Program-made: the position numbers and the translations under genes
Part shown: positions 1-60,254 of the stretch, piece by piece
Layout of the letters: each line of letters opens with the position of its first letter
Position numbering within the stretch: position 1 is the first letter of the stretch
Notes under the pieces: model-generated
The model's input: the letters and a program-made list of their open reading frames with translations, nothing else
The model's database searches: none
Told to the model about the DNA's origin: nothing
From: a virus
Taxonomy: Duplodnaviria; Caudoviricetes
Reading direction: 5' to 3' (one strand)
Virus record (IMG/VR): IMGVR_UViG_3300046170_000297
Coordinates: 1 to 60,254 of that record
Length of the DNA: 60,254 nt

Positions 1-672
1 TGATATACCAACAGAAAGATCTATTGTTATAAAAAATGGTATAGATAATTTTCCTATAAGAAAGATTTATAAAAAAGGAGATCCTATAAAACTTATACAT
101 CACTGTACACCATGGCGAGGTTTAAATGTTTTATTAGGTGCAATGCAGGAAATAAAGAACCCCAATATTATACTAGATGTATATAGTTCATCGCAAGTCT
201 ATGGAGATGAATTTAAAAAAAATAATGATAAACAGTTTGAACCTTTATATGAACAAGCAGAAAAATTATCTAATGTAAATTATATTGGGTATAAACCTAA
301 TGAATATATTAGAGAGATGATGCCTAACTACGATATGTTTGTTTATCCATCTATATTTGAAGAGACTTCTTGTGCATCAGCTTTGGAAGCATTAGCTTCT
401 GGAGTTCATGTAATTACAAATAACTTTGGAGCATTATATGAAACATGCGCAGAGTGGCCTGTGTATATAAACTATTCTACTAATTATGAAAGCATGGCTA
501 TAGATACTGCGGAGCTATTAATATAGCAGCTAGTTATTTACATGAAGATTTTATGCAAGACCATTTAGAAGAACAACAAAAGTTTTATAAAAGATTTTAT
601 AGTTGGGAGAAAAAAGGAATGGAATGGACAAACTTTTTGAAAGGAGCTTTAAGTGAAAGAAACAATAAATGA
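1..672 (+). CDS. GT-B (GT4-like) glycosyltransferase, C-terminal part; N-terminus at 59993..60254; frameshift near 515
   Basis: Frame from base 2 reads DIPTERSIVIKNG...HHCTPWRGLNVLL...YPSIFEETSCASALEALASG, a GT4-type E-x7-E donor motif. Confidence 0.85.
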
Positions 673-1527
673 AGATACTTATCAAACACTTAAAAGAAGT
701 TGAGGTAACACATACGAAAAAGCACTCTTCCTATGTGGAAACCGGACACCGGACAAAAAGAAACAAAGAAGAAAATAAAACCTTATATCTATATGTTTGT
801 ACACCTTGTCATAGTGAATGTTCTATGCATTACACTCAAGCCTTATTAGAATTACAACAACTTTGTATTAAAAAAGAATAAAAATTACATTTACTTTATT
901 AAAATCTTCTTTGTAACTCAAGGAAGAAATTATGTGTTCAGCTTTTTTAGAATCTAATTGTACACATATGTTATTTGTAGATTCAGATATATATTTTAGA
1001 GCAGATTCTATATTAAAAATGTTAAAGAAAGATGAGGAATTGATGTCTATTCCCTACCCCTTAAAAACAATGATGTGGGATAAACTTTACAAAAATGGAA
1101 CGATGGTGAAGTTAAGGGCCCTGAAGATATACATAGATATTTAAAATACTTATCCAATGAAAGTAGATAACCCAGAAGATATAAAGTTAGATAACGGAGT
1201 TATGGAAGTAACGCATAGTCCAACAGGAGTATGTTAATTAAAAGAAGTGTTTTTGACAAAATGATAAAGGCTTATCCTGACAAAGGAATCGTGCAAAAGA
1301 CAGTTATTAATGGTGGAGTATATAGATAGACCCCATATGTGGAATTTTTTTGACACATTACACGATACCGAAACAAAGATATTTTTAGGTGAGGATTTTT
1401 CATTTTGTAAGCTTTGGGAAGGACATTGGGGGGAAATGTTTTGCTTATATCAATGACCCAATAATACATGTGGGGAGAACATCAATATGAAGGTTGTTTT
1501 GCCGATGAGTTGAAACCAACCAAGTAA
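653..1527 (+). CDS. GT-A (GT2-like) glycosyltransferase, broken by several indels
   Basis: Fragments 669..881 and 932..1144 plus downstream frames give TPCHSEC, THMLFVDSDI (DxD) and FLGEDFSFCK motifs. Confidence 0.75.
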
Positions 1528-1562
1528 AATGGTAATATTGTCTATAATTAATTAATTAGACT

Positions 1563-2516
1563 ATGGACCCATTTACACTAGCATTAGCCACATTTGGCGT
1601 ACAAAAACTTCGAGGAAAATCAACTAAGAAAGCACTTCAAAGCGCAGCTCTAATTGGTGGAGGAGCCTACGCTCTCGGGGCAGCAGGAGTAGGAGGATCA
1701 ACATTTACAGGTGCTCCACTATCAAGTGCTAAATCTTTTTTAGGTATGGGACAAGGTTCAGCTATAAGCCAACAAGCAGCAAGCTTACCTCAAATGAAAG
1801 GTGCAGATATAGCTGGAGCTCAATTTAGAACTGCAGCCGAACAGGCAACATTAGCAAATAAAGGATTAGTTGGTGCACAAAAAATTACTTCAGGTATTAC
1901 AAAAGAACCTGAAGGAATAGCTAAACTTTTTGATTATGCTAAAAATAATAAATTACAAACTGCCTTAATGGCTTCAAGTATAATTCCTTTATTAGCAAGC
2001 GAAGATGAAGGCGATGGTGGAATAGAAGGTTATAGCCCAGAAGATTATAAAAAAGCATATGAAGAACAATCTGGAAAATTACAAGGTGCGTTTGTACCTA
2101 CACAAAATACAAGACCCACAATGGATGAAACAATTAGATCAGATATGTTTTACGCAAACGAAGGTGGGTTAGCAACTGCAATTAAAAAATTTAATAAGGG
2201 TGGAGTAAACTATTTACCATCTAAGACAGATCATAATGAAAACGATTATAATAATTATGTAAGAGCAGAAGGTTATGTTGAAGATGGTGCGGGTAACGGG
2301 GATAAGGATGAAGATACTATGTTAGCACAATTAGCTGATGGAGAGTTTGTGTCACGTGCAGATGCAGTCCTAGGCGCAGGTATATTATCTGGAGGAGATC
2401 CAAAAAGTTATAAGAGTATGAGAAAAGCTGGTGCAAATTTTTTCTATGATCAACAAAAAAAATTAAAAAGAATTTACGATTTAGTTAATGACAACCAAAC
2501 TAATACAGTTCAGTAA
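1563..2516 (+). CDS. Putative internal virion/ejection protein
   Basis: Ala/Gly-rich N-terminus, C-terminal DTMLAQLADGEFV motif, first gene of the ejection-like cluster. Confidence 0.55.
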   Translation: MDPFTLALATFGVQKLRGKSTKKALQSAALIGGGAYALGAAGVGGSTFTGAPLSSAKSFLGMGQGSAISQQAASLPQMKGADIAGAQFRTAAEQATLANKGLVGAQKITSGITKEPEGIAKLFDYAKNNKLQTALMASSIIPLLASEDEGDGGIEGYSPEDYKKAYEEQSGKLQGAFVPTQNTRPTMDETIRSDMFYANEGGLATAIKKFNKGGVNYLPSKTDHNENDYNNYVRAEGYVEDGAGNGDKDEDTMLAQLADGEFVSRADAVLGAGILSGGDPKSYKSMRKAGANFFYDQQKKLKRIYDLVNDNQTNTVQ

Positions 2517-2904
2517 AGAAGAGATTGATAAAGTATGGCCTTTAGCAAAAGAATTAGTGCACAAAGCTTGTATCAGAGCAGGAGGATTTATAAGTGAAGA
2601 GCATATTAAAGAACATTGTAAACAAGGTACAATGCAGCTTTGGATGGCTGTTACAGATACTAACGAAATTTTATGTGTGGGTGTTACTGAAATTAGAGAC
2701 TACCCTAATTACAAAGTTTGTGATGCTAAAATCGTCACTGGTAAAAGGTATAAAGAATGGTTTGATCAAATTGATAAAGTGGCTGAATGGGCTAAAGAAC
2801 AAGGTTGTAAAAAAATGGAAATCTTTTCAAGGCCTGGTTACGTCCCTTTATTTAAACAAAAAGGATATGTGGCAACACATGTTCAAGTAGAGAAAGACTT
2901 ATGA
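2488..2904 (+). CDS. GNAT-like acetyltransferase-fold protein
   Basis: 138 aa with WAKEQGCKKMEIFSRPGY, a pattern typical of podoviral GNAT-like proteins among ejection genes. Confidence 0.5.
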   Translation: MTTKLIQFSKEEIDKVWPLAKELVHKACIRAGGFISEEHIKEHCKQGTMQLWMAVTDTNEILCVGVTEIRDYPNYKVCDAKIVTGKRYKEWFDQIDKVAEWAKEQGCKKMEIFSRPGYVPLFKQKGYVATHVQVEKDL

Positions 2905-3914
2905 TTAATATTAAAAAATTAAATATAAAAGAAAAGATAAAATTATTTACTGAGTTATATGAAGATATATCTGGTAAGGGTATTGGTGGAGATACAGAAC
3001 TTGCACATATAAATAAATTTGAATCTACACTTTTAAAAAGCGTTGGTGGTCAAGGAAGCATTAACCCTACTACAGGATTAAAACAATATCTTGGTGGTGG
3101 TGGAGGAGGCGGAGGTGGCTCCGGTACACAAACTACAATTGCAAGAGAAGCACCAGAAGTTGAAGCTAGAAAATTAGCACTTTATGATCAAGCAGCAAAT
3201 TTAGCAAAAACTCCTGTATCTATTCCTGGTATGCAAGTTGCAGGTCTTTCTCCATTAGAGCAAGCTGGTATTACTCAAGCTGGTCAAACAGGTGTTGGCG
3301 CAGGTACTGTTACTTCTGGTATCGGATCAATACAAACCGGTATGGCAAATCCAAACATTGGACAATTTTTAAATCCATATCAACAATATGTGACAAATGA
3401 AATTGGTAGACAGGGACAAATGATGGCACAACAAGTAGGTGCTAATGCTATTCAAGCTGGAGCGTTTGGAGGAGGAAGAGAAGGAGTTCAACAAGCAGAA
3501 CTTCAAGGAAGAACACTTTCAGCTATGGGCCAAGCACAAGCACAAGGTTTTCAAACTGCACTACAAGCAGCACAAACTCAAAGACAACAACAACTTGCAG
3601 GTGGACAATTACTAGGACAACTAGGAGCACAACAACAAGCTATGAGTCTTGCAGATATAAATGCACAGATGCAAGCAGGTGCGTTGCAAAGAGGTATTGG
3701 TCAAAGAACATTAGATGCCCAAAGAGCAACAGAATTACAAAGAGCATATGAGCCTTATCAAAGAGTGGAGTTTATGAAAGGTATCATGACTAATTTACCT
3801 ACGACACAAAGTAGTATTACAGCAACCACGGCTCCCGGGGCTAACCCATTTGCACAAGCAGCAGGAACAGCATTAGGTGGATATGCAGCTTATAACATGA
3901 TGCAACCGAGGTAA
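2901..3914 (+). CDS. Internal virion/DNA-transfer (pilot-like) protein
   Basis: Gln/Gly/Ala-rich; GDTELAHIN, FLNPYQQYV and GAFGGGR motifs. Confidence 0.6.
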   Translation: MINIKKLNIKEKIKLFTELYEDISGKGIGGDTELAHINKFESTLLKSVGGQGSINPTTGLKQYLGGGGGGGGGSGTQTTIAREAPEVEARKLALYDQAANLAKTPVSIPGMQVAGLSPLEQAGITQAGQTGVGAGTVTSGIGSIQTGMANPNIGQFLNPYQQYVTNEIGRQGQMMAQQVGANAIQAGAFGGGREGVQQAELQGRTLSAMGQAQAQGFQTALQAAQTQRQQQLAGGQLLGQLGAQQQAMSLADINAQMQAGALQRGIGQRTLDAQRATELQRAYEPYQRVEFMKGIMTNLPTTQSSITATTAPGANPFAQAAGTALGGYAAYNMMQPR

Positions 3915-3916
3915 TT

Positions 3917-4781
3917 ATGGATAAAGTGTTAACAAGAAAAATGTTTAAAGACAGATACTTTAAATCATTAAAGCCAACTGTGAAACATTTTCAAGCGGGT
4001 GGTCTAGGTTCATTATCACCAAAAGAGAAAGCTATATATGCCGCAACTTTGGCTGCACCATTACTTCAAGCAAAAGGTAAAGGACTTGCTCCTGCACTAT
4101 CAGCATTAGGAGAAGGTGTTGGTAAATTACCTGCAACAATTTTATCTGTAGAAAAACAAAAAGGAACTGCACTAGATAGATCAAGAACTTTGACAGATGC
4201 AGAATTAAAAGAATATAATTTACCAAAAGGATCTATTGCACAAATAGATGGTAAAGGAAAAATTACTGTTGTATCTAAACCTTCTGCAGAATCTTTAAAA
4301 CAAATTCAAGGAAGTAAAAGAGTAAGAACTATTTTATCTAGAATTGGAGATGACTATTATAAATTAGGTAAACCTGTAGGTTTTGGTGATTTAGGTAGAA
4401 TTAGAGCATCACTTGGTAAGGTAGGTGGCTCACAATTTTCAAAAGACTACGGTGCTTTTAAAAGTAGAATACAACAAGCAACTTCATTTGTAACACAAGC
4501 GATCTCTGGTGCAGCAGTATCAGAACAAGAGGCAGAAAGAATTACAAAACTTATACCACAAGTAGGTGATACTGAAGCTACATTTGAAGCAAAGCTACAA
4601 GCATTAGATAGTTATTTTGCAGATGCTATTGCAATTGCAGAAGATAATAATGCAGACTTTACTACTGCCTTAGAGATTATGGAGGCAGTCTGGAAAAGGT
4701 GCTTCTAATTATATTGATTTAAGTGAAGGTGTTACTATTAAACAATACGGTGGTAATAAATATGATGTTAGTGCAAATTAA
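3917..4781 (+). CDS. Internal virion protein (frameshift near 4690)
   Basis: ORF 3917..4708 with an SGAAVSEQEAER motif; continues in another frame to a stop at 4781. Confidence 0.5.
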
Positions 4782-4789
4782 GGATTTAT

Positions 4790-7475
4790 ATGGCAGAGAT
4801 AGTTGTACAAGGAAATACATTTAAAATTAAAGGGAACAGAGCCTACTCCAAAAGAACAGGTAGCTATCGATTCTGTTTTAGCAGCTAAAAAAGCTGAAGG
4901 TAAAGGTGGATTAAGTTTTGATGATGAGATGAAACTTATGATTACACCTGAAGAAGTTTTATCAGACGCACAAAAAGGAAAATATAATAAAGATACAGAA
5001 AGTTTTTTAGCAAGCCCAGACTTTATGAGAATAGTAACAGAGGTAGGTTTATCTATCGCTGGTGGTATTGCAGGTGTTGCAGCAGCTCCTTTTACAGGAG
5101 GATCTTCTTTAGTTGGTACAGGATTGATGGCAGCAAGAGTTGCTAGAATAGCTAGACCACTTTTAAATTTAAGTAAAAATAAACAAAGATTAATTGGAGG
5201 TGTAACTGGTGCAGGACTAGGGGGTGGAGCTGGTGCAGCTATATCTCAAACATTTGATCCTAAAGAAAGTATTGTTAGAGAAGTTGCAAGAGGTACAGCT
5301 CAAGGTGCTTTCGGTGAACTACTTGGTTTTGGTATGGCAGGAGCCTTAGCTAAAACATATAACAAAGTTACAGGGTTTTCTTTAAAAACAATTCAAGGTG
5401 CGGACGATGTAGTTCGGGGTTTAGATGGAGATAAATTATTTTACAAAGAAATAAATAAAATTAAAGAAACAGGTAAACTACCATCAAAAGAAGTATTAGA
5501 TAAGTTATCGGATGAAACAGCAGAAGTTTATATTACACCACAACAAAGATCTATTTTAGAAAATAAAACATTATCAAAAAATGCATATGACAGTGCAATA
5601 GAAGCCAACCCAGATTTTTTTAAATTTAAAAAAAATATTTTAGGTAAAGGTGGAGAATTCGTTTTTGAAAGAGCAAATATTATTGCAGGTAAAGTTACAG
5701 AACAATCTGGTGTTGAGTTAGCTAGTTCATTATCTGCTGCATCTATTGGTGGTGGTGCATTTATTAGAAACACTGAAGGTTTAGGTAGATTAATGACTAT
5801 AGAATCTATTGATAATTTTACAAAAGTATTAACTAAAGACTTACCAAAAATAGATTATGACACTGCTGCAGATGGTGTAACAGCTTTTTTAAATTCACAA
5901 GTTAGAGGTGGTAAAGAAATATTTGAATCAACTAAAAATAAATTATGGGATGAATTAGGAGAAGGTATAAATAAGGCTACTCTATTACCTGATGGCAGTT
6001 ATAATCCTGCTTTCAATGTAAAAATTAACGGTCCTTCAGTACCACCAACATTAAAAGTTTTTAATAGTTTTACTGGTAGAACAGAGCCAAATGCGACTAA
6101 TTTATTTACATATGTTAATAAAGCAATAAAAGAAAACTTAACTGTACAAGATGAAGGAATAACAGCTATAACCTCAATGATTCAAAGAATGGGGAGTGAA
6201 ACAGATTATAATAATTTTAGAAGAGTTTATTCTGCAATAGGTAAAATGAAATTAGGTGGAACACCAGCTGATGCTGTTAAAGCTGAAGTAATAAAAAGAA
6301 TGGAATCTATGTTAGCTAATTCACCGCTACCTGCATCTGTTAACGCAGCTAGATTAGCTGCATCAGATTTTACTCGATTAGGTAGTGATGCATTCAAAGG
6401 TAAAGTTGTAAGTGATTTATTGAAAACAGATTTTGGACAAGAAAGATTATACAAACAAATAATTGGTGCAGGAAGACCAAGTTATTTTAGAGCTTTTCAA
6501 GAAAGTTTAGATGCTGCTAAAATTACCGCTGGAGGAAAAAAATACGATTTATTTTCTGGAAAAATAAAAACCGCAGGTGGTGTAGTTCCTGATAGAACTG
6601 CAATTCAAGGGGCTTTACAGGGACAATTTTTAAAAGATTTTTTGAATAATAGCGTAGATAAAAGTGGACAATATTTTAAACTAAATAAAACAAAAGCAGA
6701 AAAATTTTTAAAAGATCATGAATGGTTGTTAGGGGATGATCCTATAACAAAAAAACCAATTGGTTTTTTAGATGATTCACAAATAAAAGGTATAAGAGAA
6801 TATACAAGAAGATTACAATTAATTGAAGGTAAAATAAAACCACCAGGTGCTGCAGGAACAAGTGGAGATATGCTTGTACAGATGAAACAGGCCGGTGCGT
6901 TATCACAAATAGTTGGTGTAGTTGGTTTTGGTACAGGTACAATTGATCCAGGTGCCGCTACATTTTTTGTATTAGGTCCTGCTGGTTTAGCTTACGCAAT
7001 GTCTAGGCCTGCAACAACTAGAGCTTTAATAAATGGTTTAGGTAAAGCTAATAAAGGAATTGATAGTTATCAAGGTTTAACTAGGTATATTGGACAATTA
7101 AGTAGTGCATTAGTTTCGGAAGGTATCATTGGTCCCGTAGAAGCCAAGGCAGCTATGGATAAAGTTGAAGGAAACAAGGAAGCATATGAACAATATTTTA
7201 AGACAGGTATTATGCCTAGCGCTCCAGCAAAAAGAGAATTTGAACCAGAAAATGCACCTGCAATTGAAATAGACCCGTACTTACAATCTGGAATAAAAAG
7301 ACAAGGTACAGGACAAAGAACAGGATCAATAGTAAGATCTGGCTCTGATATACCTCTACCAAATGTTCAACCATCAAACTTACCAATGGGTGGACAACAA
7401 TCAAACACAGAACTAGCACAGGCCTTAAACCTTTTTAGTAAGGGAGGGATAGTCAGTGCCAAGAAAAGCTTCTAG
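4790..7475 (+). CDS. Large internal virion/ejection protein (likely start ATG 4790, indel near 4830)
   Basis: About 895 aa with Gly/Ala-rich hydrophobic segments; last gene of the ejection cluster. Confidence 0.55.
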
Positions 7476-7671
7476 TAAAGATATACTTGCTCATCAAAGA
7501 ATGGATGACCATGAGAAGTTATGTAGAATTATGCAAGAAGAAACTAATAGAAAAATAAATGATGTTCATCAAGATATACATAGACTTGAAAAAATAATGA
7601 TAGCATCTACAGGATTTTTAATGACAACAATGCTAGGAATAATTGTTGCTCTTATTTTGAAATTAAACTAA
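7456..7671 (+). CDS. Small coiled-coil membrane protein
   Basis: HEKLC coiled coil followed by a C-terminal transmembrane helix. Confidence 0.6.
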   Translation: MPRKASSKDILAHQRMDDHEKLCRIMQEETNRKINDVHQDIHRLEKIMIASTGFLMTTMLGIIVALILKLN

Positions 7672-7679
7672 AAGACCTT

Positions 7680-8420
7680 GTGCGTCTTGTTAGAGAAAAT
7701 AATTCATTTTATATTACCGACTTAAAACTCGAAAAGAAATATGAGTATGCTAAGTATACTCGAGACAACGACCTCGGCTCACGGCACTATAATGTTGGAG
7801 ATATAAAAATACCATCAGTCACAACTATATTATCAGCTACACAATCAGAAGATAAGAAAGCAGGGTTAGATGCATGGCGTGAAAGAGTAGGATACCAAGA
7901 AGCGCAACGTATAACTAATCAAGCTGCAACTCGGGGAACTGAGATGCACTATGTATTAGAAAATTATATTGATGGTAGAGGTTACATTAATCTGTCACCA
8001 GAGGGTGCCTTACCACGACTCATGGCTCACGAAATTGTAGAGAACTTAGATAAGTTAAAAGAAGTATGGGGTAATGAAGTTAGTCTTGCATATGAAGATA
8101 GATGGGCAGGTGCAACAGATGTAGTTGGTTTGTATGATGATCAACCTACAATCATTGACTTTAAACAATCTAATAAAATTAAAAGAGAACAATATGTAGA
8201 AGACTATTATTATCAAATCTGTGCATACTCCTTAGCACATAAGAAACAATATGGTCCTATAACACAAGGGTTAATATGTATCTGTACTAAAGATAAAGTT
8301 TATCAAGAATTTAAAATGAATGAGAATAAATTAAAAGAGTATGAAGAAAAATGGTTAGAAAGAGTAGAACGATATCATAAAACTAAAGCCACTTCTGAAC
8401 CTGTTCCCCAAGGGTCTTAG
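7680..8420 (+). CDS. PD-(D/E)xK exonuclease
   Basis: PSVTTIL, RGTEMH, AGATD and IIDFKQS motifs. Confidence 0.85.
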   Translation: MRLVRENNSFYITDLKLEKKYEYAKYTRDNDLGSRHYNVGDIKIPSVTTILSATQSEDKKAGLDAWRERVGYQEAQRITNQAATRGTEMHYVLENYIDGRGYINLSPEGALPRLMAHEIVENLDKLKEVWGNEVSLAYEDRWAGATDVVGLYDDQPTIIDFKQSNKIKREQYVEDYYYQICAYSLAHKKQYGPITQGLICICTKDKVYQEFKMNENKLKEYEEKWLERVERYHKTKATSEPVPQGS

Positions 8421-9789
8421 CAGATAATTCAATTTTGTTTTCAAGATTGTGTAATACCATTTGATCAATAGTATCTCTACAAATTATATCGATATAAGTT
8501 ACTTGAGACTTCTGTCCTATTCTATGAGCCCTGTCTTCGCTCTGTTGTCTTACTTCTAGATTATAAGAGTTACTAAAATAGATAACATACTTAGCAGCAG
8601 TCAGTGTTAGACCATACCCACCTACAGTTGGATTACCGACTAAGAATCTACACTCATCATTGTTTTGAAATTTTTCTACTGCTTTGTTACGAGCATCAAC
8701 AGAGTCTTTACCATAGATAGATACTACTGAGTCTACACCATAAGTCTCGGCTAATTTCTTTTTAATACCTTCAATGTTATGTACATAGTTTGCCCAGATA
8801 ATACATTTATCTTGAGTCTCTTCAATAATACTCATTAACTCTTTTAGTTTTGCATTGGTTTTAAAATCAACAATGTCACCTTCATTTGTTTTAACAAAAC
8901 CATTTGATACTTGTTGTAGTTTAAGTAATTCAGTTAATTTATTATTATAAGAAACTTCTGCATCTCTAAGAACCATAAGAGCAGATTCTTTTAGTTGTTC
9001 ATAAGCTTTTCGTTGTTCATCTGGTAGATCTACATATCTTTGTACATACATCTTTTCTGGTAGATCAAGACAATCTTTTTTTCTTACCCTATATGAAAAA
9101 TTTTTTAATTTATATTCTAGCTCTTCAAGATTCACATAATACTTTGGTATCTGTATATTATACCCACCCCGTTCTATACTAAACATAACTGCATACTTAG
9201 CTTTGAATACTGTGTAGTTATCATACCCTAATAACTTTTTATCTAAGAATGCACATTGTGAAAATAAATCTAATGGTGATTTAGTTATAGGGGAACCTGT
9301 TAGTATTCTTTTATATCTAGCAAGTTGACCTAATTTAATTATAGCTTTAGTTCTTGATGCTCTTAAATTTTTAATAGAAGTACTTTCATCTAATATAATC
9401 ATACTTCTCATACCATGTTTTTGTAATTTAGATTCTAACCACTTCTTACCTGAAGCATGGGATAACGCTTCAACATTCATAAGTACAAATGTAAGTTTAT
9501 CTGGATCCATCCTAAATGTTTTATCTTTTGAAACTTTCCAAGTATAAATGTTAGTATTTTCTGGACAATGAATATCAATTTCTTTTTTCCAATTTTGGTA
9601 TACAGAGTTTGGTGCAATAACAAATGCAAAATCAATTCTTTTATCTTGGTATAGATAAGCTGCATTATCTATAGCTACCTTTGTCTTACCGGTTCCCATC
9701 TCCATAAAGTATGCAAAGTTGTATGGTTTAGCCCCTTCTATTAATGATCTTCTTTGATGACTGAAGGGTTCTGTTTTGTATTTGTACAT
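8383..9789 (-). CDS. SNF2-family (SF2) helicase
   Basis: MEMGTGKT, LDES, LTGSP and QSEDRAHRIGQ motifs. Confidence 0.92.
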   Translation of the reverse strand: MYKYKTEPFSHQRRSLIEGAKPYNFAYFMEMGTGKTKVAIDNAAYLYQDKRIDFAFVIAPNSVYQNWKKEIDIHCPENTNIYTWKVSKDKTFRMDPDKLTFVLMNVEALSHASGKKWLESKLQKHGMRSMIILDESTSIKNLRASRTKAIIKLGQLARYKRILTGSPITKSPLDLFSQCAFLDKKLLGYDNYTVFKAKYAVMFSIERGGYNIQIPKYYVNLEELEYKLKNFSYRVRKKDCLDLPEKMYVQRYVDLPDEQRKAYEQLKESALMVLRDAEVSYNNKLTELLKLQQVSNGFVKTNEGDIVDFKTNAKLKELMSIIEETQDKCIIWANYVHNIEGIKKKLAETYGVDSVVSIYGKDSVDARNKAVEKFQNNDECRFLVGNPTVGGYGLTLTAAKYVIYFSNSYNLEVRQQSEDRAHRIGQKSQVTYIDIICRDTIDQMVLHNLENKIELSAKTLGEQVQKWL

Positions 9790-9860
9790 TGAGAATGATT
9801 TAAATTATTTATTTGCAAAGATCAAATAAATAATATATTGATTCGACCAAGGAGGTTCTT

Positions 9861-10406
9861 ATGGACTTAGAAGCAGAATCTATTGTAAAGATAGATATGG
9901 CAATGTCATCTGACATTACCGAATCTTGCAAAAAGTTATTGGAAACTCAGAAAAAAATAGAAACGGCTGAAGAAGAACTTAAAAAGTTAAAAGAAGTTGA
10001 GACTAATCTTTCTGAGCAAACAATTCCAAACTTAATGCAACAAGCAGGTGTAGAGTTAATTAAACTTGAAGGTGGTATTTCCGTTGAGGTTAAACCGTAC
10101 TACTCTGCTAAAATACCAGCATCTAGAAGTGAAGAAGCTTTTAATTGGCTTCGTGAAAACGGTCATGGAGACTTGATTAAAAACCAAGTGTCAATGGAGT
10201 TTAAAATGAAACAAGATAATGAAGCTAAAGCAATTGTAGATGAGTTAAAAAACAAAGGTCTTCCAGTTCAACAGAAAACATTTGTACACCCAAGTAGTTT
10301 AAAATCTTTTGTAAAAGAACAGATAAAGGATTTGGGTAAAGATGTTCCTGCTGATTTGTTTGGAACCTATGTTGCAAATAAAACTAAAATAACCACGAAG
10401 GAGTAA
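9861..10406 (+). CDS. Conserved phage replication-module protein
   Basis: AGGAGG RBS; coiled coil followed by AFNWLRENGHGDLIK and VHPSSLKSFVKE. Confidence 0.7.
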   Translation: MDLEAESIVKIDMAMSSDITESCKKLLETQKKIETAEEELKKLKEVETNLSEQTIPNLMQQAGVELIKLEGGISVEVKPYYSAKIPASRSEEAFNWLRENGHGDLIKNQVSMEFKMKQDNEAKAIVDELKNKGLPVQQKTFVHPSSLKSFVKEQIKDLGKDVPADLFGTYVANKTKITTKE

Positions 10407-10408
10407 AC

Positions 10409-11224
10409 ATGAAAATAAAAGAAAATGCAATGACGACTAAAAAAGAAAACCTACCATCGACTTTAGATTTAGAGTCAATGGAAGGACAAGGTAACGAGTT
10501 TGTAACAGCTCGGGATACTAAACTACCAATATTAAAAATTATATATCAAAACTCTCCAGTCTTGGATGACAAAGATCCTAGGTTTGTTGAGGGAGCTGGT
10601 CTATATGATATATGGAGTGAAACATCTGGTAAAGTATGGAAAGCTAGAGAAGGCTTTTTAGTTACACCATGTTTGTATATAAATACTTTTAATGAGTGGC
10701 AAGACATGGGTGAGTCCACTGGAAGACCTGTAAAAATACATACAGATCCAGCAATTATGAGTGAAACAAAAAGAGATGCAGGTGGTAAGGATAGATTACC
10801 AAATGGTAATTATGTTGAAGACACAGGCAATCACTTTGTTATGATTTTAGATAAAGATCTTAACGTAGAAGAACAGGCATTAATTACCATGAAATCTACA
10901 CAAAAGAAAAAATCTAAAATGTGGAACTCAATGATACAATCGAGAAGAATGCAGGGTAAAAAAGGATTATTTAATCCACCTAGTTTTTCTCAAGTTTATA
11001 AACTATCTGTCACTAGAGAATCAAGCAAAGACTATACTTGGGGTGGTTGGGTTGTAGAGTTTCAAGAAATTTTATCAACGGATAAAAATCTTAAAACATT
11101 GCAGAGCACTCAAGCATTTTACAAAAGTGCAATGACAAGTGATATCTTTGGAAAAGTAGATTTCTCTCAAGAGAATCAATCTCAAGGTAACAATCAAGAT
11201 ACTAAAGAAGCAACTCCATTTTAA
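10409..11224 (+). CDS. Putative single-stranded DNA-binding protein
   Basis: Position before the primase; acidic tail ending in PF. Confidence 0.6.
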   Translation: MKIKENAMTTKKENLPSTLDLESMEGQGNEFVTARDTKLPILKIIYQNSPVLDDKDPRFVEGAGLYDIWSETSGKVWKAREGFLVTPCLYINTFNEWQDMGESTGRPVKIHTDPAIMSETKRDAGGKDRLPNGNYVEDTGNHFVMILDKDLNVEEQALITMKSTQKKKSKMWNSMIQSRRMQGKKGLFNPPSFSQVYKLSVTRESSKDYTWGGWVVEFQEILSTDKNLKTLQSTQAFYKSAMTSDIFGKVDFSQENQSQGNNQDTKEATPF

Positions 11225-11230
11225 TTAATC

Positions 11231-12781
11231 ATGGAGCAAAAACTCTTAAAGATATTTGAGGGTAATTCTGAACTGTTCATCACAACTTCTCTTACGGGGG
11301 AAGTTGATGAACGGGGTAAGAAGCAGGTTAAAGTACTCACGGTCCACGAACCTGTTACCCTTGAGTTATGGAAGAAGCATTTAAAAGGAGAGACACGGAT
11401 CGGGATAAAACCTGAGAACGGTGACGTGTGTAAATGGGGATGTATTGATATTGATCCCCGTAACTATACTACATTTTCAGAAAAGAAAATTGTAGATATC
11501 ATAAGAGATAATCAACTACCATTAATTGCAGTAAGATCTAAATCTGGTGGGCTACATTTATTTTTATTTTTGAATGATTGGTATCCTGTCAAAGAAGTTC
11601 TTAAAGTTTTAAATGATTGGAATAAAACTTTTTTCTATTCGGAAGAAGTATTTCCAATGAACAAATGTTTGAACATGCCGTACTTCAACATGGATCAAAC
11701 TACTGAGTTTGCTTACAACGATAACAATACTCCAGTGATGATAAATAATTTTTTAGAAATGATAACTAAAAAAACTGTAACCTTAGAGCAGTTAAATAAT
11801 ATTAAAGTAAAAGAGTATGAGCCAGAGAGTGATTGGAAACATTATCCTCCTTGTGTTCAGAAAATGATTTCAGAAAAATGGGAAGGTAATCACAGAAACG
11901 AATTGTTATTTAATGTTGGTGTTCTTGAAATGAAGAAAGCCGATGGCAGCTTAAATGCAAGTGAGATACAAAACATTTTACAGAGAAGGAACTATGAAAT
12001 ATTTACAACACCGTTAGATCCTAAAGAAGTAGAAACACTTGCAAAGTCTATATCTAAAAAAGATTATACATATAAGTGTCCACCTAAAACAAATGCAATT
12101 GCACCACTATGTAATAAAGATCTATGTAAGTTAAGAAAGCTTGGTATCGGTTCACAAGTACCAGATATGATTGATGACTTTGAAGATGTAGAGTTTATTA
12201 GATCCACTAAATCAATTGAGTACACATTTAAGTTTCAAGATGAGAAAATAATAATTAACCCAGAAGATATGAAAGATGAAAAATCTTTTAGAGTTAAGCT
12301 ATTACGTTATGGTATCTATTGGATGACATTACCTAAACCTAAGTCGGGACCATCTCCGTTTGAAATGCTTATGGCGACCTTAGTAAGGAAAGCAGTTGAG
12401 AATGAGAAGATGAAATTTGAAGATACACTTGGAGAAGAGAAATATAATTTTCTTAAAAAATTCTTTGAGAGTCATATTGAAGAAGATGACTTTGAGAAAC
12501 TACAAGACAATTATGTTATACTAGATTCTAAGACAAACATTTGTTACTTCAAAAAAATTACTTTCGAAAAATTTTTAGGTAGTGATAAAACATTTAAGAG
12601 TGCTAGTGAAGCATTGAATTTACTTAATTGTGATAGACATGACTACCATGAAGGTGTTAAGAATGTGTGGTCAGTTATGATGCCTAAGTTTGTTGATTAC
12701 AAAGTAGCAGAGAAAAAAGAAACAACAAAAACTGTAACGGAGATGGATGACGAATTCCACACAGGAAAGTTTAGAACTTAG
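11231..12781 (+). CDS. AEP-type primase with PriCT-like domain
   Basis: WGCIDID, RSKSGGLHLF, PPC and GNHRNELLF motifs. Confidence 0.8.
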   Translation: MEQKLLKIFEGNSELFITTSLTGEVDERGKKQVKVLTVHEPVTLELWKKHLKGETRIGIKPENGDVCKWGCIDIDPRNYTTFSEKKIVDIIRDNQLPLIAVRSKSGGLHLFLFLNDWYPVKEVLKVLNDWNKTFFYSEEVFPMNKCLNMPYFNMDQTTEFAYNDNNTPVMINNFLEMITKKTVTLEQLNNIKVKEYEPESDWKHYPPCVQKMISEKWEGNHRNELLFNVGVLEMKKADGSLNASEIQNILQRRNYEIFTTPLDPKEVETLAKSISKKDYTYKCPPKTNAIAPLCNKDLCKLRKLGIGSQVPDMIDDFEDVEFIRSTKSIEYTFKFQDEKIIINPEDMKDEKSFRVKLLRYGIYWMTLPKPKSGPSPFEMLMATLVRKAVENEKMKFEDTLGEEKYNFLKKFFESHIEEDDFEKLQDNYVILDSKTNICYFKKITFEKFLGSDKTFKSASEALNLLNCDRHDYHEGVKNVWSVMMPKFVDYKVAEKKETTKTVTEMDDEFHTGKFRT

Positions 12782-14390
12782 AATATTAAAAGATCTTTAC
12801 CATAAAACAGTAAAGATCTTTGGTCCTCCAGGTACAGGTAAAACATACACACTGATTGAGAAGGTTCTTAAAAGTTATTTAAGAAAAGGTGTAAGGCCAA
12901 ATGATATTGCTTATCTATCCTTTACTAACAAAGCTGTTAACACTGCAGTCAGAAGAGCCATGGAGTCTTTTCCAAATTATTCTACAGAAGATTTTTCAAG
13001 ATTCAAAACACTACATACTTATTGTAGGAGATACTTTCCAGAAGAAGTATTTGATCCTAAAGATTGTACAATTGATTTTGCATTACAAACCAAAGTAATT
13101 AAGTCTTCAGATAAAAGATTAGCAGATGATAACTTCATGTATAAAGATTGGTCATTAGGAGTCTACAGTAAAGCTAGAAATTTATTAATAGATCCTGAGG
13201 AAGCCTACAAAATGGAAGGGTATAAAAGAGATTCACTTACAGTATTTAAAAGAAAGATAGATACTTACGAACACTATAAGACAGGAGGAGGAGAGAGATC
13301 ATTCATAGACTTTGATGATATGATTCAAAGAGCAATAACAGAAGTAGATTTCCCACCACTTAAAGTTTTAATCTTAGATGAAGCACAGGACTGCACCCCG
13401 TTACAATGGTCAGTGTTATATAAAATGGCACCTAAAGTAGATAGGATATATCTTGCAGGAGATGATGACCAGGCTATATACAAATGGAATGGAGCAGATC
13501 CAAAATATTTTACAAAGTTCTTTCCAGGTCGCAAAGTAAAACTAAGAAAGACTCAAAGATTTGGAGAAGCAATTCATAGATTCTCACAAGTAATTAGAAG
13601 AGGGATTAGAGACAGTGAAGAAAAAGAATATCAACCAGGAGATTCAAAAGGCTCTGTTAAAAGTTATTTGTCATTCAAAGAGATACCTTTCGAAACATTA
13701 AAAGAAGATTGGTATATCTTAGGTCGTATTAATGAAACTGTAAATGAACTTAGGATGTTAGCTAAGGATGCAGGTTTATATTACAAAGACAATAGAGGTA
13801 CTAAATGTTTTGATCAGAAACAATGGGAAGCTATCAAAGCTTGGACAACAATTAGTAATAATAAAAAGATAGATAAAAGAGCAGCACGTAACATGGTTAA
13901 ATATATTAGAGAACTTGAAGACCCTGCTTATAGATTAGATAAGTTCTGGAGGAATGAACCAGATTTAAGAGAGTATGACTTTCAAACTTTAAAAGAGTGG
14001 TGTGGTCTAGCATTAGAAGATACACAAAAAAATAAACCTTGGTATTGGATACTGAGAAGAAATTTTAAACCAAGACAAGTAAGACACTTTATAAGATTGT
14101 TAAGAAGATATGGACAAAAAGAATTAGATAAGGATCCAATAATAACAATTGATACAATACATAGTGTCAAAGGTGGTGAAGCAAATCATGTTGTACTTTA
14201 TAGTAAAGGTAATTACCCATCTGATTATGCAAACAAAAACAAACAAGAAAAAAGTGATGAACGTAAGGTTTGGTATACCGGTGCAACAAGAGCAAGAAAA
14301 ACTTTACATTTATTAAGAACAGACTATAAGTTTAACTACCCAATAGGGTCAGACTATTTAATTTATGTCCAGGAGAAAAATGACAAATAA
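12747..14390 (+). CDS. UvrD/Rep-like SF1 helicase
   Basis: GPPGTGKT, LDEAQD, AGDDDQAIY, TIHSVKGGE and YTGATRA motifs. Confidence 0.93.
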   Translation: MTNSTQESLELRILKDLYHKTVKIFGPPGTGKTYTLIEKVLKSYLRKGVRPNDIAYLSFTNKAVNTAVRRAMESFPNYSTEDFSRFKTLHTYCRRYFPEEVFDPKDCTIDFALQTKVIKSSDKRLADDNFMYKDWSLGVYSKARNLLIDPEEAYKMEGYKRDSLTVFKRKIDTYEHYKTGGGERSFIDFDDMIQRAITEVDFPPLKVLILDEAQDCTPLQWSVLYKMAPKVDRIYLAGDDDQAIYKWNGADPKYFTKFFPGRKVKLRKTQRFGEAIHRFSQVIRRGIRDSEEKEYQPGDSKGSVKSYLSFKEIPFETLKEDWYILGRINETVNELRMLAKDAGLYYKDNRGTKCFDQKQWEAIKAWTTISNNKKIDKRAARNMVKYIRELEDPAYRLDKFWRNEPDLREYDFQTLKEWCGLALEDTQKNKPWYWILRRNFKPRQVRHFIRLLRRYGQKELDKDPIITIDTIHSVKGGEANHVVLYSKGNYPSDYANKNKQEKSDERKVWYTGATRARKTLHLLRTDYKFNYPIGSDYLIYVQEKNDK

Positions 14391-14628
14391 AGGAATCTTT
14401 GATGAAGCTAAAGATGCTGATGAAAAGCAGATTGGTGGGAATCACTACCGAAGCTTTTTAATTCAACCGTGGACTTTTATAAGAAAGAATGGTCTCAATC
14501 CTTTTCAAGCAAATGTTATTAAATATGTATGTAGATATTTATTCAAAGGTAAAACAATAGAAGATATAGATAAGATTATTCATTACTGTGAACTAGAGAA
14601 ACAACATTTGAAAGAAGAAAAAAAATGA
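14380..14628 (+). CDS. DUF3310 / T7 gp1.7-like protein
   Basis: QIGGNHY, NVIKYVCRY and EDIDKIIHY motifs; AGGAG RBS before ATG 14380. Confidence 0.8.
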   Translation: MTNKGIFDEAKDADEKQIGGNHYRSFLIQPWTFIRKNGLNPFQANVIKYVCRYLFKGKTIEDIDKIIHYCELEKQHLKEEKK

Positions 14629-16499
14629 ACGGACTACAACTTACGTTAACATTTAAGAAATCAATGTGGAATACACCGTCAGAATATAAAGATTTATCTG
14701 GTGCAACTGAGATAGCAATTGACTTAGAAACTAGAGACGATGGTATTAATGAAAAGCTTGGAGCTGGTTGGGCTTTAGGTAAAGGAGAGATTGTAGGGTT
14801 TGCAGTAGCCGTTGATGGATGGCAAGGATACTTTCCGTTTGGACATTTAGGTGGTGGTAACATGATACCTGAACAAGTAAAAAAATATATGAAGGATGTA
14901 TGTGCCCTTCCTTGTGCAAAAATATTTCACAACGCTCAGTATGATGTAGGTTGGTTAGAAGCATCAGGAATCACGGTCAACGGACCAATAGTAGATACAA
15001 TGATAGCTGCAGCATTAATAGATGAAAATAGATTTCAATATAACTTAAATAGTTTGTCAGTAGATTATTTGGGAGAAATAAAAGCAGAGACAGAATTAAG
15101 AGAAGCAGCCGCAGCTCATGGTATAGACCCTAAAGCAGAGATGTGGAAGTTACCTGCAGAACATGTTGGTTACTATGCAGAGCAAGATGCAGTGTTAACA
15201 TTAAAGTTATGGCAAAGATTTAAACAAGAGATAAGAACGCAGAGCCTAGAAACTGTGTGGGATCTAGAACAACAATTAATTCCGGTGCTGATAAAAATGC
15301 GTCAACGAGGAGTGAGAGTCCAAGTGGAATTAGCTGAACGACTAAAAAAAGAAATGTTGAGCCAAGAAAAAGAACTACTGGGGGCCATACAAAAAGAATC
15401 AGGAATAGAAGTAGACATTTGGGCATCACGCCAGATTGCCAAAGCTTTTGACAAAATGAAATTAGATTATCCACGAACTGAAAAAACAAATGAGCCTTCC
15501 TTTACACAAAATTGGTTAATAAATAACAAACATAACCTAGCGCAATTAATTGTGCAAGCCAGAGAGATAAATAAATTTCATAGTACCTTCCTGTCATCAA
15601 TACTTCGATACCAGGTCAAAGGTAGAATCCATGGAGAGATACAACAATTAAGATCTGATTTAGGGGGAACGGTATCAGGTAGACTATCTATGAGTAACCC
15701 AAATCTACAACAAGTACCTGCTAGAAACAAAGATCTAGGACCTAAAATTAGATCACTGTTTATACCAGAAGAGGGTTACCAATGGGGCTCATTTGATTAC
15801 TCGCAACAAGAACCACGAATGACGGTTCACTATGCAGCATCTATTGGAGACAATGGTTATGAAGGGGCACAAGAATTAGTAGAGGCTTATAAGAATGATG
15901 ACGCAGACTTCCATCAAACAGTAGCAGATCTTGTTGGTATTGAAAGAACTCAAGCTAAAACAATTGGTCTAGGTATAATGTATGGAATGGGTAAGAATAA
16001 ATTAGCATTATCTTTAGGGGTAACTAAAGATGAAGCAGATGAATTAATTGTAAAATATAACAAGAAGGTTCCTTTTATTAGAAAACTTTCTGATAGATGT
16101 AAGTTAGCAGCAGATGAGAAGGGTGTGATTAGGACTAAAAAAGGTAGGAAGTGTAGGTTTGATAAGTGGGAGACTAGAGACTTTGGATTACACCAAGCCG
16201 AAACATTTGATAATGCAGTTGCTAAATATGGTAAAGATAATATTAAGAGAGCCTATACATACAAAGCATTGAATAGATTAATTCAAGGATCCTCAGCTGA
16301 TCAAACAAAACAGTCTATGTTGGATTGTTACAAAGCAGGTCACTTACCTATGTTACAGATACATGATGAACTTTGTTTTAATATTAAGGATGATGCTCAT
16401 GCAAAAGAGATAAAAGGTATTATGGAGAAGTCAATTGAGTTTAAAGTACCTTCAGTGGTTGACGTTGGATTAGGAAAGAGTTGGGGTGATGCTAAATAG
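14625..16499 (+). CDS. polA: Family A DNA polymerase with 3'-5' exonuclease
   Basis: DLET, HNAQYD, SGRLS, DYSQQEPR, RTQAKTIGLGIMYG and QIHDEL motifs. Confidence 0.96.
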   Translation: MNGLQLTLTFKKSMWNTPSEYKDLSGATEIAIDLETRDDGINEKLGAGWALGKGEIVGFAVAVDGWQGYFPFGHLGGGNMIPEQVKKYMKDVCALPCAKIFHNAQYDVGWLEASGITVNGPIVDTMIAAALIDENRFQYNLNSLSVDYLGEIKAETELREAAAAHGIDPKAEMWKLPAEHVGYYAEQDAVLTLKLWQRFKQEIRTQSLETVWDLEQQLIPVLIKMRQRGVRVQVELAERLKKEMLSQEKELLGAIQKESGIEVDIWASRQIAKAFDKMKLDYPRTEKTNEPSFTQNWLINNKHNLAQLIVQAREINKFHSTFLSSILRYQVKGRIHGEIQQLRSDLGGTVSGRLSMSNPNLQQVPARNKDLGPKIRSLFIPEEGYQWGSFDYSQQEPRMTVHYAASIGDNGYEGAQELVEAYKNDDADFHQTVADLVGIERTQAKTIGLGIMYGMGKNKLALSLGVTKDEADELIVKYNKKVPFIRKLSDRCKLAADEKGVIRTKKGRKCRFDKWETRDFGLHQAETFDNAVAKYGKDNIKRAYTYKALNRLIQGSSADQTKQSMLDCYKAGHLPMLQIHDELCFNIKDDAHAKEIKGIMEKSIEFKVPSVVDVGLGKSWGDAK

Positions 16500-16917
16500 A
16501 AATTTTCCCCATGATAACAAAGACTTAATAGCTTATGCAGCAGGATTGTTTGATGGTGAAGGTAACATTAATTATGCACAATATAAATGCAAGAAGCCAA
16601 ATGGTAAAACTTATTTAAAATGGAATGTAGCAATGGAAGTTGCAATGACAGATTTAGATTGTATCAAAAATTTTTATGATATTGTTAAAGTAGGCAGTAT
16701 TCATTTCAAAGGTATTGGTAAAGGATCATTAGGTAAGACAGATCAGTGGAGATGGAGATGCTCTCATCAAAAAGCATTACACCTTGCAAAATTATTTTTA
16801 CCGTACGCTACTGTAAAAAGAGAAAGACTATTAAAAATTATAAATCACTATGAGTTTATTAAGCCGAAAGAATCCCTAGGAAAAAAGTTTAGTTTTTTAA
16901 AATCTAATAAAACTTAG
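16486..16917 (+). CDS. Free-standing LAGLIDADG endonuclease
   Basis: IAYAAGLFDGEG motif. Confidence 0.8.
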   Translation: MMLNRNFPHDNKDLIAYAAGLFDGEGNINYAQYKCKKPNGKTYLKWNVAMEVAMTDLDCIKNFYDIVKVGSIHFKGIGKGSLGKTDQWRWRCSHQKALHLAKLFLPYATVKRERLLKIINHYEFIKPKESLGKKFSFLKSNKT

Positions 16918-17099
16918 CCTGTTGCAACTAAATTTTCTTGAACATCTTGATGTTTTAATTGATTTCTAAGAGATTTAATTTCACTCTCAGTCTTCAACAT
17001 ATCTGTAGTACAACCACCATGTGTCATAAGACTAGCTGACCAAGCATGTTCTTTGTGTTGAAGTTTTTTAAGCAACTCCAATTTTTCTTTACTTAACAT
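16914..17099 (-). CDS. Hypothetical protein
   Basis: Overlapping member of a leftward four-gene operon. Confidence 0.6.
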   Translation of the reverse strand: MLSKEKLELLKKLQHKEHAWSASLMTHGGCTTDMLKTESEIKSLRNQLKHQDVQENLVATG

Positions 17100-17283
17100 C
17101 TACGATCTCCTCGTATGTTATGTGGACTCTTTTATTACCGGTGAAGCCATCATCGATAACTTCAACAGTACCGTTATCCACGTTATCTGACACTTTCAAT
17201 ATCGCTTCTTTACAATCGTCTGCTTCGACTACTTGGTCTACTTGCAAACCTCCCATGTATGCTTTGATACGATAAGCTGTCAT
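17089..17283 (-). CDS. Hypothetical protein
   Basis: Overlapping member of the leftward operon. Confidence 0.6.
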   Translation of the reverse strand: MTAYRIKAYMGGLQVDQVVEADDCKEAILKVSDNVDNGTVEVIDDGFTGNKRVHITYEEIVDVK

Positions 17284-17540
17284 AAGATATTATAGGATAT
17301 TTCAAAGCTTTGGTCAATATCCATGCCTTGACTGTCAATAGCATAACAAAATACATCATAAGAGGCCATAGAGCCCCCTAATCCTTCGATCTTACGTTTT
17401 TGAGCTGTACCTATAGCTTTAGCCATAGATCTGCATTCTGAGGCATCTGAGAGGTTATCTCTGAGATATTGTCCACACTTTGTCTCTCCATTTGGATAAG
17501 TTAAACAAAATGATGTTAGTAGTATAAATTTAATTAGCAT
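17280..17540 (-). CDS. Small Cys-containing exported/membrane protein
   Basis: Hydrophobic N-terminus and four Cys; resembles its neighbour. Confidence 0.6.
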   Translation of the reverse strand: MLIKFILLTSFCLTYPNGETKCGQYLRDNLSDASECRSMAKAIGTAQKRKIEGLGGSMASYDVFCYAIDSQGMDIDQSFEISYNIL

Positions 17541-17752
17541 TAAGTTTCTAATAATTTTTCACAAGTAAATTTTGTATAGATTTCATACTTATTTACTTCA
17601 TCTCTACCCATTTCTTCTAATAAGTCTACTGATTTTTTGTAGCCATCAACATGGCAATCAAATGAGTCAGTATAAGGTGTTTCTATTTGAATTGGAGGCA
17701 TGCAGCTTCCACCAATTACTGAGCACACATAGATTACTAAAATTATTTTCAT
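17540..17752 (-). CDS. Small Cys-containing exported/membrane protein
   Basis: MKIILVIYVC start and four Cys. Confidence 0.6.
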   Translation of the reverse strand: MKIILVIYVCSVIGGSCMPPIQIETPYTDSFDCHVDGYKKSVDLLEEMGRDEVNKYEIYTKFTCEKLLET

Positions 17753-17766
17753 TGACTTTTAATTAC

Positions 17767-17784
17767 ATCCCATATATTTAAGAT
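17767..17784. promoter_or_regulatory. Palindromic operator copy (ATCCCAT-N4-TTAAGAT) in a divergent promoter region
   Basis: Matches the ATCYYAT-N4-ATRRGAT consensus; TTGACT at 17752. Confidence 0.55.
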
Positions 17785-17821
17785 AGCATAATAATAACAA
17801 ACCTACAATGGAGGATTAAAA

Positions 17822-18100
17822 ATGGCAATTATGTTTGAACCAAAAGGTAGAACTTCAACTGAGACAGTAAAAGAACCAGATGTTTTACCGTTAGGACAAA
17901 AACCAGAAGGTGAACTTAATACATTACTTCGAATGCAAAATGCATTTAATAAATTAGTTAGTAGTATGAAGTTACTTGAAGACAATCTAGAAAAATTAAA
18001 GGACGAGAATAAAAGACTCAAAGATGCTTTAGGACTTACTGAAGTTGACGAGCCTTTAGTTTCAACTGAAGATATGGAGATTAAAAATGGACATCAATAA
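17822..18100 (+). CDS. Coiled-coil hypothetical protein
   Basis: GGAGG RBS; heptad pattern. Confidence 0.65.
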   Translation: MAIMFEPKGRTSTETVKEPDVLPLGQKPEGELNTLLRMQNAFNKLVSSMKLLEDNLEKLKDENKRLKDALGLTEVDEPLVSTEDMEIKNGHQ

Positions 18101-18314
18101 ATGGAAGTCAGTTGCAATTGCATCTAAAGATTACAAAGTATTAAAAGCCCTTTGTAAATCAAAATTTAGAGCGCCAGGAGCTATGGTCTCAAAACTTCTG
18201 AATGATTATGTAGAGCATCAAGCTAAAAAAAATAAAACAACTGTTGAAAATTTTAGAAAAAAATTATTAAACGGAGATGGTCATGATGACGGAGAACGAT
18301 CTAAAAAGAGTTGA
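18087..18314 (+). CDS. Putative ribbon-helix-helix DNA-binding protein
   Basis: KSVAI strand followed by two predicted helices; 75 aa, basic. Confidence 0.5.
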   Translation: MDINKWKSVAIASKDYKVLKALCKSKFRAPGAMVSKLLNDYVEHQAKKNKTTVENFRKKLLNGDGHDDGERSKKS

Positions 18315-18516
18315 CACTAGAATCAAAGCAAAAGAATTATTCACTATTGAATTAGATCACGCTAACAACACGCTTACTTTTATAGTGAATGGTAAAGTAA
18401 TGAATGTAGCAAAAACATTCAAAGCAGAAGCCCTATTTGAAAGAATGTTAAAGATAGCAAAATTTAAATTCTTGAAGATGAGGGATCAAAAGAGAAAAGA
18501 ATATATTGAAAACTAA
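18277..18516 (+). CDS. Hypothetical protein
   Basis: Overlapping ORF within the operon. Confidence 0.55.
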   Translation: MVMMTENDLKRVDTRIKAKELFTIELDHANNTLTFIVNGKVMNVAKTFKAEALFERMLKIAKFKFLKMRDQKRKEYIEN

Positions 18517-19789
18517 ACTAAAGGTATTAGACTTATTCAGTGGGATTGGAGGCTTTAGTTTAGGTCTTCATTCCACTGATATATTTGATACAGTTAAGTT
18601 TGTAGAGTTTGATGAATTTTGTCAAAAGGTTTTAAAAAAGAATTTTCCAAACGTACCAATTGAAGGAGATATAAAAAATGTCAAAGGAAAAGAATTCGAA
18701 GCAGACATCATTGTGGGAGGTTTTCCCCTGCCAGCCGTTCAGTGTTGCAGGGAAACAAAAAGGGAGAGATGACAACCGATATCTCTGGCCAGAAATGTTT
18801 AGACTCATTAAAGAAATCAAACCCGAGTTCGTTATTGGAGAGAATGTGCAGGGACTTGTTAACCTCCAAAACGGCATGGTCCTCAGACAGGTGCAAGATG
18901 ACTTGGAAGGTGAAGGTTTCGAAGTCCAATGTTTCCTTATACCAGCTTCAGGCATCGGTGCTTGGCACCAAAGATTTAGAGTCTGGATTGTGGGCCACTC
19001 CAAACACAATGGATTACTTGCCGCCGAGAAGCGCAGCAGGGACAAAAAAATTAATGGAGGGACACAGGAAGGGCAGAACCAAACCATCGAATTTGAGAGA
19101 ACAAGTGGATCCAGAAACGATGAAGATGTATCCAACACCGAACGCAAGAGATTGGAAGGACTCAGTGAACAAGGTACCACCCTCAGTAGGGAAAACGAGA
19201 GGTCACAGTTTGGGTCAACGAATAGCAGCAGATCAAGTGAGGATGTATCCAACTCCACGATCCTCGGGACAGGAGGATGCAGAGACTCTGATCAAGAGGA
19301 AGGGAGAGAAGGCTGCAGCTCAACACAATCTGACGGCAAACGTTCAAATGTTTCCTACACCATCAGCGAGTTGTCAGTTGGATGTAGTAGCACCACCAGA
19401 GACAGTGAAGCAGAACTCATCAGGTTGGAGTGTAACGAGGGTTGGCACTGGAACCAAGTTCGGAGCCAAGTTGAACGATGTAGTGAACAAGATTTACAAC
19501 AAATACCAACACCCACGGCTCACGACTCAAAGAATGTGACGTTCCCAATCAGTCAGAAGGGGAAGTCAACAGTAGTGGGCAACATGTTAAAGAACGAAAT
19601 ACCAAAACCTGGTGGCAAATTGAATCCGACCTTTGTGGAGTTCCTAATGGGATTTCCAGAGAATTGGACAAAGATAGAGCAAGCAGAATCAAAAGTCTCG
19701 GAAACGCAATCGTCCCACAAATGGCAAGAATCTTCGGACTCGCAATCAAAAAAGTTTTATCGGACTCCGACTGCAATGGACAAGGGTGA
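18506..19789 (+). CDS. C5 cytosine DNA methyltransferase, alpha chain (apparent +1 indel near 18725, -1 near 19495)
   Basis: Motif I LDLFSGIGG, IV GFPCQPFS, VI ENV, VIII HQRFRVWIVG, and motif X RIKSLGNAIVPQ around 19697 in the original frame. Confidence 0.85.
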
Positions 19790-20180
19790 TAATAGTTTTA
19801 AGTATGCAGCCAAAATATTAAAAGGTAAATTAAATAGATCTCAGTCTAAGCAACCGGTACAGAAAACATTATCTATGGATGTGGCCATGGAGCATTTAAA
19901 AAACAATCAACATTTGATAGATGCTTATGATGAAAAATTTAAGATGAGACCACACCTCCCACCCAAAGATAATTTTTAAAATATTTAAAAGAGAACCTGG
20001 ACAAGAAAAAATTAGTTGAAGATAATATAATTAAGAAGACAACTATTGATCATTGGTTAAGATCAGATCATTGCTTTGCATATCCTACCGTTGAATATTG
20101 GAAAATGATTAAGCCATACTTAAAAGAAATTAAAGTTTGATTATCAAATGACATTTGAAATCGAGTCTGATTGGGAATAA
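18678..20180 (+). CDS. Overlapping-frame methyltransferase beta chain (TRD-like modules and motif IX)
   Basis: AAGGAG SD at 18663 before ATG 18678; open +1 frame with repeated (W/Y/F)xTP modules and LNPTFVEFLMGFPENWT; 3' end uncertain because of indels. Confidence 0.65.
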
Positions 20181-20258
20181 ATTTTTAGTCATCTCCCTTG
20201 TACCCACGACACTGATTAGTTTATAATAAGTACTTGCCACTGAAGGTAAAATTTTTAT

Positions 20259-20467
20259 ATGACTAAACTATTACGCAACTACAAGATATGTACCGACTGT
20301 AAAGGAACGGGTCATATCGAGACTTCAAGCAATCGTTTGTATCTTGTATCATTTGCAATGGATCAGGATCCACGACTCACGGCTCATCATCAGAAGCAGA
20401 ACAAGTATTATTATTTAAAGTAGCGTGGGATTATATTAATGGCAGACAAAACGGATGGTATCACTGA
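20259..20467 (+). CDS. Small CxxCxGxG zinc-finger protein (frameshifted)
   Basis: CTDCKGTG and CIICNGSG; upstream TTGTAC-N18-TATAAT at 20198..20227. Confidence 0.6.
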
Positions 20468-20738
20468 TCTAACAAAAGTATTAGTTAGTGCTGCTAAAAA
20501 ATTTAATGAAAAAGAATATAGCAAACTACAATCTGTAATCTTTGCTATGCTCCATGGGGTTAACTATGGTTACACTGATATGGATGCAAGATTCCTGGAA
20601 GACTCAAACGATTTATTTTTTATACACAAAGCTGATAAAATACATAAGAAGATAACTAAGAAAGCAAAAGTAAAATACAAAGATAACGTAATTCAATTTA
20701 AAGATTTTAGTAGAGAGGACGCTACGAATGATGGCTGA
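20439..20738 (+). CDS. Hypothetical protein
   Basis: Overlapping ORF within the operon. Confidence 0.6.
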   Translation: MADKTDGITDLTKVLVSAAKKFNEKEYSKLQSVIFAMLHGVNYGYTDMDARFLEDSNDLFFIHKADKIHKKITKKAKVKYKDNVIQFKDFSREDATNDG

Positions 20739-20943
20739 TAATTATACTAAAGCAGAAGCACAATTGGATTTTAGAGATATCTCTGAACACATAAGTGAAG
20801 AGGGATTAGAAGGCGCAGCCATTACAACTTTGATTGATGATGTACATGAACACTTTGAGGTCGCCACTCGATTAAATTTTAAAAAATCGAAAGGCCATTA
20901 TCGTGCTCTACTCAGTAGACTTATTAAAACTTATGGGCATTAG
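20728..20943 (+). CDS. Hypothetical protein
   Basis: GAGG RBS; overlapping ORF. Confidence 0.6.
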   Translation: MMADNYTKAEAQLDFRDISEHISEEGLEGAAITTLIDDVHEHFEVATRLNFKKSKGHYRALLSRLIKTYGH

Positions 20944-21376
20944 AATTACTGCTGATATCATTGAAGAGAACCATATTTGCAATGAACAGAAGTTATGGAG
21001 GCATGTAATTTTAAATGCGTTTGAAGATACTAGAGCTCTAAGTGCAGATCGTAAAGCTTCATTAAATAAAACGGATGCACATTATTGGATAGCAGCCTCG
21101 AAAGATTTTGAACAGATCTGTTGGTGGGCAGGATGGGAACCAGATAATGTTAGGTACCGGTATTACAAAGCATTAAAGAATGGAGATATCAAATTTAAAA
21201 GAAAACATTTTCTTTGGTATGAGTATGATAAATTATTTCAAAGACTCAAAGCCGAAACTGATAATGATTTAAGACGTGAGCTGAGACGTAATATAGAAAA
21301 TAAAAGAAGACAGATTATGGATGCAGATAATGTTTTTGTTGATAATTTTAAAAAGGATTTGAATGTTGAACTTTAA
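20903..21376 (+). CDS. Hypothetical protein (start probably ATG near 20933)
   Basis: EQKLWRHVILNAFED...DFEQICWWAG, a common phage pattern. Confidence 0.65.
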   Translation: MLYSVDLLKLMGIRITADIIEENHICNEQKLWRHVILNAFEDTRALSADRKASLNKTDAHYWIAASKDFEQICWWAGWEPDNVRYRYYKALKNGDIKFKRKHFLWYEYDKLFQRLKAETDNDLRRELRRNIENKRRQIMDADNVFVDNFKKDLNVEL

Positions 21377-21450
21377 CCTGCAGTAAGGGAGCAAAATCTA
21401 AGCTGCAGGTTAAAGCAGTTAACTCATGATTTCTCCTAAGTTAGTTAATT
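21365..21450 (-). ncRNA. Candidate small RNA 2 / 13-bp hairpin that may also terminate the + strand operon
   Basis: Perfect stem 21371-21383/21403-21415; minus-strand TTGAAA-N16-TATCTT at 21479..21452. Confidence 0.4.
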
Positions 21451-21475
21451 AAAGATATACGTTTAAAATTTTTTT

Positions 21476-21674
21476 TCAAGTTTTTTTTCTTCTAAAAAAT
21501 GTTCTCCAGAACCAGGATCTACAAATAGAAATAGCCGTGAATATTACTGCAATATGGAAAGCTTTCCCATACGGTTGGGTACATATCGAAAAATGGAAAT
21601 ATATATAGCTGCACTAAGGTTGATAGTAATAACCCTGAGCCGACATCAATTAATGTTTCGAAAAGATTTCTCAT
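21476..21674 (-). CDS. Small two-TM membrane protein (one indel near 21560)
   Basis: MRNLFETLIDVGSGLLLSTLVQLYIFPFFDMYP...IAVIFTAISICRSWFWRTFF. Confidence 0.65.
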
Positions 21675-21773
21675 AATAAAACTTAGGCCCACTAGAAAGG
21701 AATAAATCTAAAAAAACGTGAGCCTAAGCTAACTAACAATTGAGGTAATGAAAATGATAACAAACATTACTCA
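21675..21773 (-). ncRNA. Candidate small RNA 1 (two hairpins, single-stranded linker, terminator)
   Basis: Dedicated promoter; stem 21682-21692/21718-21728 has a G-U pair only on the minus strand and is followed by UUUUAUU. Confidence 0.55.
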
Positions 21774-21778
21774 AGATA

Positions 21779-21807
21779 ACTTTAAGTCATTGGCCAGGAT
21801 CCGTCAA
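21779..21807 (-). promoter_or_regulatory. Sigma70-type promoter TTGACG-N17-TAAAGT
   Basis: Near-consensus hexamers with a 17-nt spacer. Confidence 0.7.
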
Positions 21808-21855
21808 TCTTTAATCTGGGTCAATGGTATTAGAACCACGGCTCACGGGGCCTTG

Positions 21856-22078
21856 TTTCCTAGTACACTTCCTTAGAAAAAAAAAAATAAAAAAAAGTTT
21901 GTAAGGGTTTTTTTCTAGGAAACTAGGAAAAACATTGAAACACAACACTTCTAGAGCAAAACACACTAGGAAAACACTAGGAAAATTCCTAGTAGTTCTA
22001 GGAAAATACACTGCTTGAGGCCATTTTCTGCTAAAAAATAAAATAAAAAAGTTTGTAAGAAAGAGTATTAGGAAAAAA
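21856..22078. repeat. CTAGGAAA iteron-like cluster flanked by AAAAAAGTTTGTAAG direct repeats (candidate origin or pac region)
   Basis: Five CTAGGAAA copies, inverted TTCCTAG copies and A-tracts in non-coding DNA upstream of terS. Confidence 0.6.
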
Positions 22079-22099
22079 TTTATGATATAACAGGTCAAG

Positions 22100-22606
22100 A
22101 TGACTAAAAGAAAAAATACTTTGAAATCAACATCTGAGCTGACATTAAAGCAAAAGGCCTTTGTAGATATATATGTTAGTAATTGGGGAGAGATCTCCAA
22201 GACTGAAGCAGCCACTCGGGCTGGCTATACCTCTGATAAAAAAGAAGGACCAACAGAAATTGCAAGTAGACTAACCAATCCAAATAAAAATCCTCATGTA
22301 GTACGTTACATGGAGATGAAATATAACCAGGAATTAAAAAAACATGAAGGGGACAAGCTTAAAAAATATAAAAGATTCGAGACACTAAGTAAAAAGGCAG
22401 AAGATAAAAAACAATTCTCTGTAGCTGTAAACGCAGAATATCGTAGTGGACAAATGGCAGGATTTTTTGTAGATAAAAAAGAAGTAACCCATGTTGGATT
22501 GGAGGGTATGAGTCGTGAACAACTTGAAAAAAGGTTATCCGAACTTGAAGGAAAAATCGGAGAAGCCAAAAACATCATTGACGTTACGCCAGAAGAAATT
22601 ACTTGA
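22100..22606 (+). CDS. terS: Terminase small subunit
   Basis: LTLKQKAFVDIY...TEAATRAGY helix-turn-helix start typical of TerS. Confidence 0.8.
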   Translation: MTKRKNTLKSTSELTLKQKAFVDIYVSNWGEISKTEAATRAGYTSDKKEGPTEIASRLTNPNKNPHVVRYMEMKYNQELKKHEGDKLKKYKRFETLSKKAEDKKQFSVAVNAEYRSGQMAGFFVDKKEVTHVGLEGMSREQLEKRLSELEGKIGEAKNIIDVTPEEIT

Positions 22607-22699
22607 TGAGGGAAAATTTATGGTAGTTTTTAATGAGATCCATAATAAACATTTACAAACATCAATTGGTATCGTTTCAATTTTAACAGAGGACAAGTC

Positions 22700-22801
22700 A
22701 TGAACTTCGAAGATACATATGGGTTTTTTTTCACAAAATCCGAAGATGCATATGGGTTTTTTTTGATGAAGTCCGAAGATACATATGGGTTTTTTTCATG
22801 A
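22700..22801 (+). repeat. Three 33-bp tandem repeats forming a 33-aa micro-ORF
   Basis: CGAAGATRCATATGGGTTTTTTT x3; ORF MNFEDTYGFFFTKSEDAYGFFLMKSEDTYGFFS with ATGA overlaps at both ends. Confidence 0.7.
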
Positions 22802-23118
22802 ATAAAAAAATACAAAAATCAAAAATTTTAAATTTTAATTTTAAAAATTTAGGAAATAATATTTTAGATTATCCTTACGTAGAAATTAAATGGCTTGATA
22901 TTGAGGGTGACGCAGGTTGGAGTAGTACCAAAGATTTAAAAAATCAAAAACTTCCTGTATGTGTATCAAAAGGATATTTGTTATCTCAAGCAAAAGGTAT
23001 CACCAGAATATTTACAGATTATATTGAAACAAAAGATAAACCAACATTTGATAATATAGGAAATACTACAATTATTCCTACCTCAGTAATTCAATCAATA
23101 AAAAAAATAAAAGTTTAA
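22798..23118 (+). CDS. Conserved phage hypothetical protein
   Basis: VEIKWLDI..GW..GYLL..IIPTSVI pattern. Confidence 0.7.
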   Translation: MNKKIQKSKILNFNFKNLGNNILDYPYVEIKWLDIEGDAGWSSTKDLKNQKLPVCVSKGYLLSQAKGITRIFTDYIETKDKPTFDNIGNTTIIPTSVIQSIKKIKV

Positions 23119-23142
23119 CTTGATTTTTATATAATTACGTAT

Positions 23143-23160
23143 ATCTCACTTAAATGGGAT
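23143..23160. promoter_or_regulatory. Palindromic operator copy ATCTCAC-TTAA-ATGGGAT
   Basis: Consensus match; TTGATT at 23120. Confidence 0.5.
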
Positions 23161-23261
23161 TTTTATCACACATATTTATATTTATACTCAAACGTCCATT
23201 ATTAGCCATTATTTTGCTTGTATTTGCTTATCTTTTAATTGGTGGTTTTTTCAAATTATAA
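23154..23261 (+). CDS. 35-aa hydrophobic peptide
   Basis: MGFLSHIFIFILKRPLLAIILLVFAYLLIGGFFKL. Confidence 0.4.
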   Translation: MGFLSHIFIFILKRPLLAIILLVFAYLLIGGFFKL

Positions 23262-23262
23262 T

Positions 23263-23298
23263 TTGACTTATACTCTATATATCTTATATTGATGGGAT
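23263..23298 (+). promoter_or_regulatory. Promoter TTGACT-N16-TATATT overlapped by operator ATCTTAT-ATTG-ATGGGAT
   Basis: Read directly from the sequence. Confidence 0.65.
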
Positions 23299-23469
23299 AT
23301 GATTATAAAACTAACAAAAAAAGAAAAAGAGTTTTTGGTTGATTGGTTAAGTGATGATTTAGATATCCAACTTAAAAATTATTATGTCAAAGAAGCAGAC
23401 ACAATAGTTAAACCCTTGAGATCAATAATAAAAAAACTAACAATAAAACAAAGGAGCAAAAATGGGTAG
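23299..23469 (+). CDS. Small hypothetical protein, probably leaderless
   Basis: MIIKLTKKEKEFLVDWLSDD...; ATG sits at the predicted transcription start. Confidence 0.5.
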   Translation: MIIKLTKKEKEFLVDWLSDDLDIQLKNYYVKEADTIVKPLRSIIKKLTIKQRSKNG

Positions 23470-23833
23470 ATACTATCAAGGAGACATAGAAGGTAAATTC
23501 TGGTTTGGTGTTCAATCAAGTGATGACGCAGATCATTTTGGTTCAGAGGGTCAAGCAAGTGAATTAAATTATTTTTTTGATAAAGAAAATTTAAAAGATA
23601 TCAAAAAAGGTATTAAAGAATGTTTAAAAGGTCTAGGTGATTGGAAGGATAAGCTAGATACATTTTTTAAAAATAATGAGGGCTACAACGATGAGATGTT
23701 GTGGGATCAAATCAAACTCAATAAAGTTAATGCTAAAAAAATGTTAAAATTTTATGCAAGACTTAGGTTGGGTAATGAGATAAAAGAATGTGTAGAAAAA
23801 AACGGAGAATGTTCTTTTTCTGCAGAACTTTAA
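23462..23833 (+). CDS. Early-region hypothetical protein
   Basis: AAGGAG RBS; MGRYYQGDIEGKFWFGVQSS start. Confidence 0.75.
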   Translation: MGRYYQGDIEGKFWFGVQSSDDADHFGSEGQASELNYFFDKENLKDIKKGIKECLKGLGDWKDKLDTFFKNNEGYNDEMLWDQIKLNKVNAKKMLKFYARLRLGNEIKECVEKNGECSFSAEL

Positions 23834-23855
23834 TAACTAACAAGGAGCAAATAAA

Positions 23856-24455
23856 ATGGACGCATACGAAGTAAAAAAGGAAACAGAGAACAGTTATAAT
23901 CTAGGGAAGATTAGACAATTAATTAAAACAAATAAGTATCTTTTTAAAAAAGAAAAAAATAGATACTTTGATATTAACAAGTTTGAAAAAAACAAACTTT
24001 CTATTAATCCTCAAGGTGGTGGATTTGTTCAATCTGTAGATATAACAGATCAAAATTTTATTAATGATTTTAAGAATGAAAAAATCATTTTTAAAAATGA
24101 ACTACCAATGGTTTATAAAAAAGTAAAATTATATCATGATCATTGGATTGCAGACAATAGAATTGATCTTGCACATTATATTGAAGGTTTTGTTCATGAA
24201 TACAAATGGAATGGTTGGTCTATGCCTATGGTTGAACTTGATCAGATTGAAAAGTTTAATAAAATTCAAAAAGAAACTTTAGATAGTGAACCAACATCTA
24301 TATTTAAAATTATTGATGAAGATAGTATTCAAATTAAAATGTATGATGAAGACGATTGGATTGGAATTGAAGCAGAATATATAGATGTAAATGGTCAAAC
24401 AAAAAAAGTTTTTGATATTTCACTTGGTTGGACTTGGTCAGAGGAGGGTTTATAA
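23856..24455 (+). CDS. Early-region hypothetical protein
   Basis: AAGGAG RBS; WNGW motif. Confidence 0.7.
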   Translation: MDAYEVKKETENSYNLGKIRQLIKTNKYLFKKEKNRYFDINKFEKNKLSINPQGGGFVQSVDITDQNFINDFKNEKIIFKNELPMVYKKVKLYHDHWIADNRIDLAHYIEGFVHEYKWNGWSMPMVELDQIEKFNKIQKETLDSEPTSIFKIIDEDSIQIKMYDEDDWIGIEAEYIDVNGQTKKVFDISLGWTWSEEGL

Positions 24456-24865
24456 TGCTTATTAAAGATATTGTAAAACTTGTATCAACTATTGATAATA
24501 AAAAGTTACCAGACGACATAGAAAAAATGTTAAAAAGGTTAATGTGGTCGGAGAGTAAAAGTACTTATATTGAAATTGGAGACATGCATCTTGATCATTA
24601 CTTAAGATCTGTAGCTAAAAAATTAAATATAGAACCAAGTAGTGAGGAACTTATTGAAAAATTACAAGGAATGAAATTTTTAATAGTTCGTTGGAGTGGT
24701 GATCAAACTCCACCCTCTTCAAATTTGGTCGTTGATCCACTTAAATTTTTTAATGAGTGTTATTACGGAGACGATGTTATTAAAGATCTGGCAGAGGTTG
24801 AAGTTGGAGAAAAATACAAAGTTGATGAGATGATGCAAGACATTGAAATATTAAGATATGAATAG
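24455..24865 (+). CDS. Early-region hypothetical protein
   Basis: GGAGG RBS and TAATG coupling. Confidence 0.65.
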   Translation: MLIKDIVKLVSTIDNKKLPDDIEKMLKRLMWSESKSTYIEIGDMHLDHYLRSVAKKLNIEPSSEELIEKLQGMKFLIVRWSGDQTPPSSNLVVDPLKFFNECYYGDDVIKDLAEVEVGEKYKVDEMMQDIEILRYE

Positions 24866-24911
24866 AATTCTTGATTATTGGGATTAACACAGACAACCAA
24901 TTATCTTGATT

Positions 24912-24952
24912 AAGGGGGCAACAACGGGAGACTTTAGTTGCCCCTTTTTTTA
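24912..24952 (+). terminator. Intrinsic terminator
   Basis: GGGGCAAC/GTTGCCCC stem followed by a T-tract. Confidence 0.75.
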
Positions 24953-24973
24953 TGTTATTGACTTGATAACATA

Positions 24974-25338
24974 ATGAAAAAATCAGAGTCAATCTTTGGA
25001 AACGAATAAAATCACTTAAGTTAAAAGGTCAACTATTTCGTATTGAAAGTAACACTATTAATGGAATACCAGACGTTTATTGGTTGATAAATGGTAAAAG
25101 TATTTGGATTGAACTCAAGTCAAATGATGTCAAGAATTTAGGTTTATCTAAGTACCAAATCAATTGGCATTTGACCCATTTTAAAAATGGTGGACAATCA
25201 TTTATCCTGCGAGAGTGTCTCTCGCAGGGAACCTCCTCAGAATTACAAATTTCCGTGATCCGTGAGCCCAGAACCTTGGTTCATGCCTACTCATCACTTA
25301 GTTTAAAAGACGCAATGAAAAAAATTCAAGACGCTTGA
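24974..25338 (+). CDS. VRR-NUC / Holliday-junction resolvase-like nuclease (indel near 24990)
   Basis: RIES...GIPDV...WIELK...LSKYQINW. Confidence 0.8.
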
Positions 25339-25659
25339 ACCAATTCCCACGCATCACGAGACTAAAACCATATCGCTAAAAATCGCCTATGCGATTTTTA
25401 ACATTGGTTTACTATTACTAAACTTTTGCCATGTCATAATTTACGTTCGCCCCCTTATACTATACGTGCGAGGTTCCTAAACTTTTACCATGTCTTTTTT
25501 TGTGCTTTGTTAGTACTACTAATATTTAAAAAAATTTATTTTTTTTAATTGGTCCCGTTAACCGTGGCAGCAGGCAGCTTAAAGCTTCAAGGCTACCAGG
25601 TCGAGTCTTCACCAGGTCGAAGCCTAGCAGCTAGAGCTCAAATTAAATTTAATTAATAG

Positions 25660-25691
25660 TTGACTTTTAAATTATCCCGCCTTAATAAGAT
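25660..25691 (+). promoter_or_regulatory. Promoter (TTGACT) with operator ATCCCGC-CTTA-ATAAGAT
   Basis: Partial consensus match upstream of the gp88-like gene. Confidence 0.5.
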
Positions 25692-25721
25692 TTATTAACT
25701 AACTAAAAAGGAATAAAAAAA

Positions 25722-26426
25722 ATGGCATTATTAAATTACTACAGCCAAACCAAAATGGCTAAGGGTGAAGCGTTTGGATATAAAACAGCTATCTTACATT
25801 TTGCGCCCTATAATATGAGCGGCAAAAATGTTTGTCCAAAAGCAACAAAAGGTCCTGGTGGCTGCATCAAGCCATGTTTAAATACTTCAGGCCGTGGACA
25901 AATGAATTCAGTGCAGCAGGCTCGAATAAATAAAACCAATTATTTTTGGAATAATAAAAATGGTTTTTTGTGGGAACTGTCAAAAGAAATTGAACTTTTA
26001 AAAAAGCGTGCAGCTCGAGACGGTTTTAAATTTGCCGTTCGACTCAATGGAACTAGTGACCTTCCATGGTTTAAATATAAAGTTGATGGCGGGGGCTCTA
26101 TTATGGATCTTCACCCTGATGTCCAATTTTATGATTATACCAAAGTTTTAAATTATTTGGATCATGGTAAAAAAAATTATCATGTCACGTTTAGCGACTC
26201 GGGGACCAACTACCAGGATCAAGTGGCAGCAATGGCAAAATATTATGCTAACGTTGCTGTAGTCTTTAAGGATAAGCTGCCAAAAAAATGGATGAGTCGA
26301 CCCGTTATAGATGGCGATCTTCATGATCTACGTTTTAAGGATCCGTCAGGCGTGATTGTTGGGCTTGTTGCTAAGGGACTCGGTAAAAAAGTCGAGACAA
26401 ATTCATTCATTAAAATTGCAGTTTAG
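25722..26426 (+). CDS. GP88-like Cys-cluster protein
   Basis: CP...C...CL Cys cluster, RLNGTSD, FYDYTK and DGDLHDLRF motifs. Confidence 0.8.
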   Translation: MALLNYYSQTKMAKGEAFGYKTAILHFAPYNMSGKNVCPKATKGPGGCIKPCLNTSGRGQMNSVQQARINKTNYFWNNKNGFLWELSKEIELLKKRAARDGFKFAVRLNGTSDLPWFKYKVDGGGSIMDLHPDVQFYDYTKVLNYLDHGKKNYHVTFSDSGTNYQDQVAAMAKYYANVAVVFKDKLPKKWMSRPVIDGDLHDLRFKDPSGVIVGLVAKGLGKKVETNSFIKIAV

Positions 26427-26513
26427 AACGGTTCTAAGTTATGGACCTTTTATACGTAATAATATGGTGTTTAAAAAAAGAAATATTAATTTTAATTTTT
26501 ATTATTTTATTTC

Positions 26514-26548
26514 TTGCATTCTTTTAAACCGTCCTATATTAATGGGAT
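26514..26548 (+). promoter_or_regulatory. Promoter (TTGCAT) with operator GTCCTAT-ATTA-ATGGGAT
   Basis: Consensus match. Confidence 0.55.
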
Positions 26549-26587
26549 ATATAACATAAGTTATATAAAACTAACAAAAGGAAAAAA

Positions 26588-26946
26588 ATGAGCACACTTA
26601 ATAAACAAAGTAAGCTAAATATTTTAAACCTAAGTATAGAAAAAAAGGCTTTAAGATATATAAACCTAACTAAACAAATAAAACAATTGAGTGACGTAAA
26701 GGCATTATTAAAAGATGAGATAACACCCGTTTTAAAAAATGTCCTAATCAATTAAAAAACTTTAAAGGCGTTCCAAAGCCCTCAGTTTTTGATAAAAATG
26801 CAACCGTTGATTTTTATCTAGAATTAATTGAACGTGTATCGAATAGATTTGATACAACGGCATTTAAAAAAGCCGAGCCGAAACTTTACACAAAGTATTT
26901 AAAGCTTTCACCATCAACCGAGTTAAAAGGGAAAATATTATCATAA
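26588..26946 (+). CDS. Early hypothetical protein (frameshifted)
   Basis: AAGGA RBS; C-terminal RFDTTAFKKAEPKLYTKY. Confidence 0.55.
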
Positions 26947-27100
26947 TGGAATTAACATTATATATATTTTTAATCTTAATTAGTTTCATGATCGCTTTTT
27001 TTGGTGTGATTGTACTTTTTACGATTGATCCGTGGACGGGGTTTATCTTGTCCACGGGTGGCATTATCTTATCAATTAGAACAATGGCGAGGGCTTAACA

Positions 27101-27292
27101 ATGTTATCTTATCGGACATGGTTTATTAGTTGTAAACCCTTAAAGAACGAGGCAAGGGATTGGCAATTAGAACTTGAGAAGGGCAAGACAATTCACACGT
27201 TTACAATCTCTAATAAATTAAAATTATTAGACGTTGAATATTTCGCATATAAAAAGATTGACGAATATATTGACGAGGAAATAAAAAGCTAA
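27101..27292 (+). CDS. Hypothetical protein
   Basis: GAGG RBS. Confidence 0.55.
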   Translation: MLSYRTWFISCKPLKNEARDWQLELEKGKTIHTFTISNKLKLLDVEYFAYKKIDEYIDEEIKS

Positions 27293-27304
27293 TCACTAAC
27301 AACA

Positions 27305-27332
27305 CACGCCCCACGGATCACGTGGGGCGTGG
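27305..27332 (+). terminator. GC-rich hairpin closing the early region
   Basis: CACGCCCCACG-GATCA-CGTGGGGCGTG; weak T-tract. Confidence 0.5.
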
Positions 27333-27512
27333 TACTTAATAGAGGTACCAAACGACCCCCAAAAAATAACAGAAAAAAATTATATTTTTTTCACGGTAAA
27401 TTTTTTAACTTATTTAACTTTTACCTATAACCTGTATGACAAATAGAAGTAGTATGGCCTTGTAGAATTAGGGGGTAGATTTTAAGGGGACCCAAGGGTA
27501 TAGTAAATTAAG

Positions 27513-28999
27513 ATGACAGATACAGAATTATTGACCACCGATCAGTTACGAGAGAGGCTCGAAAAAGTATGGTTGAAACATATAAAATTATGCCAAGACA
27601 ACTTCTTGTATTTTGTAAAGAATGTTTGGCCAGATTTCATTTGCAGAACTGATAGTGATCCAGATAAGTGGGGACACCATCAACACATAGCACACGAGTT
27701 TACAAAGATATCTAAAAATAAAAAAGGAAGGCTCATAGTGAAATATGCCTCCTAGACACACTAAATCAGAATTTGCATCCATATACTTTCCTGCTTGGAT
27801 GATTGGAAAGAATCCTAAAATGAAAATTATGCAGGTATCACACAACGCAGAACTTTCAGGAAGGTTCGGTGCGAAGGTAAGAAACTTAATTGACAGTCCA
27901 GAGTATAAACAGATCTTTGGAGATGTTAGACTAAGAGAAGATAGTAAGGCAAAAGGACGTTGGGAGACCAATCAAGGTGGGGAATACTTTGCAGCGGGTG
28001 TTGGCGGTTCTATCACAGGACGAGGGGCGGACTTACTTATTATCGATGATCCACACACGGAGCAAGACTCACTATCCGATAGTGCAATGGAAAGAACTTT
28101 TGATTGGTACTTGTCTGGTCCTAGACAACGTCTACAACCAGGAGGCTCAATTGTACTTGTAATGACAAGGTGGGCTCAAGATGATTTGACTGGTCGATTA
28201 ATAAAATCAGAAAATGAACCTAAGGCAGACAAGTGGGAGAAAATTTCTTTTCCAGCTTTGCTTGGTGAAGATGACAGATGCACAACCCGTGTGGCCTGAG
28301 TATTGGTCTCTAGATGAATTAGAAAAAGTTAAAGCGTCAATATCAATTAGAAATTGGTCTGCTCAATACATGCAAAACCCCACGTCAGAGGAAGGAGCAA
28401 TTCTTAAAAGAGAATGGTGGCAGCCGTGGGTCGGGGATCTTCCAACTTTAAAACATGTTATTCAATCTTATGATACTGCATTCAGTAAAAAAGAAACTGC
28501 CGATTACTCAGCCATTACTACATGGGGAATATTCACGCCTCACGAATCAGGGCCTGATGCTATTATGTTAATTGATGCCGTTAAAGGTAAATATGATTTT
28601 CCAGAATTAAAAATGGTTGCCCTCGATCAATACAAGTATTGGCAACCAGAGACAATTATTATAGAAGCTAAAGCTAGTGGACAAAGTTTATTACAAGAAT
28701 TAAGACGAATGGGTATACCGGTTATGGATTACACACCAGGAAGAGGCCAGGATAAACACTCACGGGTCAACGCCTGTTCTCCGATATTTGAATCTGGACA
28801 AGTATATTTCCCAAGAGACGAACATTGGGCTCAAGAAGTAATTGAGGAATGTGCTGCGTTTCCTCATGGTGAGCATGACGATTATGTAGACAGCACAACA
28901 CAAGCTATGTTAAGATACCGACAAGGTTCTTTTGTAACTACTTATTCTGACGAGGATGAGATGGAAAGTTATAAAGAACGTAAATACGTATATTATTAA
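27513..28999 (+). CDS. terL: Terminase large subunit (indels near 27742 and 28275)
   Basis: MPPRHTKS, ITGRGADLLIIDDPH, MTRW, SYDTA and HDDYVDS motifs. Confidence 0.93.
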
Positions 29000-29013
29000 T
29001 CAAAGGAGACGAC

Positions 29014-29502
29014 ATGTCAAAAAATTAAAAAGAAACTAAAGAAAGCTGCACTTGCTGGAATAGCGATGTATACGGTGCATCTAAAATGTTAGGAGCACAA
29101 AAAACTGCAGCTCCTATTGGAGCACCTCCAGGAGCTAAAACTCCATCATCAACAAAAATTAACGCTAAGAAGAGAGTTGTGGATCTAGGTCCTGAAACAA
29201 AAAACATTGTTGGTAAAACTACAAAAATGACTGTAGATAAAGATGCTCTTCCAAGAGAGATAGAAGAGAAAGCTTCTAAAGTAAAAGCAGTACAAAAGAA
29301 AATTAATAAAGCTGTTGTTAAAAGAAAAGAAGAAGGTATGCTTTCACCAACTATGCCAAAATCTGAAAGTCAGTACAATGCTTTAACAAAAGAAAACTCT
29401 GGTTTAGATATGTTTGGTGGTGCCAAAAAAGGTAAAATGATCAGAGCACGTGGTGGTGGAATGGCAATACAAGGCGGAATGAAACCAACAAAACTTTATT
29501 AA
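29014..29502 (+). CDS. Basic hypothetical virion protein (N-terminal indels)
   Basis: AAGGAG RBS; C-terminal KKGKMIRARGGGMAIQGG. Confidence 0.55.
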
Positions 29503-29508
29503 GTTAAA

Positions 29509-31828
29509 ATGGCTGAAATTGAAAAAGCAATTGAAGAGGAAGTAACAACTCCTGATTCAGAAGAAGTTGATATTGAAGTTGAAGGTGAAGAGCCTGTAAC
29601 AGTTGAGGATGTAGTTTCTGAAACTGAATCTTTTTATAAAAATATTGCAGAAGACATGTCAGATGAGACTCTGCAAAGATTATCTAATCAGTTATTAGAT
29701 GATTATAAAAAAGATAGAGTCTCTAGAAAAGATTGGGAAACTTCTTATACTAATAATTTAGATCTTCTTGGAATCAAGCACACAGAGATGACTAGACCGT
29801 TTAAAGGTTCGGCATCCGTGACTCATCCTCTATTATCAGAAGCAGTTACATCATTTCAAGCACAAGCCTATAAAGAATTACTTCCATCTCAAGGACCAGT
29901 AAGAACTAGAGTCTTAGGTGTTGAGGATAATCAAAAAGTAAATCAAGCACAACGAGTGCAAGATTTTATGAACTACATGATTACCGAAGAGATGGAAGAG
30001 TACACTCCAGAATTTGATCAATTATTATTTTATTTAGCACTTGCAGGATCAGCATTTAAAAAAGTTTATTATGATGAAGTAATGCAAAGAGCTGTATCTA
30101 AATTTATTCCTGCAGAAGATTTAGTGGTTCCATACTACACTACCGATTTAATGGAATGTGAAAGAATTACTCATGTCATTAAAATGGGAGAGAACGAGAT
30201 ACTTAAAAAACAAGCAGCAGGATTCTATAGAGATGTAGAATTAAAACCAACTGCTAGTGGTCCTACAGAAATTGAAAAAAAATATCAAGAGTTAGAAGGA
30301 GTAACACCTTCAACTGACAAACAATATTCATACTCAGTACTTGAGATGCATGTTGATTGTAATTTAGATGAGTTTGAAAACACAATTCAGAAAAAGAAGT
30401 TAAAGTTCCTTACATCATAAGTATTGATGAAGGCTCTGGTGAAGTTTTATCTATCTATCGTAACTACGATATGACAGATGAGACTAAAAAAAGAAAAGAA
30501 TACTTTGTACATTTTAAATTTTTACCAGGATTAGGGTTTTATGGTTTTGGATTAACACACATGATAGGTGGATTATCTAGAACTGCTACACAATCTTTAA
30601 GACAATTACTAGATGCAGGTACATTATCGAACTTACCTGCAGGATTTAAGTCTAGAGGTATAAGAATCAGAGACGATGACCAACCATTTCAGCCAGGAGA
30701 GTTCAGAGATGTGGATGCACCAGGTGGAAATATCAAAGATCAGTTTCAAATTTTACCATTTAAGGAGCCATCAGCTACATTATACCAATTAATGGGCTTT
30801 GTTGTTCAAGCAGGACAGAAGTTTGCAGCCATTACTAACATGGATACAGGTAATGATTTGCAAAATAGAGCTGTTGGTACGACTGTTTCGCTATTAGAGC
30901 GTGGTTCGAGGGTCATGAGCGCAATACACAAGCGATGTTACTACTCAATGAGAAGAGAATTTAGACTTTTATCAAAAGTTTTTGCAACATATCTACCACC
31001 AATCTACCCATATTCAGTATATGGTGCAGATCAAGCAGTAAAACAAACTGATTTCGATGATAGAGTAGATGTTATACCAGTTGCAGACCCAAATATCATG
31101 AGTATGGCACAAAGAGTAACGCTTGCTAACGAAAATTTAAAGATTGCTATGTCAAATCCTATGATGCACAACTTGAGAGAGGCATATCGAAGAGTATATG
31201 AAGCATTAGGAACTCAAGATATAGATCAATTACTAATTCCACAAGAACAACCAGTTCCAAAAGACCCTGCAACAGAAAATATGGAAGCATTAATGCAAAA
31301 ACCTCTTAAAGCATTTCCAACTCAAGATCATGCGTCTCATATCGCTGCTCACGCAGCGTTTATGTCTACAAGAATGGTTCAAATTAATCCTCAAGTGTAT
31401 TCAGCTCTACAAGCACACATATCTGAGCACGTTGCACTGCAAGCAACAGGAGAAATTGGTGCTATGGTGCAAGAGGATCCTACAATTCAACAGATGCTAC
31501 AACAAGATCCAGAAGCAGCTAAACTTAGAACGGATGCAATGGTAGCACAAAGAGTTGCAGAGATAACTACACAACTTGCACAAGGTGAAGCATGGGTCAA
31601 CAGAAAGATCCACTAGTTGCATTGAAAGAAAGAGAACTAGATCTTAAAGCTATGGACTTACAAAGAAAAGCTGAACAAGATATGAATGTAAATGAAATTA
31701 GAGAAAACGAAATTGATGAAAGATTAGATATTGAAAAAATGAAACTAGAAAATAACGAAGATCAAGCAGCAGAAAGAATTAGAATTGCTGATGAGAAGTT
31801 AGATATCGCTAGGAAGAAGAAAAAATAA
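29509..31828 (+). CDS. Portal protein (indels near 30385 and 31590)
   Basis: HPLLSEAV, GSAFKKVYYD, PGLGFYGFGL and LDAGTLSNLP motifs; C-terminal coiled coil; follows TerL. Confidence 0.88.
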
Positions 31829-32401
31829 TGAAAAGAAAAATTAGAAAATTTAAAGGTGGTAGGTATGGATGCTGGAGGAAAAAAATCTCCAGGTGGAGGA
31901 TCTTTTAAATCACCATCGTCAATGTCTACAGTAACTACGATAATGCCTTTTTCATCTGGTAATCATAGGTGCAACTAAAACTAGTTCTAATATAAATAAC
32001 AACACTAGATACGGTGCAAGAGCAGCTATTAGTCCAAGTACAACTACGAAAATCTAGAAAATTCCTAGTCATGGCCTGCAATCATTCCTTTAAGTGGTAC
32101 TTTATATAAAAAAGCTATTGATAGTAGAGCTATGGGTTATGGTAAAACAAAAAAGAAAACTGTTATGCCACCACCGACAAGTAACGGTGGTAACGATAGA
32201 GGTCAAAATCCAATTACACCAATCGTTGCTAACAAACCTATTGATCCATTATTAATAAAACCAAAAGAAAATTTTTTTAACTTTGTGGCTTACAATGTTG
32301 GAGGATTATCAGGTGGCGTGAAGTATGGTCCACCACCAAAGAGAGGACCAAACCCTCAAGTACCTCCTATCAAAATGAAAAAGGGAGGATATAAAAAATA
32401 A
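31828..32401 (+). CDS. Hypothetical protein (frameshifted)
   Basis: Coupled start; ends GPPPKRGPNPQ...MKKGGYKK. Confidence 0.45.
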
Positions 32402-32790
32402 TGTGGTTATCAGCAATTAAACTTGCAGTTTCTGCAGGATCAAAAATTTACGCTAACAAGCAGAAAACAAAAATGGCTATGTCAGAAGCACAGCTTATGC
32501 ATGCTACAAAAATGGCTCAAGGTCAGGAAGCTTACCAAGGCAAACTTCTTGAGGCTAGGCAATCGGACTGGAAAGACGAGGCCGTTTTGATAATTCTCAG
32601 TTTGCCCGTGTTGGTGCTCGCTTGGGCAGTGATATCGGATGACCCAACAGCGATGGACAAAGTAAAATTATTTTTTGATATGTTCTCGCAGCTTCCATCG
32701 TGGTTTACAAATTTATGGATTCTTGTCGTGGCGAGCATTTATGGCATTAAGGGTACACAAATCTTTCGTAATGGTGGAGGTAAAAAATGA
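32401..32790 (+). CDS. Putative holin-like membrane protein
   Basis: SDWKDE followed by two TM segments and LPSWF...SIYGIK. Confidence 0.55.
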   Translation: MWLSAIKLAVSAGSKIYANKQKTKMAMSEAQLMHATKMAQGQEAYQGKLLEARQSDWKDEAVLIILSLPVLVLAWAVISDDPTAMDKVKLFFDMFSQLPSWFTNLWILVVASIYGIKGTQIFRNGGGKK

Positions 32791-33114
32791 ACCTAGAAAG
32801 AGATTTACAAAAACTCAAAAAAGAAAAACAAATGAAAGAATCTGCTATTGCCCAACTTAGAAAAAGAAGTAAAGATTCTGTAGCTAGACCAAGAGCAGAA
32901 AAAAATATTTTATCAACTAATCCAGAGATGCAAAAAATATAATGTGGAAGTGGCTTATAAATTTATTTAAACCAAAGGATCAGACTGATTCTCATATTAA
33001 ACAATTTGAGGATGTTGATTATTCAAAACTATCAAAAGGTGATCTTAAAAAATTAAGAGCACAAGGTAAAATAAAAAGTATTTACTTTCCATACAAATAA
33101 TATATAGATTCTTC

Positions 33115-33321
33115 ATGGGTCTTAGAACAGCATTATTACAAGCATTAGAGGATAGATATAATGCACAAATATCTGAAGCTGATGCAACTATTCAAATATA
33201 TTTAGAAAAACCTGTAGCAATTGGAGAACATCCTCAACATTTAGATGAAATAGATAAGCTAATTACAAAAATATCAGAAGCAGAAGAAAAATTACAAATT
33301 TTACAACAATTTAAATTGTAA
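33115..33321 (+). CDS. Conserved hypothetical protein
   Basis: PVAIGEHPQ motif. Confidence 0.7.
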   Translation: MGLRTALLQALEDRYNAQISEADATIQIYLEKPVAIGEHPQHLDEIDKLITKISEAEEKLQILQQFKL

Positions 33322-33524
33322 TGTTGGACTATCACACCAAAGAACAAATAGTTAACGTAATTAACAAACAGATTAAAGATATAAAAGATCATCTTTGCTA
33401 TGGGGTTGAAACGGAATCTCAGTTGATGTATGCTAGGGGCAGACTCAGCGCTTTAGAAACGCTGCTTCAGGATATTAAAAACCTGCAAAAGGAGGATAAC
33501 GATGGTACAATTGATAAAACCTAA
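33321..33524 (+). CDS. Hypothetical protein
   Basis: Coupled ORF upstream of GroES. Confidence 0.65.
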   Translation: MLDYHTKEQIVNVINKQIKDIKDHLCYGVETESQLMYARGRLSALETLLQDIKNLQKEDNDGTIDKT

Positions 33525-33942
33525 ACTTAATGATTTCGGTAACGAAAAAAATAAAGAAGAGGTTAAATCACAGATTCCAACAGATCCCAAAGGCATCAAA
33601 GAATATCTTGAAATCATACCCAACCCAGTAGGATACCGTATGCTTGTTAGACCTTGGTCAGGACAAGCCAAAACAAAAGGCGGTGTTATCTTAGCAGATG
33701 AAACTCAAGACAAAATCCAAATGACAACTGTCGTTGGACTTGTTGTAAAACAGGGTGACCTTTGTTATCAAGATAAAGAAAAATTTCCTAAAGGTGCTTG
33801 GTGTAAAGAAGGAGAATTTGTTATTTATGGCAGATACTCTGGAAGTAGATTTCAAACTAAGTACGGTGAACACCGTATACTCAATGATGACGAGATCATA
33901 GGAACAATAGGTAAGCCAGAAGATATTCTCCATTTATTTTAA
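33502..33942 (+). CDS. groES: Phage co-chaperonin GroES (Cpn10)
   Basis: PVGYRMLVRP, KTKGGVIL mobile loop, YGRYSG and ILNDDEI motifs. Confidence 0.88.
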   Translation: MVQLIKPKLNDFGNEKNKEEVKSQIPTDPKGIKEYLEIIPNPVGYRMLVRPWSGQAKTKGGVILADETQDKIQMTTVVGLVVKQGDLCYQDKEKFPKGAWCKEGEFVIYGRYSGSRFQTKYGEHRILNDDEIIGTIGKPEDILHLF

Positions 33943-33958
33943 ATAAAGGAGAATAAAC

Positions 33959-35026
33959 ATGGCAGAAGTAAAAGACTATAGTGCGGAAGCACTTATGGCA
34001 AAAGAACATGAGGTAGAATTAGATACCGATAATGTTAAAGAAGAAAATGTTCAAGTAGAAGAAAAATCAACAAAAGAAGAAACACCTAACTTAAATGTTG
34101 GTGAAGTTGATTTAGGTTATACTGGACATGACAAACCAGAAGAAGATAAAACAGAAAAACCAGAAATAGAAGTTACAGAAGATAAAACTGAAACTCCTGT
34201 TGAAAAAAAAGTTGAATCTGAAACTGAAAAAGAAAAACCAAACCTTAATGAGTCGAGAAGAGATTATCAAAAAAGAATTGATAAACTAGTCTTTCAAAAA
34301 AAAGAAGCTGAAAGAAGAGAAAAAGCAGCTCTTGATTTTGCAGAAGGTATAAAAAAGAAATTTGACTCAAGTGTTCAAAAGTTAAATTCTACTGACGAAC
34401 AGTATCTAAAAGAATTAGATGCAAGAGTAGATGCACAAAGAGAACAAGTCAAAGTAGCTCTTCAATCAGCTATCGAAAGCCAAGACGCTTCTAAAATTAT
34501 GGAAGCTAACGATAGACTAACTCAATTAGCTGTAGAAAAAGAAAAAGCTAGATTAGAGATGGCTAATCGTGAAGAAAAAAAGAAAGCTGAAGAAGAAAAA
34601 AGTAAACAACAACAAAACGTACAAGCTGCACCTCAAACAGCGGAAACATCACAAACGGCACCACAAATTACACCTAGAGCCAAGAAATGGGCTGAGGAGA
34701 ATACGTGGTTCGGGAATGATGAGGTCATGACCAATGCTGCTATTACTATACACAACAATATTTCTCAAGAGGGTATTGAAGTAGACAGTGATGAGTATTA
34801 TAATGAAGTTAACTCAAGACTTAAAAGGTATTTTCCTGAGAGTTTTGGTAACACTAATGACGAGCCTAAAAAAGAGACACCCAAACCCGTCCAAACGGTT
34901 GCCTCGGCTGGTCGTAGTCAACAAGGACGCAGAACTGTGAAACTCACAAAGTCACAGGTAGCGATTGCTAAAAGATTAAATGTGCCACTAGAGGAATATG
35001 CTAGATACGTGAAGGAGGATAAATAG
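33959..35026 (+). CDS. Capsid scaffolding protein
   Basis: Acidic N-terminus, coiled coil, C-terminal VKLTKSQVAIAKRLNVPLEEYA. Confidence 0.75.
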   Translation: MAEVKDYSAEALMAKEHEVELDTDNVKEENVQVEEKSTKEETPNLNVGEVDLGYTGHDKPEEDKTEKPEIEVTEDKTETPVEKKVESETEKEKPNLNESRRDYQKRIDKLVFQKKEAERREKAALDFAEGIKKKFDSSVQKLNSTDEQYLKELDARVDAQREQVKVALQSAIESQDASKIMEANDRLTQLAVEKEKARLEMANREEKKKAEEEKSKQQQNVQAAPQTAETSQTAPQITPRAKKWAEENTWFGNDEVMTNAAITIHNNISQEGIEVDSDEYYNEVNSRLKRYFPESFGNTNDEPKKETPKPVQTVASAGRSQQGRRTVKLTKSQVAIAKRLNVPLEEYARYVKEDK

Positions 35027-35027
35027 T

Positions 35028-35498
35028 ATGAGTACAATTAAGAGAACTTCACGGGAGTCAGAGAATAAAGCAACGAAAGAAGCTCCAAAAGCTTGGACTC
35101 CACCATCCAGTTTGGATGCGCCACCCGCACCGAACGGTTACGCCCACAGATGGATCCGTACTACCGTTCAAGGTTTTGAGGATACAGCTAATGTATCTAA
35201 AAAATTAAGGGAAGGATGGGATTTTGTTACAGTCGAACAAGTTCAAAACGAGATCGGCACTAATAAATATCCTTTCTATACCGAAGGCAAATACGAGGGG
35301 TGTATAGGAATTGGAGGCCTTGTGCTGGCAAGGATACCAGAGGAGATTTTGGTTTCACGTGCTGAGTATTTTAAAAAACTTACTCAAGACAGAATGAACG
35401 CGGTAGACAATGATCTTATGAAGGAACAGCACCCGGATATGCCTATCAATATTGATAGACAGTCCAGAGTGACCTTTGGTGGTAGTCGTAAAAAATAA
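35028..35498 (+). CDS. Conserved head-module protein
   Basis: WTPPSSLDAP and HRWIR motifs; between scaffold and capsid genes. Confidence 0.7.
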   Translation: MSTIKRTSRESENKATKEAPKAWTPPSSLDAPPAPNGYAHRWIRTTVQGFEDTANVSKKLREGWDFVTVEQVQNEIGTNKYPFYTEGKYEGCIGIGGLVLARIPEEILVSRAEYFKKLTQDRMNAVDNDLMKEQHPDMPINIDRQSRVTFGGSRKK

Positions 35499-35559
35499 TA
35501 TTTTTGCAATACCTACCGGGTTATTAAAATAAACTGTTAACACAACGGAGAAAACAAAT

Positions 35560-36138
35560 ATGTCAAACGTAAGTGAAAAGTTTGGTCTTAGACCTTACAG
35601 AAAACTAGACGGAACACCTCTTGTTGGAGCCCAAAACAGATATACGATTGCTTCAGGTTATGCTTCTGCAATTTTCCAAGGCGAAATGGTTGAGCCATTA
35701 GGAACTGGAAATATTCAGAGACACGGCCCGAATACTTCGGACGCTGTTGTGGGTGTTTTTAACGGATGTTTTTACACAGACCCAACTACTCAAAAGCCGA
35801 CTTACAGCAACTACTACCCAGGTGGTATTGCTGCTTCTGACATCACAGCATTTATTATTGATGATCCAGATGCAGTATTTTTAGTTGATGCTGATGAAGC
35901 TTTCACAAGAGCTGATCTGTACAAGAACTACTCTGTTACAAACACAACAGGTGTAACACAAACAGGAATATCAAAACAGCAACTAGACGTTAGTGTATCT
36001 GGTACTGCGCAAACTTTTGTCATTCAGGCAATCGACATTTCGCAAGACCCAGAAAACTCTGACACAGGTTCTGCTAATGCGAACATTCTTGTTAGAATCA
36101 ACAACCACTTCTACAGAAGTGGAACAGGTATAGCGTAA
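35560..36138 (+). CDS. Capsid-associated (cement/decoration) protein
   Basis: FGLRP start; immediately before the major capsid gene. Confidence 0.65.
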   Translation: MSNVSEKFGLRPYRKLDGTPLVGAQNRYTIASGYASAIFQGEMVEPLGTGNIQRHGPNTSDAVVGVFNGCFYTDPTTQKPTYSNYYPGGIAASDITAFIIDDPDAVFLVDADEAFTRADLYKNYSVTNTTGVTQTGISKQQLDVSVSGTAQTFVIQAIDISQDPENSDTGSANANILVRINNHFYRSGTGIA

Positions 36139-36153
36139 TAAAGGAGACATACT

Positions 36154-37072
36154 ATGGCAATATCACGATCCCAACTAGTCAAAGAACTAGAGCCAGGTTT
36201 GAATGCTTTATTCGGCCTGGAATACAACAGATACGAGAATCAGCATGCTGAAATTTTCGTAACTGAAACATCTGACAGAGCTTTTGAAGAAGAAGTAATG
36301 TTAAGCGGTTTCGCTTCTGCACCAACTAAACAAGAGGGTGCTGGAGTAGTGTTTGATACAGCAGGTGAAACTTTCACAGCTAGATACAACCACGAAACAA
36401 TCGCTTTAGCATTTTCGATCACTGAAGAAGCAATCGAAGATAACCTATATGACAGATTAGCTGCAAGATACACAAGAGCTCTTGCAAGATCTATGTCAAA
36501 TACGAAGCAAGTTAAAGCTGCTAACGTACTTAACCAAGCACAGTTTACTGCTGTGACTGGTGGAGACGGGGTACCACTAATTTCTAGTGCTCACCCATTA
36601 GCAACAGGTGGTACATTTTCAAATGTATTAGCAGTTGCTGCAGACCTTAACGAAACTTCACTTGAGCAGTCGTTAATCGACATCGCTGGATTCGTAGACG
36701 AAAGAGGTCTAAGAATCGCTTCTCAAGGTAGAAAGATGATAATTCCAAAAGAATTACAATTTACTGCTGAGAGATTGATGAAAACTCCACAAAGAGTTGG
36801 AACAGCTGATAACGACATCAACGCAATCGCTTCAATGGGAATGGTTCCAGAAGGGTACTCAGTTAATAATTTCTTAACTGATACTGATTCTTTCTTCCTA
36901 ATGACTGATGTTCCTAACGGATTAAAACACTTTCGTTAGATCACCAATCAAAACTGCGATTGAAGGTGACTTCGATACTGGTAACGTAAGATTTAAAGCT
37001 AGAGAAAGATACTCTTTTGGATTCTCAGATCCTAGAGCAATCTTTGGTAACGGAAACTTACCAACTAGTTAA
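36154..37072 (+). CDS. Major capsid protein, Mu gpT-like (indel near 36930)
   Basis: MAISRSQLVKELEPGLNALFG; C-terminus EGDFDTGNVRFKARERYSFGFSDPR in the next frame; followed by a terminator. Confidence 0.9.
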
Positions 37073-37096
37073 TAAATAATACAATTAGTATTACTT

Positions 37097-37129
37097 AAAA
37101 GGGGCGGTGTTCACACTGCCCCTTTTTTT
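37097..37129 (+). terminator. Intrinsic terminator after the capsid gene
   Basis: GGGGCGGTG-TTCA-CACTGCCCC-T7. Confidence 0.85.
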
Positions 37130-37143
37130 GTGTATAATAAAAA

Positions 37144-37221
37144 GACCTAGAAAAATAATTATTATGTAGACTGGCTAGGCAGACGGTATAGAGACTACAT
37201 AACGAACGCTATACAAAGGAG
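37144..37221 (+). ncRNA. Candidate structured 5' leader with two pseudoknots
   Basis: Three interleaved complementary segment pairs after TATAAT (37133) and before the AGGAG SD. Confidence 0.45.
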
Positions 37222-37227
37222 AAAATT

Positions 37228-37782
37228 ATGGCATCAACTACTTTTTCAGGACCAGTACGTTCTGAAGGTGGCTTTCAAATGGCTACAAAAAATGCATCAA
37301 CAGGTGCAATCACAACAAGAATGAGTTCAGGTATGCCTGATCTTACAGGTTTACTTTTAGCTGACACAGCAACAGCGGCAAATATTTCTATCGCTGATGG
37401 AGTTATTGCAACTGTAAACTACACAGGTGCAGCGGCATGTGCTGTAGCATTACCAGCAGCAACTAAAGGTGCAATTGCAGTTTATGTTCAAGCTAAAGAC
37501 ACAACAGGTGGAACTGCTACTTTAACTTTCAATGCAGCAGGTTCTGACGTTTGGGCTACTGGTTCTTTAATTGAATCAAGAGCAGCAGCCGAAGTTACAT
37601 TTGATACTTCTGCATCAGGTGAAACACAATTAGTTTACACTCCAGCTAACGCAGCAACTAATCTTTTTACTACTGGAAGCAAAATTGCTTTTATGTGTTT
37701 TGAAGATGGTACTTGGCACATTGCTTCAGAAATGGGTGGTGCGGCTGATGCTACTACAGGTGCGTTTGCATTTGCAGCGTAA
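37228..37782 (+). CDS. Virion structural protein (head fibre/decoration-like)
   Basis: MASTTFSGPVRS start; Ala/Thr-rich. Confidence 0.65.
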   Translation: MASTTFSGPVRSEGGFQMATKNASTGAITTRMSSGMPDLTGLLLADTATAANISIADGVIATVNYTGAAACAVALPAATKGAIAVYVQAKDTTGGTATLTFNAAGSDVWATGSLIESRAAAEVTFDTSASGETQLVYTPANAATNLFTTGSKIAFMCFEDGTWHIASEMGGAADATTGAFAFAA

Positions 37783-37792
37783 TAATAAACTA

Positions 37793-37812
37793 GTGGCTCC
37801 TTCGGGAGCCAC
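37793..37812 (+). other. C(UUCG)G stem-loop without a U-tract
   Basis: GTGGCTCC-TTCG-GGAGCCAC. Confidence 0.7.
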
Positions 37813-37826
37813 GAACTAGGAGATTT

Positions 37827-38153
37827 ATGTTTAAAGGCGATATACAAGCTACAAGATCAACTGCTGCTGCAGGAGCAACCGCAATTATTTCACAACCAAT
37901 TAGGTTAAAAGGAATTATTGTTTCTAGTGATGGTGGTGGAGCAGGAGTATTAGAATTAACAACAACTTCAAATTCTGGAGACACAATGTTTATTGCAGAT
38001 GTTCCTACTGGAGATTTAGTTAATTTTTCTTTTCCTGATGATGGTATTTTATTTCCAAAAGGAATTTTTTGTAAAACAAAAACAAATATTTCAGCTTATA
38101 CATTGTTAACAGATAAATATTCTGGTCCTAATTTAACTGGGAGTAATGGATAA
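37827..38153 (+). CDS. Small structural protein
   Basis: FPDDGILFPKGI; paralogous to the next gene. Confidence 0.65.
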   Translation: MFKGDIQATRSTAAAGATAIISQPIRLKGIIVSSDGGGAGVLELTTTSNSGDTMFIADVPTGDLVNFSFPDDGILFPKGIFCKTKTNISAYTLLTDKYSGPNLTGSNG

Positions 38154-38458
38154 TGGGTGGTTCAAGTTTTTCGTCAGATCAGTCGGTCGCACATGCAACA
38201 GCCACAGCTCAAATGGTAGCCGTTGGTGGTACAGGTAAAACAAATAGAACAAGGCTAACTTCTATTCAAGGTAAAGGTAATAGTGCAAGTGGTTCAATCA
38301 TATTTAGAAGTGGTGGTGCTACAGGAGATGTTATTGCAACTTACTTATTTGGAGAAGAAGGTTTAGATATGTATTTACCAGGTAATGGTATCTTATTTGA
38401 AGACGGTATTCATGCAACTATTGCAGGGACAGGCGGAGTAACAATTACATTTACGTAA
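38153..38458 (+). CDS. Small structural protein
   Basis: LPGNGILFEDGI; paralogous to the previous gene. Confidence 0.65.
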   Translation: MGGSSFSSDQSVAHATATAQMVAVGGTGKTNRTRLTSIQGKGNSASGSIIFRSGGATGDVIATYLFGEEGLDMYLPGNGILFEDGIHATIAGTGGVTITFT

Positions 38459-38459
38459 A

Positions 38460-38774
38460 ATGGATTTAGATTATTACGCAGATATAATTGAATTAAAAAA
38501 AGGTGGTATGCCACCTAGAAATAAAAAAAATTATAGACCTACTGAAAAAGGTGCAGGAATGACTGAAGCTGGAGTAGCTGCTTATAGAAGAGCTAATCCT
38601 GGATCAAAACTTAAAACTGCAGTAACAGGTAAGGTTAAAAAAGGATCAAAAGCTGCCAATCGTAGAAAATCATATTGTGCAAGATCATTAGGACAATTAA
38701 AAAGATCTTCTGCTAAAACAAGAAATGATCCTAATTCAAGAATAAGACAAGCGAGACGAAGATGGAAATGTTAA
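38460..38774 (+). CDS. Basic conserved phage protein
   Basis: RRKSYCARS...DPNSRIRQARRRWKC. Confidence 0.75.
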   Translation: MDLDYYADIIELKKGGMPPRNKKNYRPTEKGAGMTEAGVAAYRRANPGSKLKTAVTGKVKKGSKAANRRKSYCARSLGQLKRSSAKTRNDPNSRIRQARRRWKC

Positions 38775-38867
38775 AAGATTTACTTAAAAAATTATTTGGA
38801 TACAATGATTTAGAAAAAAGAATAAGAATTCTAGAAAGAAAAAATTATTGGAGAGAAAAATATAAAC

Positions 38868-39587
38868 ATGGCTTATCTCAATTCAAACATCCCTCCAATA
38901 TACTGTAAAATAAGAAAGGAGTATCTTTATGATCTTAAAGAACATATGGGAGAAAGTGAAGACTGTGTTGTCTTCGCCATTACATCTATTCCAGGGCGTG
39001 CAATCTTATTCAATATCATGTTACCAAATGGTGCATGCTATTGGCGTTTGCCTATCTCAGCGTTTTTCCAAAAACGTTATGATAGAGCCGATGTGCCGAA
39101 TATGCAGACGCACGAGTTGGAATTGTGGAACAGTTTCAGTTATTATCCTAGTATTACTACTTTTGATTTTTTAATTGGAGAAAAAGGTAAATATTTTGGT
39201 ATAGATAAAAAATTTTATTATGGACAATATTTATTTACAATTGATTGGGCACACCCAGACCCAAATATTTTAGATGTCGAGCATAGTGAAGTACCTGATG
39301 AACATAAGTGCGCACATATATTGGCTCTTACTAACGGCAATTATGCAGCTCAGCCTAATAATCGTATTCTGTGGAATGTTAGTAGCTACACTACTAATAA
39401 CGATATACCAGACTATAAAGTTCAAAGTACTGAATGGAATGTCGAAAATAAGGGATTAATTACTGAAGATAGCGATAAAATGTTTTACGATATAAATGAA
39501 AAAAAAGATACTAAAAGAACTTACGAAAAATATAAGGAATATGCACATGATTTATCCTTTGAAAACGATAGTAACAAAGATGATTGA
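38868..39587 (+). CDS. Conserved hypothetical protein
   Basis: YLFTIDW, EHKCAH and AAQPNNR motifs. Confidence 0.75.
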   Translation: MAYLNSNIPPIYCKIRKEYLYDLKEHMGESEDCVVFAITSIPGRAILFNIMLPNGACYWRLPISAFFQKRYDRADVPNMQTHELELWNSFSYYPSITTFDFLIGEKGKYFGIDKKFYYGQYLFTIDWAHPDPNILDVEHSEVPDEHKCAHILALTNGNYAAQPNNRILWNVSSYTTNNDIPDYKVQSTEWNVENKGLITEDSDKMFYDINEKKDTKRTYEKYKEYAHDLSFENDSNKDD

Positions 39588-39777
39588 TAAATTTATATAT
39601 AATTTTTTTGGTGCACTAGACAAAGCAGCAGGATGGATTGATAATATATTCTTTAACAAAAAAAAGAAAAAGAAATAATTATGGAGTATCAAAGGATGAA
39701 CTATTACTTTTACAGGTGCTTTAATTGTAGCTTTTGTGTTAATAGCCCTTTTTTTACAACCTGGATATATACCTAGA

Positions 39778-40153
39778 TGAGTAACAAACCACTAAACATC
39801 GGAGAAGAAGGCACGTGTGCAGATGCCGATGAAAACCGTAGCTAGCCTGATCGTGCTCGTAGGCAATGGGCGTGTTCGCATATACGGAGCTGACTGCGAG
39901 GTTGGTATCGTTAGAGACATCACGTGAGTTGTTTGAAAATGATTTGTTAAAAAAATCTGAACAAGTCCCTACGGATCAGGAACAACATTTTTTAATCGAG
40001 GATTTGTATAAGTCCGTAGAGAAGATGGAAGAGACTCAAGAAATGAATATGACAAACAAAGTTAATATAGAATTTTTAAGAGAACAACTAGATAAAGCTT
40101 TAGCTGATATCGAAGTATTAAAAGATAAGGTAAGACAAAACGGAGGTCATTAA
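39778..40153 (+). CDS. Membrane-anchored coiled-coil protein (N-terminal indels)
   Basis: ORF 39866..40153 extends upstream through indels. Confidence 0.5.
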
Positions 40154-40386
40154 TGGAGTTGATTGTAGCCCTACTTATGATTGTAAATGGAGAGATCAAA
40201 GAACATAGAATTCAAATTGATCCAGAATCAGGTAAACCCTCAATGTCAATGTGCTTGAAAGGGAAGCGGGTTGCAATGAGATCAAATACAAAAGATAATA
40301 TAGTTTATCAATGTATCAAGTCGATGGCTGAGCTCGAGTCAAACGTAGACGGATCAAAATCAATTAAAAAATTAATATTGGAGTAG
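40153..40386 (+). CDS. Hypothetical protein
   Basis: Coupled ORF with GGAGG RBS. Confidence 0.6.
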   Translation: MELIVALLMIVNGEIKEHRIQIDPESGKPSMSMCLKGKRVAMRSNTKDNIVYQCIKSMAELESNVDGSKSIKKLILE

Positions 40387-40388
40387 TA

Positions 40389-40865
40389 ATGGAATTAACA
40401 CGTAATTTTAGTTTACAAGAATTAATTAAATCAGATACAGCAATTAGGTTGGATATCAACAACAATCCAAACTCAGGTCAGATAGAAAAATTAAAAGCAT
40501 TATGTGAAAATATACTGCAACCGGTACGTGACCACTTTGGCAGAGTAAAGGTAACGTCAGGGTTCCGTAGCGAGCAGCTTTGCCTAAAGATAGGTAGCTC
40601 GATCAATAGCCAACATGCAAAAGCTGAGGCTGCAGATTTTGAATGTATGGGAACTGACAATGCTGAATTAGCTGATTGGATCAATAAAAACCTAGACTAC
40701 GATCAATTGATACTCGAGTTCTACACTCCTGGGGAACCCAACTCGGGATGGATACACTGTAGTTATACTACAGATCAACCAAGAAAACAGTTCTTGCATG
40801 CATACAAATCTGAGGGTAAAACAAAGTATAAACCAGTTATAGGAAAAGCAAAGGATTTAGCATGA
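40389..40865 (+). CDS. Peptidase M15A endolysin
   Basis: SGFR, SQHAKAEAAD and WIHCSY Zn-peptidase motifs. Confidence 0.9.
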   Translation: MELTRNFSLQELIKSDTAIRLDINNNPNSGQIEKLKALCENILQPVRDHFGRVKVTSGFRSEQLCLKIGSSINSQHAKAEAADFECMGTDNAELADWINKNLDYDQLILEFYTPGEPNSGWIHCSYTTDQPRKQFLHAYKSEGKTKYKPVIGKAKDLA

Positions 40866-41024
40866 CAATAGGAAGATCACAGATATCAAAACAAATAGAA
40901 GGTAAATTAAGTGGTGCGAGAGACGAGAAGAAAAAAAATAAAAAAGTTAAACTTGCTATCAAACGTAAGAAAAACCCACTAGCCAAGACATTTACTGCCT
41001 AGTCAAAAGATGTTATAATCTTGC

Positions 41025-41498
41025 ATGACTAAATTATGTGCAAGAGGCAAAGCCGCAGCCAAAAGAAAATTCAAAGTTTACCCCAGCGCATATGCAAATG
41101 CATACGCTTCAAAAATTTGTGCAGGTAAAGCAAAAGATCCATCAGGTTTAAAAAGAAAAGATTGGGGACCAAAGAAAGCTAATACAGGAGACTTAATGAC
41201 TAGAGATAAAAGAGATCCAAATAGAGTTCCAAACACTAAAATTTTTGATGTTATTGGAGATATTTTTAAAACTCCCTACTACATAAGAGGTGGAAAAAAA
41301 GAAGAAAAAAAAGAAAAAAAGAAAAATAAAAAACCATTAAAAAAACCAAAACAAAACATAGATGAGTTACCTAGAGGTTTACAGATAGATACTACTACAG
41401 ACAGTAGTGGTTCTGCGGCAAATAAAATGATGTGTGGAGGCGAGGTACGTGGAACGGGAGCAGCGATTAGAGGCAAAGGTTTCAAAGGTATATTTTAA
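41025..41498 (+). CDS. Basic hypothetical protein
   Basis: KFKVYPSAYAN; extended -10 TGTTATAAT just upstream. Confidence 0.7.
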   Translation: MTKLCARGKAAAKRKFKVYPSAYANAYASKICAGKAKDPSGLKRKDWGPKKANTGDLMTRDKRDPNRVPNTKIFDVIGDIFKTPYYIRGGKKEEKKEKKKNKKPLKKPKQNIDELPRGLQIDTTTDSSGSAANKMMCGGEVRGTGAAIRGKGFKGIF

Positions 41499-41767
41499 TG
41501 AGCCTAAAGAAATGGTTCAATGAAAAATGGGTTGATATAGGATCACCTAAAAAAGGGGGAGGATACAAAGAATGTGGAAGAAAATCTGCAAGTGGATCAA
41601 AAAGAAAGTACCCCAAATGCGTGCCTGCTGCAAAAGCCAACCGAATGACAGAATCAGAAAAGCGTTCTGCTGTTGCAAGGAAAAGACAAGCCGGTAATCC
41701 TGGAGGCAAACCAACTAACGTCAGCACCTTTACCAAGAGATACTATGGTGGTATGATAGACGTATAA
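41498..41767 (+). CDS. Basic conserved phage protein
   Basis: LKKWFNEKWVDI...CGR...YPKCVP. Confidence 0.7.
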   Translation: MSLKKWFNEKWVDIGSPKKGGGYKECGRKSASGSKRKYPKCVPAAKANRMTESEKRSAVARKRQAGNPGGKPTNVSTFTKRYYGGMIDV

Positions 41768-41784
41768 TATTTTAGGAGAAAATT

Positions 41785-42093
41785 ATGGCGTTAAAAGGTA
41801 AACAAAAAGAATTAGATAAAAATAAAGATGGTAAAATATCTGGTGAAGATTTTAAGATGATGAAAGCTAAAAAAGGCGTACTAGCCAAAGAAGACAAATA
41901 TGCAAAATATGTTAGAGAAATAAAAGAAGATAAAAACCCTAAGGGTATGAAAAGACTTTCAGATGAAGTAAAGAAAAAATCTATTGGTGGAGAATCAAGA
42001 GGTTTTGGTGCAGCTAGAACTTCTGGCATGGGTCTACAAGATGAAGAATTAATACCAGGAAAGTCTTTAGATTATTATAAAGACGTAATGTAA
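41785..42093 (+). CDS. Small protein with an EF-hand-like loop
   Basis: DKNKDGKISGEDF. Confidence 0.65.
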   Translation: MALKGKQKELDKNKDGKISGEDFKMMKAKKGVLAKEDKYAKYVREIKEDKNPKGMKRLSDEVKKKSIGGESRGFGAARTSGMGLQDEELIPGKSLDYYKDVM

Positions 42094-42099
42094 TGAATT

Positions 42100-42795
42100 A
42101 TGGCTACGTCAGGAACTACATCATTCGATCTTCAGATCGATGACATTATTGAAGAAGCATACGAACGATGTGGTATGCGGACTAATAGTGGGAATGACTT
42201 ACGTAGCGCAAGAAGAAGTTTAAATCTTTTATTTTCAGAATGGGGCAACAGAGGTATTCACCTTTGGAAAGTTAAATTAAATGAAAAAGCATTAGTTGCA
42301 GGAACTGCTACATACACTGTAGATACAGATGTAAACGATGTTCTTGAAGCATATATTTCTACAACAAACGCAGCAGGAAATACTTCATCAACAAATGATA
42401 TCTCATTAACAAAAATTGATAGATCAGCTTATGCTGCACTTCCAAATAAATTACAAACAGGACAACCATCACAGTATTATGTTGATAGACAAACAACACC
42501 AACCATAAGTTTATATTTAGCTCCTGATGCAACTACATATACAACATTAAAATTTTATACAATCAATAGAATTGAAGATGCAGGTGGTTTTACAAAAACA
42601 CCTGATGTTGCTTATAGATTTTTACCGTGTATGTGTTCTGGCCTTGCATATTATCTATCACAAAAAAGAGCACCAGACAGAATTCAATTATTAAAACAAT
42701 TATATGAAGATGAATTGATTAGAGCATTAAACGAAGATGGTTCAAGAACTTCGGTTTATATTTCTCCACAAACTTATTTTGGGAGTGGTTCTTAA
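42100..42795 (+). CDS. Head-tail adaptor / tail tubular protein
   Basis: SARRSLNLLFSEWGNRG and GLAYY motifs; position in the tail module. Confidence 0.65.
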   Translation: MATSGTTSFDLQIDDIIEEAYERCGMRTNSGNDLRSARRSLNLLFSEWGNRGIHLWKVKLNEKALVAGTATYTVDTDVNDVLEAYISTTNAAGNTSSTNDISLTKIDRSAYAALPNKLQTGQPSQYYVDRQTTPTISLYLAPDATTYTTLKFYTINRIEDAGGFTKTPDVAYRFLPCMCSGLAYYLSQKRAPDRIQLLKQLYEDELIRALNEDGSRTSVYISPQTYFGSGS

Positions 42796-43199
42796 TGAGT
42801 TACGCAACAGGAAAACATTCTAAAGCTATCTCCGATAGATCTGGACAAGCATTTCCATACAAAGAAATGGTTAAAGAGTGGACAGGTGCATTAGTTCATA
42901 TATCAGAGTATGAACCTAAACATCCACAACTAGATCCTCCTTATCATAAAGCAGATGCAGTAGCTTTACAAAATACAAGATCACAAAGATTTCAACAACC
43001 TACAACTGTTGCAGCTAACGATACAACTCTAGCTGATTCTGGTGGTATTACAGTTGGTGTAGCAAATTTGACTTTACCAGGACAATTTGGATTTTTAAAT
43101 AAAGGAACGTCATCGATGATTCCTGCAGATCCATCGTTACAAAATAGAAGAAGACAAGTATCTATGCAAATTAATTCAGTAACCGTGAGTATTACATAA
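42795..43199 (+). CDS. Virion-associated hypothetical protein
   Basis: ISDRSG...YEPKHPQL. Confidence 0.65.
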   Translation: MSYATGKHSKAISDRSGQAFPYKEMVKEWTGALVHISEYEPKHPQLDPPYHKADAVALQNTRSQRFQQPTTVAANDTTLADSGGITVGVANLTLPGQFGFLNKGTSSMIPADPSLQNRRRQVSMQINSVTVSIT

Positions 43200-43861
43200 T
43201 GGCTATATCATACTCAGATTTTTTAACACAAATAAGAAACTTCACTGAAGTAGATAGTAATGTATTAAGCGACACAATTATTGCACAGTTTATAAGAAAT
43301 GTAGAATTAAATGTAGCGGGAGCCGTGGACTATGATGATACAAGAAAATATGCAACTTCATCATTCACTGCAAGTAAAAGATATTTAGTTACACCTAATG
43401 ATTTTTTAATTATTAGATCTCTTCAAGTATTTAGCACTACTGATCAAACAGGAGATAGAACTTTTATGGAGAAAAGAGATACTAGTTTTATAACTGAATA
43501 TAATGGAAGTGGTACTACAGGATTACCGAAATATTATGCTAATTGGGATGATGCTTCAATTGTAGTAGCTCCTACTCCAGATCAAGCTTATGCAGTACAA
43601 CTTAATTATATTATTACACCACCGAGTTTTACCTCAACTAACACAACTTATTTATCTGAGTATCAACAAGGAATGCTTTTAGATGGTGTTTTAACAGAGG
43701 CTTATGGATTTTTAAAAGGGCCAATGGATATGTACAACCTTTACAAAAGTAAGTATAATGAAGGTGTACAGAATTTTGCTCTTCAACAAATGGGGAGAAG
43801 AAGACGATCAGAATACGATGATGGGGTACCTAGAGTTCAAGTACCTTCACCATCACCATAA
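43199..43861 (+). CDS. Tail tubular/adaptor protein
   Basis: GLPKYYA...VVAPTPD motif. Confidence 0.65.
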   Translation: MAISYSDFLTQIRNFTEVDSNVLSDTIIAQFIRNVELNVAGAVDYDDTRKYATSSFTASKRYLVTPNDFLIIRSLQVFSTTDQTGDRTFMEKRDTSFITEYNGSGTTGLPKYYANWDDASIVVAPTPDQAYAVQLNYIITPPSFTSTNTTYLSEYQQGMLLDGVLTEAYGFLKGPMDMYNLYKSKYNEGVQNFALQQMGRRRRSEYDDGVPRVQVPSPSP

Positions 43862-43881
43862 AAAATTAAAGGAGAACTATT

Positions 43882-44328
43882 ATGGCAATAACAACTAATG
43901 CAATTTGTAATTCATTTAAAAAAGAATTACTCCAAGGAAAACACGACTTTGATACATCATCAGATACATATAAATTAGCGATGTATACATCATCAGCAAC
44001 TTTAGGTGCTTCAACTGAAAACTACATAACTGCTAATGAAGTATCTGCTTCAGGGCAATATGCTGCTGGAGGTGGTACTTTAGTGAACCAAGGTGTTAAA
44101 GTCTCGTCTGGTGTAGCGATAACTGACTTTGCAGACTTATCATTTACTGGTGTAACTCTTACTGCAAGAGGTGCGCTAATCTATAATACAACGACTGACG
44201 GTGGCTCGAACACTACAGATGCTGTTTGTGTTTTAGATTTTGGTGGAGATAAAACAGCAACTTCAGGGACTTTTACAATTCAGTTTCCTGCTTTTACAAC
44301 ATCAGCTGCAATATTAAGATTAACGTAA
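43882..44328 (+). CDS. Tail structural protein
   Basis: SFKKELL...TARGALIYN...VLDFGGDK. Confidence 0.65.
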   Translation: MAITTNAICNSFKKELLQGKHDFDTSSDTYKLAMYTSSATLGASTENYITANEVSASGQYAAGGGTLVNQGVKVSSGVAITDFADLSFTGVTLTARGALIYNTTTDGGSNTTDAVCVLDFGGDKTATSGTFTIQFPAFTTSAAILRLT

Positions 44329-44340
44329 GGAGTAGTTTCA

Positions 44341-44799
44341 ATGGCACTTGTCGTTAACGATAGAGTTAAAGAGACAAGCACTACTACAGGACAAGGAACT
44401 TTAAACCTTGCGGGTGCTTCACAAGACTTTATTACATTTGTAGCAGGTATAGGTACAACCAATACTACTTACTATTGTATTGAAAATACTGGAACAGGTG
44501 AGTTTGAAGTTGGTATTGGTACAGTAACCGATGCCACTCCAGATACTTTATCAAGAGACACAGTCATAAGTAATTCAGCAGGGAATACATCTAAAATAGA
44601 TTTTGCAGCAGGAGAAAAAAACGTATTTTGTACAATGCCTGCTAAAAGAACTATTAGTCCAGTGATGACTGCCACGGGATTCGTGGTTACTCATGCATCG
44701 ACCCTAGACCAAGATCAAACAATGGATTCTGGAGTTCTTGCAGGCCCTGTCACAATAACTGGAACTATAACTGCAACAGGAACCTTGGTAATTATATAA
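44341..44799 (+). CDS. Tail fibre hub/structural protein
   Basis: DRVKETSTTTG and EFEVGIGT; directly precedes the fibre genes. Confidence 0.6.
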   Translation: MALVVNDRVKETSTTTGQGTLNLAGASQDFITFVAGIGTTNTTYYCIENTGTGEFEVGIGTVTDATPDTLSRDTVISNSAGNTSKIDFAAGEKNVFCTMPAKRTISPVMTATGFVVTHASTLDQDQTMDSGVLAGPVTITGTITATGTLVII

Positions 44800-47700
44800 T
44801 GAGTCAATTAGAAGTAGATAAAATAATCCCACAATCAGGCACCACTCTTACATTAGGAGATTCAGGTGATACGATTAGTTTTGCAAGTGGTGTACTTCCT
44901 AATTTGGAAAATCTTACAGTTACTGGTGATTTAACTGTTGACACTAATTCATTAAAAGTAGACAGCACTAATAATAGAGTTGGGATAGGGACAGCAACCC
45001 CTAGTGTTTCATTAGATGTGGTTGGAGCTATAACTGCATCAGGCAATATAACAGGTACCCTTGCTACAGCAGCCCAAACTAATATTACATCGTTAGGCAC
45101 CCTGACTAGTTTAACAGTGAATGGAAACTTATCAGTAGATGGCGGAACAATCAAACTAGATGGTAATTATCCAACAGGAACAAGTAATGTTGCATTAGGA
45201 AATACTGCACTAGATGATGGTAGTTTAAGTGGTGGTTACAACACTGCTATTGGCGATGGGTCTATGACAGCCAACACTTCTGGTCAAACTAATACATCTG
45301 TTGGTTTTGAGTCTATGTGTGCAAATACAACAGGAGCAAATAATGTTTCTATGGGTGTTTATGCACTTAGAAAAAATATATCAGGTGGTTCTAACACTGC
45401 AATCGGTTGTGCATCACTTCAAGAAAATACAACAGCTAGTAATAACACAGCAGTAGGTTTTGAATCTTTAAAAGCTAATACGACAGGTGCAGCAAACACA
45501 GCAGTAGGTTTTGATGCACTAAAAGCTAGTACAACATCAGCATATAACTCTGCTTTTGGTAGTTATGCTTTAGACGCTAATACGACAGGTTCAAAAAATG
45601 TTGGTATAGGTTTTAATGCAGCTGGTGGTAATACAACAGGTTCAGATAACGTAGCAGTTGGTCAAAATGCTTTAAGATGTAACACAACAGCAAGTAATAA
45701 TACATCAGTAGGAACTTGTGCATTGTTTGCTAACACAACAGGAACAAACAACGTAGCTATAGGTAATGTAGCTTTACAATCAAACACAACAGCTTCAAAT
45801 AATACTGCTGTTGGAAGAAACTCACAACCAGATACAACAACAGGAGATAGAAATACCTCTATGGGTTATGCTTCTATGTTCACAAATAGTACAGGTGGTT
45901 GTAATGTAGGTATTGGATATTATGCCTTAATGAAAAATACAACAGCTTCTAACAATACAGCTATTGGTAATGAGGCTTTAGCTTGTAACACAACAGGTTA
46001 CTGTAACACTGCGGTAGGTACTTGTGCTTTAGATACAAATACAACAGGAAGTAACAACACAGCAGTAGGTTCTGCTTCACTTCCTTCTAATACTACAGGT
46101 ATAGACAACACAGCACTTGGAAGAAATGCTCTACAGTCTAATACTACAGGTAGCTATAATACAGCACTTGGAAAAAATGCTCTAGATGATAATACTACAG
46201 CTAATAATAATACAGCAGTTGGTTATAGAGCGTTATTTATAAATTCAACAGGTGCAAATAATGTAGCTGTTGGCTGTGGTTCTTTAACAGATAATACAAT
46301 AGGCGACCAGAACACAGCAGTAGGTGGAACAGCTTTAGGAGATAATACTGAAGGAGAATACAATGCAGCTTTTGGTTATAATGCTTTAAGAAAAAATACT
46401 ACAGCAAATAATAATTCAGCATTTGGTTACTATGCTTTAGCTTGTAACACAACAGGTTCAGAAAATACAGCTGTTGGACAAAAAGCATTAGTAGCTAACA
46501 CAACAGGGTGTCAAAATACAGCTGTTGGATTATCTTCAATGTTCACTAACACAACAGGTTGTCAAAATGTTGCTATGGGAAGACAATCTTTACATAATAA
46601 TACTACAGGCGATTGTAATGTTGCTCTTGGTTATAATTCTTTATTTAATAATCAGACAGCAGATAATAATACAGCAGTTGGAACTCATGCTTTATTTGCT
46701 AATACTACAGCTTCTTGTAATACTGCTATAGGAAAAAATGCAATGGCTGCAACTACAACAGGGATGTAGAAATGTTGCGGTTGGTGCTGGTGCTTTAAAA
46801 ACAAATACTACAGGAGATGCTAATGTTGCAATAGGTAGAGAAGCATTAGGTGTAGCAACAACAGCAGATAATAATACTTCTGTTGGTTTTGATTCTTTAC
46901 AAGCAAATACAACAGGTGCTGCTAATACAGCTATTGGACTTAATTCTTTATTTTCTAACACAACTGGAGAATTAAATGTAGCAGTTGGAGCAAATGCTAT
47001 GGAAAGTAATACAACAGCTGGTGCTAATGTTGCAGTAGGTGTTTATGCTATGCGTTGTAATACAACAGGTGGTGATAACGTAGCTGTAGGTTATGCTTCT
47101 ATGTATAAAAATGAAGGTGCTGGAGTTAAAAACACTGCTGTAGGTTGTGTGTCTTTATGTTCTAACACAACTGGTGATGAAAACGTAGCAATAGGGACTT
47201 TAGCTTTAGCATCTAATACAACAGGTTCTACTAATACAGCAGTAGGTACTAATGCTTTGATTTGTAACACAACAGGTTCTGCTAATACAACAGTTGGAAA
47301 AGACGCATTAGGAAAACAAACAACAGGTGCAAACAATACATCTATTGGACAAGGTGCATTAAATTCTGTTACTTCAGGATTTGGTAATGTTGCAATTGGT
47401 AATGATTCAGGTGCGCAAGGTGCTATGATTGATATTACAGGCGAAGACAATAGAGCTGTTTTTGGTCACAATAGTATAACTAATGCTTATGTTAAAGTTG
47501 CTTTTACAGTAACATCAGACCAAAGAGATAAAACAAACTTAGGTACAGTTCCACATGGGTTAGATTTTGTTAATCAACTAAACCCTGTTTCATTTCAATT
47601 TAAAAAATCAAGAGATAATGATGCACCTCATGGAGATATGAGATATGGTTTTTTAGCACAAGATATACTTGCACTTGAAGGAGATAATCCTGTTATCATT

Positions 47701-47811
47701 GATAATGAATTTGAAGATGCTTTGAAATACAAAGGTGAACATTTGGTACCAGTATTAGTCAATGCAATCAAAGAATTAACAGCTAGAATAGAGGAATTAG
47801 AAAATGAGTAG
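44799..47811 (+). CDS. Tail fibre 1: 17-aa beta-roll repeats plus peptidase S74 chaperone (indel near 46760)
   Basis: NTAVGxxALxxNTTGxx repeats; C-terminal SDQRDK...GFLAQD...LVNAIKEL. Confidence 0.85.
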
Positions 47812-50278
47812 TATTATTAAAGTAGATACAATCCAGGACCAAGCAGGTAATAATATTATCAACGAATCAAGTGATACTATTACTATCGGTGCAGCCGGTG
47901 ATACGGTTAATATAGTTGGGACACTTCAAAATAATGGTTCAGCTATACCAGGAGACATTTCTTCAGTTGTAGCAGGAACAGGTTTATCGGGTGGTGGAAC
48001 ATCTGGAGATGTAACTTTAAATGTAGAAGCAGCACAATCAGGAATTACTTCTCTTGGAACTTTATCTAGTTTAACGGTTAATGGTAATGTTAGTGTAGAT
48101 GGTGGCACAATTAAACTAGATGGTAATTATCCAACAGGAACAGGTAATGTTGCTTTAGGAGATACTGCTTTAGATTCTTTAACTTCAGGTGGTGGTAATA
48201 CTGCTATTGGTGGAGAATCTTTAACTGCTAATACATCAGGGAGTGGAAACTCAGCTTTAGGATATAGAACATTTTGTGTTAACACTACAGGTGCAGATAA
48301 CACTGCAATGGGTAGACAAGCATTAAGAAATAATGAATCAGGAGATAATAATGTTGCAGTTGGTCGTAATGCAATGGAATCTAACACTACAGCAGACAAT
48401 AACACAGCAGTAGGTTTTGAATCTCTAAAAGCAAACACAACAGGTAATTCAAACACAGCAGTTGGAGTATCATCTTCACAAACAGGCACTACAGCCTCAG
48501 ACAACACATCTGTTGGTTTTTGTTCTTTATATTCTGTGACAACAGGAGGTGCTAATGTAGCATTAGGAACTTGTGCTTTAAAATCAAATACTACTGCAGT
48601 TCACAATGTAGCTGTTGGTAAAGATGCTTTAGAAGCTAATACGACAGGTGCAGAAAATACAGCAATAGGTAAAGATAGTTTAACAGCTAACACAACAGGA
48701 GCACAAAATACAGCAGTTGGACATAGTGCTTTAAAAACTAACACAACTTGTGGTAATTTAACAGCAGTTGGTTATGGAGCGCTTTGTGCAAATACAACAG
48801 GAACAAATGATACAGCAATGGGTCATGCTTCTTTAGATGCAAATACTTCTGGTTCTGACAATGTTGGATTTGGTACAAATACTTTAGGTGCAAATACATC
48901 AGGCGGTAATAATACAGCTATTGGTAGTTGTGCTTTACAAGCAAATACAACAGCTTCTGGTAATACAGCAGTTGGTCTTAGAACATTATTAGCTAACACA
49001 ACAGGTGCATCTAATGTAGCCGTAGGTTGTGGTGCTTTAGCTGCTAACACTACAGCATCAAGAGGAACTGCTGTTGGAAGATGTGCTTTAGCATCAAATA
49101 CTGATGGTGATGCAAATACTGCTGTAGGTGACCTTGCTATGGAAGATTGTACTACAGGAGATTTAAATACTGCTATAGGTACAGAATCATTAAAAAATTT
49201 AACAACAGGTTGTTACAATGTTGCTTTGGGTAGATCATCTGCAGAATCATTAACAACAGCTGATTATAATACAGCTATTGGTTATCAATCTTTAAGAGCT
49301 GGTACGACAGCTTGTCAAAACACAATGGTTGGTGCTTTCTCTGGTGATGAAATGACAACAGGTCGATATAATGTAGGTGTAGGAGTACATGCTATTGGTT
49401 CAACAACAGATGCTGAGGGAAATACTGGAGTTGGTTATAACGTTTTAGAAAATAATACAACAGGTGATAATAATACAGCAGTAGGTTCTTTTGCTTTAGA
49501 TTCAAACACTACTGCTGACGAAAATACAGCTGTTGGATATGTTGCTTTAAGTTCTAGTACAACAGCTGCAGAAAATACAGCAATCGGCAGAGGTGCTATG
49601 CAAGTAACCACAACAGGTGCTGTAAATACAGCAATAGGAAAAAATGCTTTAAATGAAAACACTACAGGTTCTTGTAATACCGCAGTGGGTAAAAATTCTT
49701 TGGGTGATAATACAACAGGTTGTATGAATACAGCTTTGGGTCAAGATTCTGGTGCTACGTTAACTACTGGTAAGGGAAATACCCTTATAGGAAGAGAAGC
49801 TGGTTATTACGTTACAGGTGGAGGAAATGTAGTTGTTGGTGGACCAAGCACTAACGGTGGTTATACACCTGCTTTCAATATAACAAGTGAAGATAACAGA
49901 GTAGTAATAGGAAATAGTTCTGTAACTAATGCTTATGTAAAAGTAGCTTGGACGGTTACATCAGATCAAAGAGATAAAACTAATTTTAATATAGTTCCAC
50001 ATGGTTTAGATTTTGTAGAAAAGCTAAAACCTGTTTCATTTCAATTTAAAAAATCAAGAGAAGATAATACCCCTGATGGTCCTAAACATTATGGATTTAA
50101 AGCACAAGATATTATGACTTTAGAGGGAGATAATCCTGTAATTATTGATAATGAACAACCAGAACATTTAAGATACAAGGGTGAACATTTAGTCCCTGTA
50201 TTAGTCAATGCAATACAAGAACTATCAGAAGAAAATAAAGACTTGAAATCTAGAATAGAAGCTTTAGAAAGTAACTAA
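47804..50278 (+). CDS. Tail fibre 2: 17-aa repeats plus S74 chaperone
   Basis: Same architecture; SDQRDK...GFKAQD. Confidence 0.88.
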   Translation: MSSIIKVDTIQDQAGNNIINESSDTITIGAAGDTVNIVGTLQNNGSAIPGDISSVVAGTGLSGGGTSGDVTLNVEAAQSGITSLGTLSSLTVNGNVSVDGGTIKLDGNYPTGTGNVALGDTALDSLTSGGGNTAIGGESLTANTSGSGNSALGYRTFCVNTTGADNTAMGRQALRNNESGDNNVAVGRNAMESNTTADNNTAVGFESLKANTTGNSNTAVGVSSSQTGTTASDNTSVGFCSLYSVTTGGANVALGTCALKSNTTAVHNVAVGKDALEANTTGAENTAIGKDSLTANTTGAQNTAVGHSALKTNTTCGNLTAVGYGALCANTTGTNDTAMGHASLDANTSGSDNVGFGTNTLGANTSGGNNTAIGSCALQANTTASGNTAVGLRTLLANTTGASNVAVGCGALAANTTASRGTAVGRCALASNTDGDANTAVGDLAMEDCTTGDLNTAIGTESLKNLTTGCYNVALGRSSAESLTTADYNTAIGYQSLRAGTTACQNTMVGAFSGDEMTTGRYNVGVGVHAIGSTTDAEGNTGVGYNVLENNTTGDNNTAVGSFALDSNTTADENTAVGYVALSSSTTAAENTAIGRGAMQVTTTGAVNTAIGKNALNENTTGSCNTAVGKNSLGDNTTGCMNTALGQDSGATLTTGKGNTLIGREAGYYVTGGGNVVVGGPSTNGGYTPAFNITSEDNRVVIGNSSVTNAYVKVAWTVTSDQRDKTNFNIVPHGLDFVEKLKPVSFQFKKSREDNTPDGPKHYGFKAQDIMTLEGDNPVIIDNEQPEHLRYKGEHLVPVLVNAIQELSEENKDLKSRIEALESN

Positions 50279-50297
50279 TTTAATCAAGAGGAATAAA

Positions 50298-51176
50298 ATG
50301 CTTAATACATATGTCGTTGAAGGCGGTGTTGGTAAATGTACCGCATTCACTGCTTTACTACCTAAATTAAAAAAGAAATCGGATATACAAATTTATACTC
50401 CATACATCGATTGCTTTGCAGGTAACCCTGATGTTAAACTTGCATTGGAGCAAACGCTACCCATACAAGATCCAAGAATAATGGCATCAGATAATATTTA
50501 TTACTGTGAGCCATATAAATCTAATTTTCAATTTGGTAAGCAACATATTATTGAAAGTTATTGTGAGCATCACGGTGTTGAATATGATAAATCTATGAGA
50601 CCAAAACTTTATACCGATCAACATAAAGCAGCTATTACTAAATGGTTAGGTGATAATAATATTGGTAAATATATTATGATTCAATTTAGTGGTGGTCAAG
50701 CTAAATGGAATTATGGAGAAAATGTTCAATATCAAAACATCAATCCTAATAGAAATTATCATCCTTTCTTGGCACAACAAGTAGTTAATATGTTACTGGA
50801 AGAATATAAAGATACAACTATTATCAATTGTGTATTACCAAATGAACCACATTATCAAGGCACAATCAGATGTGATTTACACTGGGCCCAGATCCATGAA
50901 ATGTTAAAAGGAGCGACAGGGTTTGTAAGTATTGATAGTTGTTTACAACATTTCTCAGCCTCAACAGGAACACCAGGGGTTGTGATTTGGGGATCAACTA
51001 GATGGACTCAATTCGGATATTCTCATAACAAAAACTTACATTTTCACATGGGAAATCGTTGGAATGAATCTAAGTATGTGGATAGCGACCCAAGAAATAA
51101 TATGGTAGAATCAACAAAAATTATAGATTGCTTTAAAAATCTAAAAAAATTACCAGTTGCATGTGCAACTGAATAA
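50298..51176 (+). CDS. GT9-like (heptosyltransferase-fold) glycosyltransferase
   Basis: N-terminal GGVGK, and FVSIDSCLQHFSA...PGVVIWGST resembling the GT9 DSG-x-x-H-x-A-A...P-x-x-x-x-FG motif. Confidence 0.7.
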   Translation: MLNTYVVEGGVGKCTAFTALLPKLKKKSDIQIYTPYIDCFAGNPDVKLALEQTLPIQDPRIMASDNIYYCEPYKSNFQFGKQHIIESYCEHHGVEYDKSMRPKLYTDQHKAAITKWLGDNNIGKYIMIQFSGGQAKWNYGENVQYQNINPNRNYHPFLAQQVVNMLLEEYKDTTIINCVLPNEPHYQGTIRCDLHWAQIHEMLKGATGFVSIDSCLQHFSASTGTPGVVIWGSTRWTQFGYSHNKNLHFHMGNRWNESKYVDSDPRNNMVESTKIIDCFKNLKKLPVACATE

Positions 51177-51190
51177 TAAGGAGGAAAACT

Positions 51191-51442
51191 ATGTCAGACG
51201 AAGCAAGAACAGCAGAACAATTAGCTCAAGACTATACAGCAATGGGTCACTCTGTAGATTTAATTAATGGTATCATTGATGGATCACAAATGGCAGATGA
51301 AAATGCTGAAGATAGACAGGGCGCTGTTGACAGAAATGTTGAACACTTAGAACTTATGGTTGCAAAATCAGATTGGGGAAGTGAAGACATGACTGCAGCA
51401 AATTCTGCGATCACGGCTGGTAAAGCATACACAGCTAGTTAA
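51191..51442 (+). CDS. Small acidic protein (fibre-associated?)
   Basis: GGAGG RBS; RNVEHLELMV. Confidence 0.6.
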   Translation: MSDEARTAEQLAQDYTAMGHSVDLINGIIDGSQMADENAEDRQGAVDRNVEHLELMVAKSDWGSEDMTAANSAITAGKAYTAS

Positions 51443-51450
51443 GGAGTACA

Positions 51451-51666
51451 ATGATAACTGTAAATGAAAAAAGTTATGACGAAACTAAACTTTCAAACGA
51501 AGGTAAAGCTGCGTTAGAAAACATTCAAGTATTAAACACAGAACAAAATCAGTTGAAGATAAAATTTCAACATAATGAGATTTTGTTAAAATACTACATG
51601 GATGTTTTGACTAAAAACTTACCTGAGGAAGAAAAAGAACAGAAGGTAAAGACTGAGAGTAAATGA
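51451..51666 (+). CDS. Small coiled-coil protein (fibre chaperone-like)
   Basis: AAGGAG RBS. Confidence 0.6.
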   Translation: MITVNEKSYDETKLSNEGKAALENIQVLNTEQNQLKIKFQHNEILLKYYMDVLTKNLPEEEKEQKVKTESK

Positions 51667-54624
51667 GTGAACTTAAAGTTAACAAAATCAGTCCAAGGAA
51701 TAGTACCACTGTCACAATGGGGGACAGTGGTGATACCTTTACTATACCATCTGGAGTCGCATTAAATATACAAGGTTCAGTTTCTGGATTTACTTCTACA
51801 GGTATTGATGACAATGCAACATCAGTTTCAATAACTATTGATAGTTCAGAAAATGTTGGAATTAAAAATACAAGTCCAGCGACCGCTTTAGATGTTACAG
51901 GCACAATAACTGGAGATGGATTAACTGTTGCTGGTAATGTTAGTGTAGATGGTGGTACAATCAAACTAGATGGTAATTATCCAACAGGAACATCAAACTT
52001 AGGTTTTGGAGATAATGCTTTATGTTCTATTACATCTGGTGCAAGATTTAATACAGCTATTGGAAATAATGCTTTATGCACACATACTTCAAACGATAAA
52101 AATACTGCTGTAGGAAATCAAGCATTAAGAGATAATACAGGTGGTTGTAATACAGCTGTTGGACATGATTCAATGGTTAATAACGGTGCCGGACAATGTA
52201 ATGTTGCAGTAGGACATGGTTCTTTATCTAATAATACGACAGGAGATTTTAATACTGCAGTAGGATTTAATGCATTAAATTCTAATACGACAGGAGAACC
52301 GAATACAGCAGTAGGTTTTTGTGCTTTAGAAGCTAATACAACAGGAGTTAATAGCACTGCAGTTGGTGCCAATACTTTAATAAATGCCACATCAGCAAAT
52401 AATAATACTGCCATTGGTTCTTGTGCTTTGAATGCTGCTACTACAGCAGCAAACAACACTGCAGTGGGATTTTCAGCACTTGATACTTTAACAACAGGTT
52501 GTGAAAATGTTGCAGTTGGTAGAGATACTATGTTTGCAGGTACAACAGCTTGTAGAAGTGTAGCTGTTGGTTATAGAGCATTAAAAAGTGTTGACAACTG
52601 CTGCTAATAATGTAGGAGTTGGTTATCATGCTTTGTGTACTAACACAACAGGAACTTCAAATGTAGCAGTAGGTAACAATGCTTTAAAAACTCAAACTAC
52701 AGCAGATGGTAATACAGCTATTGGTTCAGATACACTTTGTACAATTACATCTAGTGCTGGTGGAAATACAGCTGTTGGACAAAAAGCATTAGAAGATGAT
52801 ACAACAGGTTATTATAATGTAGCAATAGGTTCATTATCATTATGTCAAAACACAGAGGGTGCTTGTAATGTTGCAATCGGTAGAGAAGCATTAAGAAATA
52901 ATACAACAGCTTCAAATAACACAGCAGTTGGAAAAGATAGTTTAAAGGCTAACACAACAGGTGCAGACAACACAGCAGTAGGTGGAGAAGCTTTAATAGC
53001 AAACACTACAGGAGCAAATAATACTTCAGTTGGTAAAAACTCTATGTTGGGAAATACTGAAGGAGCAAGTAATACTGCTTTAGGAAATAATGCTTTACAA
53101 TGTAACACAACAGCAGATAACAACACAGCAGTAGGTAGATGTGCTTTAAGGTCTAACACAACAGGTGCATCAAATACAGCAGTAGGAGTACAAGCATTAT
53201 TAAGTAATACAACAGCAGACAACAATACAGCTGTTGGTAGAGAATCTCTTTGTGCAAATACTACAGGTGCAGGTAATTCTGCACTAGGTCAATCATCACT
53301 TTTTAAAAACACAACAGGAAATCAAAATACAGCAGTCGGTAGAAGTGCTTTGATTTGTAACACAACAGCTTCTAACAACACCGCAGTAGGTTTTGAATCT
53401 TTAAGAGTTAACACAACAGGTGCAAATAATACTGCAGTTGGAAAAGATTCATTAAAAGAAAATACGACAGCATCAGGAAATACAGGTGTTGGAGAAAGTG
53501 CTTTAGAAGTAACAACAACTGGTTGCTGTAATACAGCAGTAGGAAATGGTGCGTTACAAGCTAACACTACAGGTGATAATAATGTAGCAGTTGGTCAAGC
53601 CGCTTTAGCTTTTGCTACGACAGCAGATAATAACGTAGCAATTGGAAGACAAGCTTTATTTTGTAACGTAACACATGTTTCTAACACTGCTTTAGGTACA
53701 TGTGCATTATTTTGCAATACAGCTCATAATAATACAGCGGTAGGTATAAATGCATCTGCATTAAGTACAACAGCAACTTGTAATGTAATAATGGGAGTTA
53801 GTGCAGGTTCTGCTGTTACAACGGCAAGCTCAAATGTATTTATAGGTCATGAAGCTGGTAGTACTACTACAACAGGTGGTAATAGTGTTGGTATTGGTAG
53901 AAGAGCAAAAACAGGAACTACTGGCGGTTCTAACAATATAATTGGCGGAGATAGCGGAGGATCTATAACTAGTGGTTATTACAATAATGGTATGGGAAAT
54001 TCTCATTTTCCAAGTTTAACCACAGGAACAAATAATATTGCAATAGGTCATGATTCTGGTTCTAAGTTAACAACTGGTTGTGATAATATTATGATGGGTT
54101 ACAAAACATGTACCCTTTATGCATCTTCAGAAAATACTATTCTCATAGGTCATGGAGATGGTATTAATAGCTTTGTCGGTGGCGAGAACAATACTATTAG
54201 AATGGGTAAAAGAACTGCTAACATCAATAATGACTTTAGTTCAAATGCAAACTGGTCTCACTCATCAGATGCTAGATATAAAAAAAATGTACAAGACAAT
54301 ACAATAGGTTTAGATTTTATAAATGATTTAAGAACAGTTACTTATCAATGGAAAGCACAATCAGAATTAGATCCATCATTAGATGAGTATGACAAAGATA
54401 AAACTAAAGCAGATTCTTCTAAAACACAACATGGTTTAATTGCTCAAGAAGTAAAAGCAAGTATGGATAAATTAGGTATTACTGAAGATTTTGCAGGTTG
54501 GAGTAAAGATACATTTCACAAAAATGAAAAACAAAGTATTTCTGAAAGTATGTATGTAATTCCATTAATAAAAGCAATTCAAGAATTAAAAGCAGAAATA
54601 GACGAATTGAAACAAGGTAGGTAA
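51663..54624 (+). CDS. Tail fibre 3: 17-aa repeats plus S74 chaperone (indel near 52590)
   Basis: Same repeats; SDARYKKN...HGLIAQEV. Confidence 0.85.
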
Positions 54625-54630
54625 TAGGTT

Positions 54631-55347
54631 ATGGCATTTGGAATAGCAGCATTTGCAGAGACACCTTTTGCGTCACTAGCGTCTACAAACGCTTCTGTTG
54701 CAGTATCGGGTCTACAACTTACCGCTAGTTTGGGTCAAGAAACTACCCAAGCTGATGTTAATGTAAATGTCACGGGTCAATTATTAAATTCAAGTATTAA
54801 TTCAATCACTGTTGATTTAAATACACCTGTAAATGTAACAGGTTCACAAATTACAATAAGTATAGGCGAAGAAAGTTTAATTATAAATTCGACTATAAAT
54901 GTGACGGGATCTCAATTAAATTGGACTATTGGAACTTTTTCAGTTAGTGCAAATGGTAACATAAGTGTAGTTGTAACTGAACATGATATTGTATCTAGTA
55001 TAGGTTCAGTAGTTGCTACTGCAAATGCAGATATAGCTCTTACAGGTCAAAGCCTAACAATGGCTCTTGGTGAAGAAAGTGTTACTGTTGATGCTACTGT
55101 AAGTTTAACTAGTCAAACATTAAGCACTGCTATCAATGACGTAACTGTTGCAGGTAATGCAAACGTAAGTGTTACTGGTATTCAACTTACAGGATCGATA
55201 AATACACCACTAATTGTAGCTTGGGAAAATGTAGATCCAAATGTTACAAATACTTGGACTGAAGTTAATAAAGCAGTTTCTAACACGTGGACTGAGGTAG
55301 ATAAGGAAGTTTCTAACACTTGGGTTGAGGTTGATAAGGCAGCTTAG
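54631..55347 (+). CDS. Tail structural protein with V-x-V-T-G repeats
   Basis: FGIAAFAETPFAS start; NTWTEV repeats at the C-terminus. Confidence 0.65.
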   Translation: MAFGIAAFAETPFASLASTNASVAVSGLQLTASLGQETTQADVNVNVTGQLLNSSINSITVDLNTPVNVTGSQITISIGEESLIINSTINVTGSQLNWTIGTFSVSANGNISVVVTEHDIVSSIGSVVATANADIALTGQSLTMALGEESVTVDATVSLTSQTLSTAINDVTVAGNANVSVTGIQLTGSINTPLIVAWENVDPNVTNTWTEVNKAVSNTWTEVDKEVSNTWVEVDKAA

Positions 55348-55364
55348 AAAGGTTATAATTACGC

Positions 55365-56282
55365 ATGGCTTCAACATATTCATCAGATCTTAAACTAGAA
55401 CTTATGGCTACTGGCGAAAACGCTGGTACATGGGGAACTAAAACAAACACAAATTTAGAGCTTGTTCAACAAGCAATTGCAGGCTATCAAGAAATAAATG
55501 TAGCATCATCAGACGTTACATTAGATATGAATAATGGTTCTATTTCTAATGCTAGAAATATGGTTCTTAAATTTACAGGAACTTTAGCGGGAACTAGAGT
55601 AGTAACCTTACCAAACTCAATAGAAAAATTTTATGTAGTTATTGATGGCACTACTCATTCAGGAAATACTTTAACTTTCAAAACTGCTTCTGGAACTGGA
55701 TTTACGTGTGTGCAAGGAAAAAGTCATTTTGCATATTCTGATGGTACAAATTTAAATTTAATATCAGGGATACAATTAGCTAATAATACTTTAGATGCTG
55801 TGTTAGATAATGGAAATACTTCTGATGGTACTATTAATGTAAGTAATGTTACAGTAACAGCTGCAACAACTACAAATACTATTGTTGCGAGTAGCACAAT
55901 TGCTGCAGGAGGAACCATTAGTAACAGTTCTGGAGACATTACTTCTAGTGCTGGAAATGTATCTGATCAAAAAGGAGAAATTAGATTAGTTCCATTAAAT
56001 TCTAAAACAACTAGTTACACTTTAATTGCAAGCGATCATGGTAAAGTAATATCTACAACAGGATCTATAACTGTGCCTCCTAGTATATTTTCTGCTGGTC
56101 AATCAATAAGTATATTCAATAATTCAGCATCATCTTTTTCAATAACAAGAGGCTCTGGTGTAACAATGTACTGGGCACAAAATGGAACAAACGCAGATAG
56201 GACTTTAGCTACTAGAGCTGTTGCAACAATTCTTTGTGTAGCTTCTAACACTTTTGTAATTACTGGTGGAACAATAAGTTAG
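55365..56282 (+). CDS. Tail/fibre protein
   Basis: GENAGTWGTKTNTNL N-terminal motif. Confidence 0.7.
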   Translation: MASTYSSDLKLELMATGENAGTWGTKTNTNLELVQQAIAGYQEINVASSDVTLDMNNGSISNARNMVLKFTGTLAGTRVVTLPNSIEKFYVVIDGTTHSGNTLTFKTASGTGFTCVQGKSHFAYSDGTNLNLISGIQLANNTLDAVLDNGNTSDGTINVSNVTVTAATTTNTIVASSTIAAGGTISNSSGDITSSAGNVSDQKGEIRLVPLNSKTTSYTLIASDHGKVISTTGSITVPPSIFSAGQSISIFNNSASSFSITRGSGVTMYWAQNGTNADRTLATRAVATILCVASNTFVITGGTIS

Positions 56283-56291
56283 GAGGAAATC

Positions 56292-57239
56292 ATGACTCAC
56301 TATACTTTATTAGTTGGTGCTGGTGGTTGGTTTCCCATAGCAGCTTCAGGTGGAACAGAATCTACTCAAAATATTGGTGGAATAGATTATAAAGTTCATA
56401 AATTTACATCAACAGGTACATTAACAATTTCAAATGCGGGTACTCAGGGTCTTATCCAAGTATTTATGTGGGGAGGCGGTGGAGGTATTGGCGGATATTC
56501 TACATCACTTGATCCTGGAAGAAATGGTGGAGATGGTGGTGGAGGAGCTTATGCTGAAAATACATCAATTAGTATAAACGCTGAATCATTAAGTGTTTGT
56601 GTCGGTGGCGGAGGCGGAGTGGGTTCACTTAGTGCTGGCGGAGGCGGAGGAAATGCAGGCTCAGGTGTAACAATAAGTTCAACAAATTATTATTTTGGTG
56701 CAAGAGGGAGTAATGCAGGACCATCAGGAACTTCAGCTGCTGGAGGTGGTGGAGGAGGAGCTTCTGCTTTATTAAGAAGCACAACAGGTTTAATAGTAGC
56801 TGCTGGAGGTGGTGGCGGAGGTGGTGTTGAAAGAGCAGGTTTAGGTTATGCTGCTGGAAACGGTGGAGGTGGCGGAGAAAATGGTACTGCTTCACCTCAA
56901 GGTGCGTCTGGAGGAACTGCAGGTGCATCGGGTACAACAAACGGTTTATTTGACGATGCAGGAGGAGATCAATCAGCTGGCGGTGGCGGTGGCGGTGGTA
57001 CTGCTGGTGGTGGTGCTGGTGGTAATCCAGGTGGAGACAACCGAGGAGGTGGAGGTGCTGGTGGTGGTACTTCTACAGGAACAACTGTCACAAACGGAAG
57101 TGGAAGAACTCCAGGAAACAATACAGGTTACAACGATCAAGACTATGGTAAAGGTGGAGGCGGAGGTTATCCACCATCACAATCAAATGGTAATAGTGGA
57201 CTTATAGTGATAAGATACCCAATAGAGTACCCAGGATAA
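56292..57239 (+). CDS. Glycine-rich tail protein
   Basis: YKVHKFTSTG, poly-Gly runs, C-terminal GLIVIRY. Confidence 0.75.
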   Translation: MTHYTLLVGAGGWFPIAASGGTESTQNIGGIDYKVHKFTSTGTLTISNAGTQGLIQVFMWGGGGGIGGYSTSLDPGRNGGDGGGGAYAENTSISINAESLSVCVGGGGGVGSLSAGGGGGNAGSGVTISSTNYYFGARGSNAGPSGTSAAGGGGGGASALLRSTTGLIVAAGGGGGGGVERAGLGYAAGNGGGGGENGTASPQGASGGTAGASGTTNGLFDDAGGDQSAGGGGGGGTAGGGAGGNPGGDNRGGGGAGGGTSTGTTVTNGSGRTPGNNTGYNDQDYGKGGGGGYPPSQSNGNSGLIVIRYPIEYPG

Positions 57240-57242
57240 AAT

Positions 57243-59171
57243 ATGGCTTTAACAAACGTAAATATTAGACCCGGAATAAATAAAGCAGATACCCCATCAG
57301 GAGCAGAAGGACAATGGATTGATGGAGACTTTGTTAGATTTAGATATGGTCAACCAGAAAAAATAGGTGGTTACACTGCCATTGGTCAAGAAACTATAGC
57401 AGGACCAACACGTGCTCAACACACTTGGACAGATTTAGAAGGTAGAAGGTACGCTGCACTTGGCACATCAAAAGCTTTATATATTTATTATGAAGATAAA
57501 TTTTATGATATTACTCCGCTTGCATCAGCAATAACTGGAGCAACGTTAACATCTACACAAAACTCGAATACTGTTACTATTACAAAAGCTAGTCATGGAC
57601 TTGATGTCGGAGAGTTTATAACTTTTACTTCTGTAACGTTACCTGGTGGTGGAGCAACTGGTTATACAACAGCTAATTTTACTGATTTTACTTTCGAGAT
57701 TTTGACAGTACCTACTACAGGCACTTTTACAATTCAAATGAAAACTAACGAAACCGGTACTGGAATGTCAGCGGCTGGAAGTGTAACTATAAACCCTTAT
57801 GAAGAAATAGGTCCAACTATACAAACATATGGTTATGGTTGGGGTACAGGAACTTGGAGCAGATTGACTTGGGGTTCAGCAACTACTTCCTCTACTTTAA
57901 TTCTAGACCCTGGATCATGGTCACTTGATAATTTTGGAGAACAACTTATTGCAACTATTAAAGATGGTAAAACATTTGTGTGGAATCCAGGTGTTTCAAA
58001 TCCATTAGAGCAAAGAGCAACAATAATGACAGGTGCTCCAACAGCAACAAGATTAACAATTACCTCAGATAGAGATAGACACGTAGTTCACTTTGGAACT
58101 GAAACTGCAATTGGAGATAATACAACACAAGATCCAATGTTTATAAGATTTAGTGATCAGGAAAATTATAATGTATACCAACCAACTTCTGTAAACACTG
58201 CTGGAACATTTAGACTGGACACCGGAAACAAAATTGTAGCTGCAGTTTCTGGTAAAGATTATAATTTAATTCTTACTGATCAAGCTGCATACACAATGCA
58301 ATTTGTTGGTCCACCATTTACTTTTTCAATTAGACAAGTTGGTTCTAACTGTGGATGTATTGGGCAGCATGCAACTGTATATGCAGATGGTAAAGTATTT
58401 TGGATGGGCTCTGGAGGAGGCTTTTTTGTTTTTGATGGTACAGTAAAACTACTTCCGTCACTTGTTGAAGACTTTGTATTCACGACTACCGGATCAAATG
58501 AAGGAATAAATTATTCATCTAATGAAATTATATATGCATCACACAACTCTTTATTTAATGAAATAGTTTGGTTTTATCCATCAGGTACACCATCTGGTAA
58601 CCCAGCTGTTCAAAACAATAAGACAGTTGTTTACAATTACGTTGAAAATACTTGGTCTATTATGACACTTTCTAGAAGTTCTTACGCAGATGCAAGTACG
58701 TATGATGTGCCTTATGCAACAGAGTATAATTCTACTGCCACACCAACAATTTCTAATTTAAGTGGAGCGACAAATACTTTTGGTTCAACTACTTACTATG
58801 CTCATGAGGTAGGTAATAATGAAATAGCTTTAGATGGAACAGAAACTGCAATACCTGCATATATACAATCAGGAGATTTTGATCTACCTACAGAGGGGGA
58901 TGGACAATATATTCTGAGACTAAGTAGATTTTTACCCGATTTTAAAAACTTACAAGGTAATGCAGTGGTTACAATTTTTTTAAAAAATTTTCCAGTTGAC
59001 TCTGGGACATCCTCTCAATTAGGTCCTTTTACCATAAACTCTAGTACAGAAAAAATTGATACAAGAGCTAGAGGAAGACTTGCAAATATTAAAATACAAA
59101 ATACTGCAGTAGATGAGACATGGAGATTTGGAACATTTAGAGCAGACGTTAACCCAGATGGAAGAAGATAA
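57243..59171 (+). CDS. Tail stabilization/nozzle protein (P22 gp10-like)
   Basis: VRFRYGQPEKIGG, DPMFIRFSDQE and WRFGTFRADVNPDGRR motifs. Confidence 0.7.
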   Translation: MALTNVNIRPGINKADTPSGAEGQWIDGDFVRFRYGQPEKIGGYTAIGQETIAGPTRAQHTWTDLEGRRYAALGTSKALYIYYEDKFYDITPLASAITGATLTSTQNSNTVTITKASHGLDVGEFITFTSVTLPGGGATGYTTANFTDFTFEILTVPTTGTFTIQMKTNETGTGMSAAGSVTINPYEEIGPTIQTYGYGWGTGTWSRLTWGSATTSSTLILDPGSWSLDNFGEQLIATIKDGKTFVWNPGVSNPLEQRATIMTGAPTATRLTITSDRDRHVVHFGTETAIGDNTTQDPMFIRFSDQENYNVYQPTSVNTAGTFRLDTGNKIVAAVSGKDYNLILTDQAAYTMQFVGPPFTFSIRQVGSNCGCIGQHATVYADGKVFWMGSGGGFFVFDGTVKLLPSLVEDFVFTTTGSNEGINYSSNEIIYASHNSLFNEIVWFYPSGTPSGNPAVQNNKTVVYNYVENTWSIMTLSRSSYADASTYDVPYATEYNSTATPTISNLSGATNTFGSTTYYAHEVGNNEIALDGTETAIPAYIQSGDFDLPTEGDGQYILRLSRFLPDFKNLQGNAVVTIFLKNFPVDSGTSSQLGPFTINSSTEKIDTRARGRLANIKIQNTAVDETWRFGTFRADVNPDGRR

Positions 59172-59335
59172 TGGCTAAGATAAACGTATATGTACCAGAA
59201 CCACCACAAGAATATAGTGTAGAAGGATTTAGACAAATAAACCAAGGCTTAGCAACTATTGAAAATCAATTAAATACTTCATATCAACAAGACTTGAAAA
59301 ACGAACAAGATTCGTTTAATTACTTTATGCAATGA
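59171..59335 (+). CDS. Small hypothetical protein
   Basis: Coupled ORF MAKINVYVPEPPQEY. Confidence 0.55.
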   Translation: MAKINVYVPEPPQEYSVEGFRQINQGLATIENQLNTSYQQDLKNEQDSFNYFMQ

Positions 59336-59669
59336 CAATAAGATATAAAAGCGAAACATTTGATTTGACAACTACTAACGTTACACCAGTTCTAACGTGC
59401 CCTAGTGATGCAACTATTATTGTAAAAGAGTATACAAGCAGTACATGATACTGCAAGTAATGTAGATACTCATGCCATAGTTACAAAATCAGGTGGATCA
59501 GCGGTAAAAAATTTCTTATGAAGAATTAAATAAAGCAACTACAAATATGGTTAAAGGATCTTTGAATTTAGAAGCAAGTGATGTTTTATCAATGCAAGCA
59601 GGTGCAGCTAATGAGATTACAGGTATTGTTAGTTATGCTTTAATAGACCGTTCACAGGAAAATGGCTAG
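59332..59669 (+). CDS. Small structural protein (frameshifted)
   Basis: MTIRYKSETFDL...LNLEASDVL...DRSQENG. Confidence 0.55.
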
Positions 59670-59799
59670 AAAATTTAAAGACTTTGTTGAAAGAGATAAA
59701 CCTAGGAAGAGACCTAGAAGACATTGTAAGAGCCCTAATAAAAAAAAGAAGTTGCAAAATAATAAAAAATATAATAGACAAGGACGGAGACAAAAATGA
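59662..59799 (+). CDS. Highly basic 45-aa peptide
   Basis: MARKFKDFVERDKPRKRPRRHCKSPNKKKKLQNNKKYNRQGRRQK. Confidence 0.55.
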   Translation: MARKFKDFVERDKPRKRPRRHCKSPNKKKKLQNNKKYNRQGRRQK

Positions 59800-59993
59800 G
59801 TGATATAATTAAAATACCAGCAGAAGCAAAAGAAATTGTAAAACATAAAAGGACTGGTAAAGTATATGCTAGTAAAGATGATTTTGATGCTGATGTTGCT
59901 GATCCCAATACTGATACTACTGTGGATGATTTTAGACAAGACCTCGAAATTAAAGTTACTAAAGTTACTATGGGAGCTGCCACCAAAAAATAA
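59796..59993 (+). CDS. Hypothetical protein
   Basis: GGAG RBS; coupled ORF. Confidence 0.65.
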   Translation: MSDIIKIPAEAKEIVKHKRTGKVYASKDDFDADVADPNTDTTVDDFRQDLEIKVTKVTMGAATKK

Positions 59994-60254
59994 TGCAACC
60001 TCGAGGCGCAACTGAGATACAAATGGAAATGCTGAATAAGCATGTTTCAAAAGATCTCTTAGATCAATTTCAAATATGTACATCCATACCAGGTAAAGTC
60101 CCGCTAGACCCTAATAAGATAAATATACTTTGGCAAAAAAATTCTTGGGATCAACCTAATCTACAAAATTTTTTTAGAAATAAAGACAGGCACAATGAGT
60201 ATGATTGGTATGTTTTTAATAGTCATTGGAACTATGAAAAGTTTAGATACTTTT
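59993..60254 (+). CDS. N-terminal part of the GT4-like glycosyltransferase (continues at base 1)
   Basis: MQPRGATEIQ...WYVFNSHWNYEKFRYF is open to the window end. Confidence 0.8.
   Translation, partial: MQPRGATEIQMEMLNKHVSKDLLDQFQICTSIPGKVPLDPNKINILWQKNSWDQPNLQNFFRNKDRHNEYDWYVFNSHWNYEKFRYF

Follow-up and report, generated by a model that had tools for sequence, protein, structure and literature searches.

The multispecific C5 methyltransferases of Bacillus phages SPR, phi3T, rho11 and H2 are single chains read from one frame, and each of their recognition domains has a proven target. These are orphan phage enzymes with several short recognition units arranged in tandem between motifs VIII and IX; their tandem recognition domains are stated in PMC8936443, which also covers the methyltransferase M.BatI. 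Inactive C5 methyltransferase clades III and IV are described in PMC8256090. M.EcoHK31I of E. coli HK31, which recognises YGGCCR, is an α/β C5 methyltransferase (Lee, Kam and Shaw 1995, as described in PMC2836561 and PMC3404938). According to PMC2836561, both polypeptides are needed, β is encoded wholly inside the α gene in another frame, α carries motifs I-VIII as well as X, β carries motif IX, the N-terminal part of β matters for the association, and the target recognition domain (TRD) is predicted on α. M.AquI, a C5 methyltransferase of two subunits, occurs naturally as a heterodimer divided within the variable region; as described in PMC3404938, its α lacks motif X, its β carries motifs IX and then X in frame, and its genes are not nested over ~1 kb.

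A pair of this nested type is also annotated in a phage genome. In Paenibacillus phage Tadhana (NC_048691.1), gp54 (357 aa) has gp55 (235 aa) nested within it and read in the +1 frame, and both are annotated as 'DNA methyltransferase'. In the Paenibacillus larvae phages, the α protein of the pair belongs to phrog_363/phrog_116 and β to phrog_1008, which Tadhana gp55 matches at E 1.6e-74. Two Paenibacillus larvae phage genome papers list the genes and, in the sections available, do not discuss the nesting. In the CC-licensed PMC and bioRxiv literature, taken without supplements, M.EcoHK31I was the sole described precedent and we found no account of the phage family.

Here we analysed the window, a marine phage stretch of 60,254 nucleotides, whose methyltransferase locus, judged by its sequence, is a member of a large two-frame C5 DNA methyltransferase gene family. 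A sequence-only reading of the window had cited M.EcoHK31I as a precedent, rightly according to the available description in PMC2836561. As in M.EcoHK31I, β lies inside the α gene in the other frame, motif IX is on β and the remaining motifs are on α; a need for two polypeptides is predicted here, and the modelled contact falls on the N-domain of β. Unlike in M.EcoHK31I, the variable modules are on β, and the region of α between motifs VIII and X is a low-complexity linker predicted to be disordered; M.EcoHK31I also recognises one site only, and the likeness is drawn from its published description rather than from its sequence. A tblastn search of plasmids with the β N-domain returned only Bacillus, Paenibacillus and Lacticaseibacillus records and no Enterobacterial member. 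The window family shares with M.AquI a split in the variable region, and the variant protein P0175 has the motif order of M.AquI β, although α of the window family keeps motif X and the genes are nested. Compared by description and not by sequence, the family resembles the SPR, phi3T, rho11 and H2 enzymes in its tandem units but differs in having two chains. The Paenibacillus larvae phage pair differs from the window in its Firmicute host and its shorter length, with three xTP modules in Tadhana β by reading.

The methyltransferase locus of the window

The features of the locus are listed below, with frame numbers given as coordinate mod 3.

18506..18728, + strand: α N-terminal part, from the TTG start through motif I (DLFSGIGGF, 18530-18556) to GGFP (18716-18727), frame 2; ends at a run of four C with an extra base; PF00145 E 3.4e-17
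18663..18680, + strand: β start, with AAGGAG (18663-18668), an in-frame stop TAA (18672-18674) and ATG (18678-18680), inside the α codons E-G-D-I-K-N-V
18726..18995, + strand: α motifs IV (PCQPFS, 18726-18743), VI (GENV, 18837-18848) and VIII (QRFRVWIVG, 18969-18995), frame 0 past the extra C; PF00145 E 2.9e-29
18769..18990, + strand: β N-domain, MTTDISGQ (18769) to LQASVLG, over α motifs IV-VIII, frame 1; α third-position diversity low
18991..19499, + strand: β modules 1-4, WATPNTMD (18991), MYPTPNARD (19126), MYPTPRSS (19243) and MFPTPSAS (19348), frame 1; frame 0 is the α low-complexity linker
19499..19500, + strand: point at which 13 nt (CACAGACAAGAAT in relatives) are deleted, by comparison with loci L013 and L005; both chains shifted by one frame
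19503..19670, + strand: β module 5 (IPTPTAHD, 19503) and motif IX (LNPTFVEFLMGFPENWT, 19620-19670), frame 0
19610..19789, + strand: α C-terminal part, WWQIESD...GNAIVPQ to the stop, with motif X (GNAIVPQ, 19700-19720), frame 2
19758..20180, + strand: β C-terminal extension, module 6 (YRTPTAMD, 19758, frame 0) and the tail TIDHWLRSDH...FDYQMTFEIESDWE, frames 0, 2, 0; two 1-nt indels

All motifs and modules named in the sequence-only reading were found in the window translation at the positions it gave. C5 motifs I, IV, VI, VIII and X are all present, but indels place them in frames 2, 0 and 2 in turn, and the Pfam family PF00145 is matched in two pieces, by an 88-aa ORF in frame 2 (profile 1-70) and by a 433-aa ORF in frame 0 (profile 68-300). 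The xYPTP codons of the modules, when read in frame 0, give DVSNT, DVSNS and NVSYT, as had been noticed for the α linker. The β N-domain pattern (..SGQ.C...LLTSKTAW...W K.K..K....QL) is present at 18769-18990, a window β piece matches phrog_1008 (E 9.7e-21), and the β C-terminal extension is intact in the database proteins P0001 and P0057.

A two-frame layout across the family

A search of viral contigs found 128 relatives, of which 80 loci were kept. The layout was counted over 81 loci, 70 of which have both motifs IX and X by pattern matching; the other 11 were left out for contig-end cuts or pattern misses, and none of them showed a break. In 70/70 loci, motifs I, IV, VI and X lie in one frame (α), and xTP modules and motif IX both fall in the α+1 frame (β), so that the motif IX frame is always the motif X frame +1. 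This comparison supports the earlier proposal of two chains from overlapping frames, with motifs I-VIII and X on α and the modules and motif IX on β. The canonical arrangement, a single chain with a TRD and motif IX set between motifs VIII and X, is seen at none of these 70 loci. In 69 of the 70, a single open frame holds both motif VI and motif X; the remaining locus is cut by the contig start. In the 60 complete loci (49 distinct), the α ORF is open from motif I to motif X and is overlapped by the +1 β ORF over 670-1330 nt; the window has this layout only if its four indels are allowed for. The near relative L003 has an intact α ORF with all motifs, matching TIGR00675 with an E value of 6.1e-47 across positions 1-321 of the 329-position profile.

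The family is large. The alignment of the β N-domain (A1) has 30 invariant columns, and a profile search with this domain matched 3633 clusters. The same frames are seen in Bacillus phage yong1 and Lacticaseibacillus phage R23.9, as they are in a B. thuringiensis plasmid. A scan of bacterial genome contigs gave only two MAG loci, though its narrow patterns make it no measure of absence from bacteria. Dual coding over ~1 kb in thousands of phage genes places this among the longer conserved same-strand overlaps, and the models described below suggest that both products would be parts of one enzyme. No Pfam or NCBIfam model was found for the second chain, which is mostly unannotated or called hypothetical; because of this, methylase catalogues, specificity predictions and codon-optimised constructs would miss β.

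From these data, we consider the best explanation, at a probability of roughly 80%, to be that the family is a two-polypeptide C5 methyltransferase gene and that the window copy carries probable contig errors. The α chain would be read from TTG 18506 and would consist of a core for AdoMet binding and catalysis (motifs I, IV, VI and VIII) joined through a long disordered linker to a motif X helix. The β chain would be read in the +1 frame relative to α, starting from a Shine-Dalgarno sequence and ATG 18678 of its own, with a short loose leader, a conserved N-domain over α motifs IV-VIII, an exchangeable xTP array where the target recognition domain normally sits, and motif IX. The α linker would be the -1 reading of the module array, and it is free of stops, so that α could reach motif X. 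The two chains may assemble into one enzyme, in which the β N-domain contributes a strand to the α sheet, with motif IX packed against motif X. We infer that the enzyme would act as an orphan phage methylase in the replication module.

Frame-breaking indels in the window copy

As deposited, the window copy encodes neither chain whole, owing to four frame-breaking indels at 18725-18728, after 19499, at ~19970 and at ~20132-20135. Two had been anticipated from the sequence, an extra base at ~18725 and a missing base at ~19495. The first stands as one C within the run 18725-18728: 76/76 matched motif-IV sites of related loci are one base shorter, and 7 of the 76 are identical to the window minus one C. 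The second is instead the loss of 13 nt after 19499, and two corrections do not suffice: the β tail is also missing one base at around 19970 and carries an additional one at around 20132-20135. A 13-nt deletion is atypical for a base-calling error. Phase variation at the C run was ruled out because the run has only four C.

The indels of the window methyltransferase are probably contig errors rather than real decay, because the same contig carries six more in five other conserved genes. Of 55 compared ORFs of relatives, 11 are split in the window by 1-nt indels, at six sites in five genes, near 20330, 21560, 28277, 30384, 31592 and 36934. A 72-aa gene unbroken in 26/26 other loci and a 75-aa gene unbroken in 18/18 are both split in the window, and one of the five genes is 778 aa long in a relative. 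None of the four indels is carried by any contig of four other runs, and contigs from runs X1, X4 and X12 retain the 13 nt; this comparison is limited by short contigs, by a best run holding 0.59 of the sampled words, and by the lack of a contig bridging 18725 in X1 and X11. It is rather unlikely that the window copy is a real pseudogene, its four indels being true mutations in the phage lineage and its methylase dead. The broken deposited frames fit such decay, as does the unusual 13-nt lesion, and the relative KT997847.1 is likewise broken between motifs I and IV; but only the window and L001 are broken among 82 family copies, 1-nt frame-breakers also lie in the five other genes of the contig, and the contigs of the four other runs show none of the four indels.

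xTP modules as exchangeable cassettes

Across the 49 distinct loci, each β carries 2-7 modules before motif IX, with a median module length of 44 aa. Clustering at 50% identity gives 38 module types, the first of which is fixed at position 1 and the others found at positions 2-7, and module number and order differ between relatives. The modules thus behave as cassettes, as the sequence-only reading had supposed.

That reading went further and took each xTP module as a separate TRD, making β a multispecific, cassette-expandable subunit that guards the phage from several restriction systems. The array is consistent with this, as are the Bacillus phage multispecific methyltransferases with tandem recognition domains in PMC8936443, and a search of neighbouring ORFs turned up no restriction gene. 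On the other hand, no link to known TRDs was seen by sequence (Pfam, for β) or by fold: a Foldseek search of the PDB with the β model gave no match at E <= 0.001, the model being weak (pLDDT 62.9, pTM 0.29) and the search hence uninformative. The modules could also make up a single composite recognition surface or serve as spacers, and we rate the multispecific anti-restriction reading as rather unlikely. We offer only tentatively, and as an unlikely proposal, that the cassettes are exchangeable recognition units and β a shuffleable, possibly multispecific recognition subunit, whose N-domain, overprinted on the catalytic motifs, evolved as the glue in place of a covalent link.

If the proposal holds, each cassette would have to be free of stops in two frames, because α reads through the same DNA to motif X, and gain or loss of a cassette would also lengthen or shorten the disordered α tether. 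Many phage methyltransferases that have been annotated or expressed from one gene would then lack the hidden chain and be incomplete, which could account for reports of phage C5 methyltransferases that are inactive or unusually small. The cassette array gives a way to test how phages alter or broaden their methylation specificity.

The β start and the predicted α-β complex

The placement of the β start at ATG 18678, behind an AAGGAG within the α EGDIK codons, is supported by the relatives. In 43/49 loci, GAAGGAG or GAGGAGG precedes the β ATG by 9 nt and a stop lies shortly upstream; the remaining six use a different ATG behind AAAGGAG. The synonymous sites of the α codons over the β start are invariant in all 43 main-group loci. 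The suggestion that QTSLW near the β N-terminus is a β-clamp-binding motif found no support and was dropped: QTSLW is the +1 reading of the conserved ADIIVGG of α and has no counterpart in the divergent subgroup, and β residues 10-30 are predicted to be disordered and show near-background variability at α third positions.

Modelling of α with β, the check proposed along with the sequence-only reading, gave a predicted complex with ipSAE values of 0.89, 0.89 and 0.84, against 0.00 for the best of 3 controls. The ipSAE mark is reached by 58/80 solved complexes and 2/110 mismatched pairs, counts that apply only roughly because the model was built on our own alignments. The runs have at least 76% of contacts in common, with partner pLDDT of at least 64. 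In the model, β 81-90 pairs with α 139-156, and the motif IX region of β contacts α motif X. The predictions support binding of α to β. Some of this score could stem from the predictor having learned solved single-chain C5 methyltransferases, given that the packing of motif IX on motif X is the canonical contact. When the α of a relative was modelled alone, the linker (residues 169-293) had pLDDT below 50.

Selection on both frames

Stops were counted over the 49 distinct loci against an expectation from synonymous resampling, with the caveat that related loci make the counts not fully independent. Over the modules, the α frame has 0 stops in 9159 codons where 390.7 are expected, and the third frame has 769. 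Over the α core, the β frame, on whose openness in homologues the sequence-only reading depended, has 0 stops in 5548 codons where 107.8 are expected, and the third frame contains 353. In both frames, stops are avoided far more than chance predicts.

The substitution patterns agree. The diversity at α third positions is 0.378 upstream of the β ATG and 0.166 in the overlap, where α synonymous sites are frozen across homologues, and it drops further over codons +50 to +90, to values of 0.04-0.12. For the module region, the changes per site amount to 0.233, 0.203 and 0.375 at β positions 1, 2 and 3, and β amino-acid identity exceeds α identity in 657/658 pairs.

The open α frame over the modules also bears on whether the locus makes one chain, with ribosomes shifting +1 after motif VIII into the modules and, once past motif IX, returning by a -1 shift to motif X to yield a canonical single-chain methyltransferase. 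Along the DNA, the elements run I-IV-VI-VIII, modules, IX, X, as they do in a single-chain enzyme, and the database protein P0047 has motifs IX and X in one frame. This is nevertheless very improbable, since such a route does not need an α frame free of stops across the modules, β has its own conserved Shine-Dalgarno sequence and ATG ~300 nt upstream of the supposed shift site, and the β N-domain, also upstream of that site, is under protein-level constraint. Among the 120 matches listed, out of 180, in a search for longer proteins there was no true single-chain relative, a weak indication in itself; two of these matches, P0102 and P0103, carry PF00145 but are frame-crossing chimeras by reading. 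The frames are fused in a few database proteins (P0047, P0102, P0103, P0164 and P0193), and there may be a frame-crossing product of some kind in the family.

The overlap has a G+C of 0.449, above that of the flanks, and the rise begins exactly at the overlap in 41/41 loci. Horizontal transfer as the source of this G+C island was ruled out because the non-overlapped N-terminal part of α has flank-level G+C (0.303). Higher G+C gives fewer stops, yet it is hardly credible that the β frame is open merely as a by-product of composition, without translation, since resampling with codon usage taken from the region itself still predicts the 107.8 stops given above, 1298 stops occur among 16,717 codons when the same DNA is read in the third frame, α synonymous sites are frozen, and motif IX, which to our knowledge every C5 methyltransferase needs, exists in the β frame only. 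The G+C rise at the overlap provides a simple signature for finding other dual-coding genes.

Two overlapping reading frames across the family

The pieces of a single C5 methyltransferase are spread over all three forward frames of the window (frame number is the coordinate modulo 3), and its motifs lie in the frames to which the sequence-only reading had assigned them:

ends at 18727, + strand, frame 2: motif I, running to GGFP
+ strand, frame 0: PCQPFS, GENV, QRFRVWIVG, a low-complexity stretch, then IPTPTAHD, LNPTFVEFLMGFPENWT and YRTPTAMD
+ strand, frame 1: MTTDISGQ... and four xTP modules
+ strand, frame 2 again: GNAIVPQ

Both the frame-2 ORF (profile 1-70, E 3.4e-17) and the 433-aa frame-0 ORF (profile 68-300, E 2.9e-29) match Pfam PF00145; the Pfam search gave no match for the frame-1 ORF. 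In KT997847.1, a marine phage that is 71% identical, motifs IV-VIII, a linker and motif X occupy one unbroken frame, and the next frame holds a 196-aa ORF with two xTP modules and motif IX. We refer to the catalytic chain as alpha and to the chain in the alpha +1 frame as beta. At 3004-3930 of KT997847.1, the GenBank annotation covers an 81-aa motif I fragment and the 196-aa beta frame but leaves out the alpha frame; the shift in this record falls at a run of A between motifs I and IV.

Scanning viral contigs with the frame-1 piece of the window yielded 128 relatives, from which 80 loci were retained. Motifs IX and X were both found by pattern in 70 of 81 loci, and in 70 of 70 the frame of motif IX and the modules is the motif X frame +1. 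Motifs VI and X share an open frame in 69 of these, the remaining locus being cut by the contig start. The 11 other loci, which either run off a contig end while both frames are open or escaped the motif IX pattern, do not speak against the layout. In 60 loci (49 distinct sequences) both ORFs are complete, alpha running from motif I to X, and the overlap spans 590-1334 nt (70 rows), the shortest being that of KT997847.1. This comparison indicates that the two-frame layout is a family trait and not an accident. At 19620-19720 of the window, conservation holds in both frames simultaneously for ~24 codons (beta, GGKLNPTFVEFLMGFPENWT; alpha, WWQIESDLCGVPNGIS), and downstream of them beta reads the motif X DNA of alpha as a linker that leads into the beta C-terminal extension.

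The frame breaks of the window

Four sites distinguish the methylase of the window from its near relatives, and six single-base indels lie downstream:

18725-18728, + strand: one extra C
after 19499, + strand: loss of 13 nt
near 19970, + strand: loss of one base
near 20132-20135, + strand: gain of one base
about 20330, 21560, 28277, 30384, 31592 and 36934: single-base indels relative to near relatives, splitting five otherwise conserved genes

Only two indels had been proposed before, of which the extra base is borne out; the "missing base" at ~19495 is instead a 13-nt loss. None of the four changes occurs in contigs of four other runs, where these bridge the places. Of the 55 ORFs compared from two almost complete relatives, the window has 11 in split form, corresponding to the six 1-nt indels in five genes; one gene, 778 aa long in the relative, is broken over three frames in the window. 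A 72-aa CxxCxGxG gene downstream of the methylase (20259-20464; its relatives have two CxxCxGxG motifs) is intact in 26/26 other loci and a 75-aa gene in 18/18, and both are split in the window. The window contig thus seems, from these comparisons, unreliable for indels. The four methylase breaks are probably contig errors, because so many conserved genes would hardly be broken in one phage; real decay of the gene is the less likely reading.

Selection on both frames and the start of beta

The comparisons indicate that both frames are under selection. In the module region (9159 codons), no alpha-frame stop was seen against 390.7 expected when the synonymous codons of beta were resampled conservatively, with the codon usage of the region itself. 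The beta frame, whose openness in homologues was a check proposed with the sequence-only reading, conversely has no stop over the alpha core (5548 codons; 107.8 expected), and the third forward frame of the overlaps contains 1298 stops in 16,717 codons. Third-position diversity of alpha is 0.378 in the 50 codons before the beta ATG versus 0.166 in the overlap, and falls to 0.04-0.12 where beta reads ...LLTSKTAW...WKVKVSKSNV.LYQLQ. It is back at 0.30-0.39 over beta residues 10-30, indicating that the beta leader is loose; the clamp-binding motif suggested for the beta N-terminus (QTSLW) is therefore unsupported. In the module region, substitutions are most frequent at beta position 3 (0.375 versus 0.233 and 0.203), and in 657 of 658 pairs conservation is higher in beta than in alpha, in alignments that were built on beta and somewhat favour it.

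The G+C content of the window rises from about 0.30 to about 0.45-0.50 over 18700-19700, the two-frame overlap, with values of 0.46-0.50 across 18700-19500. In 41/41 loci the overlap (0.449) stands above its flanks (0.307 and 0.324), and the non-overlapped N-terminus of alpha, at 0.303, resembles the flanks, which argues against a foreign origin of the island. A rise exactly over the overlap instead marks dual coding as its composition signature.

The beta frame has its first ATG one codon past a stop in 43 of the 49 distinct loci, with GAAGGAG or GAGGAGG 9 nt upstream of this ATG. Every synonymous choice that matters in the alpha codons E-G/E-D-I-K/R-N/D-V is fixed in 43/43 (GGA, GAT, ATA, AAT or GAT, GTC). 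The six divergent loci use a different ATG, four of them behind AAAGGAG. Since the Met of MTTDISG, further downstream, varies among members (TTT, VTT and TIT occur), ATG 18678, already proposed as the beta start, is the family start.

A predicted alpha-beta complex

The complex was modelled for L054, a short family member with chains of 314 aa (alpha) and 230 aa (beta), both supplied as family alignments. The runs gave ipSAE values of 0.89, 0.89 and 0.84 versus 0.00 for the best control, with at least 76% of contacts in common and partner pLDDT of at least 64. For calibration, 58 of 80 solved complexes attain the ipSAE mark applied, as do 2 of 110 mismatched pairs; these counts are only rough here, as custom alignments were used. 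The pass may be owed partly to memory of solved single-chain enzymes, because the motif IX-motif X contact is canonical in them; a less expected predicted contact joins beta 81-90 (N-domain strand) to alpha 139-156 (strand before motif VIII). Modelled alone, alpha folds well over residues 1-168, drops below pLDDT 50 at 169-293 and is confident again in the last helix; beta alone is weak (pLDDT 62.9; residues 1-25 below 50). With the comparison across loci and this model pointing the same way, two chains from overlapping frames, as first proposed, are well supported.

Modules, breadth and precedents

Among the 49 loci, beta carries 2-7 xTP modules before motif IX (2, 3, 4, 5, 6 and 7 modules in 4, 10, 15, 9, 10 and 1 loci), with one or two more after it in 17. 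The window has five before and one after, matching the six counted previously. Clustering at 50% identity sorts the 210 modules into 38 types; modules of the ATPNTMD type invariably come first, and the remaining types occur at positions 2 to 7. From this variable number and placement, cassette exchange among the modules is observed at the sequence level. The multispecificity proposed in the sequence-only reading is a hypothesis. In the group of the window, a small domain (TIDHWLRSDHCFAYPTVEYW...; 19982-20180) without a Pfam match follows motif IX; it sits between xTP modules in other members (carriers examined: P0073, P0102, P0103, P0229 and P0245).

Among clusters at 50% identity, a profile of the beta N-domain and first module retrieved 3633 with E <= 0.001 and, at the stricter cut-off of E <= 1e-10, 1387; matches begin near residue 31 in most. 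Beta has a match in phrog_1008 and none in Pfam or NCBIfam; alpha-type proteins, carrying PF00145, are abundant. Of 62 matching cultured-phage records, 54 are Paenibacillus larvae phages. Phage Tadhana carries a DNA methyltransferase annotation on each of the nested genes; Bacillus phage yong1, Lacticaseibacillus phage R23.9 and a B. thuringiensis plasmid have alpha alone annotated. In one variant protein (P0175), a beta-like chain continues from motif IX to WWFEPD...GNSIVPQ (motif X) in the same frame, an M.AquI-like split with IX then X on one chain, and its N-terminus is still the +1 frame of GGFPCQP. Five proteins (P0047, P0102, P0103, P0164 and P0193) cross between frames.

By analogy, M.EcoHK31I is the described precedent: as described, its beta is nested within alpha in a different frame, alpha has motifs I-VIII, X and a predicted TRD, beta has motif IX, and association requires the beta N-terminus (PMC2836561, PMC3404938). 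Judged by that description, the phage family differs in that its variable, conserved part is on beta, the alpha counterpart is a passive linker, and the beta N-domain is encoded over the catalytic motifs. We found no description of the nested family in the CC-licensed PMC and bioRxiv literature; the available portions of two P. larvae phage genome papers only list the nested genes. Two studies may bear on it: M.BatI, an orphan enzyme from a prophage, is small, has a very short TRD and is active from its native gene (PMC8936443), and phage C5-MT clades III-VI are reported to differ in IX, X and TRD, with no activity detected for clades III and IV (PMC8256090).

The IMG/VR virus record itself is linear, 60,254 bases long and an estimated 78% complete. 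It encodes a primase, helicases and tail-spike-like proteins, with a family A DNA polymerase gene just upstream of the methylase. Three large paralogous ORFs (44799-46769, 47804-50278 and 52588-54624) share matches to one set of PHROG families, of tail-spike and virion structural type.

What the first reader, a model, noticed from the sequence alone, without database searches (positions are those of the whole stretch)
21675..21807. Candidate phage small RNA complementary to early-gene translation starts
Seen: a minus-strand promoter TTGACG-N17-TAAAGT (21807..21779) would drive a ~100-nt RNA. It consists of hairpin A (21740-21774), an unpaired linker UUGUUAGUUAG (21729-21739) and hairpin B (21682-21728), followed by UUUUAUU. 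Hairpin B has a C/A mismatch on the + strand that becomes a G-U pair only on the minus strand, which supports the direction. The linker is the reverse complement of the (T)AACTAAC(AA) motif beside the starts of five early ORFs (23309, 23435, 23834, 25696, 26569). The inner loop of hairpin B (UUUAUUCCUU) is complementary to the RBS of the gp88-like gene (AAGGAATAAA, ~25708). Inference: a trans-acting multi-target sRNA that shuts off early-gene translation. I know of no such switch described in pelagiphage-like viruses. Alternatively, it is an attenuator leader for the membrane gene starting at 21674.
Basis: partly seen in the sequence, partly recalled or inferred. Interest (0 to 1): 0.88.

Follow-up and report, generated by a model that had tools for sequence, protein, structure and literature searches.

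The report
Conserved pelagiphage small RNA, anti-ribosome-site seed
A short structured RNA gene, read against the direction of nearly all other genes, is conserved in phages of the abundant ocean bacterium SAR11, and its exposed middle part matches, in antisense, a signature that sits in front of a small set of the phage's own genes.

Summary
At 21675-21807 (minus strand) lie a sigma-70-like promoter, hairpin A, the linker CCUCAAUUGUUAGUUAG, hairpin B and a U-rich tail.

The window is a relative of Pelagibacter phage HTVC023P. A covariance model finds the same module, always antisense to the small terminase gene (terS), in 57 of 82 sources. All 20 modelled pairs show compensatory changes. G-U pairs outnumber A-C mismatches 64 to 3 on the minus strand. 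The -35 box and the GUUAGUU core are nearly invariant, and the predicted start falls at the base of hairpin A.

AACTAAC is not enriched overall (12 seen, 13.6 expected). It is concentrated 19-29 nt before start codons of genes just after terS, in the window, in HTVC023P and in 36 of 40 related loci.

Pairing energies are modest in the window itself and stronger in relatives. No strand-resolved RNA data were available, so expression and repression remain unproven.

Best reading: a new family of phage-encoded base-pairing small RNA acting on a class of translation start regions. No Rfam family matched, and my literature searches found no description of it.

The parts
21802..21807 (-). -35 box TTGACG of the small-RNA promoter
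   Evidence: Listed by the promoter scan. In 45 distinct relatives the box reads T45 T45 G32/T11/A2 A45 C45 A31/G10/T4. The TT is invariant in alignment A2.
21779..21784 (-). -10 box TAAAGT, 17-nt spacer
   Evidence: Spacer is 17 nt in 26, 18 in 12 and 16 in 7 of 45 sequences. The -10 box ends 8 nt before hairpin A in 24 of 45, so the predicted start (about 21771-21772) sits at the base of hairpin A.
21740..21774 (-). Hairpin A. Core stem GUAAUG/CAUUAC at 21770-21765 and 21750-21745; the loop contains UUUCAU.
   Evidence: Fold. All 6 modelled pairs show changes on both sides and 95.5% of cells are paired.
21729..21744 (-). Single-stranded linker or seed, C-UCAAUUGUUAGUUAG. Family consensus is CCUCUUUGUUAGUU. 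It is antisense to AACUAAC plus an A-rich spacer plus a Shine-Dalgarno sequence.
   Evidence: GTTAGTT is invariant in 45 distinct sequences chosen by that motif. The covariance model, which does not require the motif, found only three variants: GTTAAGTT, GGTAGTT and GGTTAGTT. Predicted unpaired probability is 0.75 for the core and 0.82 for the 5' flank, against 0.47 for the whole RNA.
21682..21728 (-). Hairpin B, 11-13 bp, terminator-like
   Evidence: Fold. All 13 modelled pairs show changes on both sides and 95.6% of cells are paired. A strand-neutral helix finder gives 508 Watson-Crick, 47 G-U and 5 A-C pairs.
21675..21681 (-). U-rich tail UUUUAUU, running straight into the ATG at 21674
   Evidence: At least 5 T in the 8 nt after hairpin B in 31 of 45 distinct relatives; 11 relatives have an A-rich tail instead.
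21519..21674 (-). Small ORF of 51 aa (MRNLFETLIDVGSG...), one hydrophobic stretch, directly after hairpin B. It is a neighbour of the RNA, not a constant part of it.
   Evidence: ORF list. Weak matches only: DUF7220 at E 6.8e-4, below the cut-off, and phrog_4276 at E 0.0021. Found beside the RNA in 27 loci, 13 on the minus strand and 14 inverted on the plus strand, at 84-100% identity.
23309..23315 (+). AACTAAC leader motif of ORF 23299..23469. A TTG at 23335 is an alternative start, which would put the motif 26 nt upstream.
   Evidence: TTGACT-N16-TATATT lies upstream.
23435..23441 (+). AACTAAC leader motif, 27 nt before ATG 23462
   Evidence: Duplex with the seed -12.5 kcal/mol. The motif is present in 4 of 4 distinct orthologous upstream regions.
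23835..23841 (+). AACTAAC leader motif, 21 nt before ATG 23856
   Evidence: Duplex -13.4 kcal/mol. Present in 5 of 5 distinct orthologous upstream regions.
25697..25703 (+). AACTAAC leader motif, 25 nt before ATG 25722 (GP88 family, PF17338)
   Evidence: TTGACT-N16-TTAATA lies upstream.
26569..26575 (+). AACTAAC leader motif, 19 nt before ATG 26588
   Evidence: Duplex -11.8 kcal/mol.
21371..21415 (-). Second conserved minus-strand hairpin ('element C'), with loop ...UUUUGCUCCC..., downstream of a second promoter-like site (TTGAAA-N16-TATCTT, 21479-21452). May belong to the same system.
   Evidence: for the promoter-like site. In 40 distinct relatives the stems vary while the loop GATTGCTCCC is kept: 391 Watson-Crick, 27 G-U and 2 A-C pairs on the minus strand.

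Best explanation
This is the gene of a small regulatory RNA of roughly 85-100 nt, encoded by HTVC023P-type pelagiphages and transcribed against the direction of nearly all other phage genes.

Proposed mechanism, with shown and inferred steps marked:
- Host sigma-70 RNA polymerase starts at a conserved TTGAC(A/G)-N16-18-TAnnnT promoter. (Inferred from sequence.)
- The RNA begins with a protective 5' hairpin (A).
- It exposes a nearly invariant single-stranded seed, 5'-CCUCUUUGUUAGUU-3' (CCUCAAUUGUUAGUU in this window).
- It ends in a GC-rich hairpin (B) that acts as an intrinsic terminator in most lineages.
- The seed pairs with the AACUAAC, A-rich, Shine-Dalgarno leaders of several small phage genes lying between the small and large terminase genes. 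It covers the ribosome-binding site and so lowers translation, possibly also mRNA stability. (Inferred: repression, its timing and any chaperone are untested.)

Shown here: the conserved structure, the strand, the promoter-like boxes, seed conservation and accessibility, and the placement of the complementary motif at start regions.

In the window's own lineage, the same transcript, if it reads through hairpin B, would also be the leader of the 51-aa ORF at 21674.
For: 1. Family. The window is about 75% identical to Pelagibacter phage HTVC023P over the locus. Model R2 finds one copy on the strand opposite terS in 57 of 82 sources at E <= 1.6e-6. It finds one strong copy in each of 5 of 5 complete or near-complete records used as positive controls.

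2. Structure. On alignment A8, 94.8% of cells are paired against 64.2% in shuffles (0 of 500 shuffles as high). All 20 pairs have changes on both sides. The covariation score is 0.726 against 0.214. Slid partners give at most 45.5% paired.

3. Strand. In 44 distinct true rows there are 728 Watson-Crick, 64 G-U and 3 A-C cells, so 95.7% are paired on the minus strand and 88.3% on the plus strand. A helix finder that treats G-U and A-C alike gives 47 against 5 for hairpin B and 26 against 13 for hairpin A.

4. Promoter. The -35 box is T45 T45 G32 A45 C45 A31 in 45 sequences. The -10 box ends 8 nt before hairpin A in 24 of 45. 60% of sequences score >= 10 against 3% of shuffles.

5. Seed. It is invariant while the stems change and is predicted to be unpaired.

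6. Targets.
- AACTAAC lies in start-region windows for 6 of 10 copies in the window (permutation mean 0.61) and 4 of 9 in HTVC023P (gp24 twice, gp26, gp27; gp23 carries the motif 21 nt before its start, and was also printed).
- In 40 distinct loci, 73 of 96 plus-strand copies have start-region geometry, spread over 36 loci. Permutations average 28.1 copies, 3.6 of them with that geometry. The reverse complement occurs 3 times, 0 with that geometry.
- By gene family the motif is kept in 21 of 34, 5 of 5, 9 of 12 and 4 of 4 distinct upstream regions.

7. Energies. In HTVC023P, gp27 gives -19.5, gp23 -17.5 and gp26 -16.2 kcal/mol; these rank 1, 2 and 4 of 81 starts, and about 1% of shuffled seeds do as well. 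Across 38 loci, the best duplex beats 95% of shuffled seeds in 22 and the second best in 32. The top-ranked start carries the motif in 26 of 35.

8. Co-occurrence. Phages where R2 finds no copy show 0 of 7 AACTAAC copies with start-region geometry: whole records of HTVC027P, 023Pt_psg01 and DSL-LC04 for the R2 search, and 14-kb stretches around terS for the motif count. L077-L079 also have none.
Against: - No transcript was seen. The RNA-library data were assembled contigs, which cover the locus but give no strand, ends or level, and DNA carry-over cannot be excluded.
- In the window itself the proposed duplexes are only 9-10 bp (-11.8 to -13.4 kcal/mol). They do not stand out from other strong Shine-Dalgarno sites or from shuffled seeds (fifth best p about 0.29). 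The GP88 start is not in the top 12 of 84.
- No seed-target covariation was found. The three seed variants (L061/L062, L045, L064) are not matched by changed target motifs, and target variants such as AATTAAC occur beside an unchanged seed.
- 11 of 45 distinct sequences lack a U-tail after hairpin B, so termination there is unexplained.
- The plus strand of the locus itself looks like a start region of the same class (AACTAAC-AAAGAGG-N-ATG). A plus-strand role for the linker therefore cannot be excluded from sequence alone.
- The related loci are not independent, and alignment A8 was fitted to the model's structure.
Confidence: 0.55

Rival explanations
1. The RNA acts only in cis, as an antisense regulator. 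It is real, but its job is to pair with, or collide with, plus-strand transcripts that read from the replication-module genes through this gap into terS. It would gate late-gene read-through by RNase III cleavage or transcriptional interference. The AACTAAC leaders elsewhere would be unrelated copies of a common start-region design.
For: - The locus lies in the only long gap, 21377-22099, between plus-strand gene blocks, directly before terS.
- It is the only strong minus-strand element there, and it is perfectly complementary to any read-through RNA.
- The window's trans duplexes are weak.
Against: - This does not explain why the single-stranded linker is invariant while both stems drift. A cis antisense RNA is complementary whatever its sequence.
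- It does not explain why the linker equals the antisense of the most start-region-enriched 7-mer of its composition.
- No plus-strand read-through has been shown.
Confidence: 0.15
2. The functional strand of the linker is the plus strand. The locus would be one more AACUAAC-Shine-Dalgarno-AUG leader, serving a tiny or vestigial ORF or acting as a decoy. The motif would be read by the ribosome as a translational enhancer, or by a protein repressor. Hairpin B would be a terminator between convergent units.
For: - The plus strand reads AACTAAC-AATTGAGG-N8-ATG, with a 42-aa ORF at 21748..21876, the same layout as the target leaders.
- HTVC023P gp24 also has a hairpin directly before its AACTAAC.
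- A motif at a fixed distance from start codons could work without any RNA partner.
Against: - The plus-strand ORF is not conserved: ATG-TAA in L018 and L038, no ATG in L020 and L037, and stops after 5-11 codons in L047, L053 and L076.
- G-U against A-C counts favour the minus strand, 64 to 3 and 47 to 5.
- The near-invariant minus-strand -35 box at a fixed distance from hairpin A would be left unexplained.
- No sigma-70-like promoter precedes the locus on the plus strand, unlike several target leaders.
- Hairpin B is not followed by a T-run on the plus strand in most relatives.
Confidence: 0.12
3. The element is an attenuating leader of the small membrane-protein gene at 21674. The promoter would drive the 51-aa ORF, and hairpin B with its U-tail would limit read-through and hide the weak ribosome site.
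For: - In the window and 12 related loci the ORF's ATG directly follows hairpin B's U-tail on the same strand.
- No other promoter for it is evident. The scan's other minus-strand site at 21479-21452 lies downstream of the ORF.
- In L026 the only AGG before the ATG lies inside hairpin B.
Against: - Of 57 loci with the RNA, the ORF is co-oriented in 13, inverted (convergent) in 14 and absent in the rest, including HTVC023P.
- The promoter, both hairpins and the seed are kept in all of them.
- This can therefore be a lineage-specific second use, not the conserved function.
Confidence: 0.1
4. The signal acts at the DNA level, in replication or packaging. The hairpins would form in single-stranded DNA, for example a priming or packaging signal beside the CTAGGAAA repeats in front of terS, and the promoter-like boxes would be part of that signal.
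For: - The module lies within 50-230 nt of a cluster of 6 CTAGGAAA repeats at 21856-22005, just upstream of terS.
- G-T pairs are also tolerated in DNA hairpins.
Against: - A -35/-10 pair with canonical spacing and a start point at the base of hairpin A, a U-tail in 31 of 45, and a seed antisense to start regions all fit a transcript.
- Nothing in the data requires a DNA-level role.
- In HTVC023P, L036, L040 and L042 the module sits 855-1004 nt from terS instead of about 370-470 nt, because of an inserted gene, so its distance to the repeats is not fixed.
Confidence: 0.05

Closest known systems
Trans-acting base-pairing small RNAs of bacteria and prophages that mask ribosome-binding sites (for example prophage-encoded DicF, or multi-target sRNAs such as GcvB and Spot 42). 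Recalled from general knowledge, not from any call.
   Same: Own promoter, 5' stem-loop, short conserved single-stranded seed, 3' intrinsic-terminator hairpin with U-tail, several targets hit at or near the Shine-Dalgarno sequence.
   Different: - No sequence or structure match to any Rfam 15 family.
- Encoded by a lytic-type marine podovirus, with predicted targets that are the phage's own genes.
- Chaperone dependence is unknown.
- The seed includes an anti-Shine-Dalgarno CCUC plus a phage-specific 7-mer.
Antisense RNAs of phages P1/P7 (c4) and P4 (CI RNA). Recalled, not from any call.
   Same: A small phage RNA whose short exposed stretches pair with complementary sites that overlap a ribosome-binding site of phage genes encoded elsewhere in the same genome.
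   Different: As I recall it, c4 is processed from the same transcript as its targets and serves prophage immunity. Here the RNA has its own promoter on the opposite strand. The predicted targets are 4-5 separate leaders 1.5-5 kb away. No lysogeny genes were looked for.
Phage lambda OOP RNA and P22 sar RNA. Recalled, not from any call.
   Same: A short RNA (about 70-80 nt) with its own promoter and intrinsic terminator, transcribed against the main direction of phage transcription in a regulatory gap.
   Different: Those are cis-antisense to a conserved coding gene or its start. Here the opposite strand carries no conserved ORF, and the conserved part is a seed that matches distant leaders.
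Phage T4 RegA (translational repressor) and RegB (endoribonuclease cutting GGAG in early mRNAs), and the phage T7 gene 10 'epsilon' leader enhancer. Recalled, not from any call.
   Same: A class of phage mRNAs marked by a short leader signal next to the Shine-Dalgarno sequence and regulated together after transcription.
   Different: Those signals are read by proteins or by the ribosome. Here a conserved RNA carries the exact antisense of the signal.

Membership tests
Any curated RNA family (Rfam 15) | Score at or above the family's gathering threshold | tested here: not met
   0 matches in the whole window at gathering thresholds. In 21350-22100 the best permissive matches score 7-21.5 bits against thresholds of 35-99.
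Base-pairing small RNA with intrinsic terminator (a kind, not a curated family) | Own promoter at a fixed distance from the structured RNA | tested here: met
   Conserved TTGAC(A/G)-N16-18-TAnnnT. The -10 box ends 8 nt before hairpin A in 24 of 45. This is sequence evidence only.
Base-pairing small RNA with intrinsic terminator (a kind, not a curated family) | Secondary structure conserved through compensatory changes on the transcribed strand | tested here: met
   All 20 pairs have changes on both sides; 94.8% paired against 64.2% in shuffles. G-U 64 against A-C 3; 47 against 5 and 26 against 13 with a strand-neutral finder.
Base-pairing small RNA with intrinsic terminator (a kind, not a curated family) | 3' GC-rich hairpin followed by a U-run | tested here: inconclusive
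   At least 5 T in 8 nt in 31 of 45 distinct sequences, but 11 have A-rich tails. In L016 and L064/L065 hairpin B is replaced by a different hairpin.
Base-pairing small RNA with intrinsic terminator (a kind, not a curated family) | Conserved, accessible single-stranded seed complementary to target start regions | tested here: met
   The seed is invariant and predicted unpaired at 0.75-0.82. Its complement is enriched at start regions. Energies are significant in HTVC023P and most relatives, not in the window.
Base-pairing small RNA with intrinsic terminator (a kind, not a curated family) | A discrete transcript and a regulatory effect on targets | not testable with these tools
   Only assembled contigs of RNA libraries could be laid on the locus, with no strand or ends.
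Cis-antisense RNA (OOP/sar type) | Overlaps a conserved gene or its start on the opposite strand | tested here: not met
   The plus-strand ORF 21748..21876 is not conserved: ATG-TAA, no ATG, or 5-11 codons in relatives.
Transcription attenuator or leader of a downstream gene | Always followed by the regulated gene on the same strand | tested here: not met
   A co-oriented ORF follows in 13 of 57 loci, is inverted in 14, and is absent in the others. The feature is met in the window's lineage only.
P1 c4-type antisense RNA | Processed from the same operon transcript that carries its target sites | tested here: not met
   The RNA lies on the opposite strand from all predicted targets and has its own promoter. 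The defining feature itself is recalled, not taken from a call.

The most novel reading that the evidence does not exclude

Two tandem minus-strand RNAs would take part. One is this small RNA, with seed CCUCUUUGUUAGUU. The other is the neighbouring 'element C' hairpin, whose conserved loop AUUGCUCCC is antisense to the GGAGCAAU that follows AACUAAC in many of the same leaders.

Together they would cover the whole ribosome landing pad of a regulon of sigma-70-driven, individually promoted genes between terS and terL. This would silence those genes as the RNAs accumulate. In effect it would be a ribosome-binding-site mimic in antisense, evolved by copying a start region.
Probability: 0.22. Interest if true: 0.8.

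Novelty: new member of a known kind. Interest (0 to 1): 0.64.

Why it matters
SAR11 and its phages dominate the surface ocean, yet almost nothing is known about how these phages time their gene expression. A transcriptome study of a related type (HTVC027P) reports a mosaic arrangement of temporal classes and early genes of unknown function, and does not mention small RNAs. I read passages only (PMC12753301).

A conserved, single-copy small-RNA gene with a defined seed and a defined set of candidate target leaders gives a concrete, testable handle on post-transcriptional control in these virocells. It also defines a new RNA family that can be searched for in ocean metatranscriptomes, and a regulon of unknown genes lying between the two terminase genes.

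Tried and rejected
- RNA evidence. The look-up of sequencing runs listed 20 runs, all kept as assembled contigs, with the best share of words at 0.27. Laying X1, X2, X3 and X6 showed contigs over the locus, for example a 617-nt record over 21476-21906 and a 188-nt record over 21750-21938. Contigs give no strand, ends or level, and DNA may be present, so there is no verdict.
- RNAalifold on plain MAFFT alignments. It gave no structure for all 45 sequences and only hairpin B for subgroups, because hairpin A was misaligned. I replaced this with a hand-given structure on a gapless 3-sequence seed and two rounds of covariance models.
R2 finds the copy at 2.7e-12.
- A collection scan for the exact 15-mer of the seed returned many chance matches in large unrelated contigs. 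Only 18 of the 80 loci listed carry the whole RNA, so this says nothing on distribution beyond HTVC023P-type contigs.
- Seed-target covariation was looked for and not found.
- Homology of the 199-aa target (23856) to HTVC027P gp33, also 199 aa and reported as early-to-middle, was tested and rejected at E = 15.
- A pairing between the element C loop and GGAGCAA in leaders rests on only 2 start regions in the window and 1 in HTVC023P. The remaining copies counted, bar element C's own loop copy in each genome, are not at start regions. I kept this only as part of the bold reading.
- A test of whether SAR11 16S rRNA carries GUUAGUU, which would make AACUAAC a ribosome-binding enhancer, was not run. 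No host genome handle was at hand.
- Supplementary Table S3 of PMC12753301 (temporal classes) could not be seen. It concerns HTVC027P, which lacks this RNA by R2.
- Literature searches for a prior description found none: 'HTVC023P', 'pelagiphage' with 'small RNA', 'phage-encoded' with 'sRNA', 'marine' and 'SAR11', 'AACTAAC' with 'phage', and 'pelagiphage' with 'noncoding RNA'. I saw listings and abstracts only, plus passages of PMC12753301 and PMC9599517.
Full report
**What is in the window.** The window is a 60,254-base virus record with nearly all long ORFs on the plus strand. Over 20000-24000 it matches Pelagibacter phage HTVC023P at about 75% identity. The finding lies in a 724-nt gap between the plus-strand ORF 20903..21376 and the small terminase gene terS at 22100..22606 (Terminase_2, E 9e-6; 90.5% identical to HTVC023P gp21).

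- TTGACG-N17-TAAAGT at 21807-21779
- hairpin A at 21774-21740
- linker UUGUUAGUUAG at 21739-21729
- hairpin B at 21728-21682
- UUUUAUU, then the ATG at 21674

The minus-strand RNA folds at -27.1 kcal/mol (z -4.38, 0 of 200 shuffles as good). The plus strand folds at -18.5 kcal/mol. No tRNA and no Rfam family is present.

**Conservation.** I fetched 80 IMG/VR loci with the terS protein. The 7-mer AACTAAC stands on the plus strand a few hundred bases before terS in most loci that have enough flank. Around it, 45 distinct sequences share one layout although the stems differ in sequence. Read on the minus strand, the layout is a -35 box, a -10 box, hairpin A, CCUCUUUGUUAGUU, hairpin B and usually a U-run.

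Plain alignments could not be folded. I therefore built a covariance model from a gapless three-sequence seed with a structure I supplied, searched all loci, rebuilt the model and searched again. The result was 57 matches at E <= 1.6e-6 among 82 sources, all on the strand opposite terS. There were five weaker extra matches. Two of them (L066, L075) had been trained in or resemble a trained-in row. Three are the antisense of target-type start regions.

On that alignment:
- 94.8% of cells pair, against 64.2% in shuffles
- all 20 pairs have changes on both sides
- the covariation score is 0.726 against 0.214
- sliding the partners drops pairing to 45.5% or less

This alignment was fitted to the model and the loci are relatives, so the numbers overstate independence. 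An independent helix finder on unaligned sequences gives the same picture.

**Which strand.** In 44 distinct true rows there are 64 G-U cells at 15 of 20 pair positions, and 3 A-C cells at 2 positions. That gives 95.7% pairing on the minus strand against 88.3% on the plus strand. The strand-neutral finder gives 47 against 5 for hairpin B and 26 against 13 for hairpin A. Most of the A-C cases in hairpin A come from over-extension into the linker.

The plus-strand ORF that the locus would start (21748..21876 in the window) is not conserved. It is ATG-TAA in L018 and L038, has no ATG in L020 and L037, and runs only 5-11 codons in others.

**Promoter and ends.** The -35 box is T45 T45 G32/T11/A2 A45 C45 A31/G10/T4. 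The spacer is 17 nt in 26, 18 in 12 and 16 in 7. The -10 box ends 8 nt before hairpin A in 24 of 45 and 5-11 nt before it in 38 of 45. 60% of sequences score at least 10 of 12.5, against 3% of shuffles. My routine mis-picked the site in L026, L034 and L049; by eye L049 has TTGACG-N17-TAGTAT. The predicted start is thus the first base of hairpin A.

From the start of hairpin A to the end of hairpin B is 71-91 nt, median 81. A U-rich tail (at least 5 T in 8) follows in 31 of 45, and 11 have an A-rich tail. In L016 and L064/L065, hairpin B is replaced by a different hairpin while the promoter, hairpin A and seed remain.

Each of five complete or near-complete records holds exactly one strong copy. 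Whole records of HTVC027P, 023Pt_psg01, DSL-LC04 and two more distant IMG/VR records hold none.

**The seed and its complement.** GTTAGTT is invariant in the 45 sequences (they were picked by that motif). The model-based search, which does not need the motif, turned up only GTTAAGTT (L061/L062), GGTAGTT (L045/L048) and GGTTAGTT (L064) as variants. The seed is predicted to be open: unpaired probability 0.75 for the core and 0.82 for the seven bases 5' of it, against 0.47 for the whole RNA, and above 0.7 in 33 of 45.

AACTAAC is not over-represented in the window as a whole (12 against 13.6 expected). Its placement, however, is far from random:
- 6 of its 10 plus-strand copies fall at -35..+13 of predicted starts, one being the locus itself. 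This is the highest of all 105 permutations of the same letters, whose mean is 0.61.
- In HTVC023P, using the depositors' gene starts, 4 of 9 copies do so. The sites printed are in front of gp23, gp24 (two copies), gp26 and gp27.
- In 40 distinct related loci with at least 3 kb downstream, 73 of 96 plus-strand copies are followed by a Shine-Dalgarno word and an ATG at the right spacing, in 36 loci. Permutations average 28.1 copies, 3.6 of them in that geometry. The reverse complement occurs 3 times, never in that geometry.
- Taking gene families by their first codons, without asking for the motif, it is present in 21 of 34 (10 more with one mismatch), 5 of 5, 9 of 12, 4 of 4 and 4 of 12 distinct upstream regions.

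All these genes lie just after terS. In HTVC023P they lie between terS (gp21) and terL (gp29), a stretch with unusually long gaps between genes. Several have their own sigma-70-like promoter, while two in the window (23435, 23835) are inside an operon. The motif therefore goes with the start codon, not with a promoter. Their products have no known function except one GP88-family protein.

**How strong is the pairing.**
- In the window the seed reads CCUCAAUUGUUAGUU and the duplexes are short: -13.4 (23856), -12.5 (23462) and -11.8 (26588) kcal/mol, against a median of -9.1 for 84 starts. Shuffled seeds do as well (fifth best p about 0.29).
- In HTVC023P, gp27, gp23 and gp26 give -19.5, -17.5 and -16.2 kcal/mol. 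These rank 1, 2 and 4 of 81, and about 1% of shuffled seeds match the best or the fourth-best value.
- Over 38 scored loci (2 of 40 skipped for seed variants), the best duplex beats 95% of shuffled seeds in 22 and the second best in 32. The top start carries the motif in 26 of the 35 loci that have one in the set. The mean best is -17.5 against a mean median of -10.8 kcal/mol. The window's own lineage is the weakest.
- In many relatives the plus strand of the RNA gene (AACTAACAAAGAGGCAATAAATG) is almost a copy of a target start region (AACTAACAAAGGAGCAATAATG). This is why the model also hits the antisense of such starts. The RNA gene therefore looks like an inverted copy of a start region of this class.

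**Neighbours.** The 51-aa ORF after hairpin B is real: 84-100% identity in 27 loci. It lies on the RNA's strand in 13 loci and inverted in 14, and is missing elsewhere. The leader or attenuator reading therefore holds, at most, as a second use in the window's lineage.

**Verdict.** A new, well-supported structured small-RNA family of HTVC023P-type pelagiphages is the best reading, with a seed aimed at AACUAAC-type start regions. I put the odds of a real minus-strand RNA at about 0.8, and of the trans-acting anti-start-region mechanism at about 0.55. Expression, direction of effect and timing are untested. My literature searches found no prior description, and the transcriptome paper on a related phage type does not mention small RNAs in the passages I read.

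Noticed in passing
window 21371-21415 (minus strand), with promoter-like site 21479-21452: A second conserved minus-strand hairpin ('element C') overlaps the stop codon of ORF 20903..21376. Its stems vary among relatives: CTTAGAGGG, CTTTGAGGG, CTGAAGGG, CCTGCAG, ATCTGCAAC, ACCCTGTAG. Its loop GATTGCTCCC is kept. In 40 distinct sequences there are 391 Watson-Crick, 27 G-U and 2 A-C pairs on the minus strand. A TTGAAA-N16-TATCTT site precedes it. This may be a second small RNA.
   Followed up: partly
window 21426-21446 (minus strand): On the minus strand, between the second promoter-like site and element C, the sequence reads AACTAAC-TTAGGAG-AAATC-ATG-AGT-TAA. That is a target-type leader followed by a one-codon ORF. 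It is shared by L002, L003, L006 and L012. Its purpose is unknown.
   Followed up: no
window 21856-22005: Six of the window's seven CTAGGAAA copies cluster in 150 bp between the small-RNA promoter and terS (2.75 expected in the whole window). The cluster is conserved in HTVC023P. These may be terminase or replication protein binding repeats.
   Followed up: partly
window 21880-21906 and 22034-22060: Two A-rich direct repeats ending in AAAAAAGTTTGTAAG flank the CTAGGAAA cluster. The second is kept in HTVC023P just before terS.
   Followed up: no
window 21519-21674 versus L018, L025 and others: The small hydrophobic ORF next to the RNA is inverted between lineages: 13 loci on the minus strand, 14 on the plus strand, at 84-100% identity. 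This suggests a small invertible or re-inserted cassette.
   Followed up: partly
window 23285-23300 and 26535-26550; HTVC023P 13036-13051: A shared TATATT-N-ATGGGATAT string follows a -35-like box upstream of three AACTAAC leaders. It is probably the -10 box and the first transcribed bases of a promoter class.
   Followed up: no
HTVC023P record 12372-17222 (L082): Seven genes of unknown function, with gaps of about 80-420 nt, separate terS (gp21) from terL (gp29). In HTVC027P, terS and a few small genes lie on the strand opposite to their neighbours.
   Followed up: no
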